Shown here one piece after another: positions 1 through 64,000 of a stretch of DNA of 64,000 nt; the stretch's first letter is position 1, and each line of letters opens with the position of its first letter. Both the position numbers and the translations under genes were made by a program. Below the pieces are notes generated by a model. The model worked only from the letters and a program-made list of their open reading frames with translations, ran no database searches and was not told where the DNA came from. Source of the stretch: a virus. Where the stretch lies: IMG/VR virus record IMGVR_UViG_3300028829_005098, positions 51,416-115,415 of that record, one strand, 5' to 3'.

Positions 1-1743
1 TGCGGTAATATCGTTTCCATCGGAATCTTCACTTACTGCTTTTCCTGCGGAATTGTATGCCTGTGTTCCGTGAAATACCAACATATCTACATTCTGAGGA
101 ATAACATTTTGAGTTGCGGGTGTCATTACCTCTATATTCATAAAACGTTCACCTTCTTTGAATACCTTACTTCGTTGTTTTTCACTCAACTTGGATATAG
201 CAGATTCTAAATCAGTAACTGCACTCACGAACGCATCACGAATGTTTTCGGGACGATCAGCAAATATACTTTCAAATTCTTTTACATTAGGAGCGGCTGC
301 ACCTGCGTTTTTTAAATGCCCTTGATTTCTTGCAGCCACTAATTGTCCATCTTTCCAAGAAAACATTAAATTTTGACCATCTAGTTTTTCAGTTACTTCT
401 TTTTCAACATTTAATTCACCAGACAACGACCTGCGAATCATTTCTTTTAAATCAGCAAATGTTAAATCCCGATCATCGAAAGGATGACTCATATGACCAG
501 CCGCACCTCCTTCTGTTAATAATACTTCGTTGATAGCATGACCTTCTACACCTTTATCTATTTCTTCATCATCTTCTGCTTTGTCGGTATCTATGGTATT
601 TGTTCCTGATCTTAGATCTTCATCTCCTTGTTCATCTTTCTTACGAATTGATTTTTCAGAACCAAGAAAATCTACAAGTTTATATCCTGCAGTTTCTGCA
701 ACACCATTTATGAAATTGACCCACTGAGTGTGTGCTGATTGTGATTTCTCAAAATCTATTTGATTCATTGGAGTATTTGCATCTATATCTCCTGCAGGAT
801 AAAAACTTACCGCAGGAACTGGTCCTGCATATTTTCCCCATTCACGATAATCTGCATTACGACCTAATCCATGTTTTCCTACTACATAGTCAAGTAAATC
901 ATAACCTAATTGTTGTGCTCGTTTACTTGTATTTCCTTCGTATGATTGTCCAGGGTAAAACATACTTGGTCCATCGTCAACCATTGTTTTTCCAAGAGCA
1001 GAAATTGAACTTATTTCATTAAGAAGTGTCGGTATACTATTCACGAACTTCTTAAATTTTGGATATTCTTTTAAAAATCCTTCAAATATTTCTTCATTTT
1101 CAAATAAAGTTGCAAACTTTTTTGTTAGATAGTCATAGATCTTTTCATCATACCAACCAAATAATTCTTTGAATGCTTGTTTTCTTTGTTCATCGGAATA
1201 CTTTGGACTTCCAAGCAAGTCACGAATTCTTGTTCCACTTACTTCCCCACCGAGAACTTTAATGCTTACATGAGGAGCAACGATAAAGTATCCATGTTCT
1301 GCATATGGTTTTAATTTACCTTTATTTTTAACATATGACTGATAATAAGCAGGTGAACCATCTGCTTTCGTGGTTTTTAATCTACCTGCATCTTTTTCTC
1401 CAAATATATAAATAACCGCAGTTGTGTTTGGATCATATTTTTTAAGTATCTCTTCACATACATATGGGTTTTTTACTTGAACTACATTTTTTACTTTGTG
1501 CTTTGTCCATATCATTTTCTTTTCTTTAAAGTTCAATGGACTTTTAGAAGAGTCGGTTTTATTGCTAGTTGCTACATATGCTTTATCAAATTTTCCGTCC
1601 AACCATTTATAGGTTTTATAGTGATGCACACCCGCGGGTTGAAATCTACCTGGATAAATTCCAATTATTTTTCGTATTTTACCTTCGTTTAGTAGATTGT
1701 CTACAAGAAACTCAGATAATTTATCTGTGAAATCATCATTCAT
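1..1743 (-). CDS. HIGH-family nucleotidyltransferase fused to a ligase-like (KxDG) nucleotidyltransferase domain; runs off the window start, absent from the ORF track
   Basis: Translated by hand from ATG 1743 (ATGA overlap with upstream stop): MNDDFTDKLSEFLVDNLLNEGKIRKIIGIYPGRFQPAGVHHYK... (HIGH-like), ...SGTRIRDLL..., then LLTEGGAAGHMSHPFDD...VTEKLDGQNLMFSW. No stop before position 1. Confidence 0.8.
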   Translation of the reverse strand, partial: MNDDFTDKLSEFLVDNLLNEGKIRKIIGIYPGRFQPAGVHHYKTYKWLDGKFDKAYVATSNKTDSSKSPLNFKEKKMIWTKHKVKNVVQVKNPYVCEEILKKYDPNTTAVIYIFGEKDAGRLKTTKADGSPAYYQSYVKNKGKLKPYAEHGYFIVAPHVSIKVLGGEVSGTRIRDLLGSPKYSDEQRKQAFKELFGWYDEKIYDYLTKKFATLFENEEIFEGFLKEYPKFKKFVNSIPTLLNEISSISALGKTMVDDGPSMFYPGQSYEGNTSKRAQQLGYDLLDYVVGKHGLGRNADYREWGKYAGPVPAVSFYPAGDIDANTPMNQIDFEKSQSAHTQWVNFINGVAETAGYKLVDFLGSEKSIRKKDEQGDEDLRSGTNTIDTDKAEDDEEIDKGVEGHAINEVLLTEGGAAGHMSHPFDDRDLTFADLKEMIRRSLSGELNVEKEVTEKLDGQNLMFSWKDGQLVAARNQGHLKNAGAAAPNVKEFESIFADRPENIRDAFVSAVTDLESAISKLSEKQRSKVFKEGERFMNIEVMTPATQNVIPQNVDMLVFHGTQAYNSAGKAVSEDSDGNDITA

Positions 1744-2258
1744 TTAGATTTCAAAACTTCAGATAAAATTGTTCTTATTTGTACTCGTAGCTTTTCTTCG
1801 TAAACTTTTCTTTCTACAAACTTATTGAATTCACCCTTTGACATATCAGATACATAATCTGCCATATCCTCAAATCCTTTTCGTTCTAACCAAGAAATAA
1901 CTTTATCTTTTGCTTTTAATACACTTGAATGTAATCCTGACATAAAACTTATTGCTTTTTTATATTCTGGACTCGTTAACTTTATTTCATTTACTTCTTT
2001 CATTTTTGTTTCCTCATATAGTGACATATAAAAATCTTCGTCAGAACTTGCGGATTGAAAATCACGATATGCTTGTTCTGCTTCTTTTCCCACGAGTATT
2101 ACTTTGCCCCTTGGGAAGTATAATATTTCATCTCCTTTTTTAAATTTCACTCCTCCTTTTCTTAGTCTTCTTTGTACAGGTAATCTTTGTTCACCAGAAA
2201 CTCCGTCATATTTTGACTTCATCCAAACTGGATCATCTTTATATCTTGCTTCGTTCAT
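1740..2258 (-). CDS. hypothetical protein, possible internal head protein
   Basis: ORF track gives 1740..2279 with a TTG start; ATG 2258 just after the upstream stop is more likely. Several L/V/I-x-E motifs. Confidence 0.6.
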   Translation of the reverse strand: MNEARYKDDPVWMKSKYDGVSGEQRLPVQRRLRKGGVKFKKGDEILYFPRGKVILVGKEAEQAYRDFQSASSDEDFYMSLYEETKMKEVNEIKLTSPEYKKAISFMSGLHSSVLKAKDKVISWLERKGFEDMADYVSDMSKGEFNKFVERKVYEEKLRVQIRTILSEVLKSK

Positions 2259-2259
2259 A

Positions 2260-2613
2260 TCAGTCTTCAAAGTATTCAATTACTTTTCCTGTTTTAATAT
2301 TATTTTTGCAGGCTTTTCGTTTATCACGATGTAGATGTGGTGCTTTATCAAGATACTCTGTGGTACAATGAAATATATAACCATCCACCACAGGACCTTC
2401 TGTTGTTTCTCCTTCACTATATACTCCGATAAATTTAAAGTCATCTTTTTCTTTTTTAACAAATTTGCTTGCAAGAGACTTTGCCCAATTTTCATTTCCT
2501 GCTTTTTTTGAAGAATAACTATATCTAGAATGATTTGGTGCTAGTTCAAGTCTCCAAGTTTCTCCAAGTTTTTCTTCTTGAATTAATTCATCTAATATTT
2601 TTTCAAAATTCAT
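2260..2613 (-). CDS. hypothetical protein
   Basis: 117-aa ORF coupled to its neighbours (ATGA overlap); N-terminus MNFEKILDELIQEE. Confidence 0.6.
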   Translation of the reverse strand: MNFEKILDELIQEEKLGETWRLELAPNHSRYSYSSKKAGNENWAKSLASKFVKKEKDDFKFIGVYSEGETTEGPVVDGYIFHCTTEYLDKAPHLHRDKRKACKNNIKTGKVIEYFED

Positions 2614-3653
2614 TTTTCACCCTTAAACTTTAATGAACGAATTTGGTGAAAGTATTTTACGATCTGATTCCTTGATAAATTCAGACTTTCTACCAATCTC
2701 GATAATACCGCAAGATTTCTTCGTTCGTTTAATTTAAATTTTCTAATTACATAAATAGACCTACTCAAATGTCTTTCTAAATCCATAGGAAGAACGACAT
2801 CTTCCATAGAAACTATATCTAATTCCTCATTCACACGATTTCGTTTATCACCACTCTTAGTCATTTTATCATGTGCCATCATCATTTGTATCCACTTTTT
2901 ACCAATTGGATTTCGTATGGGTTTTGCAACAAATCGTGCAGTTGCTTTTAAAACGTGTGGAACTAAATCTAGTCTTCCTGGTTTCTTTTTACTACGAGTA
3001 TCTTCAGAGTTATCTACAATAACAAAGTTTTTTCCAAATGAACCTTGAAACTTACCAAGATTTTTTTGTACATCGGTCCAAATATCTTTTACTATTTTTC
3101 TTGGAAGTTTTCTTTTACGCATTGCGTTTCTTTGTTGTGCAACTTCAAGTGTTGTGTTAACAAACACCATATAACAATCGTATCCAAGTTTTTCTAGTTC
3201 TTTCTTTTGCTTAGATATTTTGTTATAGTTATCACCAGTTCCATCAACAATAACACCAAGACGATTATTTTTAAACATTTCAAATTGTCTTAACATAATT
3301 TTCTTTGCACGGGAACGAATACTATTTGGATCACCACTTGTCACTTTGCTAAATGTTTCATCGTCCATTTTGGATAAATTTAAATCGTATCCTGCTTTCT
3401 TTAGAAGTATTTCAAACGCAGGATCACTATTAACTATCTTTAACCCACTTGGAGACAAATTAGTTGCTTCGGGTGGAAAATCAAATATTGTATCAACGGT
3501 AGCAGATTTACCAGATCCAGGACCTCCCGCTAAAAATACTGCTTTTAGAATACCAGGATCATACACACCCTCTACAAGTGTAAAATATCCTTTACGCAAT
3601 CCTGCTTTAATCAGGGTTTCTTTGACTTCTTGGTTTTTTTCGGAATCTTCCAT
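2610..3653 (-). CDS. P-loop kinase (polynucleotide kinase / zeta-toxin-like, AAA_33 type)
   Basis: FLAGGPGSGKS Walker A, NSD, IVDGT, lid LEVAQQRNAMRKR. Confidence 0.8.
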   Translation of the reverse strand: MEDSEKNQEVKETLIKAGLRKGYFTLVEGVYDPGILKAVFLAGGPGSGKSATVDTIFDFPPEATNLSPSGLKIVNSDPAFEILLKKAGYDLNLSKMDDETFSKVTSGDPNSIRSRAKKIMLRQFEMFKNNRLGVIVDGTGDNYNKISKQKKELEKLGYDCYMVFVNTTLEVAQQRNAMRKRKLPRKIVKDIWTDVQKNLGKFQGSFGKNFVIVDNSEDTRSKKKPGRLDLVPHVLKATARFVAKPIRNPIGKKWIQMMMAHDKMTKSGDKRNRVNEELDIVSMEDVVLPMDLERHLSRSIYVIRKFKLNERRNLAVLSRLVESLNLSRNQIVKYFHQIRSLKFKGEK

Positions 3654-3673
3654 AAATACAATTCAGGTACATA

Positions 3674-3681
3674 ATAAATAT
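3674..3681 (-). promoter_or_regulatory. putative late promoter motif ATATTTAT
   Basis: Recurrent coding-strand intergenic motif, about 20 nt upstream of the kinase start. Confidence 0.55.
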
Positions 3682-3696
3682 ATATCTAAATATGTT

Positions 3697-6297
3697 TTAT
3701 ACTCCGTATTTTATCTTACTAAAAGAACCTTCTTTTTGAATTTCTATAATCTCGTCCACCATATCTCTCATTACATCCAAATGACTGATGACCATTATGA
3801 ACTCAAACTGCCCCTTTAAATAGGTAAACAGATTAAATACACTACTTATGTTGTCTCCATCCAAAGAACCCCACCCTTCGTCAATAACAAGGAAATTAGA
3901 ACGTGGCAAACTACTTACATTAATAAGTGCTACTCGCATTGCGATACTGCTAATGAAACGTTCCATGCCACTACACATTTCAAGTGGCCAATGACGATCT
4001 TCATATGTAATCTTTGAGTAAATATGCTTTCCGTCCATCTCAAGTTGCATACCAAAGTCAACAATTTGAGAAAGAATATTATTAACTTCACTTTCAATGC
4101 TTGGAATTGTTTTGGAAATAAGTTCATATGAAATACCATCTCGTTTTACTGCATCAAGATATAGTTCGTATCCTCGTTTCTTTCTTTCATACCCCTTTGC
4201 CTCTTCAATAGATTCTAAAACATCTTTATGTTCTTTTTCTACAATTTTAACTTCACCAAACAAACCTTGTAATTTCATTGTTTCGTTTGATACTATTTCG
4301 TCTACTTTTTTTAATTTTTCTTTTACTAAATCTGCATCTACTTGTAGTTTTTTATTGAATAGAATAATATCTTTACACTCATAATATTCTTCAATGCTTT
4401 TATCGTTTAATAGTATATCTTTTTCAAGTGACTCAAGTATACTTGAAAGTGCAAGAATTTTAGAATCTACGTCACTTATTTCATACGACATTTGATTTAG
4501 TTTGGTTCTATCTTCAATTAGTTTTTTATGTTGTTCTTCTATATCACCAAATTTATCTAATGTTTTAGTAAGTTCAGTTTTAGTCTTAACTAGTTCATCG
4601 GCATCTGCTTTATCTTTATCAAGTTCTTTTTTAGTAATAGCCGCACTATCAATCAAATTCTTGGAATTCTTTACACAAAACTCACACTTAGGATCATATT
4701 CATGACTATCATAGTGTTTAAGTTTATCTAATTTAGCATTAACAGATGTTCTTAAAACTGCTAAGTCTTTATCTACTGACATTAGTTCTTCTTTTATTTT
4801 TAATGACTCGATAAAATTATCTTCTATATGTTTTCTTTTGCCCAACGACTTGGTTAGTTCAGACTTTTCGTTTGCTAATTGTTTTTTTCTGTCGGATTCT
4901 TTTTTTCTATTATCGTTTGCTATTTCAAGTCTATCTCTTAAATTTCTTTTATTATACTCAAGTTTATCTATATCTACATTTTCTTCATCAAACGAACAAT
5001 TTTTAAATTGAGAATTAATTTCAGCAAGACTATTATTTAATATTTTTTGTTCAGCAAGTGCTATATCAGTTTTTTCGTTTTGTTCGTTATATCTTAAATT
5101 AACATCGTTAAGTTTTTCTTGTACATTCAATAAAAGTTCATCGAAGTTTTCACGATTAAATCTTTTAAGTAAAGCATTTATTTCTTTTATATCTTCAGAT
5201 GCAGTTGAATGCAAATTATCAAATACATCAATACCCATAAATTGTGCAAGTAAATCTTTACGTTCACTTTGACTTTTATCTATAAAGATTGCATTGTTGT
5301 TTTGCAAACTTAATGCAGTTAAAACAAAATCTTCATACGAACCCACATGATCACGAATATTTGCATTTGTACCTGTTCGTTGTTCTCCGTTCAAAGATAC
5401 TTTTTGTCCAGTAGAATCGTTTTTCCAAAAATCTACTACCACAGTAACATCTCCATTCTTTTTAGTAGAAGCATTTCTTTCAATAAAGTAATCTACACCA
5501 GAAATCTCAAAGTTTAACTTACAATAAAAACTATCAGTCTGTGTATTTAGTACATGGGCAGCCTTGAATGCTCTGTCACACTTATCATATAAACAAAAAC
5601 TTAATGCACTCATTACACTACTTTTACCACTTGCATTTGAGGCAAATAAACCCATAACACTTTTCATATTTGAAAAGTCTACAATGTTTGAGTCTCCGTA
5701 ACTAAACATATTGCCGAATTCAAACTTTTTAGGTTTCCATATGCAATTTCTAAGAATTTCCTTTACAACAAGTTTATCATTTATTTCTTTGTTGATATCG
5801 AGTGCAGTTTTGATTTGTTCATCATCTACTACGAAATTTCTTCTAAGATAATCTTCTATTAAATCATTTTGAACATGAACCTTTGTAATATCACCAAAGT
5901 CAAATTTATTATCACGATCAAACTTTTTTGCTTCAGAAATAGCATCACACCTTGTTACATTTAAATCAGATATACTAGTTTTCTTACGAATCTCCGCAAG
6001 AATTTCTTTAGTTTCAGTTGCAGTTGTGTTATATACTTTTACACGAAGTCTTGCCTTTTTTGGCAATTGACTTAAATCACTTACACATTTACCATCACGA
6101 ACCTCTACCGTATAATAACCATAATCGTTATGCACTTCGTGGTGTGTGTGTTTTCTATTTTTAATATCCCAAAAAACATAACCATGACCCTTTGGTTTTT
6201 CTCCATGATTTTGTTGAATCATGCTACCCGAGTATACCACAACAGGTTTCTCACCGTTGTGTCTTTTTATTTTTACATATGTTTTTGGTTCATCCAT
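3697..6297 (-). CDS. sbcC: C-terminal part of Mre11/SbcD fused to Rad50/SbcC ATPase (gp47C-gp46-like)
   Basis: N-terminal YSGSMIQQNHGE..GHGYVFWD (SbcD C-half); Walker A SNASGKSS; coiled coil with CEFC zinc hook; signature CSGMER; Walker B IDEGWGSLD; H-loop ISH. Confidence 0.9.
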   Translation of the reverse strand: MDEPKTYVKIKRHNGEKPVVVYSGSMIQQNHGEKPKGHGYVFWDIKNRKHTHHEVHNDYGYYTVEVRDGKCVSDLSQLPKKARLRVKVYNTTATETKEILAEIRKKTSISDLNVTRCDAISEAKKFDRDNKFDFGDITKVHVQNDLIEDYLRRNFVVDDEQIKTALDINKEINDKLVVKEILRNCIWKPKKFEFGNMFSYGDSNIVDFSNMKSVMGLFASNASGKSSVMSALSFCLYDKCDRAFKAAHVLNTQTDSFYCKLNFEISGVDYFIERNASTKKNGDVTVVVDFWKNDSTGQKVSLNGEQRTGTNANIRDHVGSYEDFVLTALSLQNNNAIFIDKSQSERKDLLAQFMGIDVFDNLHSTASEDIKEINALLKRFNRENFDELLLNVQEKLNDVNLRYNEQNEKTDIALAEQKILNNSLAEINSQFKNCSFDEENVDIDKLEYNKRNLRDRLEIANDNRKKESDRKKQLANEKSELTKSLGKRKHIEDNFIESLKIKEELMSVDKDLAVLRTSVNAKLDKLKHYDSHEYDPKCEFCVKNSKNLIDSAAITKKELDKDKADADELVKTKTELTKTLDKFGDIEEQHKKLIEDRTKLNQMSYEISDVDSKILALSSILESLEKDILLNDKSIEEYYECKDIILFNKKLQVDADLVKEKLKKVDEIVSNETMKLQGLFGEVKIVEKEHKDVLESIEEAKGYERKKRGYELYLDAVKRDGISYELISKTIPSIESEVNNILSQIVDFGMQLEMDGKHIYSKITYEDRHWPLEMCSGMERFISSIAMRVALINVSSLPRSNFLVIDEGWGSLDGDNISSVFNLFTYLKGQFEFIMVISHLDVMRDMVDEIIEIQKEGSFSKIKYGV

Positions 6298-7219
6298 TGG
6301 TTATAATATTTAAAATTTCTTCTCCTAATTCTGAATCAGTTAAGTAAGGACTTAAGTGATGGTGACCTTGGAGTGGGAAATAGCAACATGGTCCTAAAAA
6401 AGGAGAACGATTCTCAGTTACATCGACGTTCTTACGATGTTGTTGCCAATGAATACCTTTTGGTCCGAACATTTGGTGTATGTAATCAGTAGATATAATA
6501 GTTGGTACTCTAAGTGCAGATGATATATTTGTAATACATCCCTCTGCACCAATTACATAATTGCAATTTTTAATCAACGATGCAGTGAATGTAAATTTGC
6601 TTGTGGAATTTATTGTAGGAAATCGTTTAGATATTTTATCTTCAAGACCAAGTGCAAATAAAATTATCTTAGGGTGCGTTTCCAAACAATTAATTATTTC
6701 AAATGTATCTCTTTTTCCAGAACCATATCCATTTCCTGTTTCACCACCCTCCGCACGATTATATTCTTCTTCTGTAAAAAGAAAACTTTTATTGTGCCAA
6801 TCCATTTGGTATCCAACTTTGATAACATCAGTTTGCCAATGATTTATAGCAACAAGCTCTTCCATACTTTTACTTACACCATAATCAAGTGCAGAAGAAG
6901 TAAAAATTTCAAAGGTATCGTCGAAAGCTTTTATATCACACATTCGTTGAAACTGAGATACTGCCGATTCGTATGGATTTAAGGTAGCACCATCTTCTAT
7001 TAAATTGTATACATGAGAATAATCGTTTCTTGAATCTTTGAAATGTACTCTATTGATATAAGGATTATTATTTAGCAATTCTATTGGTTGTAGATAATCA
7101 ATATCATAATCAACTTCACAATCTATATGTTCTTCTTTTAATTTTTTTGCTACACTACTTGCAAACAGAATATCACCAATATGAATGTTTCTACACTTAA
7201 TTAAAAATCTTTTAATCAT
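6290..7219 (-). CDS. GT9-like (heptosyltransferase-like, GT-B fold) glycosyltransferase nested between the SbcD halves
   Basis: HIGDILFASSVAKKLK, LLNNNPYINRV and LIKNCNYVIGAEGCITNISSALRVPTI match WaaC/WaaF-type patterns. ATG 7219 overlaps the sbcD stop (track start 7237). Confidence 0.7.
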   Translation of the reverse strand: MIKRFLIKCRNIHIGDILFASSVAKKLKEEHIDCEVDYDIDYLQPIELLNNNPYINRVHFKDSRNDYSHVYNLIEDGATLNPYESAVSQFQRMCDIKAFDDTFEIFTSSALDYGVSKSMEELVAINHWQTDVIKVGYQMDWHNKSFLFTEEEYNRAEGGETGNGYGSGKRDTFEIINCLETHPKIILFALGLEDKISKRFPTINSTSKFTFTASLIKNCNYVIGAEGCITNISSALRVPTIISTDYIHQMFGPKGIHWQQHRKNVDVTENRSPFLGPCCYFPLQGHHHLSPYLTDSELGEEILNIITNG

Positions 7220-7916
7220 TACAAACCTCCCATCCATCGAGTTTATATTTCTCTAGTGTGTTTTCCGACACAAATCTATGCTCAGTTTTGTATTCCTGTA
7301 ATACTTGGTATTTGTGAATATCTCCGAGCATTACAATATCATATCCATTGAATTGTGGTAATTCAACATCACCACCCATAACAACATACCCAACATCAGT
7401 CATACTTCGTTTTACTGCTCCGTGGTAAACTGCTATTTTAGTTGTTATACTCTCATCTGTAATATCAGAACCCACTATATAATTTTGTGGATCATCAAAT
7501 ATTCCAAATACACTAATTGCTATATCACCGATTTTATATACACCTGTATCTCTTAAATAATACAGATTAGGTTGGTCCATCATTCCAACTATGGGTGATA
7601 GAACATCCAACCTATCTGGATTATTTAGATTGCAATCATGATTGCCTGCTATAACTACAGTGGGGTGTAGTTTAGCACATTCTGATAAAAAAGTTGCTAT
7701 TTGTTTTATGAGTTCTGGACTCATTTCTGTTTTAGCATGAGCAATATCTCCACCAATAAAAATTAAGCAGTTATCGTAATTGTCTTCTTTAACTTGATTG
7801 TAAAAGTTTTCAAATACACCTGTATACTCGGAATGCCTTTTGATATTTCTAATATGAATATCTGCTAAATGGTAAACTTTATCAATATTTTTTATCTGTG
7901 AATCTAACTCAAGCAT
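7212..7916 (-). CDS. sbcD: N-terminal part of Mre11/SbcD metallophosphoesterase nuclease (gp47-like)
   Basis: HLADIH, GGDIAH, AGNHD, YHG and LGDIHK motifs; ends before the YxGS motif. Confidence 0.9.
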   Translation of the reverse strand: MLELDSQIKNIDKVYHLADIHIRNIKRHSEYTGVFENFYNQVKEDNYDNCLIFIGGDIAHAKTEMSPELIKQIATFLSECAKLHPTVVIAGNHDCNLNNPDRLDVLSPIVGMMDQPNLYYLRDTGVYKIGDIAISVFGIFDDPQNYIVGSDITDESITTKIAVYHGAVKRSMTDVGYVVMGGDVELPQFNGYDIVMLGDIHKYQVLQEYKTEHRFVSENTLEKYKLDGWEVCND

Positions 7917-8833
7917 AACCTCTGTTTCATTAATTCAGAAAAGTCTAGTTGTCCGCAACTTTTTATTTTCTTTGTAATTTGTTCAAACCCCAAATCGGCT
8001 GCATCTTGTTCTTCCACTTTAACTAACTTAACCGAAATCCCCTTGTTTAACAATTGCTCGGATATTTTAAGTGCATTTTTATATGCATCTTTATCAAGAA
8101 CTATTGTTACATTATTAACATGATGCTCAACCAATTTCATTTTAAGTTTATCAGGAATGTTTTTACCTAACATCGGTATAGCATTTCTACGAATTGCGAT
8201 TGCATCAAAAACTCCTTCGCACAATATAATTGGTTCAGAAAAATCAACTTGATTTTCAAACACAACCACATCTTTACTAACTTTTGGATTTTTATATCTT
8301 AAATAAGCATTTCCTATAAAATCACGAGCAATAAAGTAATTTAATTGATTATCCGAATCGTAAGACGGAACAATGATTCTATTTTCATATTCCCCTTCCT
8401 CACAATATCCTATATTATATCGTTCTATATCATAAGAAAATATATTTCTTTTTTTTAGATAATTTATAGCAATATTATGATTACGAGATTTGGTGGAAGA
8501 ATGTAATAAAGATTTAAACTCAAACGGAAGATGAATTTTGTTTTCTACTTCTTTTTCAAGTTTTATATTCTTTGGTAATTTTACTATTGTAGATAATTCT
8601 TGAAAATAATCAGGAGACACTTGCATTTTCTTGAATAAACTAAATATGCTTCTTCCTTTAGAATTGGTGTCAATCCAACTCTGCCATCTTTGAGTTGTTA
8701 AGTTAACTGCAAGTTTTGGTTTTCTGTGGTTGGAGAACGGGCACATAAACATAGCTTCGTCTTTGGAAACTATTTTACCAGTTCCCAAAACTTTTTGAAG
8801 TAAATTCAAAAGTTTTTGTTCAAATATGCCCAC
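7904..8833 (-). CDS. DNA primase (DnaG/TOPRIM type)
   Basis: CPF..H..PKL N-terminal domain, RIIVP, YKNP, CEGVFDAI, LDKDA; GTG start. Confidence 0.85.
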   Translation of the reverse strand: MGIFEQKLLNLLQKVLGTGKIVSKDEAMFMCPFSNHRKPKLAVNLTTQRWQSWIDTNSKGRSIFSLFKKMQVSPDYFQELSTIVKLPKNIKLEKEVENKIHLPFEFKSLLHSSTKSRNHNIAINYLKKRNIFSYDIERYNIGYCEEGEYENRIIVPSYDSDNQLNYFIARDFIGNAYLRYKNPKVSKDVVVFENQVDFSEPIILCEGVFDAIAIRRNAIPMLGKNIPDKLKMKLVEHHVNNVTIVLDKDAYKNALKISEQLLNKGISVKLVKVEEQDAADLGFEQITKKIKSCGQLDFSELMKQRLCLS

Positions 8834-8837
8834 TATA

Positions 8838-9362
8838 CTATTCAGAATACCAATGATACAATGATGCTACTACCGCATCAAGCATATCATAATTTTTTTT
8901 ATCATAATTTTTCTTAGTATTATAGTGAGTAAATTCAGATAAATCAAGCATATTATCTAAGTTGTTCTTAACAAATGTTTTGCTATCTACACCAGATTCT
9001 CTTGATTTTCCAAAAACTGCTTTTCGCATTGTAGACACATTAATATGCTCTACTTCTATATTATACATCTCTTCTACTACATAACTTATTATAGCATTAC
9101 ACTTTGCTAACTTTACAATAGTTTGTTGACTAGTTCTTCCTCCACCAAAACCACTTAACGAGTCTTCTACAATTATAAAGCAAGGTTGCAGTCGAGTATT
9201 TTTTAACTCATCTGCAACCTTGTGTGCTTTTTTCTTTATGGAGTTTTCTTTATTAACAGAAACAAATCCTGCGTGGATTATGTTTTCTTGGGAAGATGAA
9301 AAACAATAGCCTATTGTAGTTGAACTTATATCAAGTCCGAGAGATATTGGGTTATTTGACAT
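8838..9362 (-). CDS. RuvC-like Holliday junction resolvase
   Basis: LGLDISSTTIG, IIVED, RKAVFG and DMLDAVVA acidic motifs of the RNase H/RuvC fold. Confidence 0.75.
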   Translation of the reverse strand: MSNNPISLGLDISSTTIGYCFSSSQENIIHAGFVSVNKENSIKKKAHKVADELKNTRLQPCFIIVEDSLSGFGGGRTSQQTIVKLAKCNAIISYVVEEMYNIEVEHINVSTMRKAVFGKSRESGVDSKTFVKNNLDNMLDLSEFTHYNTKKNYDKKNYDMLDAVVASLYHWYSE

Positions 9363-9380
9363 ACCAAATGATATGTCAAA
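9355..9380 (-). promoter_or_regulatory. inverted repeat / hairpin covering the resolvase start codon
   Basis: TTTGACATA-N8-TATGTCAAA is a perfect 9-bp inverted repeat; ATG 9362 lies in the 3' arm. Confidence 0.55.
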
Positions 9381-9398
9381 AATTTTTAAAGGTCAATG

Positions 9399-9989
9399 TT
9401 ATTCAACACCTGAACGTGAGTTTCCGAGAACACTTGATCCGGATGACATTGCACCTGAACCTTGAGTTGCTACAAGTGACGTCATCCATTCTTGGTATCT
9501 TTCGGTATCAAAACTTGTTCCACCACCTGAACGATAAAAACTACCTTTAGCAGCTGCTTCAGGACTACCTCCTCCGTAATCACTATAAGTTGACATACCA
9601 CGACTTATTTTGGTTGTGAATCCTGATATTGTTGATGATCCACCAAAACTATCGTTCATAGCTGCATCTACATCAGAGTTACCTCTATAAATGCCCTGTT
9701 CAGATGATTTAATTGCCTGTCCATAACCAAAGAAGTTAACACCTTGACCACGACCTGTTGCATTTGCAAATGAATTAAGTTGTGGTGCAGCCCCCGCTAT
9801 TGGTGATGGCATAGATTCTCTGTAAAATGTTCCTTTGAGTTTTCCAGGTACTCCGTTTCCTCCGAAACGACCTTCAATACCACCACGACGTCTTGAAAAT
9901 CCACTTTGAAAGTCAACAAGACCTTTCCCACTGTCTAAACTATTTGCTTTAGTTGCTCCAGTTCCCATTCTTTTATCTTCGCCTGCCAT
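9399..9989 (-). CDS. Gly/Ser-rich hypothetical protein
   Basis: 196-aa ORF with a strong SD (AAGGAG) and an upstream ATATTTAT motif. Confidence 0.7.
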   Translation of the reverse strand: MAGEDKRMGTGATKANSLDSGKGLVDFQSGFSRRRGGIEGRFGGNGVPGKLKGTFYRESMPSPIAGAAPQLNSFANATGRGQGVNFFGYGQAIKSSEQGIYRGNSDVDAAMNDSFGGSSTISGFTTKISRGMSTYSDYGGGSPEAAAKGSFYRSGGGTSFDTERYQEWMTSLVATQGSGAMSSGSSVLGNSRSGVE

Positions 9990-10032
9990 AATATTTGTCT
10001 CCTTTTTTATTTTTTAGTTAAATAAGTTTAAT

Positions 10033-10040
10033 ATAAATAT
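10033..10040 (-). promoter_or_regulatory. putative late promoter motif ATATTTAT
   Basis: Intergenic, coding strand of the 9989 gene. Confidence 0.55.
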
Positions 10041-10052
10041 ACCACTATAATC

Positions 10053-13000
10053 TCAAACGTCATATTTTATCAAAAAATTTATTGGGTAATTTGGAATAAT
10101 TTTCACAGGTTTAGCAAGTTTAGCAGTCATAACTAAATCAGGACCATCATATAAACCTACGGTTGTAGCATATGGTGCTAAATAACTACCCTTTTTATCC
10201 TGCTTGTTTTTCTCTTCATAATCCAAGAAATTGTTTAATATTTTACGACCATTGTATTTTCCTGTTTTTTGATCTAAATATTCTATAATTTGATAAGCAT
10301 TGGGTCTTTTTATATTTCTATAAAACGGACTTACTAATCCATCGGTGAGTGCTTTTCCTGTTCTTCCGACAAAATATCTTGCAAGAAGTTTTGCGTCCGA
10401 TGCACCAACCACACCGTCACCGTCAATATCAAGACCATTCATACCTAAAAGTCTTAATGCATCTAGTCTATCTAGTATTTTTAAATCTTCTTCTTTTGAA
10501 TTATTATTATTTACAGTAAGGTTATTTAAAATATTCATAATAATAACATCATCTGCTTCACTAATAATAACATCATCATTTGGCCATTTGGCATCTTGCT
10601 CAAGCACTAAACTATTATCCACTTCAGCTGATGTGTCTTCTGTTTCACTTACTCGTTTAAATGAACCTAGAATATAACGATATATATAAGATAAATCAAC
10701 TATATCAAATTTTCCGTCATCTGTTACATCAAAGTCAATATCTTCAATTTCTACCGAACTTGGATTTGTACTAACATTAAACTCATGTGGATTGACTTTA
10801 CATACCACTTCATTTTCATATATAGAATTTATTCCATCAAATGAAATTTCATATCCACGCCTACCACCGAGTGAAAGCATATTGCTAAAATACTCAGTAA
10901 GTTCAGTAATAACTGCGATACCATTTTTATAAAATACATTTCCAACATAAACTCTATCTCCGTCACGAATAGTTTTTACGTCATATGATATAACCGATCC
11001 TTCAACTTGTAATTCGTTATGTTCTAAATTTCCCCAAATAATATCACCACGTTGAGAAAATACATGAGAACAATTATCAAACGACACAATGTTATCATCA
11101 CCGAAACTTGATATTTGATCTATTGGCCAATCACCAAGAACGGGATTTCCAACATAAATTCGTGTTGAACTTAAAGAAACACTTTCTCCATATTGAGTTT
11201 TGACATTGTTTTTTTCTTTAACACTAACAATTTCTTTTATTGTATAAAGATTATCAGCATCGTCTATTCTATAATATTTTGCACAACCTTGTATACTATT
11301 TCGTTTAATATTATATATAAATTCTATTTCCTCGGTTGGATCAAACAAATGTCCAATCGTTTTTACAAAGAAACAAATCTTACTATTTTCAAATTTGGTT
11401 TTATCACGATATACACCACGTGTAAGTGTTCCGTTTCCGTCTGTATCTATATAGTTTTTTTCGGAATAAATAAATGATGCTCGTATTTCAAAGTCAGAGA
11501 TAGTTTCTAAGTCAATATCTGTAATTGATTTTGTATCAATGCATATCATCATGTCTACTTGATTCAAACCTAGATATTCATATTCAAAAGATGTAAATAA
11601 ACTTTGGACAACTGTATAAAATTCTTCCGAATTATTTTCTACTCCAAGTTTATAATCAGGAATTTTAAATTCTTTGCCTTCGTTTAATATCTGTATTCTA
11701 CTTTGGTCTGTACATGGTGATCCAATTAATAAATCATTTCCTATTAACGATACATCACAACCGAATTTATTATTGTATCTCCGTTCAACATCATCGTCTT
11801 CGTATATCTTTCTTATATAATTTAATGTATTATCTTCAATCTTATACATCCACACAGATCCTGCTGAGAAAGAAATTCCCTGCGTTAACTCTACATCCGT
11901 GTCTACATATTTCCTATCATTTGAATCTCCGATGAATATATACTTTCCATTAGTTTCAAGTGATGTACCAAAGTTACTATATTTATTTTCAAAATATTTA
12001 TATGGATATTTTACCATATCTTTTCTAGATTCTACATTTACTATCTTTGGATTTATTGAAAAACTAATTACAGATGGTGTTCCCACTAAAAATGATCCCA
12101 AATATCTGCCTATATATATATTATGGTCTCCTGCGTCAATATCATCAAATTTAATTGTAAATTTGTTTGAACTATCTATAACATTTCCATTGTGTAAAAT
12201 TCTACTATTATACTTATCCGTTCCTTCACCGAATAGTTTATCTATTCTATATATAAATCCTTTACCGGTGGATTCTGCAACCTGCTTTGTTTCCACTTCA
12301 ATAGTTATTGAATCATCATTAACTTCATACTTTATTTTATTAAAATAGTCTTGAGATAAAATTAACTTACTTGAATCGTAGTTGTAAATTTCATTCTTAT
12401 AAAATGACTGAATATGTTTCCAAATATCGCAACTTCCTGTTTCAGATGGTCTTTTTCTAAATAAATATGCTTTTTTGTCATCGGTGTCAGGTGTAGTAGA
12501 TAATAAAACATCACCAAACAGTTTTACCTTTTGTCCGAGTTTCTGTGACCCACTTGCTCTTACAATTGAAACAAGTTCCCATGTAACATCACCTATTCCA
12601 TATTTTGGTGTTTTGTTACCATTCTGAAATTCATGGTATTCAGGTATAGGAAAGTTTGTTTCAAACCCGAATGATGCTATATCTTCTTCCGAATCAAATT
12701 TTGATATTGTGTTTTCCTCACATTCATCAGGTTCACTTCCGAAATAAGTTAATTCATATTCAGACGGAGATGCATTTGTTATTTTCCAACGATGTGTATT
12801 TTCATTTAGTTCTTTTAACTTATCGCAGACAGGATAACCTTTGTATATATTTTCTATATCATTAAAACAATATCCACTATACGAATCATTTATTCTATAC
12901 CAAGGTGTATTTTCATCTCTTAGTTTCTTTTCAAAAATATATATAGCACCTTCATCATTATACATACCAGGTGCCCCGATTGCCATAAAGTTACCATATA

Positions 13001-14180
13001 TTGAAATAGACGAACCAAATAATGAACCAGGATCACCTTCTAGTATATTGGTCATTCCCCAGTTTTCCGAACCACCCTTGTCTATGTCATATAAAAAAAC
13101 ATGACCCTGTCTTGATTCATTACAATCACCGTGAATGTGAGATCGAGGTGAACCAATTGCACAAGTCCCATTTTTTAATTCAACCGCACTTCCAAATTCA
13201 TCGTTTATTGAATAGTTTTTTCCACCGAGTATTTTACCAAGTTCTGTAACAAGAAATCCACTTGAGTTTAATTCCGATTCTTCAATTAACCCCTGTTGTG
13301 TAAATGGACACTTAAATTCACGAACACTTCTAAATTCCTTTGTGTTTTCATCGTATCTAAATAAACTAGCTGTTCCTGTTAAATAGTCACTTGGAGAATC
13401 TTGATACATAGGTGCTCCTGATAAAACATAATCTCCATCCGATGCCATCACACTCCCAACACTCATATCAGACGAATTAAAATTTTCATCTGTGTATTTA
13501 AAGTTTAATCTGTCAGAGTTGCTTCTAGTTATTTTTTTAATTTCATTGAATGAGTTACCACTTATTACCAAGTTGGTTGACCCATCATCCACGATTTCAA
13601 TAACACCATATGGTGAAGAATAGTCTGTAATTCTAAAGTTGTTTGGTTTTATTTTTTCACCAAACTGATTTTTGGAAAACTCAATAACTAAAATATCATC
13701 TTTAATAATACGTCTTTCGTATTTATCTTTTATGTTACCAAACGCATCACTCTCACTATCATCTACTTTGTATTGTCCTGTTTCCGAACCAAATACCATC
13801 AATGGATTTTTGACGTCGGTTTCGTTTTCATAAATACCATAGTTGTTATAGAATAAATGTTTTACAGAATTATATACATTTCTATAATATGTTCCGTCTA
13901 TATTTATTGGTTCTTTTGTTTCATCATAAAAAATATGATTATGCGGATAAAAAGTACCATCTATTCGTTTTCCCCTACGAATTTTTACTTTAGTATTATT
14001 TGCATTTTGTTCGGTTGCGAGACTTTGTGCTTCGTTTAGAACTAAAGGTATTCTATCACCATCAAGGTTAGTTTGTTCAAGAGAAATTCCACCAAGAGAA
14101 TTTATTGTTGAATACTTCCAAGATTTATTAGATTTGAATTTCCTAACTACCTTGTCAGAAACCTTTAGATTTTTAATCAT
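10053..14180 (-). CDS. baseplate/tail-associated protein with FG-GAP beta-propeller repeats and two dockerin/EF-hand-like motifs
   Basis: Repeats FGSAVEL..AIGSP, FGSSISI..AIGAPG, FGTSLE..FIGD, FGCDVSL..LIGSP and YGESVSL..YVGNP; DFDVTDDGKFDIVDLSYIYRYILG and LDIDGDGVVGASDAKLLARYFVG. C-terminus PYATTVGLY..AKLAKPV is paralogous to the next gene. Confidence 0.7.
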   Translation of the reverse strand: MIKNLKVSDKVVRKFKSNKSWKYSTINSLGGISLEQTNLDGDRIPLVLNEAQSLATEQNANNTKVKIRRGKRIDGTFYPHNHIFYDETKEPINIDGTYYRNVYNSVKHLFYNNYGIYENETDVKNPLMVFGSETGQYKVDDSESDAFGNIKDKYERRIIKDDILVIEFSKNQFGEKIKPNNFRITDYSSPYGVIEIVDDGSTNLVISGNSFNEIKKITRSNSDRLNFKYTDENFNSSDMSVGSVMASDGDYVLSGAPMYQDSPSDYLTGTASLFRYDENTKEFRSVREFKCPFTQQGLIEESELNSSGFLVTELGKILGGKNYSINDEFGSAVELKNGTCAIGSPRSHIHGDCNESRQGHVFLYDIDKGGSENWGMTNILEGDPGSLFGSSISIYGNFMAIGAPGMYNDEGAIYIFEKKLRDENTPWYRINDSYSGYCFNDIENIYKGYPVCDKLKELNENTHRWKITNASPSEYELTYFGSEPDECEENTISKFDSEEDIASFGFETNFPIPEYHEFQNGNKTPKYGIGDVTWELVSIVRASGSQKLGQKVKLFGDVLLSTTPDTDDKKAYLFRKRPSETGSCDIWKHIQSFYKNEIYNYDSSKLILSQDYFNKIKYEVNDDSITIEVETKQVAESTGKGFIYRIDKLFGEGTDKYNSRILHNGNVIDSSNKFTIKFDDIDAGDHNIYIGRYLGSFLVGTPSVISFSINPKIVNVESRKDMVKYPYKYFENKYSNFGTSLETNGKYIFIGDSNDRKYVDTDVELTQGISFSAGSVWMYKIEDNTLNYIRKIYEDDDVERRYNNKFGCDVSLIGNDLLIGSPCTDQSRIQILNEGKEFKIPDYKLGVENNSEEFYTVVQSLFTSFEYEYLGLNQVDMMICIDTKSITDIDLETISDFEIRASFIYSEKNYIDTDGNGTLTRGVYRDKTKFENSKICFFVKTIGHLFDPTEEIEFIYNIKRNSIQGCAKYYRIDDADNLYTIKEIVSVKEKNNVKTQYGESVSLSSTRIYVGNPVLGDWPIDQISSFGDDNIVSFDNCSHVFSQRGDIIWGNLEHNELQVEGSVISYDVKTIRDGDRVYVGNVFYKNGIAVITELTEYFSNMLSLGGRRGYEISFDGINSIYENEVVCKVNPHEFNVSTNPSSVEIEDIDFDVTDDGKFDIVDLSYIYRYILGSFKRVSETEDTSAEVDNSLVLEQDAKWPNDDVIISEADDVIIMNILNNLTVNNNNSKEEDLKILDRLDALRLLGMNGLDIDGDGVVGASDAKLLARYFVGRTGKALTDGLVSPFYRNIKRPNAYQIIEYLDQKTGKYNGRKILNNFLDYEEKNKQDKKGSYLAPYATTVGLYDGPDLVMTAKLAKPVKIIPNYPINFLIKYDV

Positions 14181-14184
14181 AAAT

Positions 14185-14192
14185 ATAAATAT
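14185..14192 (-). promoter_or_regulatory. putative late promoter motif ATATTTAT (near-leaderless)
   Basis: Motif ends 4 nt before ATG 14180. Confidence 0.5.
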
Positions 14193-14212
14193 ATTTATAT
14201 TTAATTATTCAG

Positions 14213-15709
14213 TTAGAAATCTAGTTTGACTTTAATTAATGTCTCAGTATCAAAACTTTTTAAAACAGGAACACTTAATTTAGCAACTGCAACTAACTCA
14301 TTATTTTCAGTATATAGTCCTATTGTAGTAATATATGTTTTTGGATCATTTGCAAATGCGTCAAATCTAAGTCTTCCGGTAAAATACTCAAGAGGCAATC
14401 CGTTGGATGTTGCTAATTCTCTTGCTTCTTTATTTTGGAATATATAAGTTGGATTATTACTATAATTAAAATCAGAATTTCTTACACGAATAAAATAATG
14501 CTTTGATGGAATTAGTTCGCTGCTTCTACTTTTAAAGTCACCACCCAATTTGAACATATAAAATAGTTTCATAAAGTTTTGGTGATTTCTTTCAATACCG
14601 AACTTTACGTCATCAGAGTAATCAGAACTAGAAGAATCCTGATCAACTGATCCATACCATGAAATAACCCTTCCACAATTTTCTTCTCGTTTTGGAAATA
14701 TATTACTCTTGGTTGGTGTAAACCATTCATCATACCATTGCTCAATTCGTGAACCGAATTCGCATGAAAGAGCATATGGATTTAAAATAACAAGACCGAG
14801 GTCAGGATATAATAGTCCGAAACCTTCACCAGAACCTTCACCTGTTCCAACCGCATACTTATCAGACTCCTGTGGATTTCCGTCTGCAAGTGTTCCTTTT
14901 ATTATGTTAAAAGATTTTTCTACTTTTTTCTCTCCCGTAGTTGATAGTAGTGTTTGTTCATATCGTGAATCATCACGGAATGTCTGTGTGAATGTCTTTT
15001 CAATAAACTCACTGTTTCCATTTTCCTCATACGAAAATCTTGCAGTTAATGCAAGAGTGAATTCTAAATTTCCTTCATCAATTTTTTCTTTTAATGCAGA
15101 AGATGCAAAATTTAATACAAAAATAGAATCTCTATTTTTACCCGAAAGACTTGCATTATCGGATGTGAATGTAAATTGATCATCACCTGGTCCTAATAAT
15201 ATGTTTCTATATTGAGAATAAATTGCTTTTGTTACAGATGCGGTTTTTGTGCCTCTACGACTTCCGTATCCATTTTTATTTCCATAAGAAATGGAGAATT
15301 GTAGTTCAGAGTTTTCATTTTCAAGTTCACCGATAGTCGGTTCTTCATTATATACATTTACATAGTAGTCACCGTATCTAATCTGATGCCAAAATCCTTC
15401 ATGGTAATTACTTGTAACATCTGTGGTTGGGTTGTAGTCCTGTATTAGAAACTTAGAATCAAAATTTGTATAATCTGGACTTGCAACATAATTACCTTCG
15501 GTGAGTTCATCTGAACCAAGACTTATTAAATCAGAGTTATCTTCTTCTGTGCCTGCACCTGATTTTACATATTTAGTTAATTCTGAACTTACTTCTCTTT
15601 CGTCAAAATACATTCCAATAAGTTGAAATCCTTCCGAGAAACTTCCTGTGGAAATTTTTTGTGACCTACCGAATACTTTATCGGCATCTTCTATTTGTTT
15701 ATAGATCAT
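14213..15709 (-). CDS. baseplate/tail structural protein
   Basis: C-terminus FNYSNNPTY...TYITTIGLY..NELVAVAKLSVP shared with the 1375-aa protein; sits in the structural module. Confidence 0.65.
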   Translation of the reverse strand: MIYKQIEDADKVFGRSQKISTGSFSEGFQLIGMYFDEREVSSELTKYVKSGAGTEEDNSDLISLGSDELTEGNYVASPDYTNFDSKFLIQDYNPTTDVTSNYHEGFWHQIRYGDYYVNVYNEEPTIGELENENSELQFSISYGNKNGYGSRRGTKTASVTKAIYSQYRNILLGPGDDQFTFTSDNASLSGKNRDSIFVLNFASSALKEKIDEGNLEFTLALTARFSYEENGNSEFIEKTFTQTFRDDSRYEQTLLSTTGEKKVEKSFNIIKGTLADGNPQESDKYAVGTGEGSGEGFGLLYPDLGLVILNPYALSCEFGSRIEQWYDEWFTPTKSNIFPKREENCGRVISWYGSVDQDSSSSDYSDDVKFGIERNHQNFMKLFYMFKLGGDFKSRSSELIPSKHYFIRVRNSDFNYSNNPTYIFQNKEARELATSNGLPLEYFTGRLRFDAFANDPKTYITTIGLYTENNELVAVAKLSVPVLKSFDTETLIKVKLDF

Positions 15710-16365
15710 AGTGAGTCAGATACTCCACTTTCTGCGATTGAATCAGTAAGAACTCTTACTGGAATTGTTACTGAACCACCACTTTCGTTTCCAATTATTG
15801 TAAGTGTTGCGGTTCTATCTTTGTCAATAGATGCATTGGGTCTAAATGTAAAATTTAATCCAACAACCGTTTGTGCTTGTTCACTTGAAGTATCACCCAA
15901 AAATAATGCCGAAGATGATGCAACGGTTCCCTCTACACCTTCACCTGTTAAAGTTCCTACTCGTCTATCACTTAAAACCGCAGTATAACCAAGAGTTGTA
16001 TTATACACCGGATCAGTTGTCGGAGAAATAGTAACCGTACCGTTATAGTTTTTATCAAGTGTGATGCTTTGTTGTCCAAGTTTGATAAGAGGAATATATT
16101 GAGTTCCAGGTGGTAGTGTTACAAGTTTATATTTCAATGCTTGTGTTTCATCAGTAAGTGGTTCAAATACTGGTAGACTTCTTATAGCCGCATCATAATA
16201 TTGTGTTCCTGCAGGGTGGTTTGGATCATACAATGTATAATCTATTTCATCGTCTGCTAGAGCAAAGCTTGTAATATTGAGGCCAGATTCAGATGCAAGT
16301 AATTCTCTTCCCCTTTTTGTTAAAGTTGCTTCAACCGTAATTGTCTCGTTATTTAAGTAACCCAT
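15706..16365 (-). CDS. virion structural protein (baseplate/fibre-attachment type)
   Basis: MGYLNNETITVEATLTKRGRELLA..ITSFALADDEIDY N-terminus typical of tail-fibre/baseplate attachment domains. Confidence 0.6.
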   Translation of the reverse strand: MGYLNNETITVEATLTKRGRELLASESGLNITSFALADDEIDYTLYDPNHPAGTQYYDAAIRSLPVFEPLTDETQALKYKLVTLPPGTQYIPLIKLGQQSITLDKNYNGTVTISPTTDPVYNTTLGYTAVLSDRRVGTLTGEGVEGTVASSSALFLGDTSSEQAQTVVGLNFTFRPNASIDKDRTATLTIIGNESGGSVTIPVRVLTDSIAESGVSDSL

Positions 16366-16398
16366 ATTAAATATATATATTCAGTTAGTTCTAATTTA

Positions 16399-16406
16399 AT
16401 AAATAT
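16399..16406 (-). promoter_or_regulatory. putative late promoter motif ATATTTAT
   Basis: Intergenic, upstream of ATG 16365. Confidence 0.5.
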
Positions 16407-16443
16407 TTATATATCTATATTTTAATCGATAAAATAAGAAATG

Positions 16444-18108
16444 TCATTCCATTTCTCGCATTTCACCAGAAAAAGTCATAAATTTACTATCTGCGAACGT
16501 TCTTGTTCCATCGTTTACACCACCCTTTATTGTAAATTTCTGCTCATTTAGTGATTCTTGTGTTTGTGATAACAATACCTGTTGTAGCATTTGTCCTGAA
16601 TCTAATTGTTGTTGTGTTCTTGTATTATAGAAATTACTTGATTCAATATATTCTTCATCTTGCATATAATAAAAATTTAATCCATCGTATTGATTTGGTT
16701 TTACAGAAGGAATAGTTTTTCTAATTGGTTCAAATGGTTTAGTACGACTTGTGTTATACAAATAAGATAATTCTGATTTTGCTTCTTGTCCTATTTCTAC
16801 ATCTCCATAATCAAGTATTTCCGAAAAAACAAATACACTATCAACATCACCACTAAATCTTCCAACTTCTAAATTCTTTAAGTTTGCTAAATCACGTTCG
16901 TGTCCTTCGTCAATTGATGCTCTATAAATATTATCTACAAATAATCTTGCTATTCCAGACGGATATAACATTAACACCAACCAAGTCCATTTATTTTTTT
17001 CAATTGTTACATCCTCAAATGTATTATCCATATACGACCATGTGCTAGTTCCATCTGTTAAATCTTTTTTTGTATTTTTCCATGTATAACCAATTGTTCC
17101 TGTTATTGTTTCATCTCCTTCTTCTCCATTTGTATTTACAATCAACGCACATCTAGTATTTTGTTCTGGTGTATTTTTGAGCATAGAAGTTTTTGTGGAT
17201 GTGTAAGATGAAGTCGATGTAGGAGTTGGTGAGGGTGTGGGTGTGGGTGTTGGTGTGGGTGTTGTTATTGTAGGGTTAGTTCCGATAATTGTAGATGAAG
17301 GTTTTGATTCACCTACAAATTTTACCCATAGTGCGAATGTTAAAGCATTTGTTTCTATTGATGAACCACTTTTTTGTTCAATATACTCACTTGGATTATA
17401 TAGTTCAACATCTTCAACATTTGTAATATCATTTCCAAGTGATGCAAATGTTGATAATCCACGATTTTCTCCAGAATCTTTTATATGACCATGTAAATGA
17501 CCTGTTCTACCGTGGGTTGATAAATCTTTAACTCTGTAATGATTCCTAAAATCTGCATGAATTGCTGTTTTAGTAGGTGTGGGTGTTCTTGTGGGTGACG
17601 GAGTTGGTGTATTTGTGGGTGTGGGTGTTCTTGTGGGTGACGGAGTTGGTGTATTTGTGGGTGTGGGTGTTCTCGTGTGACTTGGAGTAAAAGTAGGAGT
17701 TTTACTTGGACTTGGTGTTGGTGTTTGTTGTGTAATTTCTGCACTCTGCGTTGTTAGATCTGCAATACCAATCCAACAGGTGTTATCAAGTGGTAAACTA
17801 TCATCACCATCGTCTATTAATGATAATTTTAAAGTAACTTCAGACGTATCACTTACATCGTTTCTTTCTACTTTTAATCCGTCGAAACTTAATATAACCG
17901 ATTTATCTTGTTCTAATTTTATATTAAAGGACGAACCAAATTCAGTAAGTAATCTTACATTTTTTGAAAACCCAATCTTAAATAAGGCATCTACAAACAA
18001 ACCGGATACAGTTGCAAGATCATCACCAAACTTCAAATACTTAATTTCATCGTCTCCGATTGTTGATTCAAATACATTAAAATTTTCAGAATTTATACAT
18101 TCACCCAT
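16444..18108 (-). CDS. LamG/concanavalin-like domain protein with two Pro/Thr linkers
   Basis: LTFALWVKF...KNKWTWLVLMLY...LFVDN...GRFSGDVDSVFVF; TPTPSP tracts. Confidence 0.7.
   Translation of the reverse strand: MGECINSENFNVFESTIGDDEIKYLKFGDDLATVSGLFVDALFKIGFSKNVRLLTEFGSSFNIKLEQDKSVILSFDGLKVERNDVSDTSEVTLKLSLIDDGDDSLPLDNTCWIGIADLTTQSAEITQQTPTPSPSKTPTFTPSHTRTPTPTNTPTPSPTRTPTPTNTPTPSPTRTPTPTKTAIHADFRNHYRVKDLSTHGRTGHLHGHIKDSGENRGLSTFASLGNDITNVEDVELYNPSEYIEQKSGSSIETNALTFALWVKFVGESKPSSTIIGTNPTITTPTPTPTPTPSPTPTSTSSYTSTKTSMLKNTPEQNTRCALIVNTNGEEGDETITGTIGYTWKNTKKDLTDGTSTWSYMDNTFEDVTIEKNKWTWLVLMLYPSGIARLFVDNIYRASIDEGHERDLANLKNLEVGRFSGDVDSVFVFSEILDYGDVEIGQEAKSELSYLYNTSRTKPFEPIRKTIPSVKPNQYDGLNFYYMQDEEYIESSNFYNTRTQQQLDSGQMLQQVLLSQTQESLNEQKFTIKGGVNDGTRTFADSKFMTFSGEMREME
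17576..17673. repeat. perfect 42-bp tandem repeat (about 2.3 copies) encoding [14 protein letters not shown]
   Basis: ggtgtgggtgttcttgtgggtgacggagttggtgtatttgtg is identical at 17576 and 17618, partial at 17660. Confidence 0.9.
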
Positions 18109-18109
18109 T

Positions 18110-21100
18110 TTACATATCCTTTTTAATCACCGAAATTCTTGTCTCAAATACATTAATCATCTCACCAACACAAATTGAAGTATCTTCAGGTATATGTGAT
18201 AAATTTTGATTGTTTAGTGTAATTGTTATGGTGTTATTTTCACTACTTTTAATTACACTTTCTACAATATAAAACTTTTCACTAAATTGATTGATTAACG
18301 TTCCACTTTCACACGATGAATTGTCAAAGTTTAAGTTATCAATATAAATAAGGTCACCTACATAAATATCATCAGATTTTGTGGTTGAACCTTTAAGTGG
18401 TTCAACTACAAGTGTCAATTCATCTTTTGTAAATTCGTTGGATGTGGAATCTACTAGTGCAAATGTTTTGGATTTTATATCATCACAAAAATATCTTTCA
18501 ACATTCATGGTATTTTTAAAATCCTCAATATTTTTAGGTGTCCACAGATTTATATCACATGGATGTATTTTATTTCTGTCACTTTCGATTGTTTCTCCTT
18601 CTGCATCAGTTATTTCACCCAATTTTCCATTAGAGTATGCTTCTGTAAAGTTGATGTGTTCAAATGTGGTATTTTCTCCAATTTTGTACATGAGTTTCCA
18701 CCATTTAGTTTCATCCCAATATATGTATGCCGATATATTTCCACCCAAAAGTTTATATAAAGGTTTATTGTTGTATTTTCCGTTTAGATAATAAGTTCCA
18801 CTTAAATTTTTAGTATCATCATTTGATACTGCACCATTTACACACAATGCAGTTGGAATATCGTCACTTGCATCTTTTAAATCATTTTCATTTAGTGGTG
18901 TTACATCCCAAGGAGTTGGTGTAAATGTTGGTGTAAACGATGGTGTTGGTGTAAACGATGGTGTTGGTGTAAATGTAGGAGTTTGCGTTGGGGTTTCTGT
19001 TGGAGTTTTTGTAGGAGTTTTAGTTTTGGTTGGAGTTGGAGTTTCTGTTGGAGTTTCTGTTGGAGTTGGTGTTTTGGTGGGTGTAGGTGTAGGCGTAGTT
19101 GTTTTTGTAGGTGTGGGAGTTGGTGATGGAGTTGGTGTATTTGTCGGAGTTGGTGTTTCTGGCCAATTTATCATAGAAGCTTCATTAAAAGCATAATAAA
19201 TTTCCAATTTACTTTTTACCTCAGAACTTAAATCTGTATATGATTTGATATTTTGTGTTGGTTCTACTATTGCATCGGTTGATGTAACAGGTTCGTCTTT
19301 TATGAACCAGAACGAATCTAAGTAATCTGTTACTCCGTCTCTACTCATTACATTTCGTGTTCTTACTATCGGTGGTGTTCTGTCTCTTTCACCTGCACGA
19401 TTGGTTGTTGTAAAAACACTATTGATTGTATTTCGTCTGAACATTCTTCTTTTAGAACCAATATGCTCTCGTAGTTTTCCTCTTTGTATAAGTTCTCCAT
19501 TTACTTTAATTTTGTTTACATCACATAGTCTGTAATCTATTTCATTGTTATATACATTATTCTCAATTGATGTTACAATTATGTCTCGTTCATCTTCGTC
19601 CGATGAATCTTCAAATGCTTCAATTATATTTTTGTCTTCGTTTACTTCAAAATCATTTTCAATTATTAATGTTCTATCACGAGATGTAGTTGTGTTTAAG
19701 TCAATGCTAACACTTACTTTATTAATTGTTGGAATACTACGATACTTTGATATTGTGGTGTCATATTCATATACAAATTTATTGTCTCTATAATTTAGAA
19801 TTCTATTGTAAGTGTCTTGTTCTCTTATTATTATTTCTTCATGCTCTACATCACCAAAAAATTCAAAATCAAAATTTATTTTATTTTTATTATCTGTTAA
19901 TTTTCCATCTGTGTTTAATTTTATTTTTAATTTATTATAGTTGAAATCTTTTTCAAAGATGTTTGAATCATAATTAAAATCAAGTGGAATAATACTAGTT
20001 GTTCTATTTGATGTACTTGATAATACTTTGTTAATTTTAAATGCATTTGATTCTTGAAATTCACCGACTTTTGTTTTTACCTCATAGGTAAAAGTTTTTG
20101 GATCATATTCATTTACTTCATTGGTAGTTTTATCATCAAAATCAAAGTTTATTTTTCTATTTGCAACAATTGCTTTATTTTCATTGGAAATCAGTTCACC
20201 ATTTTTGACCATATAATAAACACCAAACATTTCATCCAAATCACGATTAAATTCATCTAGTCTAATATATTCTTTATATTTAATTTGCTTATCTGATAAT
20301 ATATCAGTAATACACCAATATTCATTTCCTGTGTATTCTTCTATGTTATAGAAAACAAACCAATTATATTCACTTGCCCATACATATCTGTTATTTTTTT
20401 CTAAAGTGGTTTTACTAAATTTTACATTATTAAGTTTTTCATTATCAGATTGTGTATACAAATTTATTACATCGTATTCATCTTTTTCAAAATACAAATA
20501 AACATTACTTCCGTTATCAGAAATGTATCTTCCGTATTTAGGAAATTCTAACAATGGATTGGTGTTTTTAATTGTAACAGATTTGCTTGATAAAAATCTA
20601 ATAGGTATTGTTCCTACAATTGTCCGTGGATACACTTCCCACCCGATATCGTTATAGCCGAGTACATAATTCCAGTTCAATAAATTTTCGTAAATTGGAA
20701 ACTCAGGTAACGAAAATGAAGATGGTGGTGAGCCTTCATCTGAAACATCTGCAATGCCATATTCTCCGTAGAAATTTATTATTTCATCATCACATATTAG
20801 TTTAGTACACTTTACCTCCATATACACAGAACCATTAATATCATTTAGATTTCCTCTTTGTCCTATATACATAGACGAAGCATCTTGTGGTGTTATAGAT
20901 ATATCAAATGTTGATGTTGCATTATCAACACATGAATTACAAGCATCATCATTTCGTGTACTTCCCCAATCTATTGTAGTGTTTCCACTTTCTGACAAAA
21001 GTGTAGCATTTATGAATGCTTGTTCTATTGTTAAATTTCTATTTTGAAATGAATAAACATTTGGAGTTATATCGTATGCAATTCTAAAGTTAAAATTATC

Positions 21101-24100
21101 AGTAATACACGCACCTTCTGATGATATAAAAGTAATTCTATCTTTGTTTATTAGATTGCTTGTTTTGGTCATTAGTGGTTGTAAATCCGCAGAAACAACC
21201 CAAACAGATATACTTCCCTCTTTTGTTACATAGTTATCTTTCCATATATAATAATCGTGGAGATTTCTATAAACCGGATAATTATTTCGTGTTGTATTAA
21301 CAAGAAAGTATTCACCTTCAACTTTGTTGTCTTTGTTTGAAGTTGTGTTGTTTCCTAATAGTCTTACATTTGGTTTTAAGTCACCAAACTCATTAGTGTA
21401 AAATACCTCTATGGACAAATTAGAATCTCGTGTTGGTTGAATTTTTTCGTATATCCCACGGGTTGGAAGTTTTGTTTCAACCGAATTGATTGATATTGCC
21501 CATGCTAGTATATTGTTTCTAGCACCAATATAATTTACCGCAAATTCATCGGCAAATTCGAATGTATCGTGTATTGGTATAAATGTAAAAGAATTATCAA
21601 TTACATCTTCGTTTCTAAGTTGTGCTTGTTGCTTTACAAACTCTTGGTCTTTGCAACTCTCGCAATACATTTTAATACTAGCAGAGTATTCTTCATCGTA
21701 CTGAATTGGACCAATTCCTATATTTGAATCAAAATTATTTACATTTATTTCAAGTGGTTTCGTTGAATCGTAAATTTGTGTGTTATTGCCATATATCCAT
21801 AAAGCATTCTCATCGTCAAATAATTCGGTTTCGTCTATGTTAAATAATGTTGTTGTATTGATTTTGATACAAACCCAAGCACCTTCAACATTGGTATCTA
21901 TTAGATTTCTTTTATTCAGACTATAAAATACTAACCAATCTCCGTTTTGGTGGATGTATGCAGTTTTTCCATTCTTTCTCTGTGCAGTTGTACGATATTG
22001 TCCATTTGCCGATATAAATCTTCCAACGAATCCACTAATTATAAATCCATTGTATTCTGATGTACCGAGTATTAAAAAATATCCAGAAGATGAACTTTCT
22101 TGCGGAATATATGCTTGATTGTATATAGGATTTAATTTACAACGATACGATAGAAATTTATCTTTTACATTTATAGTAGTTATTGCGTTTAATGTGTCAG
22201 ATGTATACACGATTGCTTCTGCATCATCACTTCTATTTGTATTAAGTTCACGATTTACCCCTAAGAAATATTTAACTTTTTTATTAGCAGTAAGTCGGAG
22301 ATAAACATCATCTCCTAATTTTAATGATTCATCTATCGGAAAACTTAAATTCTGTTTTATCTCAATTTCGTCTTTTTTTATTTCATCTTCACCTGATTCT
22401 ATGTTTAGATAATTCACACCACCTCGTATAGATTCTTCATAAGAGTTTTTTACAAAATCATAACTATGAACATTTATATAGTTGCTTTTTTCTTCATCAA
22501 GATATCCAAGTAAATAAACATATTCATCACTCAACTCACTGACATTATATTTTAATATGCAACAACGATTATTCTCAAGTTCAGCAATAAGTTCTTCCTT
22601 TGAAATTCTATTAGTTTGATATTCACTTTCATAAATTTCATCAAATATTAAATTAGAATAATCAATCAATTCATCATTATTACTTAATTTTGTAGTTGTT
22701 TGCTCACCTATAAAACTATTAGATCCAGAGTATAAATGATTCTGTTTTAAATCATAACCTTTTGCATAAGTTTGTATATCACCAACAAATTCTTGTATTT
22801 TTTTATTATATACAAACTTCAATAACAAATCTATTTCATATTCTTTTCTACTAGCACTTTGCTTATATTTTATATTATATTCTAAGTTTGGATTATTTTC
22901 TCGTTGAATTAAATCTATATAATAAGAAATTAATTTTACATTTCTTAATTCAGATGTTTCTATTTTAATATTCGTATTTAATTTTATATTTGATAAAAGT
23001 GGTGGTTGAATTATGTCTTGAGTTTTGTGATGATATATGTTGTCGTATTTTGCCAATGTATTTCTTTTTGCAACACCATCTTCATAGAAAATTACATTAT
23101 TTAAATTTCTTTGAATTTTTACTTTTCGTGTTGCTTCAAGACGATTCTGAAATTTATATTTTATTTTAGTTGGTGTAGGAACAAGTTTTATTTTTTCAAA
23201 ACTTTTAGTATTTTTTTCTATTTTGCTTGAGTCGTATAGTCCTAGATCAACAAGAACATAGTTGGGATCATTTTCTACGATTTCATTAATATTGCCATGC
23301 ATTTGCTTGTTATTAAAATTACACCCACCGAATCGTTTATTGTTATAAAATCCATTTCTTAGAATAAAATCACTTCCTGTTTTTTTATTACCAACATACC
23401 CTCTTTTAAGTACACCGGAAAAGAAACCATTTAGTCTGAGTTTTTTATGTGAACCTTGAAATCTTGTGTATCCATTTCGTTTTACAACTACTTCATTGCC
23501 ATTTGAATCTAATGTTATTTCATTATATTCACCATTAAACGACCCCTTGATTTGGCAATCTACTACTCCAAATACATCTCCTTCAAGTCTCATTATTTTG
23601 TCACCACCCACAGAAATTTTGGTAGAAAATGAATAAAACTTATAGTAAGTAATCGGTCCTGTTTTTCTAACATTTAAGAAAAAATCACTCCATGTTGTAT
23701 ATGCCCCACTTAGTTTTGAAATCTCTTGTGATACATTAATAGAGAAATCAGACGGAAAGTACCCATCCTCATCTACACTTGCGTAGAATCTTATTTTATT
23801 TCCATTAGATAATATTTTTTCTGTGTTTCTATATTTAAATGGGTCTTCGTTTACAAGCACCCATGCACTTACATATGGTTCGTAATATATAAACCAAGTA
23901 GATGCAGAGTTTTTAAATACTCGTTTCTTGTTTTTATTACGTGTTGAAGTGTATCTTCCTTCAGCAGATACTATATTATTTTTCTCAGATACACTCAATC
24001 TATCTTTGTCGTTTATTACAATATCAATTGTATATTTAGTAGAAATAGTATAATCAACTAGACCTGATTTGAATTGTGAATTTGAAAATAATTCTATGTT

Positions 24101-27100
24101 AGTTTTTTCTACTCGGTGTAGTTGTCCGTCATGATAATAATGACCGAACATTGTTGTGCTTCCAATTGAATCGTGTGAAATTGAATAGTCATAAAAGTTT
24201 GTATGATAGTTGTCTTTGTAAGATATACCACTTACTTTATTGTAATTAAAGTTACTGCTTAGACATATTATATTTTCAGAGGAAGGTTTATCTTTAAAAT
24301 GCTGATTGTTTGCGAATGAAACAATATCTTTATTTTTATGTGATGCTTTTAATCGTATATTTTTAAGTGGTTTAATTTTATCAGATGATTCAATTACAGT
24401 TACATTATCTGTATTTACCTGTATTTCATTATCAACCCCAATTCCCTTTAACTTGCTTCTTTCTAATAATGTTGGTTCTACGACTAGTCCAGATATAACA
24501 CGGGAACGTGCTGGTAGTAATTTTTCAAAATTAGAAAATAATGATTCATCGAGATATGCTTTTATCGTATTTAAATAAACTCCCCAGTCGGTTCTTGAAA
24601 AGCCCTCACGAAAAAATAATTTTCTAAAGTTTTCAAGTTCTTTGTATTTCTTTTTAGAATAGTCTTCAGGGTTTCCGATATAATCACCAAGTTTAAATTC
24701 TCCAAAAAATTTAACTATCTCCTCGTTTAAGGGAATACTAGGACCAAAGAATAAACCTATTGTATTTGAATCCTTTCCGACTCTATCAAGTGACTTTTTA
24801 GTTGATCTATTATACGGAGATAACGGAGCAATTATTTCTTGTTTTTCTTGTCGTATTTTATTGTTGTTAAATACGTGCATACCAAAACTTGGTAATTTTG
24901 CAAATTCTCTTTTGAACTTTCCTATAAAATCAAACGGAAATGTATTATTATTAAAATTAAAACACTTTGCATCCTTGGGTGCGGAGTCTGAAAATGAACT
25001 ATTTGGTATGATGCCATAACCTCTTCTATAATTACTTGCATCTGAAATGTCATGTGGTGAATCAAAATTAGATTTAAATACAAGTATCTTTTTTAGCCTA
25101 GTTGGATTTTCTATATCATAAGACTGAGAAAAAAGAATGTGGTTTTCGAATCTTTTCTCTGATATTGTTCCTGTGTATATTCTTACTCTATCAAGAATTC
25201 CTTTAAATTTATGTTCCGTGTTGTTTCCTATGAACAATGATTTACTTTCAGAAAAGTTATTAAAAACTCGTTCATCAACAATCGCATCAGATTTGGAAGA
25301 GAATACTATTTTACTATCAAGTTTTCTTTTGACTACAATAGTAATTGTTTTTCTTTTAAGTTTATCAAATTGTTCACTTTTCTGTATTAATATATCGTAA
25401 CCACCTTCAAACCAAGCATATATAGGTTTTTCGGTTTCGAGTGGACACATTTTTTCGTATTCGTGGGATTTAAAATAAAATCTACCAAATTGTCTGTCAT
25501 TATCTGGTAATAGTCTTACTCCAAATTCCCAATCACCACATTCAATGATTCTAATTTGTGTACCAAGTTCTTTAGCACTCTCGTTCAATGCGACATTAAA
25601 CTCTATTGTCGTTGGTTTGTTATTATTTTCATTCCAAGGAAATTCTACATACTGATTTTCCTGTTGTATTGAGAGTCCATAATCGTATGAATCAAACACA
25701 AATGCTGGGTTGTTCGTTGTTGTATCTGAGTATTCCGTTGCTCCACCGTACTCTCTTATTGAAAATAAATTATCAGGTACGTCGTAGCATCTTAGTAAGG
25801 CATTTATCGAAGCAAGTGTTCCTTTAGTTTTTAACAAATATGGTAAATTATTTAATACACGTCTCCATACTTGATTTCTTCTATATTCAACCGAGTTTTC
25901 GTTTTTAATTCCTACTTTTGATAAATCATCAGATGAAGAATCTTGTCCATCAAAATTCATTCCGAGTGAATTTAAAAAGTAATAAACAAGTTGATCAGGT
26001 ATTCCTTTATTTGGAGAGTTTCTTACTTTCCTTGAATTTCCCATATTTTCGATATATCCGTGAACAGTATCGAAGTGTAGGCCTATGATGTTTAGAAAGT
26101 TAACAAAGTCTTCATTCGAGTCATCTCGTATCAAAAATTCAGGTATACTATTCACAAGGGACTCATCGTTACCTCTGTCAAAATACATTGCTTCTTTTAA
26201 TTTCGCCGAATACCATTGATATGCGTGTGTTTTTCTCCACTCACCTGATTCACTTGGCATATAAGAGGGAGCAAGTTTTCCTGTTTCTGGTCCTAGGTCT
26301 ATTAATTCTCTGGCACTTTTTAATTTATCATCTAAATTAAATCCCTCTGAGTCTAAAACTGATATTGTGTATTCAAAATAATAACTATCTTCTTTTATCT
26401 TAATCCAATTTGACAAAGTAAAATATTCTGTGTCTGATAATACCCAAGCACTATCTTCATTTGACCACCACAAAAACCAATTTGCTTGTTCGTGTTTATA
26501 TTTGTATTTTTTATTTAAAAAACCATTTCTTACATATCTACCATTTGCAACATCATTTTTTCCATTTATTCCAGAAATAAATAAGTTATCATTTCTTGGA
26601 TATGAGTGTTCTGAGTCTTCGTAATATAAAAACTTTTCATAACCACTTAGTGTCATAAGTTCTGTATTTAAGTCTCGTTTTGCTGAATCTAAATCAATTT
26701 TTCTTAAAACTTGAATGGCAGACTGAGAACCTCCAGAAACTGCTAGGTTATTCTCTATGTCTCTTTCTATTTGTATAATGTTATATTCAATATCTTTAAT
26801 TGTTTTAATTAAATTAGATATTTTTTGGAATTTTAAAATAAAAACTTCTAGTTGACGTGTTGCTGAAGAATACTTAATAAAATTCTTAAAATCTGAATAG
26901 TCGTATTCTACATTATTTAAATTTTTATTATAGTAACTTGAAATTGACTTACTGCTTTCATCTAAATTACTTTCTTCCTGTTGCTCCAAGTCCTCTTGTT
27001 TTAATTTTTTTGTACCTGTATTGGATATAATTGCACTTTTATTTGGACCTCTTAATTTAAAAGCATTTGTCTGTGTAGTTTTAAAGAAATTTGCTTTTTG

Positions 27101-28270
27101 CATTATATCATCGGAGTATAATCTTGATGATATGTAGATTTTTTGACTTACCTCAATTTCACTTGGAAGAGGTTCAAGTAATTTAATGACTATTGGACGA
27201 TGTTTTTTCTCATCATCTATATTTTCATTTGTAGGAACTATTGATAAAATTGGAAATGTATTTCCGTTTCCAAAATTAACAACATTGTTTAAATAAGTTT
27301 CAAATCTATCTTTATAGATTGTGTTTAAATAATCAACATCAAACAAAGAAATATAAATTGTTTTAAATAAATTATCTACATCTTCATCTACATTTTCTCC
27401 ACCAAGTCTCGGATGTGAAGATATAATGTAATTTACAGAATTTAGGTATTCAATATAAAAATCCGACAACGTAAATGTATTGTTGTATACACTTTTTAAT
27501 CTGCTTTTATACAAATTAAAAATATTATTTTTTAAAATATCTGCACTAATAAATACATCCTTTTCAGTTCCACCACCAAGCAATGTTATTGCTTTGTTTA
27601 TTATCTCGTCATACCCCTCCATTAATTCACGAAGTTCAGATTGATAATTTTCAGAACGAATTTCTACGTCTCTTAATAGTTTATCCGTGATATTGTATAC
27701 CGATGAAACCGGAAGTTTTTTATTTAACAAGTTTTCATACTCATATGAAAGTGAAATATCTTCAGGTTTATTTGATATTTTTAAACACTGAGGTATTACT
27801 TTTATTTCCGTTCGGGTGGTGGAGATTTCTTTGACAACTAATTTACTAGAATTTTCAAACGAACCACATAGATCATTCAAGAAACTATATCGTATATAGT
27901 AACTACCTCTATCTAAGTTAAGTTCTTTTGCATCATTTACAGGTGATACAAGTACATTATTATTTACACTTGTATAGTTGCTTTTGAATATTTGAACATC
28001 ACCAGTTATCTTTTCTCCAAAATAATTGGTATACTCAAGTTGTTCTCGTTCAAAGTGTGGGTTATCATCAACGACTCTCCACCCAATAATCTCTTTGTTT
28101 AAATTGTATACCGAAAATTCAACAACATCTTTTGGACTTAGTCCAAATTCATAAACATCAGGTTCTTCTTGAAATGATATACCAAGTGTAGATTTATCTA
28201 CATAATAACCTCGTGTAAGTTTACCTTCACTTTCTTCGTAGGTTTGAATATACTCTAGATTTACTGACAT
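18110..28270 (-). CDS. giant (3386 aa) baseplate/tail structural protein with a LamG-like domain, repeated aromatic beta modules and a PT linker
   Basis: [13 protein letters not shown]...SIREYGG (baseplate wedge/tail protein I-like); [15 protein letters not shown] (LamG-like); about 7 G.Y...N..P.Y...W modules; long TPTP tract. Confidence 0.75.
18900..19160. repeat. Pro/Thr low-complexity coding repeat (TPTPTET/TPSFTP)
   Basis: About 85-aa PT tract, including 18-bp repeats (tggtgtaaacgatggtgt). Confidence 0.85.
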
Positions 28271-28274
28271 TTAA

Positions 28275-28865
28275 TTAAGTACCCATAAAAGGAAAAGACT
28301 CAATTTTCTCTGCTTGCTTTTCTTTTTCTACCGATGTCTTTGGTAAGAATGGAAATACATCATGAAAATCATTTGTGGAGTTGCCTTCACCTGCGTTAAT
28401 TCTTTGTGTAATGATTGTGTCCCGTGCGGCCAAATACATTTCGGCAGAATCTTCTCTAAACTTAACATTCTTTGCCATTTCTTCGTCAAGTTTCATTCCA
28501 AGTTCATCTATCTGTGTCTGCATTAATTGTTCATTTGAAATTGCTTCTGAGATTTCATCTTCTATTGATAGTAATTCTTCATCAGTTTCTATATCCACTT
28601 CTTCAATTACCTCAACATCAGCTGCGTATTCAATAACTTCAGTTGCGGTGTATGTTTCTACTTGTTCTTCTATTATGTTCAACTTCTCCATAGGAACATA
28701 AAGAAAATGTTCACCCATTTTAGTTTCTGAGTTTGCATCATTTAAATTAAAACTCATTGTACCGAGGTTATCTATGTTTCTGTTTATCTCTCCCGACAAA
28801 AGTTCTTGTAGTTTAGTCTGACTATAATTTGATTCTTGTATGAATGTTGGCAATGAATTTTTCAT
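28275..28865 (-). CDS. acidic coiled-coil hypothetical protein
   Basis: 196-aa ORF within the structural operon. Confidence 0.6.
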   Translation of the reverse strand: MKNSLPTFIQESNYSQTKLQELLSGEINRNIDNLGTMSFNLNDANSETKMGEHFLYVPMEKLNIIEEQVETYTATEVIEYAADVEVIEEVDIETDEELLSIEDEISEAISNEQLMQTQIDELGMKLDEEMAKNVKFREDSAEMYLAARDTIITQRINAGEGNSTNDFHDVFPFLPKTSVEKEKQAEKIESFPFMGT

Positions 28866-30134
28866 TTATACTTCCACAGTAAAAGTTCTAGTATCTTCGT
28901 GAATAGATTCACCATACTCGTTTTTAATTAGAATTGAGAATCTAAAATATCTACCAACATTTAAACAACCAAAGTTAAAATTAAAAAAGTGACCAGTTTC
29001 ATCGGTACTTATTTTACTATATTTGTTGAACTCAATTATTGTTTCGTTAGTTTCTGCATCTTTTATTGAATAAAACATATCATAATCAGTATAATGACTT
29101 CCACCATAAACTGCTTTCTTTAAAATTGTCTTCATTGGATTTTTGCTACGAACACCTACGTCAATTCTTAATATTTCAGAATTTTTATATTTTTTGTTTA
29201 TGGTTTTTATTTTAGAAATTATGTTTCCTGATATTTTTTGTAAATTGGTAGTTTGTTGAGTAAAGTTTTTGTGTTCAACGACTTCACACGAAGAATCTAT
29301 AAGTTTTGTTGTATCAAAGTTACTATTTAGTATAGTTTCAAGTGAAACAATATCATAATCTAATAAGTCTGTGTTTGGTTTTTCATACCCAATAGAGCCT
29401 GATAATGTTCCTGATATAGTGTTTATCGTGGATTCGTCTGTTTGTTGTGGTTCTAACAGGTTTACCGAATCTACATAACTAAATCTAAGAAAAGGTGAGT
29501 AAATAGTATTGGTATCTTTGGAATAAAACTTGATCGAACCCACCTCAGGTGCGTTTGTAGATTCTTCTTTTAACTTAATAACCAATCCATTGTTAGGAAT
29601 GTCACCCAAAATCCATCTCATTGCAATTGGAGTTATATCAACCGATACATCGGAGGTTTTGTGTGAAAATATAAAATTAGAATCAATACTATGAATTGTT
29701 TCACTACTACACTCTTTTATTGTTTCATAGTTGCTAGGTCCACCGTTTGTAACAGAATTTGTCCAAGTCTCTTCGTGGTTTCTGTATATCCAGTTTGCAG
29801 GACCATATACAGGATCTACATCAAAACCACGACCAATTCCTTCCAACCAAGATTCCGTCAAAGGAAATACTTGAAGTTGTATATCTGACGATACATCTTC
29901 ACTCTCTGTTATTTTTAATTCAAGAAATATTTTTAAATCTTTATTATATTTTACATAGTTATCCTTGTTTAATGGCATATCAAATTCCATTAAAATTCTA
30001 CTTAGAGAATGCCCACCCCCTTCACTAAATGAGTTTTTAATTTCAAGTATTTCGGAAGTACCAAACGAAAGTTCTCGTTCGTTTATATTCTTACTAATAG
30101 TTGTATCTTTACTTGGATATACAAAAAAATTCAT
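28866..30134 (-). CDS. virion structural protein (DNRLRE/CBM96-like beta-sandwich plus Ig-like C-terminus)
   Basis: KDTTI..FG..EILE..SRILMEFD..W.EG.G..VDIT...W....NNGLVIK...FYSKDTNTIYSP. Confidence 0.55.
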   Translation of the reverse strand: MNFFVYPSKDTTISKNINERELSFGTSEILEIKNSFSEGGGHSLSRILMEFDMPLNKDNYVKYNKDLKIFLELKITESEDVSSDIQLQVFPLTESWLEGIGRGFDVDPVYGPANWIYRNHEETWTNSVTNGGPSNYETIKECSSETIHSIDSNFIFSHKTSDVSVDITPIAMRWILGDIPNNGLVIKLKEESTNAPEVGSIKFYSKDTNTIYSPFLRFSYVDSVNLLEPQQTDESTINTISGTLSGSIGYEKPNTDLLDYDIVSLETILNSNFDTTKLIDSSCEVVEHKNFTQQTTNLQKISGNIISKIKTINKKYKNSEILRIDVGVRSKNPMKTILKKAVYGGSHYTDYDMFYSIKDAETNETIIEFNKYSKISTDETGHFFNFNFGCLNVGRYFRFSILIKNEYGESIHEDTRTFTVEV

Positions 30135-32107
30135 TATATTACTCTTCCTACTATGTCTCGTGATGGAAATTTGACTTCAAATATCGATGGGTCCATTGAT
30201 GGATATATTATTTTATTAATAGTCGCACCTCCGATGTCATATTCGTTTTCTGAGTAGTCTCCATCGTTGATTGTTAGATTTACAAATTCTAAATTGGATA
30301 CAGATTTTACACCTTTTATTTGAGATACCAATAATTCTACATTTCCGATTTCAATTGGTTGAGAGATCTGCCATTTGCCTATATCAAAATACTCTGTGAC
30401 TTTATTTATGCAATTTAACAAAACCTCTTTTTTATTAAAATTCTGAAAAACTGAGATTTCAAAATATACACCCACATTTATTATGAAAGCATTTGTTATA
30501 TTTATTCCATCTGTTAGCATTCTGAATTGTGTCATGTATGTTGTTAGATTATGTAATACAAGTTCGTTTGGTGCAGTTAGTTTTTTTGTTTCATCGTAAC
30601 TAAGTATATACATATTTACTGCAAATGGATTGTTTATTTCACCATAAACTGTATTCAGACCGTTGGGTTGAACATCCGTATCAGACATAGTCGATGATTT
30701 AACCAAGTCAATTTGAGACTTTGTATCTAGTATACCATCTTTTGTTACGAATGCTTTGGCAACACTTCCGTATTTACTAGGCATTGCATATGCACGAATA
30801 ACATAATCTTCTTTGGTGACTGCCCGCATTTGAGAAGATAAATTTGACAAACCTCTCATTCGAATCTCTTCGTCATCCTCTGCACCACGACCTCCTCTCG
30901 CAGGATTTGGATTATTTACCATTAAACTGTTTTTTACACTTTCAAGTACAAGTTGCTCAGATGCAGATAGATATTCATTTGAGTCGGCATAACTTACACT
31001 TGTTATTCGTGTTAATACATTTGATTTAACATTCGATTCATCACCCCCACCTATATAATATTCTACATTTAAGGTTGTGTTGCTGGGTGATTCTCCATAC
31101 GAATCACTCTTTAAAAAATTACTTGGATCATACGACATATCAAGTGTACTTTTTGTTATATTAGTATTTCTGCCAACATTATTCATTGAGGGTGTAATAA
31201 TTTCTTCGTCCAGTTTATCCGCACCCTTACCAAATTCAATAGTAACAGAATTATCTGAATTTGTGTGTGTTATATATCGCTTGGATGTCTTAATATATCT
31301 TAATATATAAGGAACTGTTGTTGCGTATTGATAAAATAGAGGATTATTTTTTTGTGTATTCTGTTCTTCAATCAAAACCAAATCTTGTGCCATATAAGGC
31401 ACTTCGTGCCAAATTGCACCTGTTGTATCTTTTACAGATACGATTTCCAAAACATTGGTTTCAGGTAGTTCTATTTCAAAAAATTCTTGAGCATCACCAA
31501 CACTTACATTTTTTTTGATTAGTGTACCACTTGTTACATGGGCACTCTTTTTTAATAAATAAAAAGTTGGTTGTCCACCTGAGTCTCTTTCAAACACACT
31601 TATTTCAAGTGGAGATGAAACATTATTTTCTGCGAATTGTATACTATTAGTTGTTCTAAATATTACATCAGGATCATCTGCTGATCTAATTTCCACACCT
31701 GATTGAATGTTTAAAGCATATCTCATGTCAGGTATATTTTTTCCATCACCATCTAACCTTGAAGGAACAAGTTGCATTATGTCAATCATAGTTGAACTCG
31801 GTTTTGCTGGTTTTGGTTTGTATCCCAAATAATTTGCAAGTGCTAATATATTCTTTCTTTCACTTGCATATTGTAAGAATCCTTCTTTAAATTGGTAGTC
31901 TACGTAATACGATAATACATCACCAACATACGATGCGAGTTCTATGAACATCATACCTGTTGAGTTTTCCGAAAAATCTGTATATGTACCAGGAAAATAA
32001 GACTTTGTATACTGAATTAAATTCTGTTTAAAACTATCAAAGTCACGACTAAGATAATTTATGTCTTTTGATTTTATATTAGAATATATTTGAAAGTCGT
32101 CTGCCAT
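30134..32107 (-). CDS. baseplate wedge subunit (T4 gp6 / baseplate J-like)
   Basis: YLSRDFDSFKQNL..YFP..YTDFSE.S.GMMFIELASYVGDVLSYY; GG.GAEDDEEIR..RAVTKEDY. Confidence 0.85.
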   Translation of the reverse strand: MADDFQIYSNIKSKDINYLSRDFDSFKQNLIQYTKSYFPGTYTDFSENSTGMMFIELASYVGDVLSYYVDYQFKEGFLQYASERKNILALANYLGYKPKPAKPSSTMIDIMQLVPSRLDGDGKNIPDMRYALNIQSGVEIRSADDPDVIFRTTNSIQFAENNVSSPLEISVFERDSGGQPTFYLLKKSAHVTSGTLIKKNVSVGDAQEFFEIELPETNVLEIVSVKDTTGAIWHEVPYMAQDLVLIEEQNTQKNNPLFYQYATTVPYILRYIKTSKRYITHTNSDNSVTIEFGKGADKLDEEIITPSMNNVGRNTNITKSTLDMSYDPSNFLKSDSYGESPSNTTLNVEYYIGGGDESNVKSNVLTRITSVSYADSNEYLSASEQLVLESVKNSLMVNNPNPARGGRGAEDDEEIRMRGLSNLSSQMRAVTKEDYVIRAYAMPSKYGSVAKAFVTKDGILDTKSQIDLVKSSTMSDTDVQPNGLNTVYGEINNPFAVNMYILSYDETKKLTAPNELVLHNLTTYMTQFRMLTDGINITNAFIINVGVYFEISVFQNFNKKEVLLNCINKVTEYFDIGKWQISQPIEIGNVELLVSQIKGVKSVSNLEFVNLTINDGDYSENEYDIGGATINKIIYPSMDPSIFEVKFPSRDIVGRVI

Positions 32108-32108
32108 A

Positions 32109-32567
32109 TTATACGTCCACTGTTAAATTAAGTTCTTGTGTTGAATTTGGAATGTTAATAACTGAAAAGACTAATTCTACTTCTACAGTATATGGATTAT
32201 TTCTATCCTCTTCTGTATATGCTTCGGGTCGTTTTATATTTACTTCGTCTATTACTATTTCAGGCATCCACATTTCTGTTGTTTCTATTATTGTATCTTC
32301 AAGTGCAACATCAGATAATTCAGTTGTACTTGGTTCAAATAAAACTGCTTTTAAATCACTTCCGTAGGTTGGCATCATGGGTCGTTCACCCTTTGCGGTT
32401 AACAACAACATTTTTAAGTTTGTTTTTACCTTTTCCAAATCTGTGTATATCTGCGAAAAATATCCATACTCATTATCACGACCATACGGAATCCTAATCC
32501 CCAAAGGAACTTTTTTCCCTTGGACTATACTATCCGTTGACGGTCGTGGTGGTATTCTATTTTTCAC
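32109..32567 (-). CDS. baseplate wedge / sheath initiator (T4 gp25-like)
   Basis: VKTNLKMLLLTAKGERPMMPTYGSDL...LFEP...WMPEI. Confidence 0.9.
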   Translation of the reverse strand: MKNRIPPRPSTDSIVQGKKVPLGIRIPYGRDNEYGYFSQIYTDLEKVKTNLKMLLLTAKGERPMMPTYGSDLKAVLFEPSTTELSDVALEDTIIETTEMWMPEIVIDEVNIKRPEAYTEEDRNNPYTVEVELVFSVINIPNSTQELNLTVDV

Positions 32568-32569
32568 TT

Positions 32570-32968
32570 TTACGCATTACCCTTTTTCTTATCTACCGCA
32601 GTTAATAATTCTGAATAATCACGTGTTAATGCTCGTGATAGTGATTCCGGTAATTCAGATGTTGATACTTCATTTCCGTTGAAATCCTTTATTGTATTTG
32701 GATCGTGTTTTTCGTGAGGTACACCTCCTGTTGTTTCATTAAGTATTTTATTAAATACTTCGTTTTTTGAGTATCTTTTTTGAGGTTTGTTTGTTTTACT
32801 TGCGGTTAATACCTTTTTAGTAATTTCAATTGGATCGTCAGTTTTTGATTCCACAATATTACTCTTTGAAGGTTTTACATTAAGTTCACTAAGAATGTTT
32901 GGCAATGTTGCTTTCAATTCTAACTTAACTGCTTCTCGTATTATTTTAATTAACTCTTGCTTTTTCAT
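32570..32968 (-). CDS. phage hypothetical protein, possible processed virion protein
   Basis: MKKQELIKIIREAV N-terminus; IVES and ILNET I/L-x-E motifs. Confidence 0.6.
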   Translation of the reverse strand: MKKQELIKIIREAVKLELKATLPNILSELNVKPSKSNIVESKTDDPIEITKKVLTASKTNKPQKRYSKNEVFNKILNETTGGVPHEKHDPNTIKDFNGNEVSTSELPESLSRALTRDYSELLTAVDKKKGNA

Positions 32969-32993
32969 TTTAATTTCTTTCTACATATATATA

Positions 32994-35900
32994 TTATCCA
33001 TCTATAAATACTCTGCTACTTAATAATGTTGGTAGTCTTGCTCGTAATCCTGATAATTGTCCTTGTTGAGCAGGTGATGAGGTTGTAATATAAGGGTCGT
33101 TATGAACATGACCCGATAACCACCCACACAATCCACTTAACCACCCAACTGCTACATCTCCTTTTAAAACAGGATGTCTTGTTGTAACATAAGCACCTAA
33201 GTGTATAGTGGGTGATATAACCGATGTATGTACCTGTGTTTGTGTTACTATTCTCTGCAAGGCATCAAGTGTTATTTCATCATCTGTTGCTATTCCATAT
33301 TTACCTTTTGCGAATGTTACAAATTCTCCTGACTTGGATGAAATAATAACTCTTTCTGAATTTATTATTATTTGATTTCCGTCTAGTTTTGGAAGTTGTT
33401 TACCGAACATTAGACCTCCTGCACTTCCAATGACTTCTTCCTCAACTGCATCCATTTCATTGTTGAATGTAGTTTTCTTAACATTTTTTGCTTCAGCAAG
33501 TGAATCTTCAACTGCCTTTGCATCTTTTAACATTTCTAAATCAACTGGTGCCAAACAAGCAACCGCATTTAAGTCTGCTCCTGCAATTGGTGTTCCTGCT
33601 AATGATGCGGCTGTTATTTCTGCTCCGTTGTGTATTGATTTAACAGAACTTGGATTTTGGGGTGCAGCCCGTGTATTGTCCGATGCACTTGGTCTTATGT
33701 TTGAAGAACTTGATTTAATGTTACTAGAAGCAGATGCTGGTGGAGGATTATTTGTGTTATTTGGTTGCGTTCCACTTGATGATGAACCACCTCCACTTGT
33801 TGGTGTAGAGTTGGATGGTGTACTACTACTTGTCGTTGATGCACTTGGTTGTGAGGAAGAAAAACTTGGCATTGAACCACTTCCCCCACTTGAAGAAGTA
33901 ATACTTGCATTTGCACTTGCGTTCGCACTTGCACCACTTGAAGTAGAACCAACGGATGTAGAACCACCAATTCTACCAACAGTAGATGCCGCCGCAGTTC
34001 CTCCTGCAGTAGCACTTGATGCTCCTGAGTTGAATTGGACACCTTTATTGAAAGAGTTATATTTTATGTCACCTAAGTCACGTGATGTGGTAACCGATGC
34101 AACACTTGCACCACCAAAATTGAATCCCGATGCAAATGGACTTGCATCTTTGTTTCTAAATAATCCAGTGAGTGGATCAAATCCCATTGTTGCAACTTCA
34201 TCATTTCCTTTTTTAAGAGAAAGTCCCATAGAACCAAAAGAAGCACCCGCAGCCTTAAGTTGTGCTTTTTCTTCTTCCGTAATAATAGATGTGTATTGCT
34301 GGTCAAAGTCTTTATCGTTTTTGGTAAATGCTCCGAGTATTCCTTTTTCCGAAAAATTATCACCTATTGCTTTTACTTGATCTTTTGCAGAAGATGCAGA
34401 TGGATCAAGAAATTTAGTTGCTTCACCTTTAAGTGTATCAGTTAATGTTGATCCATACTCTACTTGATTCACCCAATCACACAAATCAAAAGTAAGTTTA
34501 TCAAGATTGAAAGCAAACATAGCACCAAAATCAAATCCAAAATCAAATTTTAAATTTCTAAGTCTTTCAAATATTGCCATTAGTAAAGCAAGTAACTCAA
34601 GATTTATTCCAAACGAAAGCATCCAACCAAGTTGCTCTTCGGTATCTGAGCCAAATTCTTTTTTCTTTTTTGCCGTGGCACAAATACTTTTTACACCAAA
34701 TGATGCAAGTTTAAATAACTTAAACATTGAACTATCTTCAGAGTTTATTCCCAAGTCATCAAATCCATCTACACCAATTCCAAGTGAATTAGCTGCCGAC
34801 AATGCTCGTCCTGCTTTTGTTTTTTTGAATAAATGATTCTTACCAGCACTTTTTCCTTTTTTAAGTGCTTTCGTTAAACCACTTTCATATACAGAGTTTA
34901 ATGAAAAATTACCTGTACCGACCCCCTTTAAAAATTTACTTTTTCCAGTTTGTGAGTTTATAGAAGAACCTACTGCAGCCGCACCTGTTACTCCCGCACC
35001 ACCCGACATACCTGCTCCACCACCCGTGGAAACCCCCTCCACGTTTACAATTTTTGAAGTATTTGCCATTCCCATTTTGCCAAAACGATTACCCACCTCC
35101 ATACCGTCACTCGGACCTATTGCAGTTCCAAAACTTGCTCCTAGTGATCCGGCATAGTCTCCTTTGGATGCGTGTTTTGCGGCTGCTCCTGGTCCTGGTT
35201 GGTATATGCCTCCACCTGCACCCCCACTTGACGCAGAAATTCCTCCGGCTACTGATGATGCAGCTCCTGCTACTGCCATTCCTGTTTGAGCTGCGTTGTA
35301 GGCAGCCATGGGTCCTGCTAATTGACTTTGAACATATGCTTTTCCAGCTGACTCTGCTACTTTCATGCCTGCCTTTGCTACTGCACCTGTCGTATTTGCA
35401 GCTGCACTAACACTATCTGTTATTTGACCCCCGGCAGATTGTGCTACTTTACTTAACCCTTTAAAGTTTTTTGGTGCTTTCTTTTTCGGAGCACCACCCC
35501 CTCCACCTGTTCCACCTAATGTTGGAACAAATTTAGATACAGTTTTTCCACTTGTGATGTGAATGGATGAACCGTCTAAATTAATATCTTCCAAGACGGT
35601 GTGGGAATATATGCGTTCGTTTCCTTTTTTTGGACACGGACGATTTCTAATTAAAATCATTGGATTACCCAAGTTACCACTATAATCCTCTCCGTTTCCT
35701 TTGCTTGTTCCTGCGTCTATGGATGGATTATCTTCATAGCAACTAAAACGTATACTATTTCCAATTCTACTTTCTATTATTGTATCACCCTCAAAATGAC
35801 GAAGTGGTCTGATTTTATTGTTTGCTTTAAAATACTTTCCAAGGTATTGACCAAACTCGTTTGATGCAGGACTTATTACAGATGGATTTTTAGCACCTTT

Positions 35901-36413
35901 TAAATTTGGGCAGTTTTTAGGAGATAGTTTATTTCCAGCACCATATCTTGGTTCTGTTCTAAAATCTGCGGAGTTATTTAAAAAGTTTCTTGAATTTATT
36001 CTCCGAGTATAATAAATGTTATTAATGTATTTAACAATTACTACATTTTCATTTACCAATGGATATTCTTTAATTCCTGTTTCAAGTGGAAGAATCCATG
36101 ATAGTTCAAGCATAGGAGATTTGTTTTGACTAAATATACCTCTTGCCTTGATTCTTCCAATCCAAGAATAATCTATGTCACCTTCATTATTGTACCCTTC
36201 AGGCCACTCATCAGATTTTACTTTAGGACAAAGTTCTTTATCTGAAAATATTGGATGTTTTTCATCACGAATAACATCAAGAACCACCGCAGGTTCTAGT
36301 TCATAGAATTGTACAGTATCAGGTGTAGAAGAAAAAAGTTTTCTTTGTGTAACTAGTTGGTTTGTGCCGAGTTCTTTAGTTACGGATTTTTTTGTAAACT
36401 TGGTATATGCCAT
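32994..36413 (-). CDS. baseplate hub / central spike (gp5/VgrG-like) with a large Gly/Ala/Ser-rich insertion
   Basis: N-terminal YPLVNENVVIV..GDTIIESRIGNSIRF; C-terminal GNQIIINSERVII..IHLG..PVLKGD..HVH; next to the gp25-like gene. Confidence 0.7.
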   Translation of the reverse strand: MAYTKFTKKSVTKELGTNQLVTQRKLFSSTPDTVQFYELEPAVVLDVIRDEKHPIFSDKELCPKVKSDEWPEGYNNEGDIDYSWIGRIKARGIFSQNKSPMLELSWILPLETGIKEYPLVNENVVIVKYINNIYYTRRINSRNFLNNSADFRTEPRYGAGNKLSPKNCPNLKGAKNPSVISPASNEFGQYLGKYFKANNKIRPLRHFEGDTIIESRIGNSIRFSCYEDNPSIDAGTSKGNGEDYSGNLGNPMILIRNRPCPKKGNERIYSHTVLEDINLDGSSIHITSGKTVSKFVPTLGGTGGGGGAPKKKAPKNFKGLSKVAQSAGGQITDSVSAAANTTGAVAKAGMKVAESAGKAYVQSQLAGPMAAYNAAQTGMAVAGAASSVAGGISASSGGAGGGIYQPGPGAAAKHASKGDYAGSLGASFGTAIGPSDGMEVGNRFGKMGMANTSKIVNVEGVSTGGGAGMSGGAGVTGAAAVGSSINSQTGKSKFLKGVGTGNFSLNSVYESGLTKALKKGKSAGKNHLFKKTKAGRALSAANSLGIGVDGFDDLGINSEDSSMFKLFKLASFGVKSICATAKKKKEFGSDTEEQLGWMLSFGINLELLALLMAIFERLRNLKFDFGFDFGAMFAFNLDKLTFDLCDWVNQVEYGSTLTDTLKGEATKFLDPSASSAKDQVKAIGDNFSEKGILGAFTKNDKDFDQQYTSIITEEEKAQLKAAGASFGSMGLSLKKGNDEVATMGFDPLTGLFRNKDASPFASGFNFGGASVASVTTSRDLGDIKYNSFNKGVQFNSGASSATAGGTAAASTVGRIGGSTSVGSTSSGASANASANASITSSSGGSGSMPSFSSSQPSASTTSSSTPSNSTPTSGGGSSSSGTQPNNTNNPPPASASSNIKSSSSNIRPSASDNTRAAPQNPSSVKSIHNGAEITAASLAGTPIAGADLNAVACLAPVDLEMLKDAKAVEDSLAEAKNVKKTTFNNEMDAVEEEVIGSAGGLMFGKQLPKLDGNQIIINSERVIISSKSGEFVTFAKGKYGIATDDEITLDALQRIVTQTQVHTSVISPTIHLGAYVTTRHPVLKGDVAVGWLSGLCGWLSGHVHNDPYITTSSPAQQGQLSGLRARLPTLLSSRVFIDG

Positions 36414-36415
36414 TA

Positions 36416-36817
36416 TTACTTCTCATCAATTTTTTCACTTAGTTGCTTATCTATTGCATTATTTTGAACTTCAATATCATTAAGTTCTTTTTTTACATTA
36501 TTAAGCAATTCTTCTTTTTCGGCATCAGTTAGTCCATAGCCACCACCTGAGTCTTCCGATGAATTTGAAGTACCTGCTATAAATCTTTGTAGCACCGCAG
36601 ACAATTTAACAAGTTGATCGTCATTTTTTACTCCTACATCAATATAGTCTTTTATCATAGGTGCAATAACAGTTGCAGAACCTACATCCTTAACCATTTC
36701 TCTCAAATCCTTAATAAGTTGATTAATTTGGTCTTTCTTGTGATTAGAATTAAAATAAATATCTTTTATAAGAGACGAGAATGTTTTTCCCTTGAAAATT
36801 TCTGTATCATTTTCCAT
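36416..36817 (-). CDS. helical hypothetical protein
   Basis: 133-aa ORF with ATATTTAT (36822-36829) immediately upstream. Confidence 0.65.
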   Translation of the reverse strand: MENDTEIFKGKTFSSLIKDIYFNSNHKKDQINQLIKDLREMVKDVGSATVIAPMIKDYIDVGVKNDDQLVKLSAVLQRFIAGTSNSSEDSGGGYGLTDAEKEELLNNVKKELNDIEVQNNAIDKQLSEKIDEK

Positions 36818-36859
36818 AAATATAAATATAAATGTATATATTTTTTATAGAATAATAGT

Positions 36860-37639
36860 TTAATCTGCTTTAATATATCCTGTAGTTAAGTAGTCTTTTG
36901 TAATTTGACTCTGTATATCTTTCATTTTGTTTACTACTTTCGTAATACTCTGTGTCTTACAACTAGTCATTTCACGAATATATAGGTACAATGCTTTTTT
37001 ATTAAAGTTTTCAATACTATCACATCTACGAAATATTTCAACTACCGCAGCTGCGATTTGTAATTCTTGTGGTTTTTTGAATATCTTTTCTAGATTATTA
37101 TCATAATAGTTAATCATCAATCTTACAAACTCACTTAATTCTTTTTTCTGATTTTCGTTTTTCGGATTAACTGTTAATTCTTTTTTCTCGTATATAATTT
37201 CGTCATCATCAACACTTGTATGTCGTTTGAATTTCTTATAATTTCCGTTGTTATATAAAATTAAAAAGTTCTTTGCAATAATACTAAAGTATGAAAATGC
37301 CTTTCCGTTGCCCTGTCGATATTTGTGTATATTGCTAACTAAATTACTAACTACTTCTTGTTGAACTTCTTCGTGACTACATTGAAAATAAGAAAACTTA
37401 AATGTATTTAGAATGTTTTCCGCAAGTTTATCAAACGGATAACTTATTCTTTCATTGTAGATATTGTTCCTGAAATGAACATCTTCGGAATTGTTATATT
37501 CGACAATTGCATCTTCTGTGTCCTGTGAAAAATAAATTTTATCACTACTAGTTTTTTTCTTACGACGTCTACGTTTTATTACCTTTTTTTCAGTTTTTTC
37601 AACAACTCCCCTTTTTTTTTCTTTTTTTTCATTAGTCAT
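36860..37639 (-). CDS. phage RNA polymerase sigma factor (T4 gp55-like late sigma)
   Basis: YFSQDTEDAIVEYN..KLAENI..EVQQEVVSNL..KY..GKAFSYFSIIAKNFLI resembles sigma region 2. Confidence 0.7.
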   Translation of the reverse strand: MTNEKKEKKRGVVEKTEKKVIKRRRRKKKTSSDKIYFSQDTEDAIVEYNNSEDVHFRNNIYNERISYPFDKLAENILNTFKFSYFQCSHEEVQQEVVSNLVSNIHKYRQGNGKAFSYFSIIAKNFLILYNNGNYKKFKRHTSVDDDEIIYEKKELTVNPKNENQKKELSEFVRLMINYYDNNLEKIFKKPQELQIAAAVVEIFRRCDSIENFNKKALYLYIREMTSCKTQSITKVVNKMKDIQSQITKDYLTTGYIKAD

Positions 37640-37892
37640 CCGATTGTTCTACCTTTTCATTTAATTCTGTGATTAACTCTGTTATTTCTTCAAATGTCGT
37701 ACCAACTTCATCATCTTTTTCAAACATTTGTTTAGAGTCTATATCTTTCCACCCATTTCGTATTCTATTTAATGAATATAATATATCAGATATCCATGCT
37801 TCATAATTTGAAAGTTTTGTGAATAAATTCCAAATAATAAAAGAGCAAACACATAGCAATGTGCCTAAAAAAATACTTATATACATATACAT
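37632..37892 (-). CDS. small membrane-anchored coiled-coil protein
   Basis: N-terminal TM helix; FEKDDEVGTTF; SD-like GAGGG. Confidence 0.65.
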   Translation of the reverse strand: MYMYISIFLGTLLCVCSFIIWNLFTKLSNYEAWISDILYSLNRIRNGWKDIDSKQMFEKDDEVGTTFEEITELITELNEKVEQSDD

Positions 37893-37902
37893 ATTCCCTC
37901 TA

Positions 37903-37930
37903 AGTAAACATTAAATTTAAAAAATGTCAA
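37903..37930 (-). promoter_or_regulatory. possible sigma70-type promoter for the sigma-factor operon
   Basis: TTGACA at 37930-37925, then TTTACT after 16 nt. Confidence 0.4.
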
Positions 37931-37943
37931 TAATTTAATATTT

Positions 37944-38575
37944 TTAATTACTTTTTTCGTCTTTGTTTGTGGGTATATTACCAAGTGTACTGTTTGGGAT
38001 ATATCCGTTTGAGTTTTTGTATATTTTATTTACAAAATATTTATTATGAGCATCCATTGAACTTTTTTTCCAAGGAACATAATAAGGTCCTTTTGGTTCA
38101 AATATAGGGTCATCATCTTCACTATGCAATGGTGTTGAAATAACATTATCGTCCTCCAAGTTTCTTTTTACAGTTTTTGGAGTCGGGTTTGGTGTGGGGG
38201 TCGGTGTTGGAGTTTCCTCGGGTGTAGGAGTCGGTGTAGGTGCGGGGGTCGGTGTTGGAGTTTCCTCGGGTGTAGGAGTTGGAGTAGGAGTTGGGGTTGG
38301 AGTTTCCTCGGGTGTAGGAGTCGGTGTGGGGGTTGGGGTTTCTTCAGGTGTTGGGGTTGGAGTTTCCTCGGGTGTAGGAGTCGGTGTAGGAGTTGGGGGG
38401 GTGTAGGAGTCGGTGTAGGAGTTGGGGTTGGAGTTTCCTCGGGTGTAGGAGTTGGGGTAGGTGTTGGGGTTGGAGTTTCCCCGGGTGTTGGAGTTGGGGT
38501 GGGAGTTTTTATATCGTCTATAAAGTCACCCTCTCTTTGAAATCTATCGGCAAACGGAAGGTCGTCTATCCAGTT
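37944..38575 (-). other. start-less coding extension (PT/PEE repeats plus C-terminal tail) reachable by -1 shift(s) from the 363-aa membrane protein
   Basis: The -1 frame after A10 reads [35 protein letters not shown]...; after a second break at C7 (38395-38401) it continues ...TPEETP...[16 protein letters not shown]... to the stop at 37944. Confidence 0.75.
38175..38507. repeat. degenerate tandem repeat encoding (TP)nEE
   Basis: Unit ggagtttcctcgggtgtaggagt recurs several times with synonymous variation. Confidence 0.9.
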
Positions 38576-39657
38576 TTTTTTTTCGGCATCTCGTAGTCCC
38601 TTGTGATTTTTCCACCTATCATAATATTATATGCAAGTACAAGTGCAACTGCAACCGGATCAAAAACAAGAACAATTACAATAATAAACCACTTAACTAC
38701 CGTATCTACTTCTGAGTTAAATGACTTTGCTATAAATTTAAAACTGCCAATATCAGTTGCACGAATAGATTCTTTTTCTTCTAGAATTTTGGATTGATTT
38801 TCTTTTATTTTGTTATAATGTTTTTCTATAATTGGTCCTGTATTTACTTCTTTTGTTGTATCTCGCAATCCATTTACTTTTTCTACAAAAATGTCGTATT
38901 CTTTTTGTATTTCAGTATCAAGTCTTGTAATAGTTTCTTTATATGACTTGGATGCAGTTTCTTCTTCTTCCGTCAGAGTTTTTAATGATGATGTAATCGA
39001 GTCTCTTTCAGTTTTTTGCAATTCAAGTAATTCTGCTACTTTCTTTTTTGTGTCAACAAAGAAACTATTCTTTGCTTCAAGGTCACTTTTTGCTTTATCT
39101 AAAACTTCCAATCTATTTAACAATTGTTGACGTCTGTTCATCATATTTTCTGTGTCAGACTTTCGTCTTTCCGATAAACTTTCCTGTCTCTTTCTTCTAT
39201 CGTCAACAAAATCATCGTATATTTTTTGAAATCCTGCTATTGTATCTTCTTTTCTATTATCAACTTTGTCGGAAGTATTTTTAAGTGTAGAAATTTCTTC
39301 TTCTATTATTACTATCTCTTTGTTAAGTTGGTCTATACTTGCCTCGTGCATTTCTACCCGTGAACGAGTATCATCATACGCATCACTTAAAAAACCATAA
39401 ATACCAAGTGATGTAATTCCCACTAAAACTATAACAGATATAGTAGAATACCATTTTAGCATTCTTGGAATTCTGTCCCAATATCTATATAAGAAGGATG
39501 TCATTGCAAGTTTACCTGCCTCAAGTACACCTGCCATTACCATAGCAGCGATTGATGCACCTGCAAACAATAAACCTATACCTCTTACAGAGAAGAAAGC
39601 AGCTGTTCCTGCTACTGCTAATGCGAGTCCACCTATTATCGCAGTAAATAACTTCAT
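38566..39657 (-). CDS. membrane protein: 3 N-terminal TM helices, long coiled coil, C-terminal TM helix
   Basis: AAFFSVRGIGLLFAG..LEAGKL..FLYRYW..TSLGIYGFLS; WFIIVIVLVFDPVAVALVLA; ends PKKKTG at an A10 run. Confidence 0.8.
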   Translation of the reverse strand: MKLFTAIIGGLALAVAGTAAFFSVRGIGLLFAGASIAAMVMAGVLEAGKLAMTSFLYRYWDRIPRMLKWYSTISVIVLVGITSLGIYGFLSDAYDDTRSRVEMHEASIDQLNKEIVIIEEEISTLKNTSDKVDNRKEDTIAGFQKIYDDFVDDRRKRQESLSERRKSDTENMMNRRQQLLNRLEVLDKAKSDLEAKNSFFVDTKKKVAELLELQKTERDSITSSLKTLTEEEETASKSYKETITRLDTEIQKEYDIFVEKVNGLRDTTKEVNTGPIIEKHYNKIKENQSKILEEKESIRATDIGSFKFIAKSFNSEVDTVVKWFIIVIVLVFDPVAVALVLAYNIMIGGKITRDYEMPKKKTG

Positions 39658-39699
39658 ATCTATATATATCTCCTCAAAATTTATTTAGTATTTCATTAT

Positions 39700-39707
39700 A
39701 TAAATAT
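39700..39707 (-). promoter_or_regulatory. putative late promoter motif ATATTTAT
   Basis: Directly after the hsp20 terminator, upstream of the membrane protein (SD GAGGAG). Confidence 0.55.
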
Positions 39708-39717
39708 ATTATAATAC

Positions 39718-39742
39718 AAAAAAGGGAGCATTTCTGCTCCCT
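39718..39742 (-). terminator. rho-independent terminator of hsp20
   Basis: AGGGAGCA-GAAA-TGCTCCCT followed by a T run on the minus strand. Confidence 0.85.
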
Positions 39743-39772
39743 AATTGATTTTTAAAAGAAATATATATACAC

Positions 39773-40267
39773 TTAGAGTATCTTAACTTTCTTTGCCTTT
39801 GTTTCTATCACTTCTCGTTTTGGAATTGTAACATTAAGAATTCCGTTATCGAATTTTGCGGAAATATTATTTACATCTAGGGTAGAATCATCCACTCTAA
39901 ATGATCGTTTAAATGAAGATCTTTTAAGTTCCTTGTAAACATACTTTACACCAGGTTCTTCAATATCAAACTTTTTATCTCCTGAAATCGTAAGCATTCC
40001 ATCTTCATATTCAACCGATACATCTTCTTTTCCAAGTCCAGCAATTTCCGCCTCAATTCTAACATCATTTTTAGTATCTGCAACATTTACTCTTGGATAT
40101 GAACTATTTCCGAAGAAGTTTACTCCAAATTCTTGACTAAAACTTGGAAATGCTTGATTTACTACTTTGTCAAACAGAGAATCGAATGGTACTAAGAATT
40201 CGTCTCTAAGATTTGGAACGTGTTTATTTAGTCCTGTTCCGTTGGACTTATAATTATATTTTTTCAT
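39773..40267 (-). CDS. hsp20: small heat shock protein (Hsp20/alpha-crystallin)
   Basis: YPRVNVAD..IEAEIAGLGKEDVSV..LTISG..SFKRSF..AKFDNGILNVTIPK. ATG 40267 with SD AAGGA preferred over track start 40333. Confidence 0.95.
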   Translation of the reverse strand: MKKYNYKSNGTGLNKHVPNLRDEFLVPFDSLFDKVVNQAFPSFSQEFGVNFFGNSSYPRVNVADTKNDVRIEAEIAGLGKEDVSVEYEDGMLTISGDKKFDIEEPGVKYVYKELKRSSFKRSFRVDDSTLDVNNISAKFDNGILNVTIPKREVIETKAKKVKIL

Positions 40268-40289
40268 TGTATTTTCCTTTGTTTTGGTT

Positions 40290-40336
40290 ACGAACCCCGA
40301 TTGGGCATTCGTGAGTGACCCGATAGGCATCACTCA
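40290..40336 (-). promoter_or_regulatory. twin-hairpin cis-regulatory RNA in the hsp20 5' UTR
   Basis: GAGTGA-TGCC-TATC-GGG-TCACTC followed directly by ACGAA-TGCCC-AATC-GGGG-TTCGT. Confidence 0.7.
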
Positions 40337-40340
40337 TATT

Positions 40341-40348
40341 ATAAATAT
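40341..40348 (-). promoter_or_regulatory. putative late promoter motif ATATTTAT
   Basis: Ends 4 nt before the first hsp20 leader hairpin. Confidence 0.55.
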
Positions 40349-40368
40349 AATTGAATATGTAAATATTA

Positions 40369-41034
40369 CTAAATTAAATCTTTTGTTTTTAGAAATTCAG
40401 TATATTCAAGTGTAGTTGCCATGTGGTCTGCCCAATGAACTATTTTTGGGAGAAGTGTTTTTAACTCACCCCCCAATCTAAATGACTTTAGATAAAACTC
40501 ATTTGACTCATCATACATTCCATCCGACAACTTGATTCCTAAGAATTCTTTTTGAGTAATTTTTACATCAAAGTCTTGTAGTAGAAATAATGCTCTATCC
40601 GTTACCGTCATGCTTTGAATTTCAGGATTTATTTTAAACATTGATCCTTGGTTCTTTCTATGCCAGTCAGACTCTTCTACATTATAGTATTCACCATCTA
40701 AATCACCTAGTTTGCCTAAGTCATGGTTTAATGCACAAAATAATAACTCATCTTCTGTGAAGTCTACTTCACCTCCGAGTTTGTTGAATAAAAGAACCAT
40801 TCCCTTTGCAGTACGACATACATTCATAACATGGTCAATATACCCACCTGAGTAAGCATTGTGGTATTGGACTTTTCCACTTGCAGGTGCAACTAATGCT
40901 CTTAGACCTAGACACCCATCGTCTGTTCCGTACATATGGAGAAGTTTCTCCTTTCGTTCTCCTGAGAACGTATTTTCAATAAATTCTAAAAATCTAGTAT
41001 AATTTTCTTCTAATTGGGACTCTGTATAATTCAT
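40369..41034 (-). CDS. HD-domain phosphohydrolase (YhaM-like)
   Basis: APAS...YHNAYSGGYIDHVMNV...ALNHDLGK...VHWAD. Confidence 0.85.
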   Translation of the reverse strand: MNYTESQLEENYTRFLEFIENTFSGERKEKLLHMYGTDDGCLGLRALVAPASGKVQYHNAYSGGYIDHVMNVCRTAKGMVLLFNKLGGEVDFTEDELLFCALNHDLGKLGDLDGEYYNVEESDWHRKNQGSMFKINPEIQSMTVTDRALFLLQDFDVKITQKEFLGIKLSDGMYDESNEFYLKSFRLGGELKTLLPKIVHWADHMATTLEYTEFLKTKDLI

Positions 41035-41062
41035 AATCCCTTATTTTATATATAATATATTT

Positions 41063-42424
41063 TTAGTCAATAAAATTTTTCTTCACCACAGGAAGATACT
41101 CATTGAATTTTTCAGGTGTCCAATTTTGCATCTTCTGAAAAACTTCGTTATAGTGTTCGTATGTCCTTTTTAAAATATTATTAGAATTTACAAGAAAGCA
41201 ACAAGTCATAGAATAACTTTCTTTAAGAGAGGTTCTTTGAATCTCTTTATGTAATGATGTATATCCAATTTCTTCCTTATTGATATACTCTCCACTATTT
41301 ACATTATTAAATGTAGATACAAGTTCTTTTATTTGCAAGGAATTCTTGCAATATGAATCATTTGCAAACAATACTGTTGTGTTTTCTTCAAGCAATTCAT
41401 ATATGTGACATATATATTCAAAATAATAATACAGGAAATGCTTTTTTTCAGGAACTTTGGTGAATCTACCATTTATGTTTTTTAATTTAAACGAATTAGT
41501 ATCACGCACCGTGATTACATCTATTCCTGGAAAAAATACTTTTTTATTTGAAGAGTATACAATTCCAAACTTAGGTACTTTCCACTTTGCCAATACACGT
41601 TTTTTAACAATTGGTTTATTGGGTTCGTTGTTTTCTGTACGAACTTCTCTAAGTTTTTTGTTAAGGTATATGTTTTTCTTAGTTGCGTTTGCTTTACCTG
41701 TATATTCTTTTAATTTCTTTTTTACTAAATCGTTTACCTGTGCTTTTGTATAATTGACATATAATTGACGATTTATGTTTACATTTTCAGTTGACGCTGG
41801 TTCGTGGTACATATGATACCCCATTAAACTTACACTCGTATACGAAACCGAATCACTTAGTCTATTTTCCACAAAGTCTAGATCTTGGAAACCCCACCCC
41901 TCGAAGTCTTCATTCATCCCACCAACTCTTGCAAATTCGGATGATTTTATTATGAATGAAAACTTTCCGTTTTGGGAGTTGGTTTTGTAGTCTACTCCGT
42001 GATCTAAATGTAATTGTTCTGTTGCTTGCAGGTTATATGATTCTTGTTTGCTTAAAAATACAACTTCACTGAAAGGACGGATAAAGTCATAATCAGTATC
42101 TGCGTTATTTAAAACTTCATTGAAGTCAGTATAAAAATCTGCATCGACCATCCATATGAATTCAGTAAATGAGTGCTTGCTTGCATGATTTATTAGTTTT
42201 GATTTGTTTATCTTATCAATCTTTAAATCAATTACATGGTGTTTTAGATTTTCAAATGTTACAAGATATTGCTCTATCATTGGTGTAGAATCTGATCTTT
42301 GTTCACATACTATAACATCACACCCAATTTCATTTAATTTTTTTGCCAAGAAACAGAAATTATTGAATCTCAGAGATTTTAAATTAAATATAGGTAATAT
42401 AATTGTTATCTCAGTGGTGTTCAT
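41063..42424 (-). CDS. GT-A glycosyltransferase (GT2/GT7-like) with an extra C-terminal domain
   Basis: NKSKLIN, WMVDAD, GGMNEDFEGWGFQDLDF, HMYH. Confidence 0.8.
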   Translation of the reverse strand: MNTTEITIILPIFNLKSLRFNNFCFLAKKLNEIGCDVIVCEQRSDSTPMIEQYLVTFENLKHHVIDLKIDKINKSKLINHASKHSFTEFIWMVDADFYTDFNEVLNNADTDYDFIRPFSEVVFLSKQESYNLQATEQLHLDHGVDYKTNSQNGKFSFIIKSSEFARVGGMNEDFEGWGFQDLDFVENRLSDSVSYTSVSLMGYHMYHEPASTENVNINRQLYVNYTKAQVNDLVKKKLKEYTGKANATKKNIYLNKKLREVRTENNEPNKPIVKKRVLAKWKVPKFGIVYSSNKKVFFPGIDVITVRDTNSFKLKNINGRFTKVPEKKHFLYYYFEYICHIYELLEENTTVLFANDSYCKNSLQIKELVSTFNNVNSGEYINKEEIGYTSLHKEIQRTSLKESYSMTCCFLVNSNNILKRTYEHYNEVFQKMQNWTPEKFNEYLPVVKKNFID

Positions 42425-42425
42425 T

Positions 42426-44531
42426 TTAGTCAGTTTTTTCTATACCAAGTAGTAAATCAGAATTAGTTGAACGTTTGATTATTAGTCCTGCTTCATATAA
42501 CTCACGGAATGTGTAATGCTTACCTTCTACACTACCGTCAAATTTAAAGTCAATACAACATTCGTTTTCTTTTCCTACATTTAATGTAATAGTTACCACT
42601 TCATTATCAAGTGTATCTTGACCTCCAATTTCCATTGCAACATAACGTGGGTCGTAGTCTTTTGCTCCACGAATTCCAAGAACGTCTTGCCTTGCTTCGT
42701 TGAAGTATAATGCCATAAATGATGGTTGTGTTCCATATTCAACATTCTTTGGATAGCAGAAATGAGTTCTTTCACGTGCGTTTTTATATGTAACTCGCAA
42801 AGCATTCTCACTTGCACCACCTGGCATTGCAATTTCAAAATCTTCTTTAAGTGTATATAACTTTGGATTGGTTTCAAGTACCTTATTGTTTTGTCCAGTT
42901 GTCATAAACTTACTATCTCCATCAGAACTTAATAGATCTGCTAGTTTTGCTTGTGCAGGTGTTGAACCACCTTCCATTACGTCTATAAGTATCTTATCGT
43001 CAGAGCAACAACGTTCACTGTCACATATAAATGTAGAAGGTTGTATAATTTGTGCCCAGTGTCTTATATCAAGTGGAGTTCCGTCTTTATTTAAAATACT
43101 CAATGTTACGTTTTCTTGTGTGATACCTTCACCTTGCTCGTTCACAGGAATAATTTCAACAGCAGTTTGATTTGAGTCCAAGAAGAATTTGTTTATAATT
43201 GGTTCAGGTAAACTTGCACTTTCTACTTTAAAGTACAACTCATCTGCCATAGGAACTCTTATATCTTCATTTAGTGGGTCTGTTTCCAAACTAATTTCAA
43301 AAATAACTCCTTCAAAACTATATGCAGTTGATGCTCCACCAGGTGAAACAACTTTATCAGGAATATCAAGGTCATTGTTTGTTATAGTAGTAAGATTGTC
43401 ACCTCCAGAACCATCATCCTGACTTGCGTATCCACATTCACCTTTAATTCTAATATTTGGAAATCTTGATAGTGTGTTTGCGGTTTGAAATGGAATTAGT
43501 GATTTAAGAATACTTGCACTTTGTGAGTTTGCGGTATTTGATTTAAGTGTTACGGTTAAATCTCCTACTCCGTTTATTCCACTATCTAAGTTATCGGACA
43601 CACCTCCTTTGATTCCAAATTCTGATTCTACGGTGACAAGAAATTCAGTCTTATATTCTAATGTGTCACTTTGTGTTACATCTGCTACAAATTTATTGCT
43701 CAATATTCCGATATTTTTAAACATTGTGTGAACTTCACCACCATTCAAAGACTCCTGTGGTCCTGTTCTTCTTGTGTAATCTATTTGTGCTATGATTGGG
43801 TGTCTTGAAGTAATTCCACCGATATTCTCAATAGTTATTTTCCAACCACCACCACCCAGTGCAGTTTTCTCTACTTTAATGTCATATCGTTCGGATTGAG
43901 GTCTTCCTCCTGTTGGTGATCCTGTTAATGGACGATAATTTAAAACTACTGCGGTGTTTGTTCCTGTTGCTACGAATAGGGGTTTACTAATTACGGGTTC
44001 GTGAATATCATGCGTTACATTGTTTCCGAGTTTAACTTGTGAAGGGTGGGTTCTGTCCCATAGATAGTATACCTTACCTGCTTCTAGATTGGATTCTGTT
44101 GGTATTGTATCAAAAGATATTTTACCAGATAATACCACAACTGCATTAGTTTCAATACCATCCTCAGTTTGTTCACTTCCACTTCCGTCACAAGTTACGG
44201 ATACACTCTCTACTATACCAATTACTTCGGTTAAATGTTCTTGGTCTTCTGGATTATTTGTATCAAACATTGCATATGATAAATTGAATCCTTTTATTTT
44301 TGGGTCCCACCTCACCGCATCTCCAACCTTCGGACAATTATATGTAAGTTTTGTTCTAAGTAGGGTTCTTTCGGATTCCCATTTGTAATCAGATGCAGCC
44401 TGTTTTACTTGCTCGTATATATTTTCCAATACACTCTCATCACATTGACTTTTTACTGGTTCTAATGCTTGACCACCTATTGGTTGACATCCTCTTAAAT
44501 TAAATGCTGATCTATGTTGTAACGTTGCCAT
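42426..44531 (-). CDS. virion fibre/decoration-like protein
   Basis: Domain VGDAVR..EVIGIV..GKISF..GKVYYL..ISKPLFVATG..VVLNYR shared with the 587-aa protein. ATG 44531 follows the upstream stop (track start 44570). Confidence 0.6.
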   Translation of the reverse strand: MATLQHRSAFNLRGCQPIGGQALEPVKSQCDESVLENIYEQVKQAASDYKWESERTLLRTKLTYNCPKVGDAVRWDPKIKGFNLSYAMFDTNNPEDQEHLTEVIGIVESVSVTCDGSGSEQTEDGIETNAVVVLSGKISFDTIPTESNLEAGKVYYLWDRTHPSQVKLGNNVTHDIHEPVISKPLFVATGTNTAVVLNYRPLTGSPTGGRPQSERYDIKVEKTALGGGGWKITIENIGGITSRHPIIAQIDYTRRTGPQESLNGGEVHTMFKNIGILSNKFVADVTQSDTLEYKTEFLVTVESEFGIKGGVSDNLDSGINGVGDLTVTLKSNTANSQSASILKSLIPFQTANTLSRFPNIRIKGECGYASQDDGSGGDNLTTITNNDLDIPDKVVSPGGASTAYSFEGVIFEISLETDPLNEDIRVPMADELYFKVESASLPEPIINKFFLDSNQTAVEIIPVNEQGEGITQENVTLSILNKDGTPLDIRHWAQIIQPSTFICDSERCCSDDKILIDVMEGGSTPAQAKLADLLSSDGDSKFMTTGQNNKVLETNPKLYTLKEDFEIAMPGGASENALRVTYKNARERTHFCYPKNVEYGTQPSFMALYFNEARQDVLGIRGAKDYDPRYVAMEIGGQDTLDNEVVTITLNVGKENECCIDFKFDGSVEGKHYTFRELYEAGLIIKRSTNSDLLLGIEKTD

Positions 44532-44532
44532 T

Positions 44533-44928
44533 TTATGATTGGGTTGTTTGTTCAGGTTTACTTGATTCATTTATTTGTGCCAAGGCATCTGCATCTAGTG
44601 TAGGTACAGGGTCAACGGCTTTAACCCATGTAGGTGCAGTTCCTCCACCCAAACTCATTCGTGTGAATATATAAATGTTGCTAATTTGCTTTACGATTTC
44701 ACCAGGATTACCTTCTACTTGGTTTACGTAAGTAACAAAAGCATAATCTCCCTCCGAGGAATCTCCGATGTAAAGTCCTTTTAATGGCCAAACAGAATCT
44801 AGAAATTTTTTAATTTCTTCTTCAGGATTATTGTATTCAAGACAATCTTCGTTTTTATTTGAACCACAGGTTGAATAAAAAGTAAAGTGTTTATATCTAA
44901 AGTTTCCGATGTCGTATAATGATCCCAT
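44533..44928 (-). CDS. hypothetical protein
   Basis: 131-aa ORF between the two fibre-like genes. Confidence 0.6.
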   Translation of the reverse strand: MGSLYDIGNFRYKHFTFYSTCGSNKNEDCLEYNNPEEEIKKFLDSVWPLKGLYIGDSSEGDYAFVTYVNQVEGNPGEIVKQISNIYIFTRMSLGGGTAPTWVKAVDPVPTLDADALAQINESSKPEQTTQS

Positions 44929-44934
44929 GATTTA

Positions 44935-46698
44935 TTATTCCGTAATTAGTTCCCAATTTCCATAGTTTATACTTCCACCTGCAGTAACGTTATATTCAGT
45001 TTTAATATAACGTTTTAATTCTATCATCTGTGTTGAGAAGTCTATTAAACTTATATTTGCAACATCACCTTTTCCAGCATCAGGCCATTTTGGATTGATG
45101 AAATCATCAGCTGCGAAATTGTCTCCAATTTTTTTTGCGGTAAAATCTTTTTCGTTGGTATGTTGCATACAAGGTTCGTTTAAATTTGGATTTACTGCAT
45201 TACACGCATCATATGGTGTGGGGTACACAGGTTGATTTAATAAAAGTATTTGGTTTTCCGTTACTGCATAAAAAACTGGTTTAGCATAACTTACAACTTT
45301 CTTTGTTTGTGGGTCACGTTTAAATGGATTATTAATTGTAGTATTTCTAAACGGAGTTGCACCACTTGAAGCAGACTCTATGTTAGAGTCACCTGTTTTA
45401 TTGTTAAACCAATCATCTAGTTCATCAACACTATAATCATAAATTGTTCTTCTTAGTTTTTTTGTTTGCTCCGAGTAGGAGTTTGTGTCGGAATTAATAT
45501 CAAATGCATCAAGATAGTATGTGTATCCTCTTTTAAATAAAGCATTGGGTTTTGAATTAACATCCGTTTCTGTTATTTTTAATCCAGTCGGAATGTCAAA
45601 TGTTATCATCCCTGATGTTTGTATTTGAAAGAAGTCAGATGTTGCAATAGTTACGATTCCTATTACATCACACCCATACGCATCATCTATCATTAAGTCA
45701 CCTTCTCTTTTTTGGGAAGAAGCATTTGCTAATACATAAGGTGAATCACCACTTTCAAAGTCAAGGTATGTAGGTAAAATAGTTTCTGCAACTCCCTCAA
45801 ACTCTGTGATATTCTCTAGGTTGTCACCAAATTTTCCAGAAGCAGTTCTTTGTATTTTCCTTCTTACTCTTACAACATCCCCAACTTTTATTTTGGAACA
45901 ACTTGTTGAGTATTCAATTACAAATTTATTTGGTTGATCTGTTTTTTCACATATTAAACCACGATAATTTACAAATACACCAGACTGAGGACCTGTTGCT
46001 ATTAATAATGGTTTTGAAACATGGGGATCGTTTTCTATTAGTTGTTCAGCAGGATCAAAATCTGCTAATTTACCATCTCTTCCCAAGAAATAAGTTTTAC
46101 CTCCAATCAAAACAGATTCCGTGGATGCAATTTCAGATGTATCTAATTGGAACTTTTCAACAAATACTGCCTCGTTAAAACTAATATGCCCACCAAATGC
46201 AATGTTAATACTTAATATCTCACCATCAAAATCACGTTTTATTTTTCGTATAATTCCCACAACTTCTGCGTTATCAGGATTGTCAGAGGAAGCATGACGA
46301 TATTTGTTAGTTCCAAGATCACGTGATAATACATCACCCACTCTGTAAACGATTGTTTGTGTAGATTCAATGTTTTGATAAAAGTCATCAAAACTTACCG
46401 ACACTTCTGAGTGTCCTGGTGATTCGGTAAATTCAATTCCGTCACCAGTATCTTTTACTTTTACGAATGATCCAGGTGCAACATTATATTCATTTGGTAC
46501 ATCCGAGAGTTCACTGAATCTAATACCTACATCATTATGTTTAAGCAAAGATAGTTGTTCTGCTAACACTTGAGCGGTTATAGATTTAGTTTCTCCCGTG
46601 GGTGATGTAGCAAATTCGTCTTTGTCTACGACTATGAATAAGTCTTCGTTTGAGAGTTTGTCACTCTTGTTTAAGTCTGTGATTTTTTGGTTAGCCAT
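44935..46698 (-). CDS. fibre/decoration-like structural protein with a duplicated domain
   Basis: MANQKITDLN..DLFIVVD..TKSIT fibre-type N-terminus; two copies of the VGDV..V(V/I)GI..TY(F/Y)L..KP domain; ATATTTAT at 46722-46729. Confidence 0.65.
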   Translation of the reverse strand: MANQKITDLNKSDKLSNEDLFIVVDKDEFATSPTGETKSITAQVLAEQLSLLKHNDVGIRFSELSDVPNEYNVAPGSFVKVKDTGDGIEFTESPGHSEVSVSFDDFYQNIESTQTIVYRVGDVLSRDLGTNKYRHASSDNPDNAEVVGIIRKIKRDFDGEILSINIAFGGHISFNEAVFVEKFQLDTSEIASTESVLIGGKTYFLGRDGKLADFDPAEQLIENDPHVSKPLLIATGPQSGVFVNYRGLICEKTDQPNKFVIEYSTSCSKIKVGDVVRVRRKIQRTASGKFGDNLENITEFEGVAETILPTYLDFESGDSPYVLANASSQKREGDLMIDDAYGCDVIGIVTIATSDFFQIQTSGMITFDIPTGLKITETDVNSKPNALFKRGYTYYLDAFDINSDTNSYSEQTKKLRRTIYDYSVDELDDWFNNKTGDSNIESASSGATPFRNTTINNPFKRDPQTKKVVSYAKPVFYAVTENQILLLNQPVYPTPYDACNAVNPNLNEPCMQHTNEKDFTAKKIGDNFAADDFINPKWPDAGKGDVANISLIDFSTQMIELKRYIKTEYNVTAGGSINYGNWELITE

Positions 46699-46756
46699 TG
46701 TAATTCCTATACATATAAATAATAAATATACATATATTTTATTACAATAAATATTT

Positions 46757-47500
46757 CTATCTTAAACTTTTTATCTTCTTAACGATAAATTTAACCAATT
46801 CACTTCTAACAATATCATCTTCTGTGAATTCGAAACTATGAATTCCGTGTGATTTTGAGTCGGTGTCACCGAATAATTCACGGATGTTATTAAATCCACT
46901 TTTGTTACCAATATCACTTTGCATCGTGTCTCCACATATGAATAATTTTGAATTTTGACCTACACGAGTCATTATCGTAATAAGTTCTTTTTCTGTCATA
47001 TTCTGTGCTTCATCTACTACAATAAACTTATTTTCCCAAGATGCTCCACGAAGAAAACCTACCGGTATTCCATAGATTCGTTCTTCCTGTTGCAGGTATC
47101 TGATGTCTACGATACTTAAAAATTCTTCAAGTTTATCTTTTAGTGGTTCTAGGTATGGAGCCATTTTATCATCTTGTGCTCCTGGTAAAAATCCCAATTT
47201 GTGGTCTGAACTTTCTACTGCATTTCTTATATATACAAGTTCTTCAACTGCTTGATCTGTTAAATACCGTAACCCGCAATATATGCTTACATAGGTTTTT
47301 GATGATCCTGCTGGTCCATTTACAAACATTAAGTTTGTTTTTGGATCTAGTGCATTTTCTAAAAATTGTTTTTGTTTGTCAGTAAAGGGTTTGTGTTGTA
47401 TCCTTAACTTTCTTACTTCCTGATTGTTATTGATTGTGTCCTGCAACTCTGAATCAGTAAGTGTACTTTTTGTAATGTCATCGTGCTTTTTTCTTGACAT
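46757..47500 (-). CDS. phoH: PhoH-family ATPase
   Basis: GPAGSSKT, LGFLPG, FLRG, VVDEAQN, TRVG, GDTMQSD, DIVRS. Confidence 0.95.
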   Translation of the reverse strand: MSRKKHDDITKSTLTDSELQDTINNNQEVRKLRIQHKPFTDKQKQFLENALDPKTNLMFVNGPAGSSKTYVSIYCGLRYLTDQAVEELVYIRNAVESSDHKLGFLPGAQDDKMAPYLEPLKDKLEEFLSIVDIRYLQQEERIYGIPVGFLRGASWENKFIVVDEAQNMTEKELITIMTRVGQNSKLFICGDTMQSDIGNKSGFNNIRELFGDTDSKSHGIHSFEFTEDDIVRSELVKFIVKKIKSLR

Positions 47501-47543
47501 GGTTGTTTTCCTTTGTTTTATTATAAGCTATAGTTGTTATTAA

Positions 47544-47864
47544 CTAGTTAGTATTTATATTACTATTTTTTTCTATATATTCTATTAAAGCTTTTAAGAT
47601 TTTACATTTTTCATATTCCTCCATTTTTATATATTGTTCAAGTATATTTTTTAAATTGGGTAAAAAGTGAATGGATTTCACTACTACTTGTAACTCTGTG
47701 TTCTCAAAAGAAAAAACTCTTATAGTATCAGGAAGTGGACTATTCAGCACAATTTTATTTTTAAAGCACTCAAAAACGTGGTCAAGGTACTTTTTTTGAT
47801 TGTTTTTTAGTTCTTTTTCCAATAAATTGTTATTATTAGAAAGTTGTAGTATATTTTTTTTCAT
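47544..47864 (-). CDS. hypothetical protein
   Basis: 106 aa; C-terminal YIKMEEYEKC (UVR-like helix). Confidence 0.55.
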   Translation of the reverse strand: MKKNILQLSNNNNLLEKELKNNQKKYLDHVFECFKNKIVLNSPLPDTIRVFSFENTELQVVVKSIHFLPNLKNILEQYIKMEEYEKCKILKALIEYIEKNSNINTN

Positions 47865-47905
47865 CTCTAATATAAGTATTTAGTGTAAGATAAATTAAAA
47901 ATGTT

Positions 47906-48541
47906 ATGAGTAATTTTTTTCAAAGATACAAAAGAAACGGAGTACCTCGCACAGGGTTTGTGAAGAAGGAGACAGATTATTCGAAGGTTAATAACGAATT
48001 AAATAATAATAAAGATTCTGAGAATAAAATAGAAGAACGTGTTGAATCAACGGATATCAATGTTGATACAAACTCAGTAAGTGTAAAACCAAAGAGAACT
48101 ACTGAATCTGAACCACCACCTACAGTTAAAGAGCATCTTATGCATTTATTAGAACAGAGTAGAAAAGATGCTTTAAATAAAGCAGAGGATATAAAGTCTA
48201 AACCGTTATCAACAAATTTAAATGATGTAAAAAAAGAATCTGTTAAAAAAACTAAACATCCGAAAAAAGAATTTTACGAAACCGAAGCAGAACAACTTGG
48301 TTTTACAGATTTACCTAGTAATCTAGCGAATTCACTGGTTGCTTGGAAACGTAGTAATCGTCCAGTTGTAACCGCAGATCAATGGAATACTCGTCTAAGT
48401 ATATGTCGTGGTTGTAGTTATTGGATGGAAAATAAAGAATCTAATGTTGCTAAGTGCATGAAGTGTGGATGTAGTAGTGGTAAGTTATTATTAGCAAGTA
48501 ACTCATGTCCACTCTCCCCACCAAAATGGAAAGCACTTTAA
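47906..48541 (+). CDS. protein with a C-terminal Cys-rich (Zn/Fe-binding) domain
   Basis: RLSICRGC...KCMKCGC...CPLSPPKW; first gene after the divergent strand switch. Confidence 0.65.
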   Translation: MSNFFQRYKRNGVPRTGFVKKETDYSKVNNELNNNKDSENKIEERVESTDINVDTNSVSVKPKRTTESEPPPTVKEHLMHLLEQSRKDALNKAEDIKSKPLSTNLNDVKKESVKKTKHPKKEFYETEAEQLGFTDLPSNLANSLVAWKRSNRPVVTADQWNTRLSICRGCSYWMENKESNVAKCMKCGCSSGKLLLASNSCPLSPPKWKAL

Positions 48542-48607
48542 TACTTTTTATAATATTTTTATAATAATTTTGAACTAAAACTTTTTTTGAGATATATTTA
48601 TGTACAA

Positions 48608-48805
48608 ATGAATGATGCAAACTACAAATTAACAACGGTAAAAGTATTATCTGACAAATACTCAGAATTCAAAATGAATACCCTAACTTCTGATATGACC
48701 TTACAGAAATTGGTAAATCGTGCGATTCATTTGTATTTGACAGAAAACAAATTTAAAGAACAAGTCGATAAGACTAACCCTATCACCGATAATAAGAAAT
48801 ACTAA
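48608..48805 (+). CDS. ribbon-helix-helix-like DNA-binding protein
   Basis: LTTVKV..KYSEFK...TLQKLVNRAIHLY; ATG 48608 follows ATATTTAT at 48594-48601. Confidence 0.6.
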   Translation: MNDANYKLTTVKVLSDKYSEFKMNTLTSDMTLQKLVNRAIHLYLTENKFKEQVDKTNPITDNKKY

Positions 48806-48834
48806 TTGACTTTTATTTCTTTTTGTTCCATAAT
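48806..48834 (+). promoter_or_regulatory. sigma70-type promoter
   Basis: TTGACT-N17-CATAAT, 7 nt before ATG 48842. Confidence 0.65.
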
Positions 48835-48841
48835 AAATGGA

Positions 48842-50101
48842 ATGAAACCTAATATACTGCTCATTGGAGATGATATACGATACCCAACTGGTGTGGGTAA
48901 TATATGTAAAGAACTTATCACAAGGACTTTAGACAAATATAATTGGATACAAATTGCCAATAAACAGAATCATCCTGAGTCAGGTAAGATAATTGATGTA
49001 AGTAAATCCATATCAGAACGATATAAAGTAGATGATTGCTATGTTCGTTTATATTGTTCAAATGGATACGGTGACGAGCAAACCTTATTTGGTATATGTG
49101 AGAATGAAAAAATTGATGCGGTAATTCACATTACCGATCCTAGATTTTACAAATGGTTATATTCAGTTGAAAATAAGTTAAGAAAAACAACACCTTTGTG
49201 TTATTATCATGTATGGGATAATTATCCAATTCCCACCTACAATCGTGGAGTTTATTTAAGTTGTGACTGGATAGGTTGTATTAGTCAACTTACTTACGAT
49301 GTTGTAACACAAGTTACAGACGGAGAGGTATTTTGTGAATATGTACCACATGGAGTTGATACAAGTATTTTTACAAAGATAGATAATGCTTCCATTAAAA
49401 ATGCACGTGAAAGTTTACTTGAAGAAAAATGTAAGTTTGCGGTTTTATGTAATAACGTAAACATGAGACGAAAACAGTTACCTACATCCATTGAGGGTTT
49501 TTCAAAGTTCTATAACACAATTTCAGAATCAGATAGAAAGCATACACTATTAATGCTACATACAAACTCTGTTGGTGAAGGTGGGCATGATTTAATTAAG
49601 TTAGTTAACGATTTATATCCCGAGGTAAATGTTTTATTTAGTACAAGCAAAGTCACTCCTGAAATACTAAATCAGATGTACAATACTTTTAGTGTTACAT
49701 TGAATACTGCTAGTAATGAAGGTTTCGGTTTATCTACACTAGAATCATTGTCAGCAGGAACTCCTATTATTTGTAACAAAACGGGTGGACTTAAAGATCA
49801 AATTGATAAAGACAATACATGGGGATTGGGTCTTGAACCAAGTATTTCAAAATTATCAGGTGATGGAAGTAGTCCTTATTTATACGAAGACTATGTTTCC
49901 GCAGACTCTGTTGCGTCTGCTATTCTAACTATGTATAATAAAACTGAAGATGAACTTGATAGCATGGGAAAACTCGGTCGTAGTTTCGTTGAAGAGAATT
50001 TTAAGATAGACCGAATGATAAATGGTTTAACGAATGGTATTGATTATGCAATAGCAAATTTTAAACCTTCCCCAAAATATAGATTTAATAAAGTATCATG
50101 A
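48842..50101 (+). CDS. GT4 (GT-B) glycosyltransferase
   Basis: PHGVD, NMRRK, EGFGLSTLESLSAGTPII..GGL; ATG 48842 (track start 48806 is TTG). Confidence 0.9.
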   Translation: MKPNILLIGDDIRYPTGVGNICKELITRTLDKYNWIQIANKQNHPESGKIIDVSKSISERYKVDDCYVRLYCSNGYGDEQTLFGICENEKIDAVIHITDPRFYKWLYSVENKLRKTTPLCYYHVWDNYPIPTYNRGVYLSCDWIGCISQLTYDVVTQVTDGEVFCEYVPHGVDTSIFTKIDNASIKNARESLLEEKCKFAVLCNNVNMRRKQLPTSIEGFSKFYNTISESDRKHTLLMLHTNSVGEGGHDLIKLVNDLYPEVNVLFSTSKVTPEILNQMYNTFSVTLNTASNEGFGLSTLESLSAGTPIICNKTGGLKDQIDKDNTWGLGLEPSISKLSGDGSSPYLYEDYVSADSVASAILTMYNKTEDELDSMGKLGRSFVEENFKIDRMINGLTNGIDYAIANFKPSPKYRFNKVS

Positions 50102-51351
50102 AAAAGAAACTATTATATGTATCACCTATAATGTCAAGAAGTGGATATGGTGACCACGCACGTGAATTTGCACAATATCTTACTACAAAGAACAATGAAT
50201 ATGACATAAGAATGGTTGCTACACCCTGGGGTTCAAATCCACAAACAGGACTAATTGATAATCCACCATTGAACAAAAAATTATCGGAATATTTTATTAA
50301 AAACGATGATGCCTTTGAGGGATGTGATGTATATATTCAACTTGGACTTCCACCCGAATTTAAAGCAATTGGTCAATTCAATATAGGTATAACTGCAGGT
50401 GTAGAAACCGATACCGTTGGTTCTTCGTTTATAGATGGTGTAAATAAAATGGACCTGCTTATAGTTCCGTCTCAGTTTACAAAAGAAACATTTCTTAATT
50501 CATCGTATTCAAACAAACAAGGCAGAGTAATAAAAATAGAAACTCCCATTGAGGTAATACATGAATATGCCGATGACACGTTCTACAAAGATGAAGCAAT
50601 TAATTTAGGAACTATATCAGAGTTAAATCAAATAAAAGAAGACTTTTGTTTTTTATTTGTTGGTCAGTGGGTATCAAGTCACACAGATGATGGTGGACGT
50701 AAAAATGTTAATTCACTCATTGAATCGTTTTTAAATGCATTCTCCGATGAAAAAGATAAACCTGCACTGGTACTTAAAACTTCAGGTACGAATTTCAGTA
50801 TAAGTGATTATATAGATACCGAAAATAGAATCAAAGAAATATTAACAGAACATACATCCAAAGATTTGCCGAGCATTTATTTATTACACGGAAACTTTTC
50901 TTCAACTGAATTATATCAGTTATACAACAATCCTAAAATTAAAGCATTTGTAACACATACACGGGGTGAGGGATTCGGAAGACCAATACTAGAAGCATCA
51001 TTATCAGGAATTCCAGTTCTTGCAACTAAATGGTCAGGACACTTGGATATTATTGATAAAAAGAATTCTATATTACTACCTGGTCAACTACATGAGGTTG
51101 GAATTGATAATAGTATTTTTACAAAAGAATCAAAATGGATGACAGTTGATGGTGAATATTCTTCTAGTAAAATGAAAGAAGTTTTCCGTGAATATGAAAA
51201 ATATTCAAATAAAGCAGTCAAATTAAAAGAAATCAATTTAGAAAAATTTAGTCCGTCAAAAATTCACGATGATTGTGATAAAGTTTTTGAAAAATACTTA
51301 TCAGAGTTACCTGCGTTTGAAGATATAGAGTTACCTGAGTTGGATATATAA
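50098..51351 (+). CDS. GT4 (GT-B) glycosyltransferase
   Basis: SRSGYG, RKNV, RGEGFGRPILEASLSGIPVLATKWSG. Confidence 0.9.
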   Translation: MKKKLLYVSPIMSRSGYGDHAREFAQYLTTKNNEYDIRMVATPWGSNPQTGLIDNPPLNKKLSEYFIKNDDAFEGCDVYIQLGLPPEFKAIGQFNIGITAGVETDTVGSSFIDGVNKMDLLIVPSQFTKETFLNSSYSNKQGRVIKIETPIEVIHEYADDTFYKDEAINLGTISELNQIKEDFCFLFVGQWVSSHTDDGGRKNVNSLIESFLNAFSDEKDKPALVLKTSGTNFSISDYIDTENRIKEILTEHTSKDLPSIYLLHGNFSSTELYQLYNNPKIKAFVTHTRGEGFGRPILEASLSGIPVLATKWSGHLDIIDKKNSILLPGQLHEVGIDNSIFTKESKWMTVDGEYSSSKMKEVFREYEKYSNKAVKLKEINLEKFSPSKIHDDCDKVFEKYLSELPAFEDIELPELDI

Positions 51352-51382
51352 TAACTAACTTGTTTCATATATATTATATGTT

Positions 51383-52078
51383 ATGAGTTATTACAGAGAT
51401 TATCTTCGAAGAATGGTTGGTGGTGTTCGTGCAGGTAACAAACGACTACTAAAACCAGGTCAAATATGTACCTTTATGTACAATAACTCAACAATTGATG
51501 AGTCTATATCAAGACGAAAGTTTTACAGAATCATATTTGTATTAAATACATGGAAAGATACTAGAGGATTAAAACTTCACGCATTAAGTCTTGAGAATAT
51601 TCCTTGGACACGTTTTCGTGAATTTATTAAACGAATACTCGTTACGGATACACTTTCACTATTAAAAAGACGATATGAAATAAAAAGTCCAATCAATGAA
51701 TTAATCAACCGACCTCGTCCATTCTATGAATCTCATGTCAAGAAATTATTAAGTTTTGATTGTTATAGGACATACACATTAACAGAGATTAAAAATTGCA
51801 GAGTTGGATACCTTAATTTCTCATCTATGTTTTCTGATTATCAAAAAAAGGACACAATTATACGAAAAACCGATAATATATCCGATATAAAAATGGAACG
51901 TTCGGTTGTTGAGAGAAATTTAAATTTAAATTTATCAAAAATAAATGACAAGACATTTCGTTCAGCCATTATAGACAGATTTGGTAGTGTTGATAATTTC
52001 CTACAAGTATATAAAGATCTTGAAGAATTCATAAATGGAGTTGAAAATAAAGAGCAAACTGATAAGTTTAGATTATGA
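51383..52078 (+). CDS. hypothetical protein, weakly reminiscent of T4 gp2-type DNA end protectors
   Basis: PGQICTFMY..IIFVL..LHALSL..CYRTY pattern; weak. Confidence 0.4.
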   Translation: MSYYRDYLRRMVGGVRAGNKRLLKPGQICTFMYNNSTIDESISRRKFYRIIFVLNTWKDTRGLKLHALSLENIPWTRFREFIKRILVTDTLSLLKRRYEIKSPINELINRPRPFYESHVKKLLSFDCYRTYTLTEIKNCRVGYLNFSSMFSDYQKKDTIIRKTDNISDIKMERSVVERNLNLNLSKINDKTFRSAIIDRFGSVDNFLQVYKDLEEFINGVENKEQTDKFRL

Positions 52079-52704
52079 AAATTAGTTACGCAATCTGCAC
52101 TCACAACGAAGACGAAACACTATTAAATCTATTATATAGGATTAATGAATATTTAGATGCAGAAGATGAAATAGTTGTATTAGATGATTATTCTAACAAC
52201 TTAGAAACTCTAAAAATATTGGAATCACTCGGTAATGTTCATAAAAATAAATTAAACAAGGATTTTTCAAATCATAAAAATATATTGAATAGTAAGTGTA
52301 AAGGTGATTTTATATTTCAGTTAGATTCAGACGAACTTCCATCTAAACACCTAATGAAAAATATAAAAAAAATTATAGAGTTAAATGCAAAAAAAGATTT
52401 ATTTTATATACCAAGAACAAATAAAGTAAATGGAATAACACAAAAACATTTAAAAATGTATAAGTGGAAACTTGATAAATTTGGTAGAATAAACTATCCA
52501 GATTACCAAGGAAGACTTTTCAAAAACACTAAAACTATAAAGTGGACTCGTGCTTTACATGAACATATCATTGGACATACAAACTATACAAAGTTACCAA
52601 CTGACTCTAACTTAGAAATACATCATATAAAAGATATAAAAACACAGGAAAGAGCAAATCAGTTTTATAATGACAATTATACTGACGACTTTGAGATTAA
52701 ATGA
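52075..52704 (+). CDS. GT2 glycosyltransferase
   Basis: ISYAICTHNE, VVLDD, FQLDSDE, YPDYQGRLF, LHE. Confidence 0.9.
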   Translation: MKISYAICTHNEDETLLNLLYRINEYLDAEDEIVVLDDYSNNLETLKILESLGNVHKNKLNKDFSNHKNILNSKCKGDFIFQLDSDELPSKHLMKNIKKIIELNAKKDLFYIPRTNKVNGITQKHLKMYKWKLDKFGRINYPDYQGRLFKNTKTIKWTRALHEHIIGHTNYTKLPTDSNLEIHHIKDIKTQERANQFYNDNYTDDFEIK

Positions 52705-54374
52705 ACACAACTGATATAGCATTAGTATGTTGTTACTTTAATCCATGCAATTATGTATCAAAGTATTTTAACTTTCTTAACTTTTACAGAGAAATAATTG
52801 ATACAAAAAATTTACATCTTCATGTTGTAGAGTGTATACACACCAAATCAAAATTTAAAATAAGTGACAATTTAAATGTACATACAAAAGTGTATTGTAA
52901 TGAAATTTATTGGCAAAAAGAACAATTATTAAATCTAGGAATAAATAAACTTAAAAATGATTTTAAATATGTAGGGTGGGTAGATGGAGACATTCACATC
53001 ACCAACCCGTTTTGGATTAACAGAATAATCGAGTCACTTGAAGATAATAAAATAACTCAAATTTGTAAAAAAATTCTAAAAGAAACAAACTTTAAACAAG
53101 ACTATGAAGAAACGCACTCGGTTGCAAACTTTTTACAGACAACGGATGATGTTCAAAAACTTTTACACAACAGAATTGGAGAACCTGGATATGGATATGC
53201 TTATCACTCAGAATTATTCCACGACAAAAGTATGCCACTTTACGATAAGGCAATATGTGGCTCTGGTGACTTTTTAAATTTAGTAGGTTATCTTGATATT
53301 AAAGATATAGACAACTTCATTAATCACGATAGATTTTTTAACGGACTTGAATATGTAAAGCAGGACTTTATAGATTGGAGACGTAGAAATAAATTGGTAA
53401 AAAAAATTGGTTGTAGCAATAATCAAATAAAAATTACATACCACGGATCGGTAAAAAACAGAAAGTATATAACCCGAGAATCTATTTTAAAAAAAGCAAA
53501 ATATAATCCAATTATTGATGTTACTTACAATGAAAAGACGCAAATGTATAATATTACTAAAGATACACTTCGCAAATCAATATCTGGATATTTTCGTTCA
53601 AGACGTGAAGACGATTTTTTTGCATCAAGTATGAATTTATCACACTTTAAAAAACGAGTATATTCTTTAATCAAACATTATGACCAAAATTTTAATACAA
53701 ACGAAGATCCATTCTCTTTTTTAAAAAAAATAAAAACAGGACTCAAACCAAGTACGCAAAAAAAACTAAAAAACCAAACAGACTACATTTGCATTAAAAA
53801 CTACAAAGATGTAAAATTTACGGAAATCAATAAAGATGTAATTGTCGTTAATAATCTAGAAGAAGATACTAAAAAGAGTTATATAGAACAATATCTTAGA
53901 TATATAATAAACAATTATGATAATCTACCAACTACATTATGTTTAATTAATGAAGAATTTCCAAAGTCCTGGAAATTTCTAAATAAACAAATATCATTTC
54001 ATAATAAACAAAAACAACCAAAGTGCACCGTTGCATCTGAATATGAAATAGATATTGAGTTATCTAAAAACCTTCATGTAAAAATAGATGAAGAAATTGA
54101 AAGATCAAGATATAATTTTAAACAATGGCACTCAATATTTCTCGGGACATTTCCATATAGAATTCAACCAGTAAATGAATATGTAAAGTTAATTGACATA
54201 AATAAAAATTTATATGTAACCAAGAGTTGTGATAATAATTTTATAGTTTCAGGTGAAAGTATATTAAAAAACAAAAAAGAGTTTTATGAAAAAATATATT
54301 ACACAATTACAAAAAGAAATAACGAAGAAGAGTTCCTATATTTTAGAATGATATTTCCAAGAATATTTAAATGA
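52701..54374 (+). CDS. GT-A-fold glycosyltransferase-like protein with a second domain
   Basis: YWQKEQLLNLG..YVGWVDGD..GSGD..YHG; C-terminal YLRYIINNYDNLP segment. Confidence 0.6.
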   Translation: MNTTDIALVCCYFNPCNYVSKYFNFLNFYREIIDTKNLHLHVVECIHTKSKFKISDNLNVHTKVYCNEIYWQKEQLLNLGINKLKNDFKYVGWVDGDIHITNPFWINRIIESLEDNKITQICKKILKETNFKQDYEETHSVANFLQTTDDVQKLLHNRIGEPGYGYAYHSELFHDKSMPLYDKAICGSGDFLNLVGYLDIKDIDNFINHDRFFNGLEYVKQDFIDWRRRNKLVKKIGCSNNQIKITYHGSVKNRKYITRESILKKAKYNPIIDVTYNEKTQMYNITKDTLRKSISGYFRSRREDDFFASSMNLSHFKKRVYSLIKHYDQNFNTNEDPFSFLKKIKTGLKPSTQKKLKNQTDYICIKNYKDVKFTEINKDVIVVNNLEEDTKKSYIEQYLRYIINNYDNLPTTLCLINEEFPKSWKFLNKQISFHNKQKQPKCTVASEYEIDIELSKNLHVKIDEEIERSRYNFKQWHSIFLGTFPYRIQPVNEYVKLIDINKNLYVTKSCDNNFIVSGESILKNKKEFYEKIYYTITKRNNEEEFLYFRMIFPRIFK

Positions 54375-55240
54375 ACATAATATCAATACATTGCTTTCCA
54401 CATGAATTAGAACAATATAATCGTATTCTAAGTCAACTTAATTTATGCTTCGAGTATATTAAAAATAAAGATAATTTTAAAATAATTTCTTGTCTAAATT
54501 TAAACAAGACAATACTAGACATAGATAGTGAAGAGCAAGAAAAATATATATACATATATAAGAATACATCTAAGCAAAGTAAACTGCAAATTGAAACAAT
54601 AATACAAAAGAATGACAATTTTCTAGGAGTAAATGAACATAGACGACATACAATTAAAGAATCCAATGAAAATGATAATATTATTTTCCTTGATTGTGAT
54701 TTACACTTTAATAAAAAAATACTCGGTCATCTTGAAAACTCAATTGATAAAATAAAAAATATACTAGATTGGTATATAATCAGTCCAAGTCTTGTAAAAA
54801 TGTGGGACAACACATGGGATTGTTTGGTTAACGAAAACTACCTAAACAAACCACTCGGAATATGCAATTCGATCAAAAACCACGATGAGATTACAAACAG
54901 AGATTACGGAAAAATTTATTTATCACCCATAAGAACCTTCAAGTGGGGTGGTGGTTGGTTTAATTCAATATCCGCATCACTATTAAAACAAATAGGAATC
55001 CCAACTACATTTAAAGGTTATGGACCAGATGATACTTTTGCGATGGAATGTTGTAAACTTCTTAAAAAAGAAAAACATAAAATACAACAATTTAAAATAA
55101 ATAACTTGATTGTGTGCGAGAATAGAAATTTAATGTACACCGAGAAACAATTTCGTAAAAATATACCGAACTTTCGTGCAGAATCGGAAAAGAACTTTCA
55201 CTCAGAACTAAATAAATTTTATATAAAAATAAAAACTTAA
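54371..55240 (+). CDS. GT-A-fold glycosyltransferase-like protein
   Basis: IIFLDCD (DxD) and FKGYGPDDTF. Confidence 0.65.
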   Translation: MNIISIHCFPHELEQYNRILSQLNLCFEYIKNKDNFKIISCLNLNKTILDIDSEEQEKYIYIYKNTSKQSKLQIETIIQKNDNFLGVNEHRRHTIKESNENDNIIFLDCDLHFNKKILGHLENSIDKIKNILDWYIISPSLVKMWDNTWDCLVNENYLNKPLGICNSIKNHDEITNRDYGKIYLSPIRTFKWGGGWFNSISASLLKQIGIPTTFKGYGPDDTFAMECCKLLKKEKHKIQQFKINNLIVCENRNLMYTEKQFRKNIPNFRAESEKNFHSELNKFYIKIKT

Positions 55241-55251
55241 TATATATTATT

Positions 55252-56061
55252 ATGAAATGTGCTAAAAAAATAGCAATATCCATTGTTTTATTTAGTTTAT
55301 TATTTACACAGGGTTGCATATCAGTTTCTAATTGGGGTCTAAAACAAGATAGAACGGAAATTGCAGGACAATTAAACAGACATGAATCAGAACTTGAACG
55401 TCATGTTCGTTCATATGTAACCGGAACGGTAGATGCACTTGCATTGTCGGATGATAAATCAAGTGAAGATATAGTTGCACTTAATTTAGCAAAAAAGGCA
55501 CAAGAAATAGTGGGGTTACCGAAACCTGGTGACAAAATTCATGTTATAGACTTAATAAACAAAAATGAGTCGGCACTGGAAAATATAGATGACCGAGAAC
55601 TTGATGTAATAAAATTACACAGAAGAAAAGAAGTGCTTGGTTATGATCTAAAAGACACAGAAGAAAAACTTATTAGTTTAGGTGAATTAAAAGCAAAAGA
55701 ACAAAAAGAAGGATTCTTTGACAGAATTTGGGCATGGTTAACAGGAACTTTTGGATTTATCGGAGCAATTGTTGCCATAGTGTTATTAGGACCTGCAATG
55801 CTTCCTATACTTACACAATTCATTGGATATTTTGTAGCAAAAATTCCTGGACTTATAGCATGGTTTGGAATCACAAGCAGTCAGTTAACTACTAACATAA
55901 TTCGTGGAGTAAACGATGCAAAGCAAAAAATAAGATCTGCGGACGAGGAAAAGAAATTTACAAAAAACGAAGTATTAAATATATTCGGAAACTCACTTGG
56001 TAATAGCACCAATGTTTCTGATAAAAACGCAATTGACAGAATAAAAAGAAAATTCAAATAA
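55252..56061 (+). CDS. lipoprotein with coiled coil and C-proximal TM segments
   Basis: Signal peptide ending LLFTQG-C; hydrophobic IWAWLTGTFGFIGAIVAIVLLGP. Confidence 0.6.
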   Translation: MKCAKKIAISIVLFSLLFTQGCISVSNWGLKQDRTEIAGQLNRHESELERHVRSYVTGTVDALALSDDKSSEDIVALNLAKKAQEIVGLPKPGDKIHVIDLINKNESALENIDDRELDVIKLHRRKEVLGYDLKDTEEKLISLGELKAKEQKEGFFDRIWAWLTGTFGFIGAIVAIVLLGPAMLPILTQFIGYFVAKIPGLIAWFGITSSQLTTNIIRGVNDAKQKIRSADEEKKFTKNEVLNIFGNSLGNSTNVSDKNAIDRIKRKFK

Positions 56062-56132
56062 TTCATATCCATCTTATATTTATAAAAAAAGGTTATACGC
56101 AAATATAATTTAAAAGATGGAGAGTGCGTTTA

Positions 56133-56969
56133 ATGAGAGTAGGAGTAGTTGGTAATGGATTTGTAGGTCACGCAATGACCTTATTAAGACCATATGTAGA
56201 TGTATTGGTATGGGATATAGAAGAAGAAAAAAGAGAACCAAAGAATTTAACATTTGATAGTTTCGTAAGTGATTCCGAGATAATTTTCGTAGCAGTACCC
56301 ACTCCTATGAATTCAGACGGGAGTTGTAATCTTGATATTGTAAGAAGTGTATGCGAAGAAATACAAGAACACGCTGATACAAAACATATCGTACTTCGTT
56401 CAACTGTTTTACCTGGTACAAGTGAAGAACTAGATGTTGCATTTATGCCGGAGTTTCTTACTGAAAAAAATTGGAAAACTGATTTTAAAAACTGCGATCA
56501 ATGGATACTTGGTTCTGATGATTTATTTTTATATGAAAAAATGAAAAGAATGTTTGAACTTGCATATAACAATGGAAACGGAAGTATAATAAATAAAGAA
56601 GTGATTCAATGTAAGTCATCTGAAGCGGAAATGATAAAATATGTAAAAAATGTTTTTCTAAGTGTTAAGGTAGGTTTCTTTAACGAAATGGAAAATATAT
56701 GCGATGAACTTGATATTAACTACGAAAATGTAAGATGTATAGCAACTGACGATAAACGGATTGGTTCTGGTCACACGAAAGTTCCAGGGCACGATGGAAA
56801 GAGAGGATTCGGAGGAACTTGTTTTCCAAAAGATACAAACGCACTTGCAAAATTTGCTAAAGATGAAGCAATACCAACTCCTATATTAAACTCGGTAATA
56901 AAAAGAAACGAAGAACTTGATCGTCCCGAGAAAGATTGGAAAACAAACAAAGGAAGGGCAGTTACATGA
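56133..56969 (+). CDS. ugd: UDP-glucose/GDP-mannose 6-dehydrogenase (short form)
   Basis: GNGFVG, FVAVPTP, RSTVLPG, PEFL, AEMIKY..N, GFGGTCFPKD; ATATTTAT at 56076-56083. Confidence 0.9.
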   Translation: MRVGVVGNGFVGHAMTLLRPYVDVLVWDIEEEKREPKNLTFDSFVSDSEIIFVAVPTPMNSDGSCNLDIVRSVCEEIQEHADTKHIVLRSTVLPGTSEELDVAFMPEFLTEKNWKTDFKNCDQWILGSDDLFLYEKMKRMFELAYNNGNGSIINKEVIQCKSSEAEMIKYVKNVFLSVKVGFFNEMENICDELDINYENVRCIATDDKRIGSGHTKVPGHDGKRGFGGTCFPKDTNALAKFAKDEAIPTPILNSVIKRNEELDRPEKDWKTNKGRAVT

Positions 56970-57955
56970 GCATAGAATATGATTTATTCAACGGAGATGC
57001 CGATGGCATTATAAGTGTACATCAGTATAGAATGTTTAAACCCAAGAAAACCAATTTAATTTCAGGAATAAAACGAGATGTTACTTTGTTAAGACATTGT
57101 GATTCTATAAAAAACACTAAAATTAATGTATTTGATATATCGGTGCTATCAAACGAAGAATATATTGATTCCATTTTAAAGAAAAATAATAAAATCATTT
57201 GGTATGACCACCATGAAACAGGTGGCAGAGTCAGTGCAGATAATATTAAAATTAGTGTAGATACTGACCCAAATACGTGTACAAATATTATTGTAGATAA
57301 AACACTCGGTGGAATTTATCGTCCTTGGACAATATGCGGAGCATACGGAGATAATTTACACGATAAAGCAAACGAGTTAAATCTTAGTTTTAGTAAAGAG
57401 CAAATGAAAATTTTTCAAGAAGTTGGTGAAACTTTAAACTATAATGGATATGGACTAAAAATTGAAGACTTAAATGCTAATCCAAAAGATGTATTATTAG
57501 ACTTAATGAATTACGAATCACCATTTGAGTATCATGCTAAGTCGAAGTTATTTAATAAAATAAAAAATCAAATGAAACTTGATAGAGAAAAACTTGAAAG
57601 TAGTGAAATGTTACATAAATCCCACGCAGGTGAAGTTTTATTATTACCAAATGGACAAGAAGCAACAAGATACTCAGGCATATTTAGCAATAAAAAATCC
57701 ACCGATAATCCAGACCAAGCATTTGCGATTATTACGCACGGAAATAATGATACATATCGTGTAAGCATTCGTTCACCACAAAATAATCCAACTGGAGCAA
57801 GTAAACTTGCACTTCGTTTTCCAAGTGGAGGGGGTCGTGAAAAGGCCGCAGGAATAAACGAACTTCCGAAAAATAAATTAAAAAGTTTTATAGATAATTT
57901 TTGCCAAGTATATGCCAATCATGATGTAGGTAAAATTAATAAATTCAAAAAATGA
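56966..57955 (+). CDS. DHH-family phosphoesterase
   Basis: NGDADG, FDIS, YDHH, VSIR, GGGREKAAGIN. Confidence 0.85.
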   Translation: MSIEYDLFNGDADGIISVHQYRMFKPKKTNLISGIKRDVTLLRHCDSIKNTKINVFDISVLSNEEYIDSILKKNNKIIWYDHHETGGRVSADNIKISVDTDPNTCTNIIVDKTLGGIYRPWTICGAYGDNLHDKANELNLSFSKEQMKIFQEVGETLNYNGYGLKIEDLNANPKDVLLDLMNYESPFEYHAKSKLFNKIKNQMKLDREKLESSEMLHKSHAGEVLLLPNGQEATRYSGIFSNKKSTDNPDQAFAIITHGNNDTYRVSIRSPQNNPTGASKLALRFPSGGGREKAAGINELPKNKLKSFIDNFCQVYANHDVGKINKFKK

Positions 57956-58575
57956 TAATTTCACACAAACATAAGTTTATATTTTTTAAACCTTGGAAAG
58001 TTGGTGGTGCGAGTGTTGAGCATAATTTAATTAATTTATGCGATGAAAACGACATTATAGATAACACACACAGAAATCCATTAGACACAAAAGATATAAT
58101 TGGAGAAAAACTATTTAACGAATATTTTAAATTCTCAATTGTAAGAAATCCGTGGGATAGAATGGTTTCTTATTTTTGGTGGCAAGATGGTGGTTTGGTC
58201 GGAGACAATCACCGTGATAATATTGACAAATTACTAAAATTAAAATTCAATGGATACGAATTTAAAGAGCAATTTGCAAAGTGGGTTGGTAATTATTCAC
58301 ACTTCAATCAACCATTTTATTTTGATGAAAATGGAAAACCAATAATGGATTTTTATATGAAATTTGAAAGTCTTGATACACACTATAAGACTATTTGTAA
58401 AAAACTAAAACTAGAGTATAAAAGTCTAAAAAAAATAGGAGCATTTCCTTTCAAAAAGAAAAATGAAAAATATTGGAAATACTACAATTATGAATCAGGT
58501 GCAACAATAGCACACAGACACAGAAAAACAATTAAAATGTTTAATTACTATTGTGGACCTAGAAAACGAATTTGA
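57952..58575 (+). CDS. sulfotransferase (Sulfotransfer_2-like)
   Basis: KFIFFKPWKVGGASVE (5'-PSB) and FSIVRNPWDRMVS (3'-PB), KFESL. Confidence 0.8.
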   Translation: MIISHKHKFIFFKPWKVGGASVEHNLINLCDENDIIDNTHRNPLDTKDIIGEKLFNEYFKFSIVRNPWDRMVSYFWWQDGGLVGDNHRDNIDKLLKLKFNGYEFKEQFAKWVGNYSHFNQPFYFDENGKPIMDFYMKFESLDTHYKTICKKLKLEYKSLKKIGAFPFKKKNEKYWKYYNYESGATIAHRHRKTIKMFNYYCGPRKRI

Positions 58576-58622
58576 ATTGATATTTATACATAAATTATTT
58601 AAACTATTTTAAGGATATAAAA

Positions 58623-58994
58623 ATGAACGAACAAGACGAAAGTATAAGACCTTGGGGAAACTATGAGATTCTCCTAGACGAAGAGTATTGTAAAGTAAAA
58701 CGAATCTTTGTAAAACCTGGGCAAAGACTAAGTTATCAGTATCACTATAAAAGACAAGAAGCATGGACGGTAGTAGCAGGTACCGCAAGAATTACTCTTG
58801 ATGGTGAAACACGAGATTTTGAAGCAGGAGACACGGTTTTTATAGCACAAGGATCACATCACAGAATGGCAAATCCAAGTGACGATGAGATGATGATTTT
58901 GATTGAAGTTCAAACAGGATCTTATTTCGGTGAAGATGATATTGTTCGTGTTCAAGACGACTATGATCGTCCAGAAAAACACGAATCGGAGTAA
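58623..58994 (+). CDS. cupin, mannose-6-phosphate isomerase type II C-terminal domain
   Basis: RPWGNY..VKRI.VKPGQRLSYQYH..RQEAW..HR..IEVQTGSYFGEDDIVR; ATATTTAT at 58580-58587. Confidence 0.9.
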   Translation: MNEQDESIRPWGNYEILLDEEYCKVKRIFVKPGQRLSYQYHYKRQEAWTVVAGTARITLDGETRDFEAGDTVFIAQGSHHRMANPSDDEMMILIEVQTGSYFGEDDIVRVQDDYDRPEKHESE

Positions 58995-58998
58995 TTTT

Positions 58999-59406
58999 AT
59001 GAAAACAGTTGCGGTTAGTGGATACTTTGACCCAATTCATGTAGGGCATCTTGAATATCTTGAGTTGGCAAAGAAACTCGGTGATCGTCTTGTCGTTATC
59101 GTAAACAACAATCATCAATGTGTTCTTAAAAAAGGCAAACCTTTCATGGACGAAGCAGACCGAGTAAAAATTGTAGAAGCACTTGGTATTGTAGATGAAG
59201 CATTTTTAAGCATAGACACAGACAAAAGTGTATGTGCTTCTTTGGATGCAATTAAACCCGACATCTTTGCAAATGGTGGAGATAGAAGCACAGGAGAAGT
59301 TCCAGAAAGTGTTATATGCAAAAAACATAACATTCAAATGGTTGATGGACTTGGAGATAAAATAAGAAGTTCAAGTGATTTAACAGGACTCAAAGAAAAA
59401 AAGTAA
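58999..59406 (+). CDS. cytidylyltransferase-like nucleotidyltransferase (TagD/RfaE-II-like)
   Basis: SGYFDPIHVGH, KKGKPFM, FANGGDR, KIRSSS; ATG 58999. Confidence 0.85.
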   Translation: MKTVAVSGYFDPIHVGHLEYLELAKKLGDRLVVIVNNNHQCVLKKGKPFMDEADRVKIVEALGIVDEAFLSIDTDKSVCASLDAIKPDIFANGGDRSTGEVPESVICKKHNIQMVDGLGDKIRSSSDLTGLKEKK

Positions 59407-60312
59407 ATGCATAAAGTCCTAGTAACCGGTGGTGCGGGTTTCGTAGGAACTGCACTTATCAAAAAACTTTTAAGAAAGTATAAGAATATACAGATTGTTA
59501 GCATTGACAATTATAGCAGTGGTTACGAAAGCAATCATGTTAAAAGTAAACGAGTTACTTATTTGAACAAAGATACTCAGACATTGATTCCACAAAAATT
59601 TGATGTCAATAACACCAAGTCAGATATTGCAGATACATTTGAACCCGATGTTGTGTTTCACTTCGGTGAGTTCTCACGAATCGTTACAAGTTTTGATGCT
59701 TTTGATAATTGTTGGGACTATAATATGCAAGGAACAAAAATGGTTCTTGATTATTGTGTAGCAAAAAAAGCAAAGTTAATTTACTCTGCAAGTTCAAGTA
59801 AGTTTGGTAACGATGGCAAAGACGAAAACCTTTCTCCGTATGCGTGGATGAAAGCAAAAATGGTTGAACTTATAAACAACTATGCAGATTGGTTTGATCT
59901 CAAATTTGAAATTACATATTTCTATAATGCTTATGGTCCCGGTCAAGTAAGAACAGGTGATTATGCAACCGTAATTGGAATTTTTGAAGAACAATATTCC
60001 AAAGGAGAACCACTTACAGTTGTAGAACCTGGAATTCAATCAAGAGATTTTACACATATTGATGATATTGTTAGTGGTGTCGTATTGGCCGCAGAAAAGG
60101 GTCAGCAGAACGAATATCCTCTTGGAACAGGAATTCCACATAAAATAGTGGATGTTGCTAAAATGTTTAACACAGAATATGTAATGATACCAGAAAGACG
60201 TGGAGAAAGATTCTATGGAAAAGCAATTCCATCATTAACTTACCAACATCTTGGTTGGGAAGCAAAAATCAAACTAGAAGATTATATAGCAGATATAATC
60301 AATAAGAAATAA
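59407..60312 (+). CDS. NAD-dependent nucleotide-sugar epimerase/dehydratase
   Basis: VTGGAGFVG, YSASSS, YAWMK (YxxxK), YNAYGP, RDFTHIDD. Confidence 0.9.
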   Translation: MHKVLVTGGAGFVGTALIKKLLRKYKNIQIVSIDNYSSGYESNHVKSKRVTYLNKDTQTLIPQKFDVNNTKSDIADTFEPDVVFHFGEFSRIVTSFDAFDNCWDYNMQGTKMVLDYCVAKKAKLIYSASSSKFGNDGKDENLSPYAWMKAKMVELINNYADWFDLKFEITYFYNAYGPGQVRTGDYATVIGIFEEQYSKGEPLTVVEPGIQSRDFTHIDDIVSGVVLAAEKGQQNEYPLGTGIPHKIVDVAKMFNTEYVMIPERRGERFYGKAIPSLTYQHLGWEAKIKLEDYIADIINKK

Positions 60313-60318
60313 TTCAGG

Positions 60319-60347
60319 TTGACTTTTTTTATAATATATCCTATACT
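60319..60347 (+). promoter_or_regulatory. near-consensus sigma70 promoter
   Basis: TTGACT-N17-TATACT, 11 nt upstream of the MTase ATG. Confidence 0.75.
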
Positions 60348-60358
60348 AATAGGGATAA

Positions 60359-61948
60359 ATGAAAAAGTATTTCTACGAAAAAAACAATCTTACCAAGTGT
60401 GAACATAATATTACATTTCACGAACTTTTACAAAAAAATGGAAAAGAACTAGAAACTTGGATTGATGGTTTGCGAAATTATATCGTAACTACTTGGGATG
60501 ACCTTGGTCTACCACCGAGAACTGGTAAAAACGAAAAAGATATAATAGCAAACTTTAATAAACTAGCAGGATACAATACATACAAATTTCTTCAGACCGA
60601 TGAAATGGATGGAACAAAAACTATCATCAAAAATTTTAATAAGTTTGCAACCGTGGTAGATCAGTTTTTTCCTACAATGCTAAAAACTAAAATAGGTTCA
60701 AGCAAACATACATCGTGGAGTGTTTATGATTGTTTTGCAAATCCACTCAAACGAGAAAGTTTTCATACTTGCATGAGAAGAACTGTTCGTAGAGACTCTT
60801 TTTATGCTCATGGAAAAACAATTTGTAAAAATGATTCAGAAGTACCATTTCAAGCAATTAATGGTGAAGCATGGGTTCGTGAATTTTCTGCTAATAAAAA
60901 ATTATACCCTAACAACGACTTTTGGATTATTGAACTATTCACCGAAAAAAAGTTTGATGCATACGAAGCAGATCACTTAATGCTTAATGCAGAACAAATT
61001 AAAAGATTATACAAAGATGGATGTTTAGAAATCCACAACATCAGAAATCTAGAAAGAACTGCAAACTTCGGTGATGATATAGAAAATATAAATGATGTAG
61101 TTATAGAAGATGAAAAAGAAGTGCAGTTTAAATTCAGCATTCGTTACTATAACAAGAACTCAAGAATCTTTCCATCCGCAATGGAAGCATTTAAGTTGGG
61201 TTTAAGTCAACCCGCAGTAAACTTTCCCCCGTTGACTGCAAAATATATATACCAAAAATACACAGACCACATTCAAGATAAAAGTAATCTTCATATATAT
61301 GATCCAAGTGCAGGATGGGGTGGTCGTATTCTAGGTGCTATGTCAGTACACGACCGTCAAATTCATTATATAGGAACTGATCCAAATACAGACAATTATA
61401 TAGATGAACTAAATCAAAGTCGTTACGAATATCTTGCGGACTTCTTTAATGATAAAACAAACGGAGGAAATCCATTCTTTGGTCATCGTAACACATATGA
61501 TGTTTACCAAAATGGAAGTGAAGAAATTCACAACAATCCAAGTTTCCAAAAATACAAAGGTAAACTTGATTTGGTTTTTACAAGTCCACCTTATTTTAAT
61601 CGTGAACAATATTCAGCAGATGAATCTCAGAGTTTCAAAAAGTTTCCTGAGTATGAGGATTGGAGAGACAACTTTCTTCGGCCTACTTTAAAGACGGCTG
61701 CCGAGTATTTAAAGAACGATAGATACTTACTTTGGAATATAGCAGACATCGCAGACGGAGATGGATTTATGCCATTAGAAAAAGATAGTCGTGATATTCT
61801 TGCGGAATACGGACTTGAGTATGTTGAAACTCTTAAAATGCTTATGACAACAATGCGTGGAGTTAAAGCAGAAACGGTTAAGAATTGTTGCAAGATAAAC
61901 GGAGAGTTACAAAAGTACGAACCTATCTTTGTGTTTTACAAGAAGTGA
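60359..61948 (+). CDS. DNA amino-methyltransferase (N4-C/N6-A)
   Basis: Motif I YDPSAGWGGR, GTDPN, motif IV FTSPPYF. Confidence 0.85.
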   Translation: MKKYFYEKNNLTKCEHNITFHELLQKNGKELETWIDGLRNYIVTTWDDLGLPPRTGKNEKDIIANFNKLAGYNTYKFLQTDEMDGTKTIIKNFNKFATVVDQFFPTMLKTKIGSSKHTSWSVYDCFANPLKRESFHTCMRRTVRRDSFYAHGKTICKNDSEVPFQAINGEAWVREFSANKKLYPNNDFWIIELFTEKKFDAYEADHLMLNAEQIKRLYKDGCLEIHNIRNLERTANFGDDIENINDVVIEDEKEVQFKFSIRYYNKNSRIFPSAMEAFKLGLSQPAVNFPPLTAKYIYQKYTDHIQDKSNLHIYDPSAGWGGRILGAMSVHDRQIHYIGTDPNTDNYIDELNQSRYEYLADFFNDKTNGGNPFFGHRNTYDVYQNGSEEIHNNPSFQKYKGKLDLVFTSPPYFNREQYSADESQSFKKFPEYEDWRDNFLRPTLKTAAEYLKNDRYLLWNIADIADGDGFMPLEKDSRDILAEYGLEYVETLKMLMTTMRGVKAETVKNCCKINGELQKYEPIFVFYKK

Positions 61949-63691
61949 TTAAATATCACTTGAAAAATCTACTCTGTCTACATCAACTCCGAAAAATTTC
62001 ATAAGTAGTCTAATTGCCGTTTTACCTTGTGCTACTATAAAGTCAAACGCAGAGGATATAGCATCCGACACCCATTTCCATGCTTTTTTCAAAACTTCCA
62101 TAGTTGAGTCTTTAAGTTTCTTAAATCCACCTTTTACTTTATCGACACCCTTTTTTAATAAATCAGCCGCATCACTAAAAAAACCTTCACACATCAATAA
62201 CCTAAGAGAGTTAAACAATTCCATTTCATTTAGATTTTGGAAATTTTCATTTAATACTTTATTTCCACCATCCACTTTATTAAATGCTTCTTTCATGATT
62301 GTAGAAAACGTTGGTATATATGTTACTCTATCCTTTTCCTCGGCAAGTCGGCTCACGGCAGACTCGGCTGCTTTCTTTGCAGTATCAGCTGCTTTCATAA
62401 TATTACCACGCAGAGCAATATATGGAGTTGATCCAGAACCTGTTTTAAAAGAAGCATAAAAGTGACACTTTGATGTTAAATCACTTAATCCTGCTTCGAT
62501 ATCAAAATACTTAGTAACTTTACCAGAGGGAGGATCAAATTCTATAATCGTATCAGCACGTGAATCAGATGTAGTACCAAATTTAACGTCACCCGAAGCA
62601 GCCTCAAACACAAATGCTTCTTTTAATTTAGGATTTCTACTAAATTCTTGATTCAGATTCAAAGTAATTACATTTCCTGCTTGTGTTGCATCTTCAACAT
62701 CTTTTATTTGGTTTTGCATTGCTTCAAGTTCTTTTAAAGCCTGTGGTGATTCATCGTCTTTTAGTTTTTTTACTTTATCTTTGAATGTATCAATCGTTCC
62801 TTTATATCCTGATTTGCTTGTATCAAGCACCCCTGTTTTCAAAGTATTAAAAACTTTTTTTAGTTCTGAACTTTCATTTTCTCCAAATTTTTGGAAAGCA
62901 ACCTCAAGTGTAGCAAATGCTTCAATTCTTTTGGCACTCATGATTTGAGAACCACCCTTCTTTTTTAATGAAATTCGTTTACCACCACCCATAACATCTG
63001 TTTTGGGGGTTTTGCTAGGTTTATCTTTTTTACCTGCATCTGTGAATATTTTTGACCACTCGGAGCTCACAGAAGCACCACCCTTACCTCCACCAATTTG
63101 TTGCAAGTTTTTGATATTGTGGGCAGAAAATGCGTCTGCAAGTTTGGTTGCCTGATCCCTAAGACCAGCTGAACCCCAAAATCCTTTATCATTAATACGT
63201 TTCCATTCATCTGCATATTCACCTTTTGATAAATCTGCATTTTTGTTTTTCTTAAACGCAAGAGCAACGGCAATCATTGCTTCCCAATCTTCACCAGACG
63301 GTTTCTTTGCACCCTTTACGGTTGACAGATCATTATATGCCTTTCCTATGTATGCAGGAACCACACCGAACAATTGATTTATCTTTCCTTTTTTATTGCC
63401 CCAATCAACAAGATCATCTTTGTTGTTTGCTTTTAAAAGTTCTGCTTTCATTTGTTTCCACAACTTTCTATCTTTGATCTTTAATTTGTTGTTTTTGTTA
63501 TCTCTAAGATCATTTGAATCTACTTTTGAAATAAACATTTTCTTATTGTCTCTATGAGAGTCAACGGTAAATAGAGTTGCCAAACCACCAAGACCACCAT
63601 TTTTATCAGATGCTTCATTCAGTAACTCATTAAAATCTGTTGGAATCTCAACTAAAGATGAATTTTTTATATAATGTTCAACGATGTCCAC
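61949..63691 (-). CDS. putative PD-(D/E)XK-like nuclease, possible head-packaged protein
   Basis: EDWEAMI...TPKTDV..RISLKK..SQ; LLNEA, VLNEN and LNEM motifs; GTG start 4 nt after ATATTTAT (63696-63703). Confidence 0.5.
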   Translation of the reverse strand: MDIVEHYIKNSSLVEIPTDFNELLNEASDKNGGLGGLATLFTVDSHRDNKKMFISKVDSNDLRDNKNNKLKIKDRKLWKQMKAELLKANNKDDLVDWGNKKGKINQLFGVVPAYIGKAYNDLSTVKGAKKPSGEDWEAMIAVALAFKKNKNADLSKGEYADEWKRINDKGFWGSAGLRDQATKLADAFSAHNIKNLQQIGGGKGGASVSSEWSKIFTDAGKKDKPSKTPKTDVMGGGKRISLKKKGGSQIMSAKRIEAFATLEVAFQKFGENESSELKKVFNTLKTGVLDTSKSGYKGTIDTFKDKVKKLKDDESPQALKELEAMQNQIKDVEDATQAGNVITLNLNQEFSRNPKLKEAFVFEAASGDVKFGTTSDSRADTIIEFDPPSGKVTKYFDIEAGLSDLTSKCHFYASFKTGSGSTPYIALRGNIMKAADTAKKAAESAVSRLAEEKDRVTYIPTFSTIMKEAFNKVDGGNKVLNENFQNLNEMELFNSLRLLMCEGFFSDAADLLKKGVDKVKGGFKKLKDSTMEVLKKAWKWVSDAISSAFDFIVAQGKTAIRLLMKFFGVDVDRVDFSSDI

Positions 63692-63717
63692 GACAATAAA
63701 TATATATCAAAATAGAT

Positions 63718-64000
63718 TTATTGTATTCTTCGTGGATAATCAGTAAATACTCCGTTTACTCCAATCTCTCGTAAAAACCTAATTGCTTTTAATTCATTTA
63801 CAGTAAAAACAAATACTTTTATATTATTTTCATTGCAATACGAAACTATATTCGGAGAAACATCTTCAATGCTAATGTTGATTGAATATAAATTCATATC
63901 AAAATATTCCGACTTAAATTCTTTTAAAGTTTTCATATCAAGTTGGTCATCATCAAAAAGTTGACTCAACTTTATATCAAAGTGATTGTTTCGTATTGTT
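63718..64000 (-). CDS. glycerophosphodiester phosphodiesterase (GDPD), C-terminal part; 5' end lies outside the window
   Basis: VFVFTVN...GVNGVFTDYP; frame open to the window end. Confidence 0.8.
   Translation of the reverse strand, partial: TIRNNHFDIKLSQLFDDDQLDMKTLKEFKSEYFDMNLYSINISIEDVSPNIVSYCNENNIKVFVFTVNELKAIRFLREIGVNGVFTDYPRRIQ

Follow-up and report, generated by a model that had tools for sequence, protein, structure and literature searches.

Mre11-Rad50 nucleases are two-subunit enzymes in E. coli (SbcCD), in phage T4 (gp47/gp46), and in archaea and eukaryotes. One intein-less SbcD-like fractured gene was described in Lake Gatun GOS data together with a Vsr-like endonuclease; beside the break it bears extensions of 25 C-terminal and 9 N-terminal residues that are not found in intact homologues (Dassa 2009, NAR 37:2560; PMC2677866). 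In Aeromonas phage Aeh1, the essential enzyme NrdA is split by the free-standing homing endonuclease gene mobE into NrdA-a and NrdA-b, and the tails at the break are essential (Crona 2010, NAR 39:1381; PMC3045599). These tails came with the insertion, are oppositely charged and were proposed to be protein-interaction modules that offset the break, with no RNA or protein splicing (PMC3045599).

Here we describe an interrupted Mre11-Rad50 gene in the window, by which we mean the whole 64,000-nt stretch analysed (positions 51,416 to 115,415 of IMG/VR record IMGVR_UViG_3300028829_005098). We consider it likely that a mobile homing cassette fractured a single-chain Mre11-Rad50 gene, that a glycosyltransferase (GT) gene later replaced the endonuclease, and that the halves reassemble. 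The window family has the same phosphoesterase motifs, capping domain, Rad50 ABC head, coiled coil and CxxC zinc hook as the two-subunit enzymes, but in this phage family both subunits form one polypeptide, and in the window that chain is re-divided at a non-canonical point, within the nuclease domain instead of between Mre11 and Rad50.

In both the window gene and the SbcD-like locus of Dassa 2009, the break leaves two successive conserved motifs on separate ORFs without an intein, and the start of the downstream ORF overlaps the end of the inserted gene. Most relatives of the window fit the published description, including the Vsr-like endonuclease, whereas the window itself carries a predicted GT-B glycosyltransferase without an endonuclease, fixed across a marine clade, and the gene fractured there encodes a single-chain Mre11-Rad50, so that the downstream half has 866 aa. 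What goes beyond Dassa 2009 is that tail and leader are conserved, that empty, remnant and re-fused alleles occur, and that the phylogeny is interleaved. Fractured genes with split inteins (Dassa 2009) share with the window’s relatives the half-gene, endonuclease gene, half-gene layout, and have in common with them the Vsr-like endonuclease family, phage origin and DNA-metabolism targets; those genes trans-splice, whereas the peptides of the window family are too short and lack the nucleophile and the H-N/+1 residues.

The likeness to Aeh1 NrdA extends to a host gene that is contiguous in relatives (~145 intact loci for the window family) and to unique, oppositely charged C- and N-terminal tails. 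A homing endonuclease between the halves is present in the window’s relatives, although not in the window. The host enzyme differs, and the charge polarity is reversed, the upstream tail of Aeh1 being basic; moreover, the Aeh1 tails are needed for dimerisation of heterodimers, not for joining of the halves. The Aeh1 case comes from a single phage, whereas the homologous tail-leader pair described here recurs across a large allele family; tail function was demonstrated in Aeh1 and is inferred in the window family.

Organization of the interrupted gene

Three overlapping minus-strand ORFs were verified at 7212-7916, 6290-7219 and 3697-6297, with the following features.

7212-7916, minus strand: N piece, 234 aa, with Mre11/SbcD phosphoesterase motifs I-V and a terminal, putatively cassette-derived tail (Metallophos, PHROG, motifs)
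7215-7289, minus strand: C-terminal tail of the N piece, 25 aa (residues 210-234), not in intact homologues (comparison with intact loci)
7226-7231, minus strand: Shine-Dalgarno-like hexamer GGGAGG, located 6 nt before the cargo ATG and within the tail's G-W-E codons (sequence)
7212-7219, minus strand: junction 1, 8-nt overlap ATGATTAA, cargo start over N-piece stop (sequence)
6290-7219, minus strand: cargo gene, 309-aa protein, predicted GT-B fold, GT9-like by structure (AF2 model and Foldseek)
6290-6297, minus strand: junction 2, 8-nt overlap ATGGATGA, C-piece start over cargo stop (sequence)
3697-6297, minus strand: C piece, 866 aa, 16-aa leader, Mre11 remainder and Rad50/SbcC (profile alignment, PHROG 77, SMC_N)
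6250-6297, minus strand: N-terminal leader of the C piece, 16 aa, with a basic core of Y-V-K-I-K-R type, not in intact homologues (comparison with intact loci)
5728-6249, minus strand: Mre11 remainder, C-piece residues 17 to ~190, with the post-motif-V strand (YSGS), capping domain and helices before the Rad50 head (family profile, fold)
3697-5727, minus strand: Rad50/SbcC ATPase (PHROG 77, SMC_N, motifs)
5617-5637, minus strand: Walker A, in the Rad50/SbcC part
4675-4686, minus strand: CxxC zinc hook, in the Rad50/SbcC part
3955-3972, minus strand: signature motif, in the Rad50/SbcC part
3868-3888, minus strand: Walker B/D-loop, in the Rad50/SbcC part

The N piece matched Metallophos over the full profile length (6.2e-08) and PHROG 100 ‘SbcD-like’ (1.1e-13). 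As an earlier note made from the sequence had read it, this ORF carries all the metal motifs and then an extra tail: all five phosphoesterase motifs with their metal-ligand residues are present (5/5), namely ADIH (I, residues 18-21), GGDIAH (II, 55-60), GNHD (III, 91-94), YHG (IV, 164-166) and GDIH (V, 198-201), followed by a tail of 25-27 aa. The note’s further reading, that the phosphoesterase remainder opens the Rad50-fused ORF after a short leader, was borne out by the 16-aa leader and the strand KPVVVYSGS that follows it. In the family profile this strand aligns with the YPGSL strand directly after GHIH in Thermotoga Mre11 (3qg5); the alignment had been set beforehand as the point on which the assignment of the YSGS segment to Mre11 could fail. 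Further on, the C piece matched PHROG 77 (1.1e-41) and SMC_N, and the starts of these matches set the boundary at ~residue 190. The fold of the family’s N-terminal 420 aa is that of Mre11/SbcD, with 3tho, 7dog, 1ii7 and 6s6v as the best structural matches. The post-motif-V β-strand (Y-P/S-G-S) and the capping domain are not contiguous with the core and both lie on the C piece, so the Mre11 fold is complete only when the two chains are assembled.

The break falls within the catalytic domain, and the split might have inactivated the nuclease, leaving a decaying N piece and a C piece that works as Rad50 only or with another nuclease. This is very unlikely given the intact motifs, a codon dN/dS of ~0.10 in the N core across ~30 distinct clade sequences, and an N-piece length of exactly 234 aa in ~50 protein clusters; a second metallophosphoesterase was not found in the 115-kb record, which is ~58% complete. 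An artefact has a negligible probability: the record is a metagenome-derived contig in which one or both junctions could be mis-assembled or chimeric, but the same three-gene order and overlapping junctions recur in at least 38 independently assembled IMG/VR contigs from many samples, at 48-86% identity.

The middle gene overlaps both halves by 8 nt with AATG at each junction, just as first noticed, and an overlap like junction 2 is known in endonuclease-bearing fractured genes (Dassa 2009, PMC2677866). Judged by its sequence, the GGGAGG hexamer presumably functions as the Shine-Dalgarno site of the cargo. No minus-strand terminator-like sites were found across the region. The halves would be translated separately from one shared transcript: the Shine-Dalgarno sequence within the tail codons would serve the cargo, and translation of the C piece would depend on stop/start coupling to the cargo, which would amount to co-translation of the pieces.

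The intact gene and the fracture site

Mel-JY01 has a 1066-aa ORF that is colinear with both window pieces, and the N piece is 39% identical to residues 10-221 of this intact protein. The ~145 intact loci that we fetched are single ORFs of ~1045-1090 aa with a loop of 23-33 aa at the fracture site. Comparison of these loci indicates that the ancestral gene is a single-chain Mre11-Rad50 of ~1050 aa; the Mre11 remainder was thus already joined to Rad50 before the break, and was not newly fused to it as the earlier note had implied.

A break in the loop after motif V is common to many aquatic phages, and the acidic tail and basic leader that always accompany it are homologous. The homologous tail ends the N pieces of L002, of more than 40 metagenome or IMG/VR loci and of dozens of stand-alone N pieces of 219-253 aa.

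Occupants of the break in relatives

Collecting homologous loci, as the earlier note had proposed, yielded fused, split-empty and cargo-bearing alleles. The usual occupant in relatives is a predicted free-standing homing endonuclease of one family, with a Zn-ribbon/NUMOD3 N-terminus and a Vsr-like, HNH or TnsA-like PD-(D/E)xK nuclease domain (L002, L197, L200, L202, L204, L206, L209, L213, L218, L220-L222 and L301-L311). An N6/N4 DNA methylase occupies the slot of L196, endonuclease remnants those of L194, L195, L203 and L214, and in L171, L208, L215 and L205 the gap between the halves is only -14 to 51 nt.

That the occupant varies from phage to phage fits the note’s notion of the break as a cargo slot. 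Its suggestion that the split may predate the insertion agrees with the alleles that have 0-51 nt between their halves, whose existence makes the split independent of the present cargo. The window had also been read as departing from the rule that fractured phage genes bring a homing endonuclease with them; this does not hold, since the same fracture in relatives carries one.

The spacer of L203/L214 corresponds to the 3' end of the HNH gene of L222. Locus L217 equals an L203/L214-type locus minus 154 nt between two GAAGAAAT repeats, with tail and leader fused in frame; on this sequence comparison it is demonstrably a re-fusion of a split allele by a 154-nt microhomology deletion.

Phylogeny and proposed mobility of the cassette

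In the N-domain tree, split and intact alleles are interleaved with at least 21 state changes, of which 9-10 are forced by well-supported branches; being unrooted, the tree is compatible both with gain by homing and with repeated loss. The AU test rejects a single clade of tail-bearers (ΔlnL 860, p=0.002), and the presence of the whole segment sets apart host genes that are otherwise near-identical (L095/P0073, L212/L042 and L205/L020). The interleaving of split and intact alleles points to a mobile cassette, which would have homing activity; at ~80% identity, the closest split/intact pairs are too noisy at the nucleotide level for any co-conversion tracts to stand out.

Tail and leader could instead be an ancestral host loop, a mini-domain of one SbcDC subfamily with an exposed hairpin at which genes were repeatedly inserted. 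They are contiguous in one ORF in L217 and are modelled there as a compact strand-helix-hairpin, and some intact loops have the Q-x-L-Q-E-Y (left) and K-P (right) of split alleles. We nevertheless regard this origin as unlikely: L217 is nested among split alleles, demonstrably arose by the 154-nt deletion from a split allele with an endonuclease remnant, and is the sole intact gene with the insert among ~146 intact loci, and both the AU test and the presence or absence of the whole segment in near-identical host genes speak against it.

This DNA-repair nuclease gene belongs to a large marine phage. Under the mobile-cassette origin that we favour, the cassette would have entered the hairpin loop between motif V and the next β-strand. 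A full cassette would comprise ~25 codons that give the upstream half an acidic C-terminal tail, a stop codon, a free-standing homing endonuclease gene, a start codon overlapping the endonuclease stop, and ~10-16 codons that give the downstream half a basic N-terminal leader. With its boundaries in two highly conserved catalytic-motif codon blocks, it would spread by homing-type gene conversion from one SbcD or SbcDC allele to another and later decay by deletion. In the ancestor of the window clade, a clean swap would have put a GT-B gene in place of the endonuclease, with the tail, the leader and both stop/start overlaps retained.

Tail and leader peptides

The tail follows the family pattern E-x5-E-x2-[LIV]-x2-Y-x3-G-W. 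In the window clade, tail codons have a dN/dS of 0.14 and leader codons one of 0.15, compared with 0.09-0.10 in the adjacent core, values that are approximate because dS is saturated (above 1) and the tail-collecting regex fixes some positions; this codon pattern indicates that both peptides are under purifying selection. The two extensions at the break carry opposite charges, a contrast that is strong in the family, where the tail averages -5.8 and leaders from beyond the window clade lie at +4 to +7. Window-clade leaders, with a net charge of 0 to +3, are only weakly basic, and the tails of this clade, at -1 to -8, only mildly acidic, so that charge complementarity is weaker there than elsewhere.

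Introns, inteins and the bypass of T4 gene 60 are classical remedies for interrupted phage genes. Endonucleases related to those of the slot are known in split-intein fractured genes and group I introns (PMC2677866). The halves might accordingly be rejoined covalently or in RNA, through a group I or II intron, a non-canonical split intein or translational bypass, and the window-clade leader does have H-N just before the host sequence restarts. Rfam intron covariance models run over 3500-8200, however, gave no match even at E<=1; the tail and leader are constrained at the protein level, and an intact, conserved ORF makes up the 930-nt insert in 38/38 loci. In some split alleles the gap of -14 to 51 nt is too short for an intron, which excludes one there. 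An intein or split intein was considered and rejected: tail and leader total ~40 aa, against ~130 aa or more for a HINT fold, the first tail residue is variable (K, Q, S, N or E), the residue after the window-clade H-N is any of G, K, A, Q, T, P or S, with no conserved Cys/Ser/Thr at either place, and H-N is not present outside this clade. The window has no intein, endonuclease or intron signal, the first two absences having already been noticed from its letters, and we rate any such rejoining as highly improbable.

The AF2 model of the re-fused L217 (pLDDT 70-88) has strand 196-200, helix 203-211 and strand 215-218, followed by strands 221-225 and 228-231. The fracture point falls on a hairpin turn, the tail-equivalent region being strand-helix-strand and the leader equivalent strand 221-225. 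In this re-fused relative, tail and leader are predicted to be two strands of a β-hairpin, a mini-domain fold that comes from one AF2 model, as no other sequence in the alignment covers the insert. Conservation, purifying selection and the modelled hairpin fit the earlier suggestion that the two extra peptides form a clasp. They probably clip the halves back together: the strand-helix-strand of the tail, joined by the leader strand, would make up a small β-hairpin mini-domain at the fracture and so restore the phosphoesterase β-sandwich. We infer that the halves reassemble non-covalently and that the split enzyme is active as a nuclease.

We give even chances to a wider proposal, in which the cassette itself brings along a portable clasp in two pieces, the acidic tail and the basic leader, and a fracture that has lost its endonuclease persists as a refillable slot for coupled expression. 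If so, the clasp would be a third route, besides introns and inteins, by which a selfish element can insert harmlessly in an essential gene, maintained as a single homologous pair throughout a large SbcD and SbcDC allele family of aquatic phages. The clasped fracture would then be heritable and translationally coupled, and open to refilling with useful genes, such as the glycosyltransferase of the window clade and the DNA methylase of L196.

The predicted glycosyltransferase cargo

The true start of the cargo was assigned to the ATG at 7219 because its homologues start M-x-K-I-L-I-K-C. Searches against Pfam and PHROG gave no match, and no Pfam GT family, including Glyco_transf_9, was matched even at E<=1. 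The AF2 model (pLDDT 88.5) gave top Foldseek matches to 3tov (7.7e-10), 1psw (1.6e-07), 2h1f (5.4e-07) and 4rb4, and the best structural matches are GT9 heptosyltransferases (3tov, WaaF, WaaC and TibC). The model shares the two-Rossmann GT-B fold with these enzymes, but identity is only ~10% and there is no Pfam GT match at the sequence level. The cargo is thus a predicted GT-B protein of GT9-like structure, as had been supposed for the gene between the halves.

All 187 homologues of the cargo are unnamed. Close ones always lie in the fracture slot and distant ones are free-standing in phage glycan clusters. The endonuclease was probably replaced a single time in the window clade, the new GT gene coming from a family whose other members belong to such clusters.

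The split locus in the window

Three overlapping, co-directional ORFs on the minus strand of the window comprise the upstream half of a split Mre11/SbcD gene (N piece), a middle ORF (cargo) and the downstream half, which carries the rest of Mre11 together with Rad50 (C piece). These ORFs and their neighbours are as follows:

2610–3653, minus strand: neighbouring gene for a Zeta-toxin/PNK-like P-loop kinase
3697–6297, minus strand: C piece, 866 aa, beginning with a 16-residue leader
Start ATG at 7219, minus strand: middle ORF (cargo), 309 aa
7212–7916, minus strand: N piece, 234 aa, matching the whole Metallophos profile and the PHROG "SbcD-like subunit"
7904–8833, minus strand: neighbouring gene for a DnaG-type primase, overlapping the N-piece start
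8838–9362, minus strand: neighbouring gene for a RuvC-like resolvase

Given the kinase, primase and resolvase genes, the fracture sits in a replication/recombination module. All phosphoesterase motifs I–V lie in the N piece, motif V being GDIH at residues 198–201; the ORF continues 33 residues past this motif, and the final 25, the tail, have no counterpart in intact homologues. In the C piece, the leader is followed by the strand K-P-V-V-V-Y-S-G-S, the capping region and a complete Rad50/SbcC (PHROG 77 at 1e-41), with Walker A, the CxxC hook, the signature motif and Walker B all found. Cargo start and N-piece stop share 8 nt (ATGATTAA), and another 8 nt (ATGGATGA) are common to the cargo stop and the C-piece start. 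The earlier note had described this locus accurately: the ORFs, motifs, tail, leader and both overlaps were found again.

The IMG/VR record of the window is a 115,415-nt contig (58% complete), and the nearest primases to its own are found in the uncultured phage LR756508, the Flavobacterium "immuto" phages and Mel-JY01. A 196-aa glycine/serine-rich ORF (9399–9989, minus strand) occupies a local GC peak of 0.38–0.41 against ~0.30 around it.

The N piece might be taken for a pseudogene; it is, however, strongly constrained, and it is the sole metallophosphoesterase in the 58% complete, 115-kb record. Translational bypass of the insert, the reading in which ribosomes skip it, is opposed by the insert itself, whose 930 nt form a conserved intact ORF in every member of the clade.

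The intact form is a single-chain Mre11-Rad50

In Microcystis phage Mel-JY01 both window pieces have their colinear counterpart (39% and 37% identity) in one protein of 1066 aa, in which the loop from motif V to Y-P-G-S spans only ~10 residues. Relatives were reached by alignment-based and motif-based scans; in IMG/VR, searching for close relatives with only the N piece gave no match. A locus scan seeded with the C-piece alignment yielded 523 IMG/VR relatives, and most of the 80 loci kept were single ORFs of ~1045–1090 aa. A second scan with N-piece seeds added 80 further loci, nearly all intact, bringing the intact loci fetched to ~145 in total, a figure whose proportion to the split loci is biased by the way loci were fetched.

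When the N-terminal 420 residues of the family are made into a profile, its alignment to Thermotoga Mre11 runs through the break point, pairing the family's GDIH...Y-A-G-S-L-I-Q-Q-N-H-G-E with GHIH...Y-P-G-S-L-I-R-I-D-F-G-E-E. The Y-S-G-S segment, which the earlier note had assigned to Mre11, does line up with the Thermotoga Y-P-G-S-L strand. An AF2 model of the same 420-residue region best matched the Mre11/SbcD structures 3tho, 7dog, 1ii7 and 6s6v. Because relatives are intact as one chain and both profile and model span the break, the Mre11 remainder has not been newly fused to Rad50. The ancestral gene is one chain, and the window locus is a natural single-chain Mre11-Rad50 re-cut inside its nuclease domain.

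Two intact relatives showed irregularities of their own. One (L070:4366–8532) has an open frame of 1388 aa, ~320 aa longer N-terminally than the others, which may reflect an additional fusion, or an upstream gene being read through. The other (L035, ~3396–3442) has a frame change within the N-terminal domain, away from the fracture site, which is a frameshift or a sequencing error.

The same fracture recurs with homologous tail and leader peptides

Phage LR756508 (484 kb) has the same three-ORF layout around an unrelated 305-aa middle gene, and its tail and leader align with those of the window. Among proteins of N-piece length, a search found two groups. The window's clade is represented by ~50 clusters, all of exactly 234 aa; the other group consists of dozens of stand-alone N pieces of 219–253 aa with 44–56% identity, many of them on contigs of 25–325 kb. 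The tail pattern E-x5-E-x2-[LIV]-x2-Y-x3-G-W closes every N piece in both groups. Scanning with a degenerate DNA pattern for the tail gave 32 stretches from IMG/VR and as many from metagenomes; two hits (L199 and L211) were false positives and were dropped. Across the scan loci the acidic tail is conserved, with a mean net charge of −5.8, and is matched by a short Lys/Arg-rich leader of the K-I-K-I-K-R-x-K-P type, with a charge of +4 to +7 outside the window clade. Mis-assembly, which the earlier note had named as a refuting result, is countered by at least 38 independent contigs sharing the arrangement.

An intein or split intein at the break is argued against by the tail and leader, which are far too small and lack its nucleophiles. 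The H-N of the window-clade leader was considered as a sign of splicing and rejected, being clade-specific and without a +1 nucleophile.

Two unfused short SbcD genes (L309 and L311) carry the same tail/endonuclease/leader fracture, with a downstream half of only ~80 aa; the cassette is therefore not confined to single-chain Mre11-Rad50 hosts.

Occupants of the gap

Comparison of homologous loci by state, as proposed in the earlier note, revealed intact, endonuclease-filled, remnant, empty and re-fused alleles as well as other cargo. Most gap occupants belong to one family with a common N-terminal Zn-ribbon/NUMOD3 region, labelled by PHROG as homing or HNH endonucleases. Since this shared region is joined to three unrelated nuclease domains at one site (Vsr/DUF559-like, HNH and TnsA-like PD-(D/E)xK), the sequences suggest that catalytic domains are swapped on a constant targeting module. 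Full-length IMG/VR members of the Vsr-like type lie in this fracture, and the bare nuclease domain occurs at many other places. The domain contrast can be followed between loci L221, L209 and L206, loci L220, L204 and L222, and the LR756508 locus (L002:6671–7588) with L197.

The remaining gaps hold the following:

L196, 2382–3173, minus strand: N6/N4 DNA methyltransferase (Pfam 1.8e-31) in a freshwater relative
L193, 4195–5973: ORF of ~592 aa (contig ends)
L210: ORF of ~105 aa with no assigned family
L194, L195, L203, L214 and L219: truncated endonuclease remnants
L171 (−14 nt), L208 (2 nt), L215 (9 nt) and L205 (51 nt): essentially empty gap

The methyltransferase is a second example of non-endonuclease cargo, and the first 58 residues of the L193 ORF are 95% identical to the N-terminus of the endonuclease at locus L200. 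With such varied, remnant and empty gaps, the fracture is independent of its present cargo. An intron across the break would fit neither the empty alleles, whose gaps are too short for one, nor the Rfam search, in which no intron family matched at E ≤ 1.

Probable capture and expression of the window cargo

The cargo protein has 187 homologues, all unnamed, and tblastn against isolate phages gave no match. Its AF2 model (pLDDT 88.5) shows a GT-B fold nearest to GT9 heptosyltransferases. Every IMG/VR homologue with at least 48% identity (38/38) lies between an N and a C piece, and every one at 29–39% identity (37/37) is free-standing, with no SbcD/Rad50 within 3.5 kb. One free-standing homologue (L260:88–7796) sits in a co-directional phage cluster with GT1, GT2, GT7-like, FabH-like, hexapeptide acyltransferase and PhyH dioxygenase genes, whose gene content suggests that the virus encodes a glycan or lipid-sugar pathway. 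In a tree of the N-terminal domain, the window's clade is monophyletic and entirely split. The simplest history would be that a glycosyltransferase from a phage glycan cluster was captured once, at the base of this clade, by a gene that was already fractured.

A GGGAGG site (7226–7231) lies within the G-W-E codons of the tail, 6 nt upstream of the cargo ATG; the C piece has no site of this type, and its start lies within the cargo stop. No terminator-like sites were found on the minus strand between 3400 and 9500, and a promoter scan gave counts equal to chance. The GGGAGG site, the overlapping stop and start codons and the terminator-free stretch make it plausible that the three ORFs are expressed in a coupled manner from one transcript.

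Probable mobility, decay and re-fusion of the cassette

The N-terminal domain tree (108 representatives, tail columns left out) thoroughly interleaves tail-bearing split and tail-less intact alleles. At least 21 state changes are needed, 9–10 of them forced by well-supported branches, and as the tree is unrooted these are changes without direction (gain or loss). Forcing every tail-bearer into a single clade lowers the log-likelihood by 860 units (AU p = 0.002). Three near-identical pairs (L095/P0073, L212/L042 and L205/L020) are unlike in state only. In state-differing pairs the whole loop is swapped between the G-D-I-H-K-R-Q and Y-x-G-S-L-I-Q-Q codon blocks, the gene's two most conserved. 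Such an exchange matches what homing-type gene conversion would give and points to a mobile cassette; the nucleotide identity profiles of L205/L020 and L212/L042 (~80%) are too divergent to read co-conversion tracts.

A single clade shows all stages of decay. The HNH endonuclease is still intact in two loci (L222 and L204), and in L203, L214 and L219 the spacer is the last ~150 nt of it. Locus L217 is identical to this latter type except that 154 nt between two GAAGAAAT repeats are cleanly deleted, which takes out stop, spacer and start and joins tail and leader in frame. The insert could be an old host domain rather than part of the cassette; against this speaks the origin of L217, the sole intact gene found with the insert, which is nested among split alleles and is therefore a secondary fusion.

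Structure and selection at the break

The L217 model has a pLDDT of 82.5 overall and 70–88 across the insert. The tail forms a strand (196–200), a helix (203–211) and a second strand (215–218), and the leader a strand (221–225) running into the host strand 228–231 (Y-P-G-S), so that the natural break point is the turn of the 215–218/221–225 hairpin. By alignment, the window segments T-E-H-R-F, E-N-T-L-E-K-Y-K-L, E-V-C-N and V-K-I-K-R fall on these elements. The model is consistent with the "split clasp" that the earlier note had proposed for tail and leader; the hairpin agrees with it, in one model lacking covarying sequences over the insert.

Among ~30 distinct window-clade sequences, dN/dS was 0.14 for the tail and 0.15 for the leader core versus 0.09–0.10 for neighbouring catalytic-core codons, values that are rough, dS being saturated and some positions being fixed by the collection regex. 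Even so, they show protein-level constraint on both peptides, which is unexpected for intron sequence or an untranslated spacer.

Relation to published fractured genes

Among the loci described by Dassa et al. (2009, PMC2677866) are 26 "fractured genes" in which a free-standing endonuclease accompanies split inteins, and one Lake Gatun locus without any intein, where a Vsr-like ORF is flanked by SbcD-like halves whose ends at the break are extended by 25 residues (C-terminal) and 9 residues (N-terminal). In Aeh1 nrdA, oppositely charged tails arising from the mobE insertion are essential, and it was proposed that such tails generally counteract fragmentation (Crona et al. 2010, PMC3045599). 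The window locus belongs with these cases. It goes beyond them in its host gene, a single-chain Mre11-Rad50; in the replacement of the endonuclease by a glycosyltransferase, fixed in a large marine clade; in one homologous tail-leader pair common to the whole family; and in the full, visible series of invasion, decay, re-fusion and re-use. A limited literature search found no paper on these four points and nothing relevant on a natural phage Mre11-Rad50 fusion or on Mel-JY01.

What was published as two single-locus cases (Aeh1 NrdA with its tails and one SbcD locus from GOS) becomes a populated natural series of intact, invaded (three endonuclease types), remnant, empty and re-fused alleles and re-used slots. 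Such a series opens the life cycle of a gene-fracturing homing element, and what its tail peptides do, to comparative and bench tests. A tail-leader pair of ~40 residues would, if it is enough to keep the parts of a split enzyme joined, be a compact natural split-protein adaptor. The series also displays a route by which scars of selfish elements turn into sites where accessory genes enter phage replication modules. Annotation now divides such loci into three products (short "SbcD", hypothetical protein, "AAA/SbcC" protein) and conceals both the single-chain Mre11-Rad50 and its fracture.
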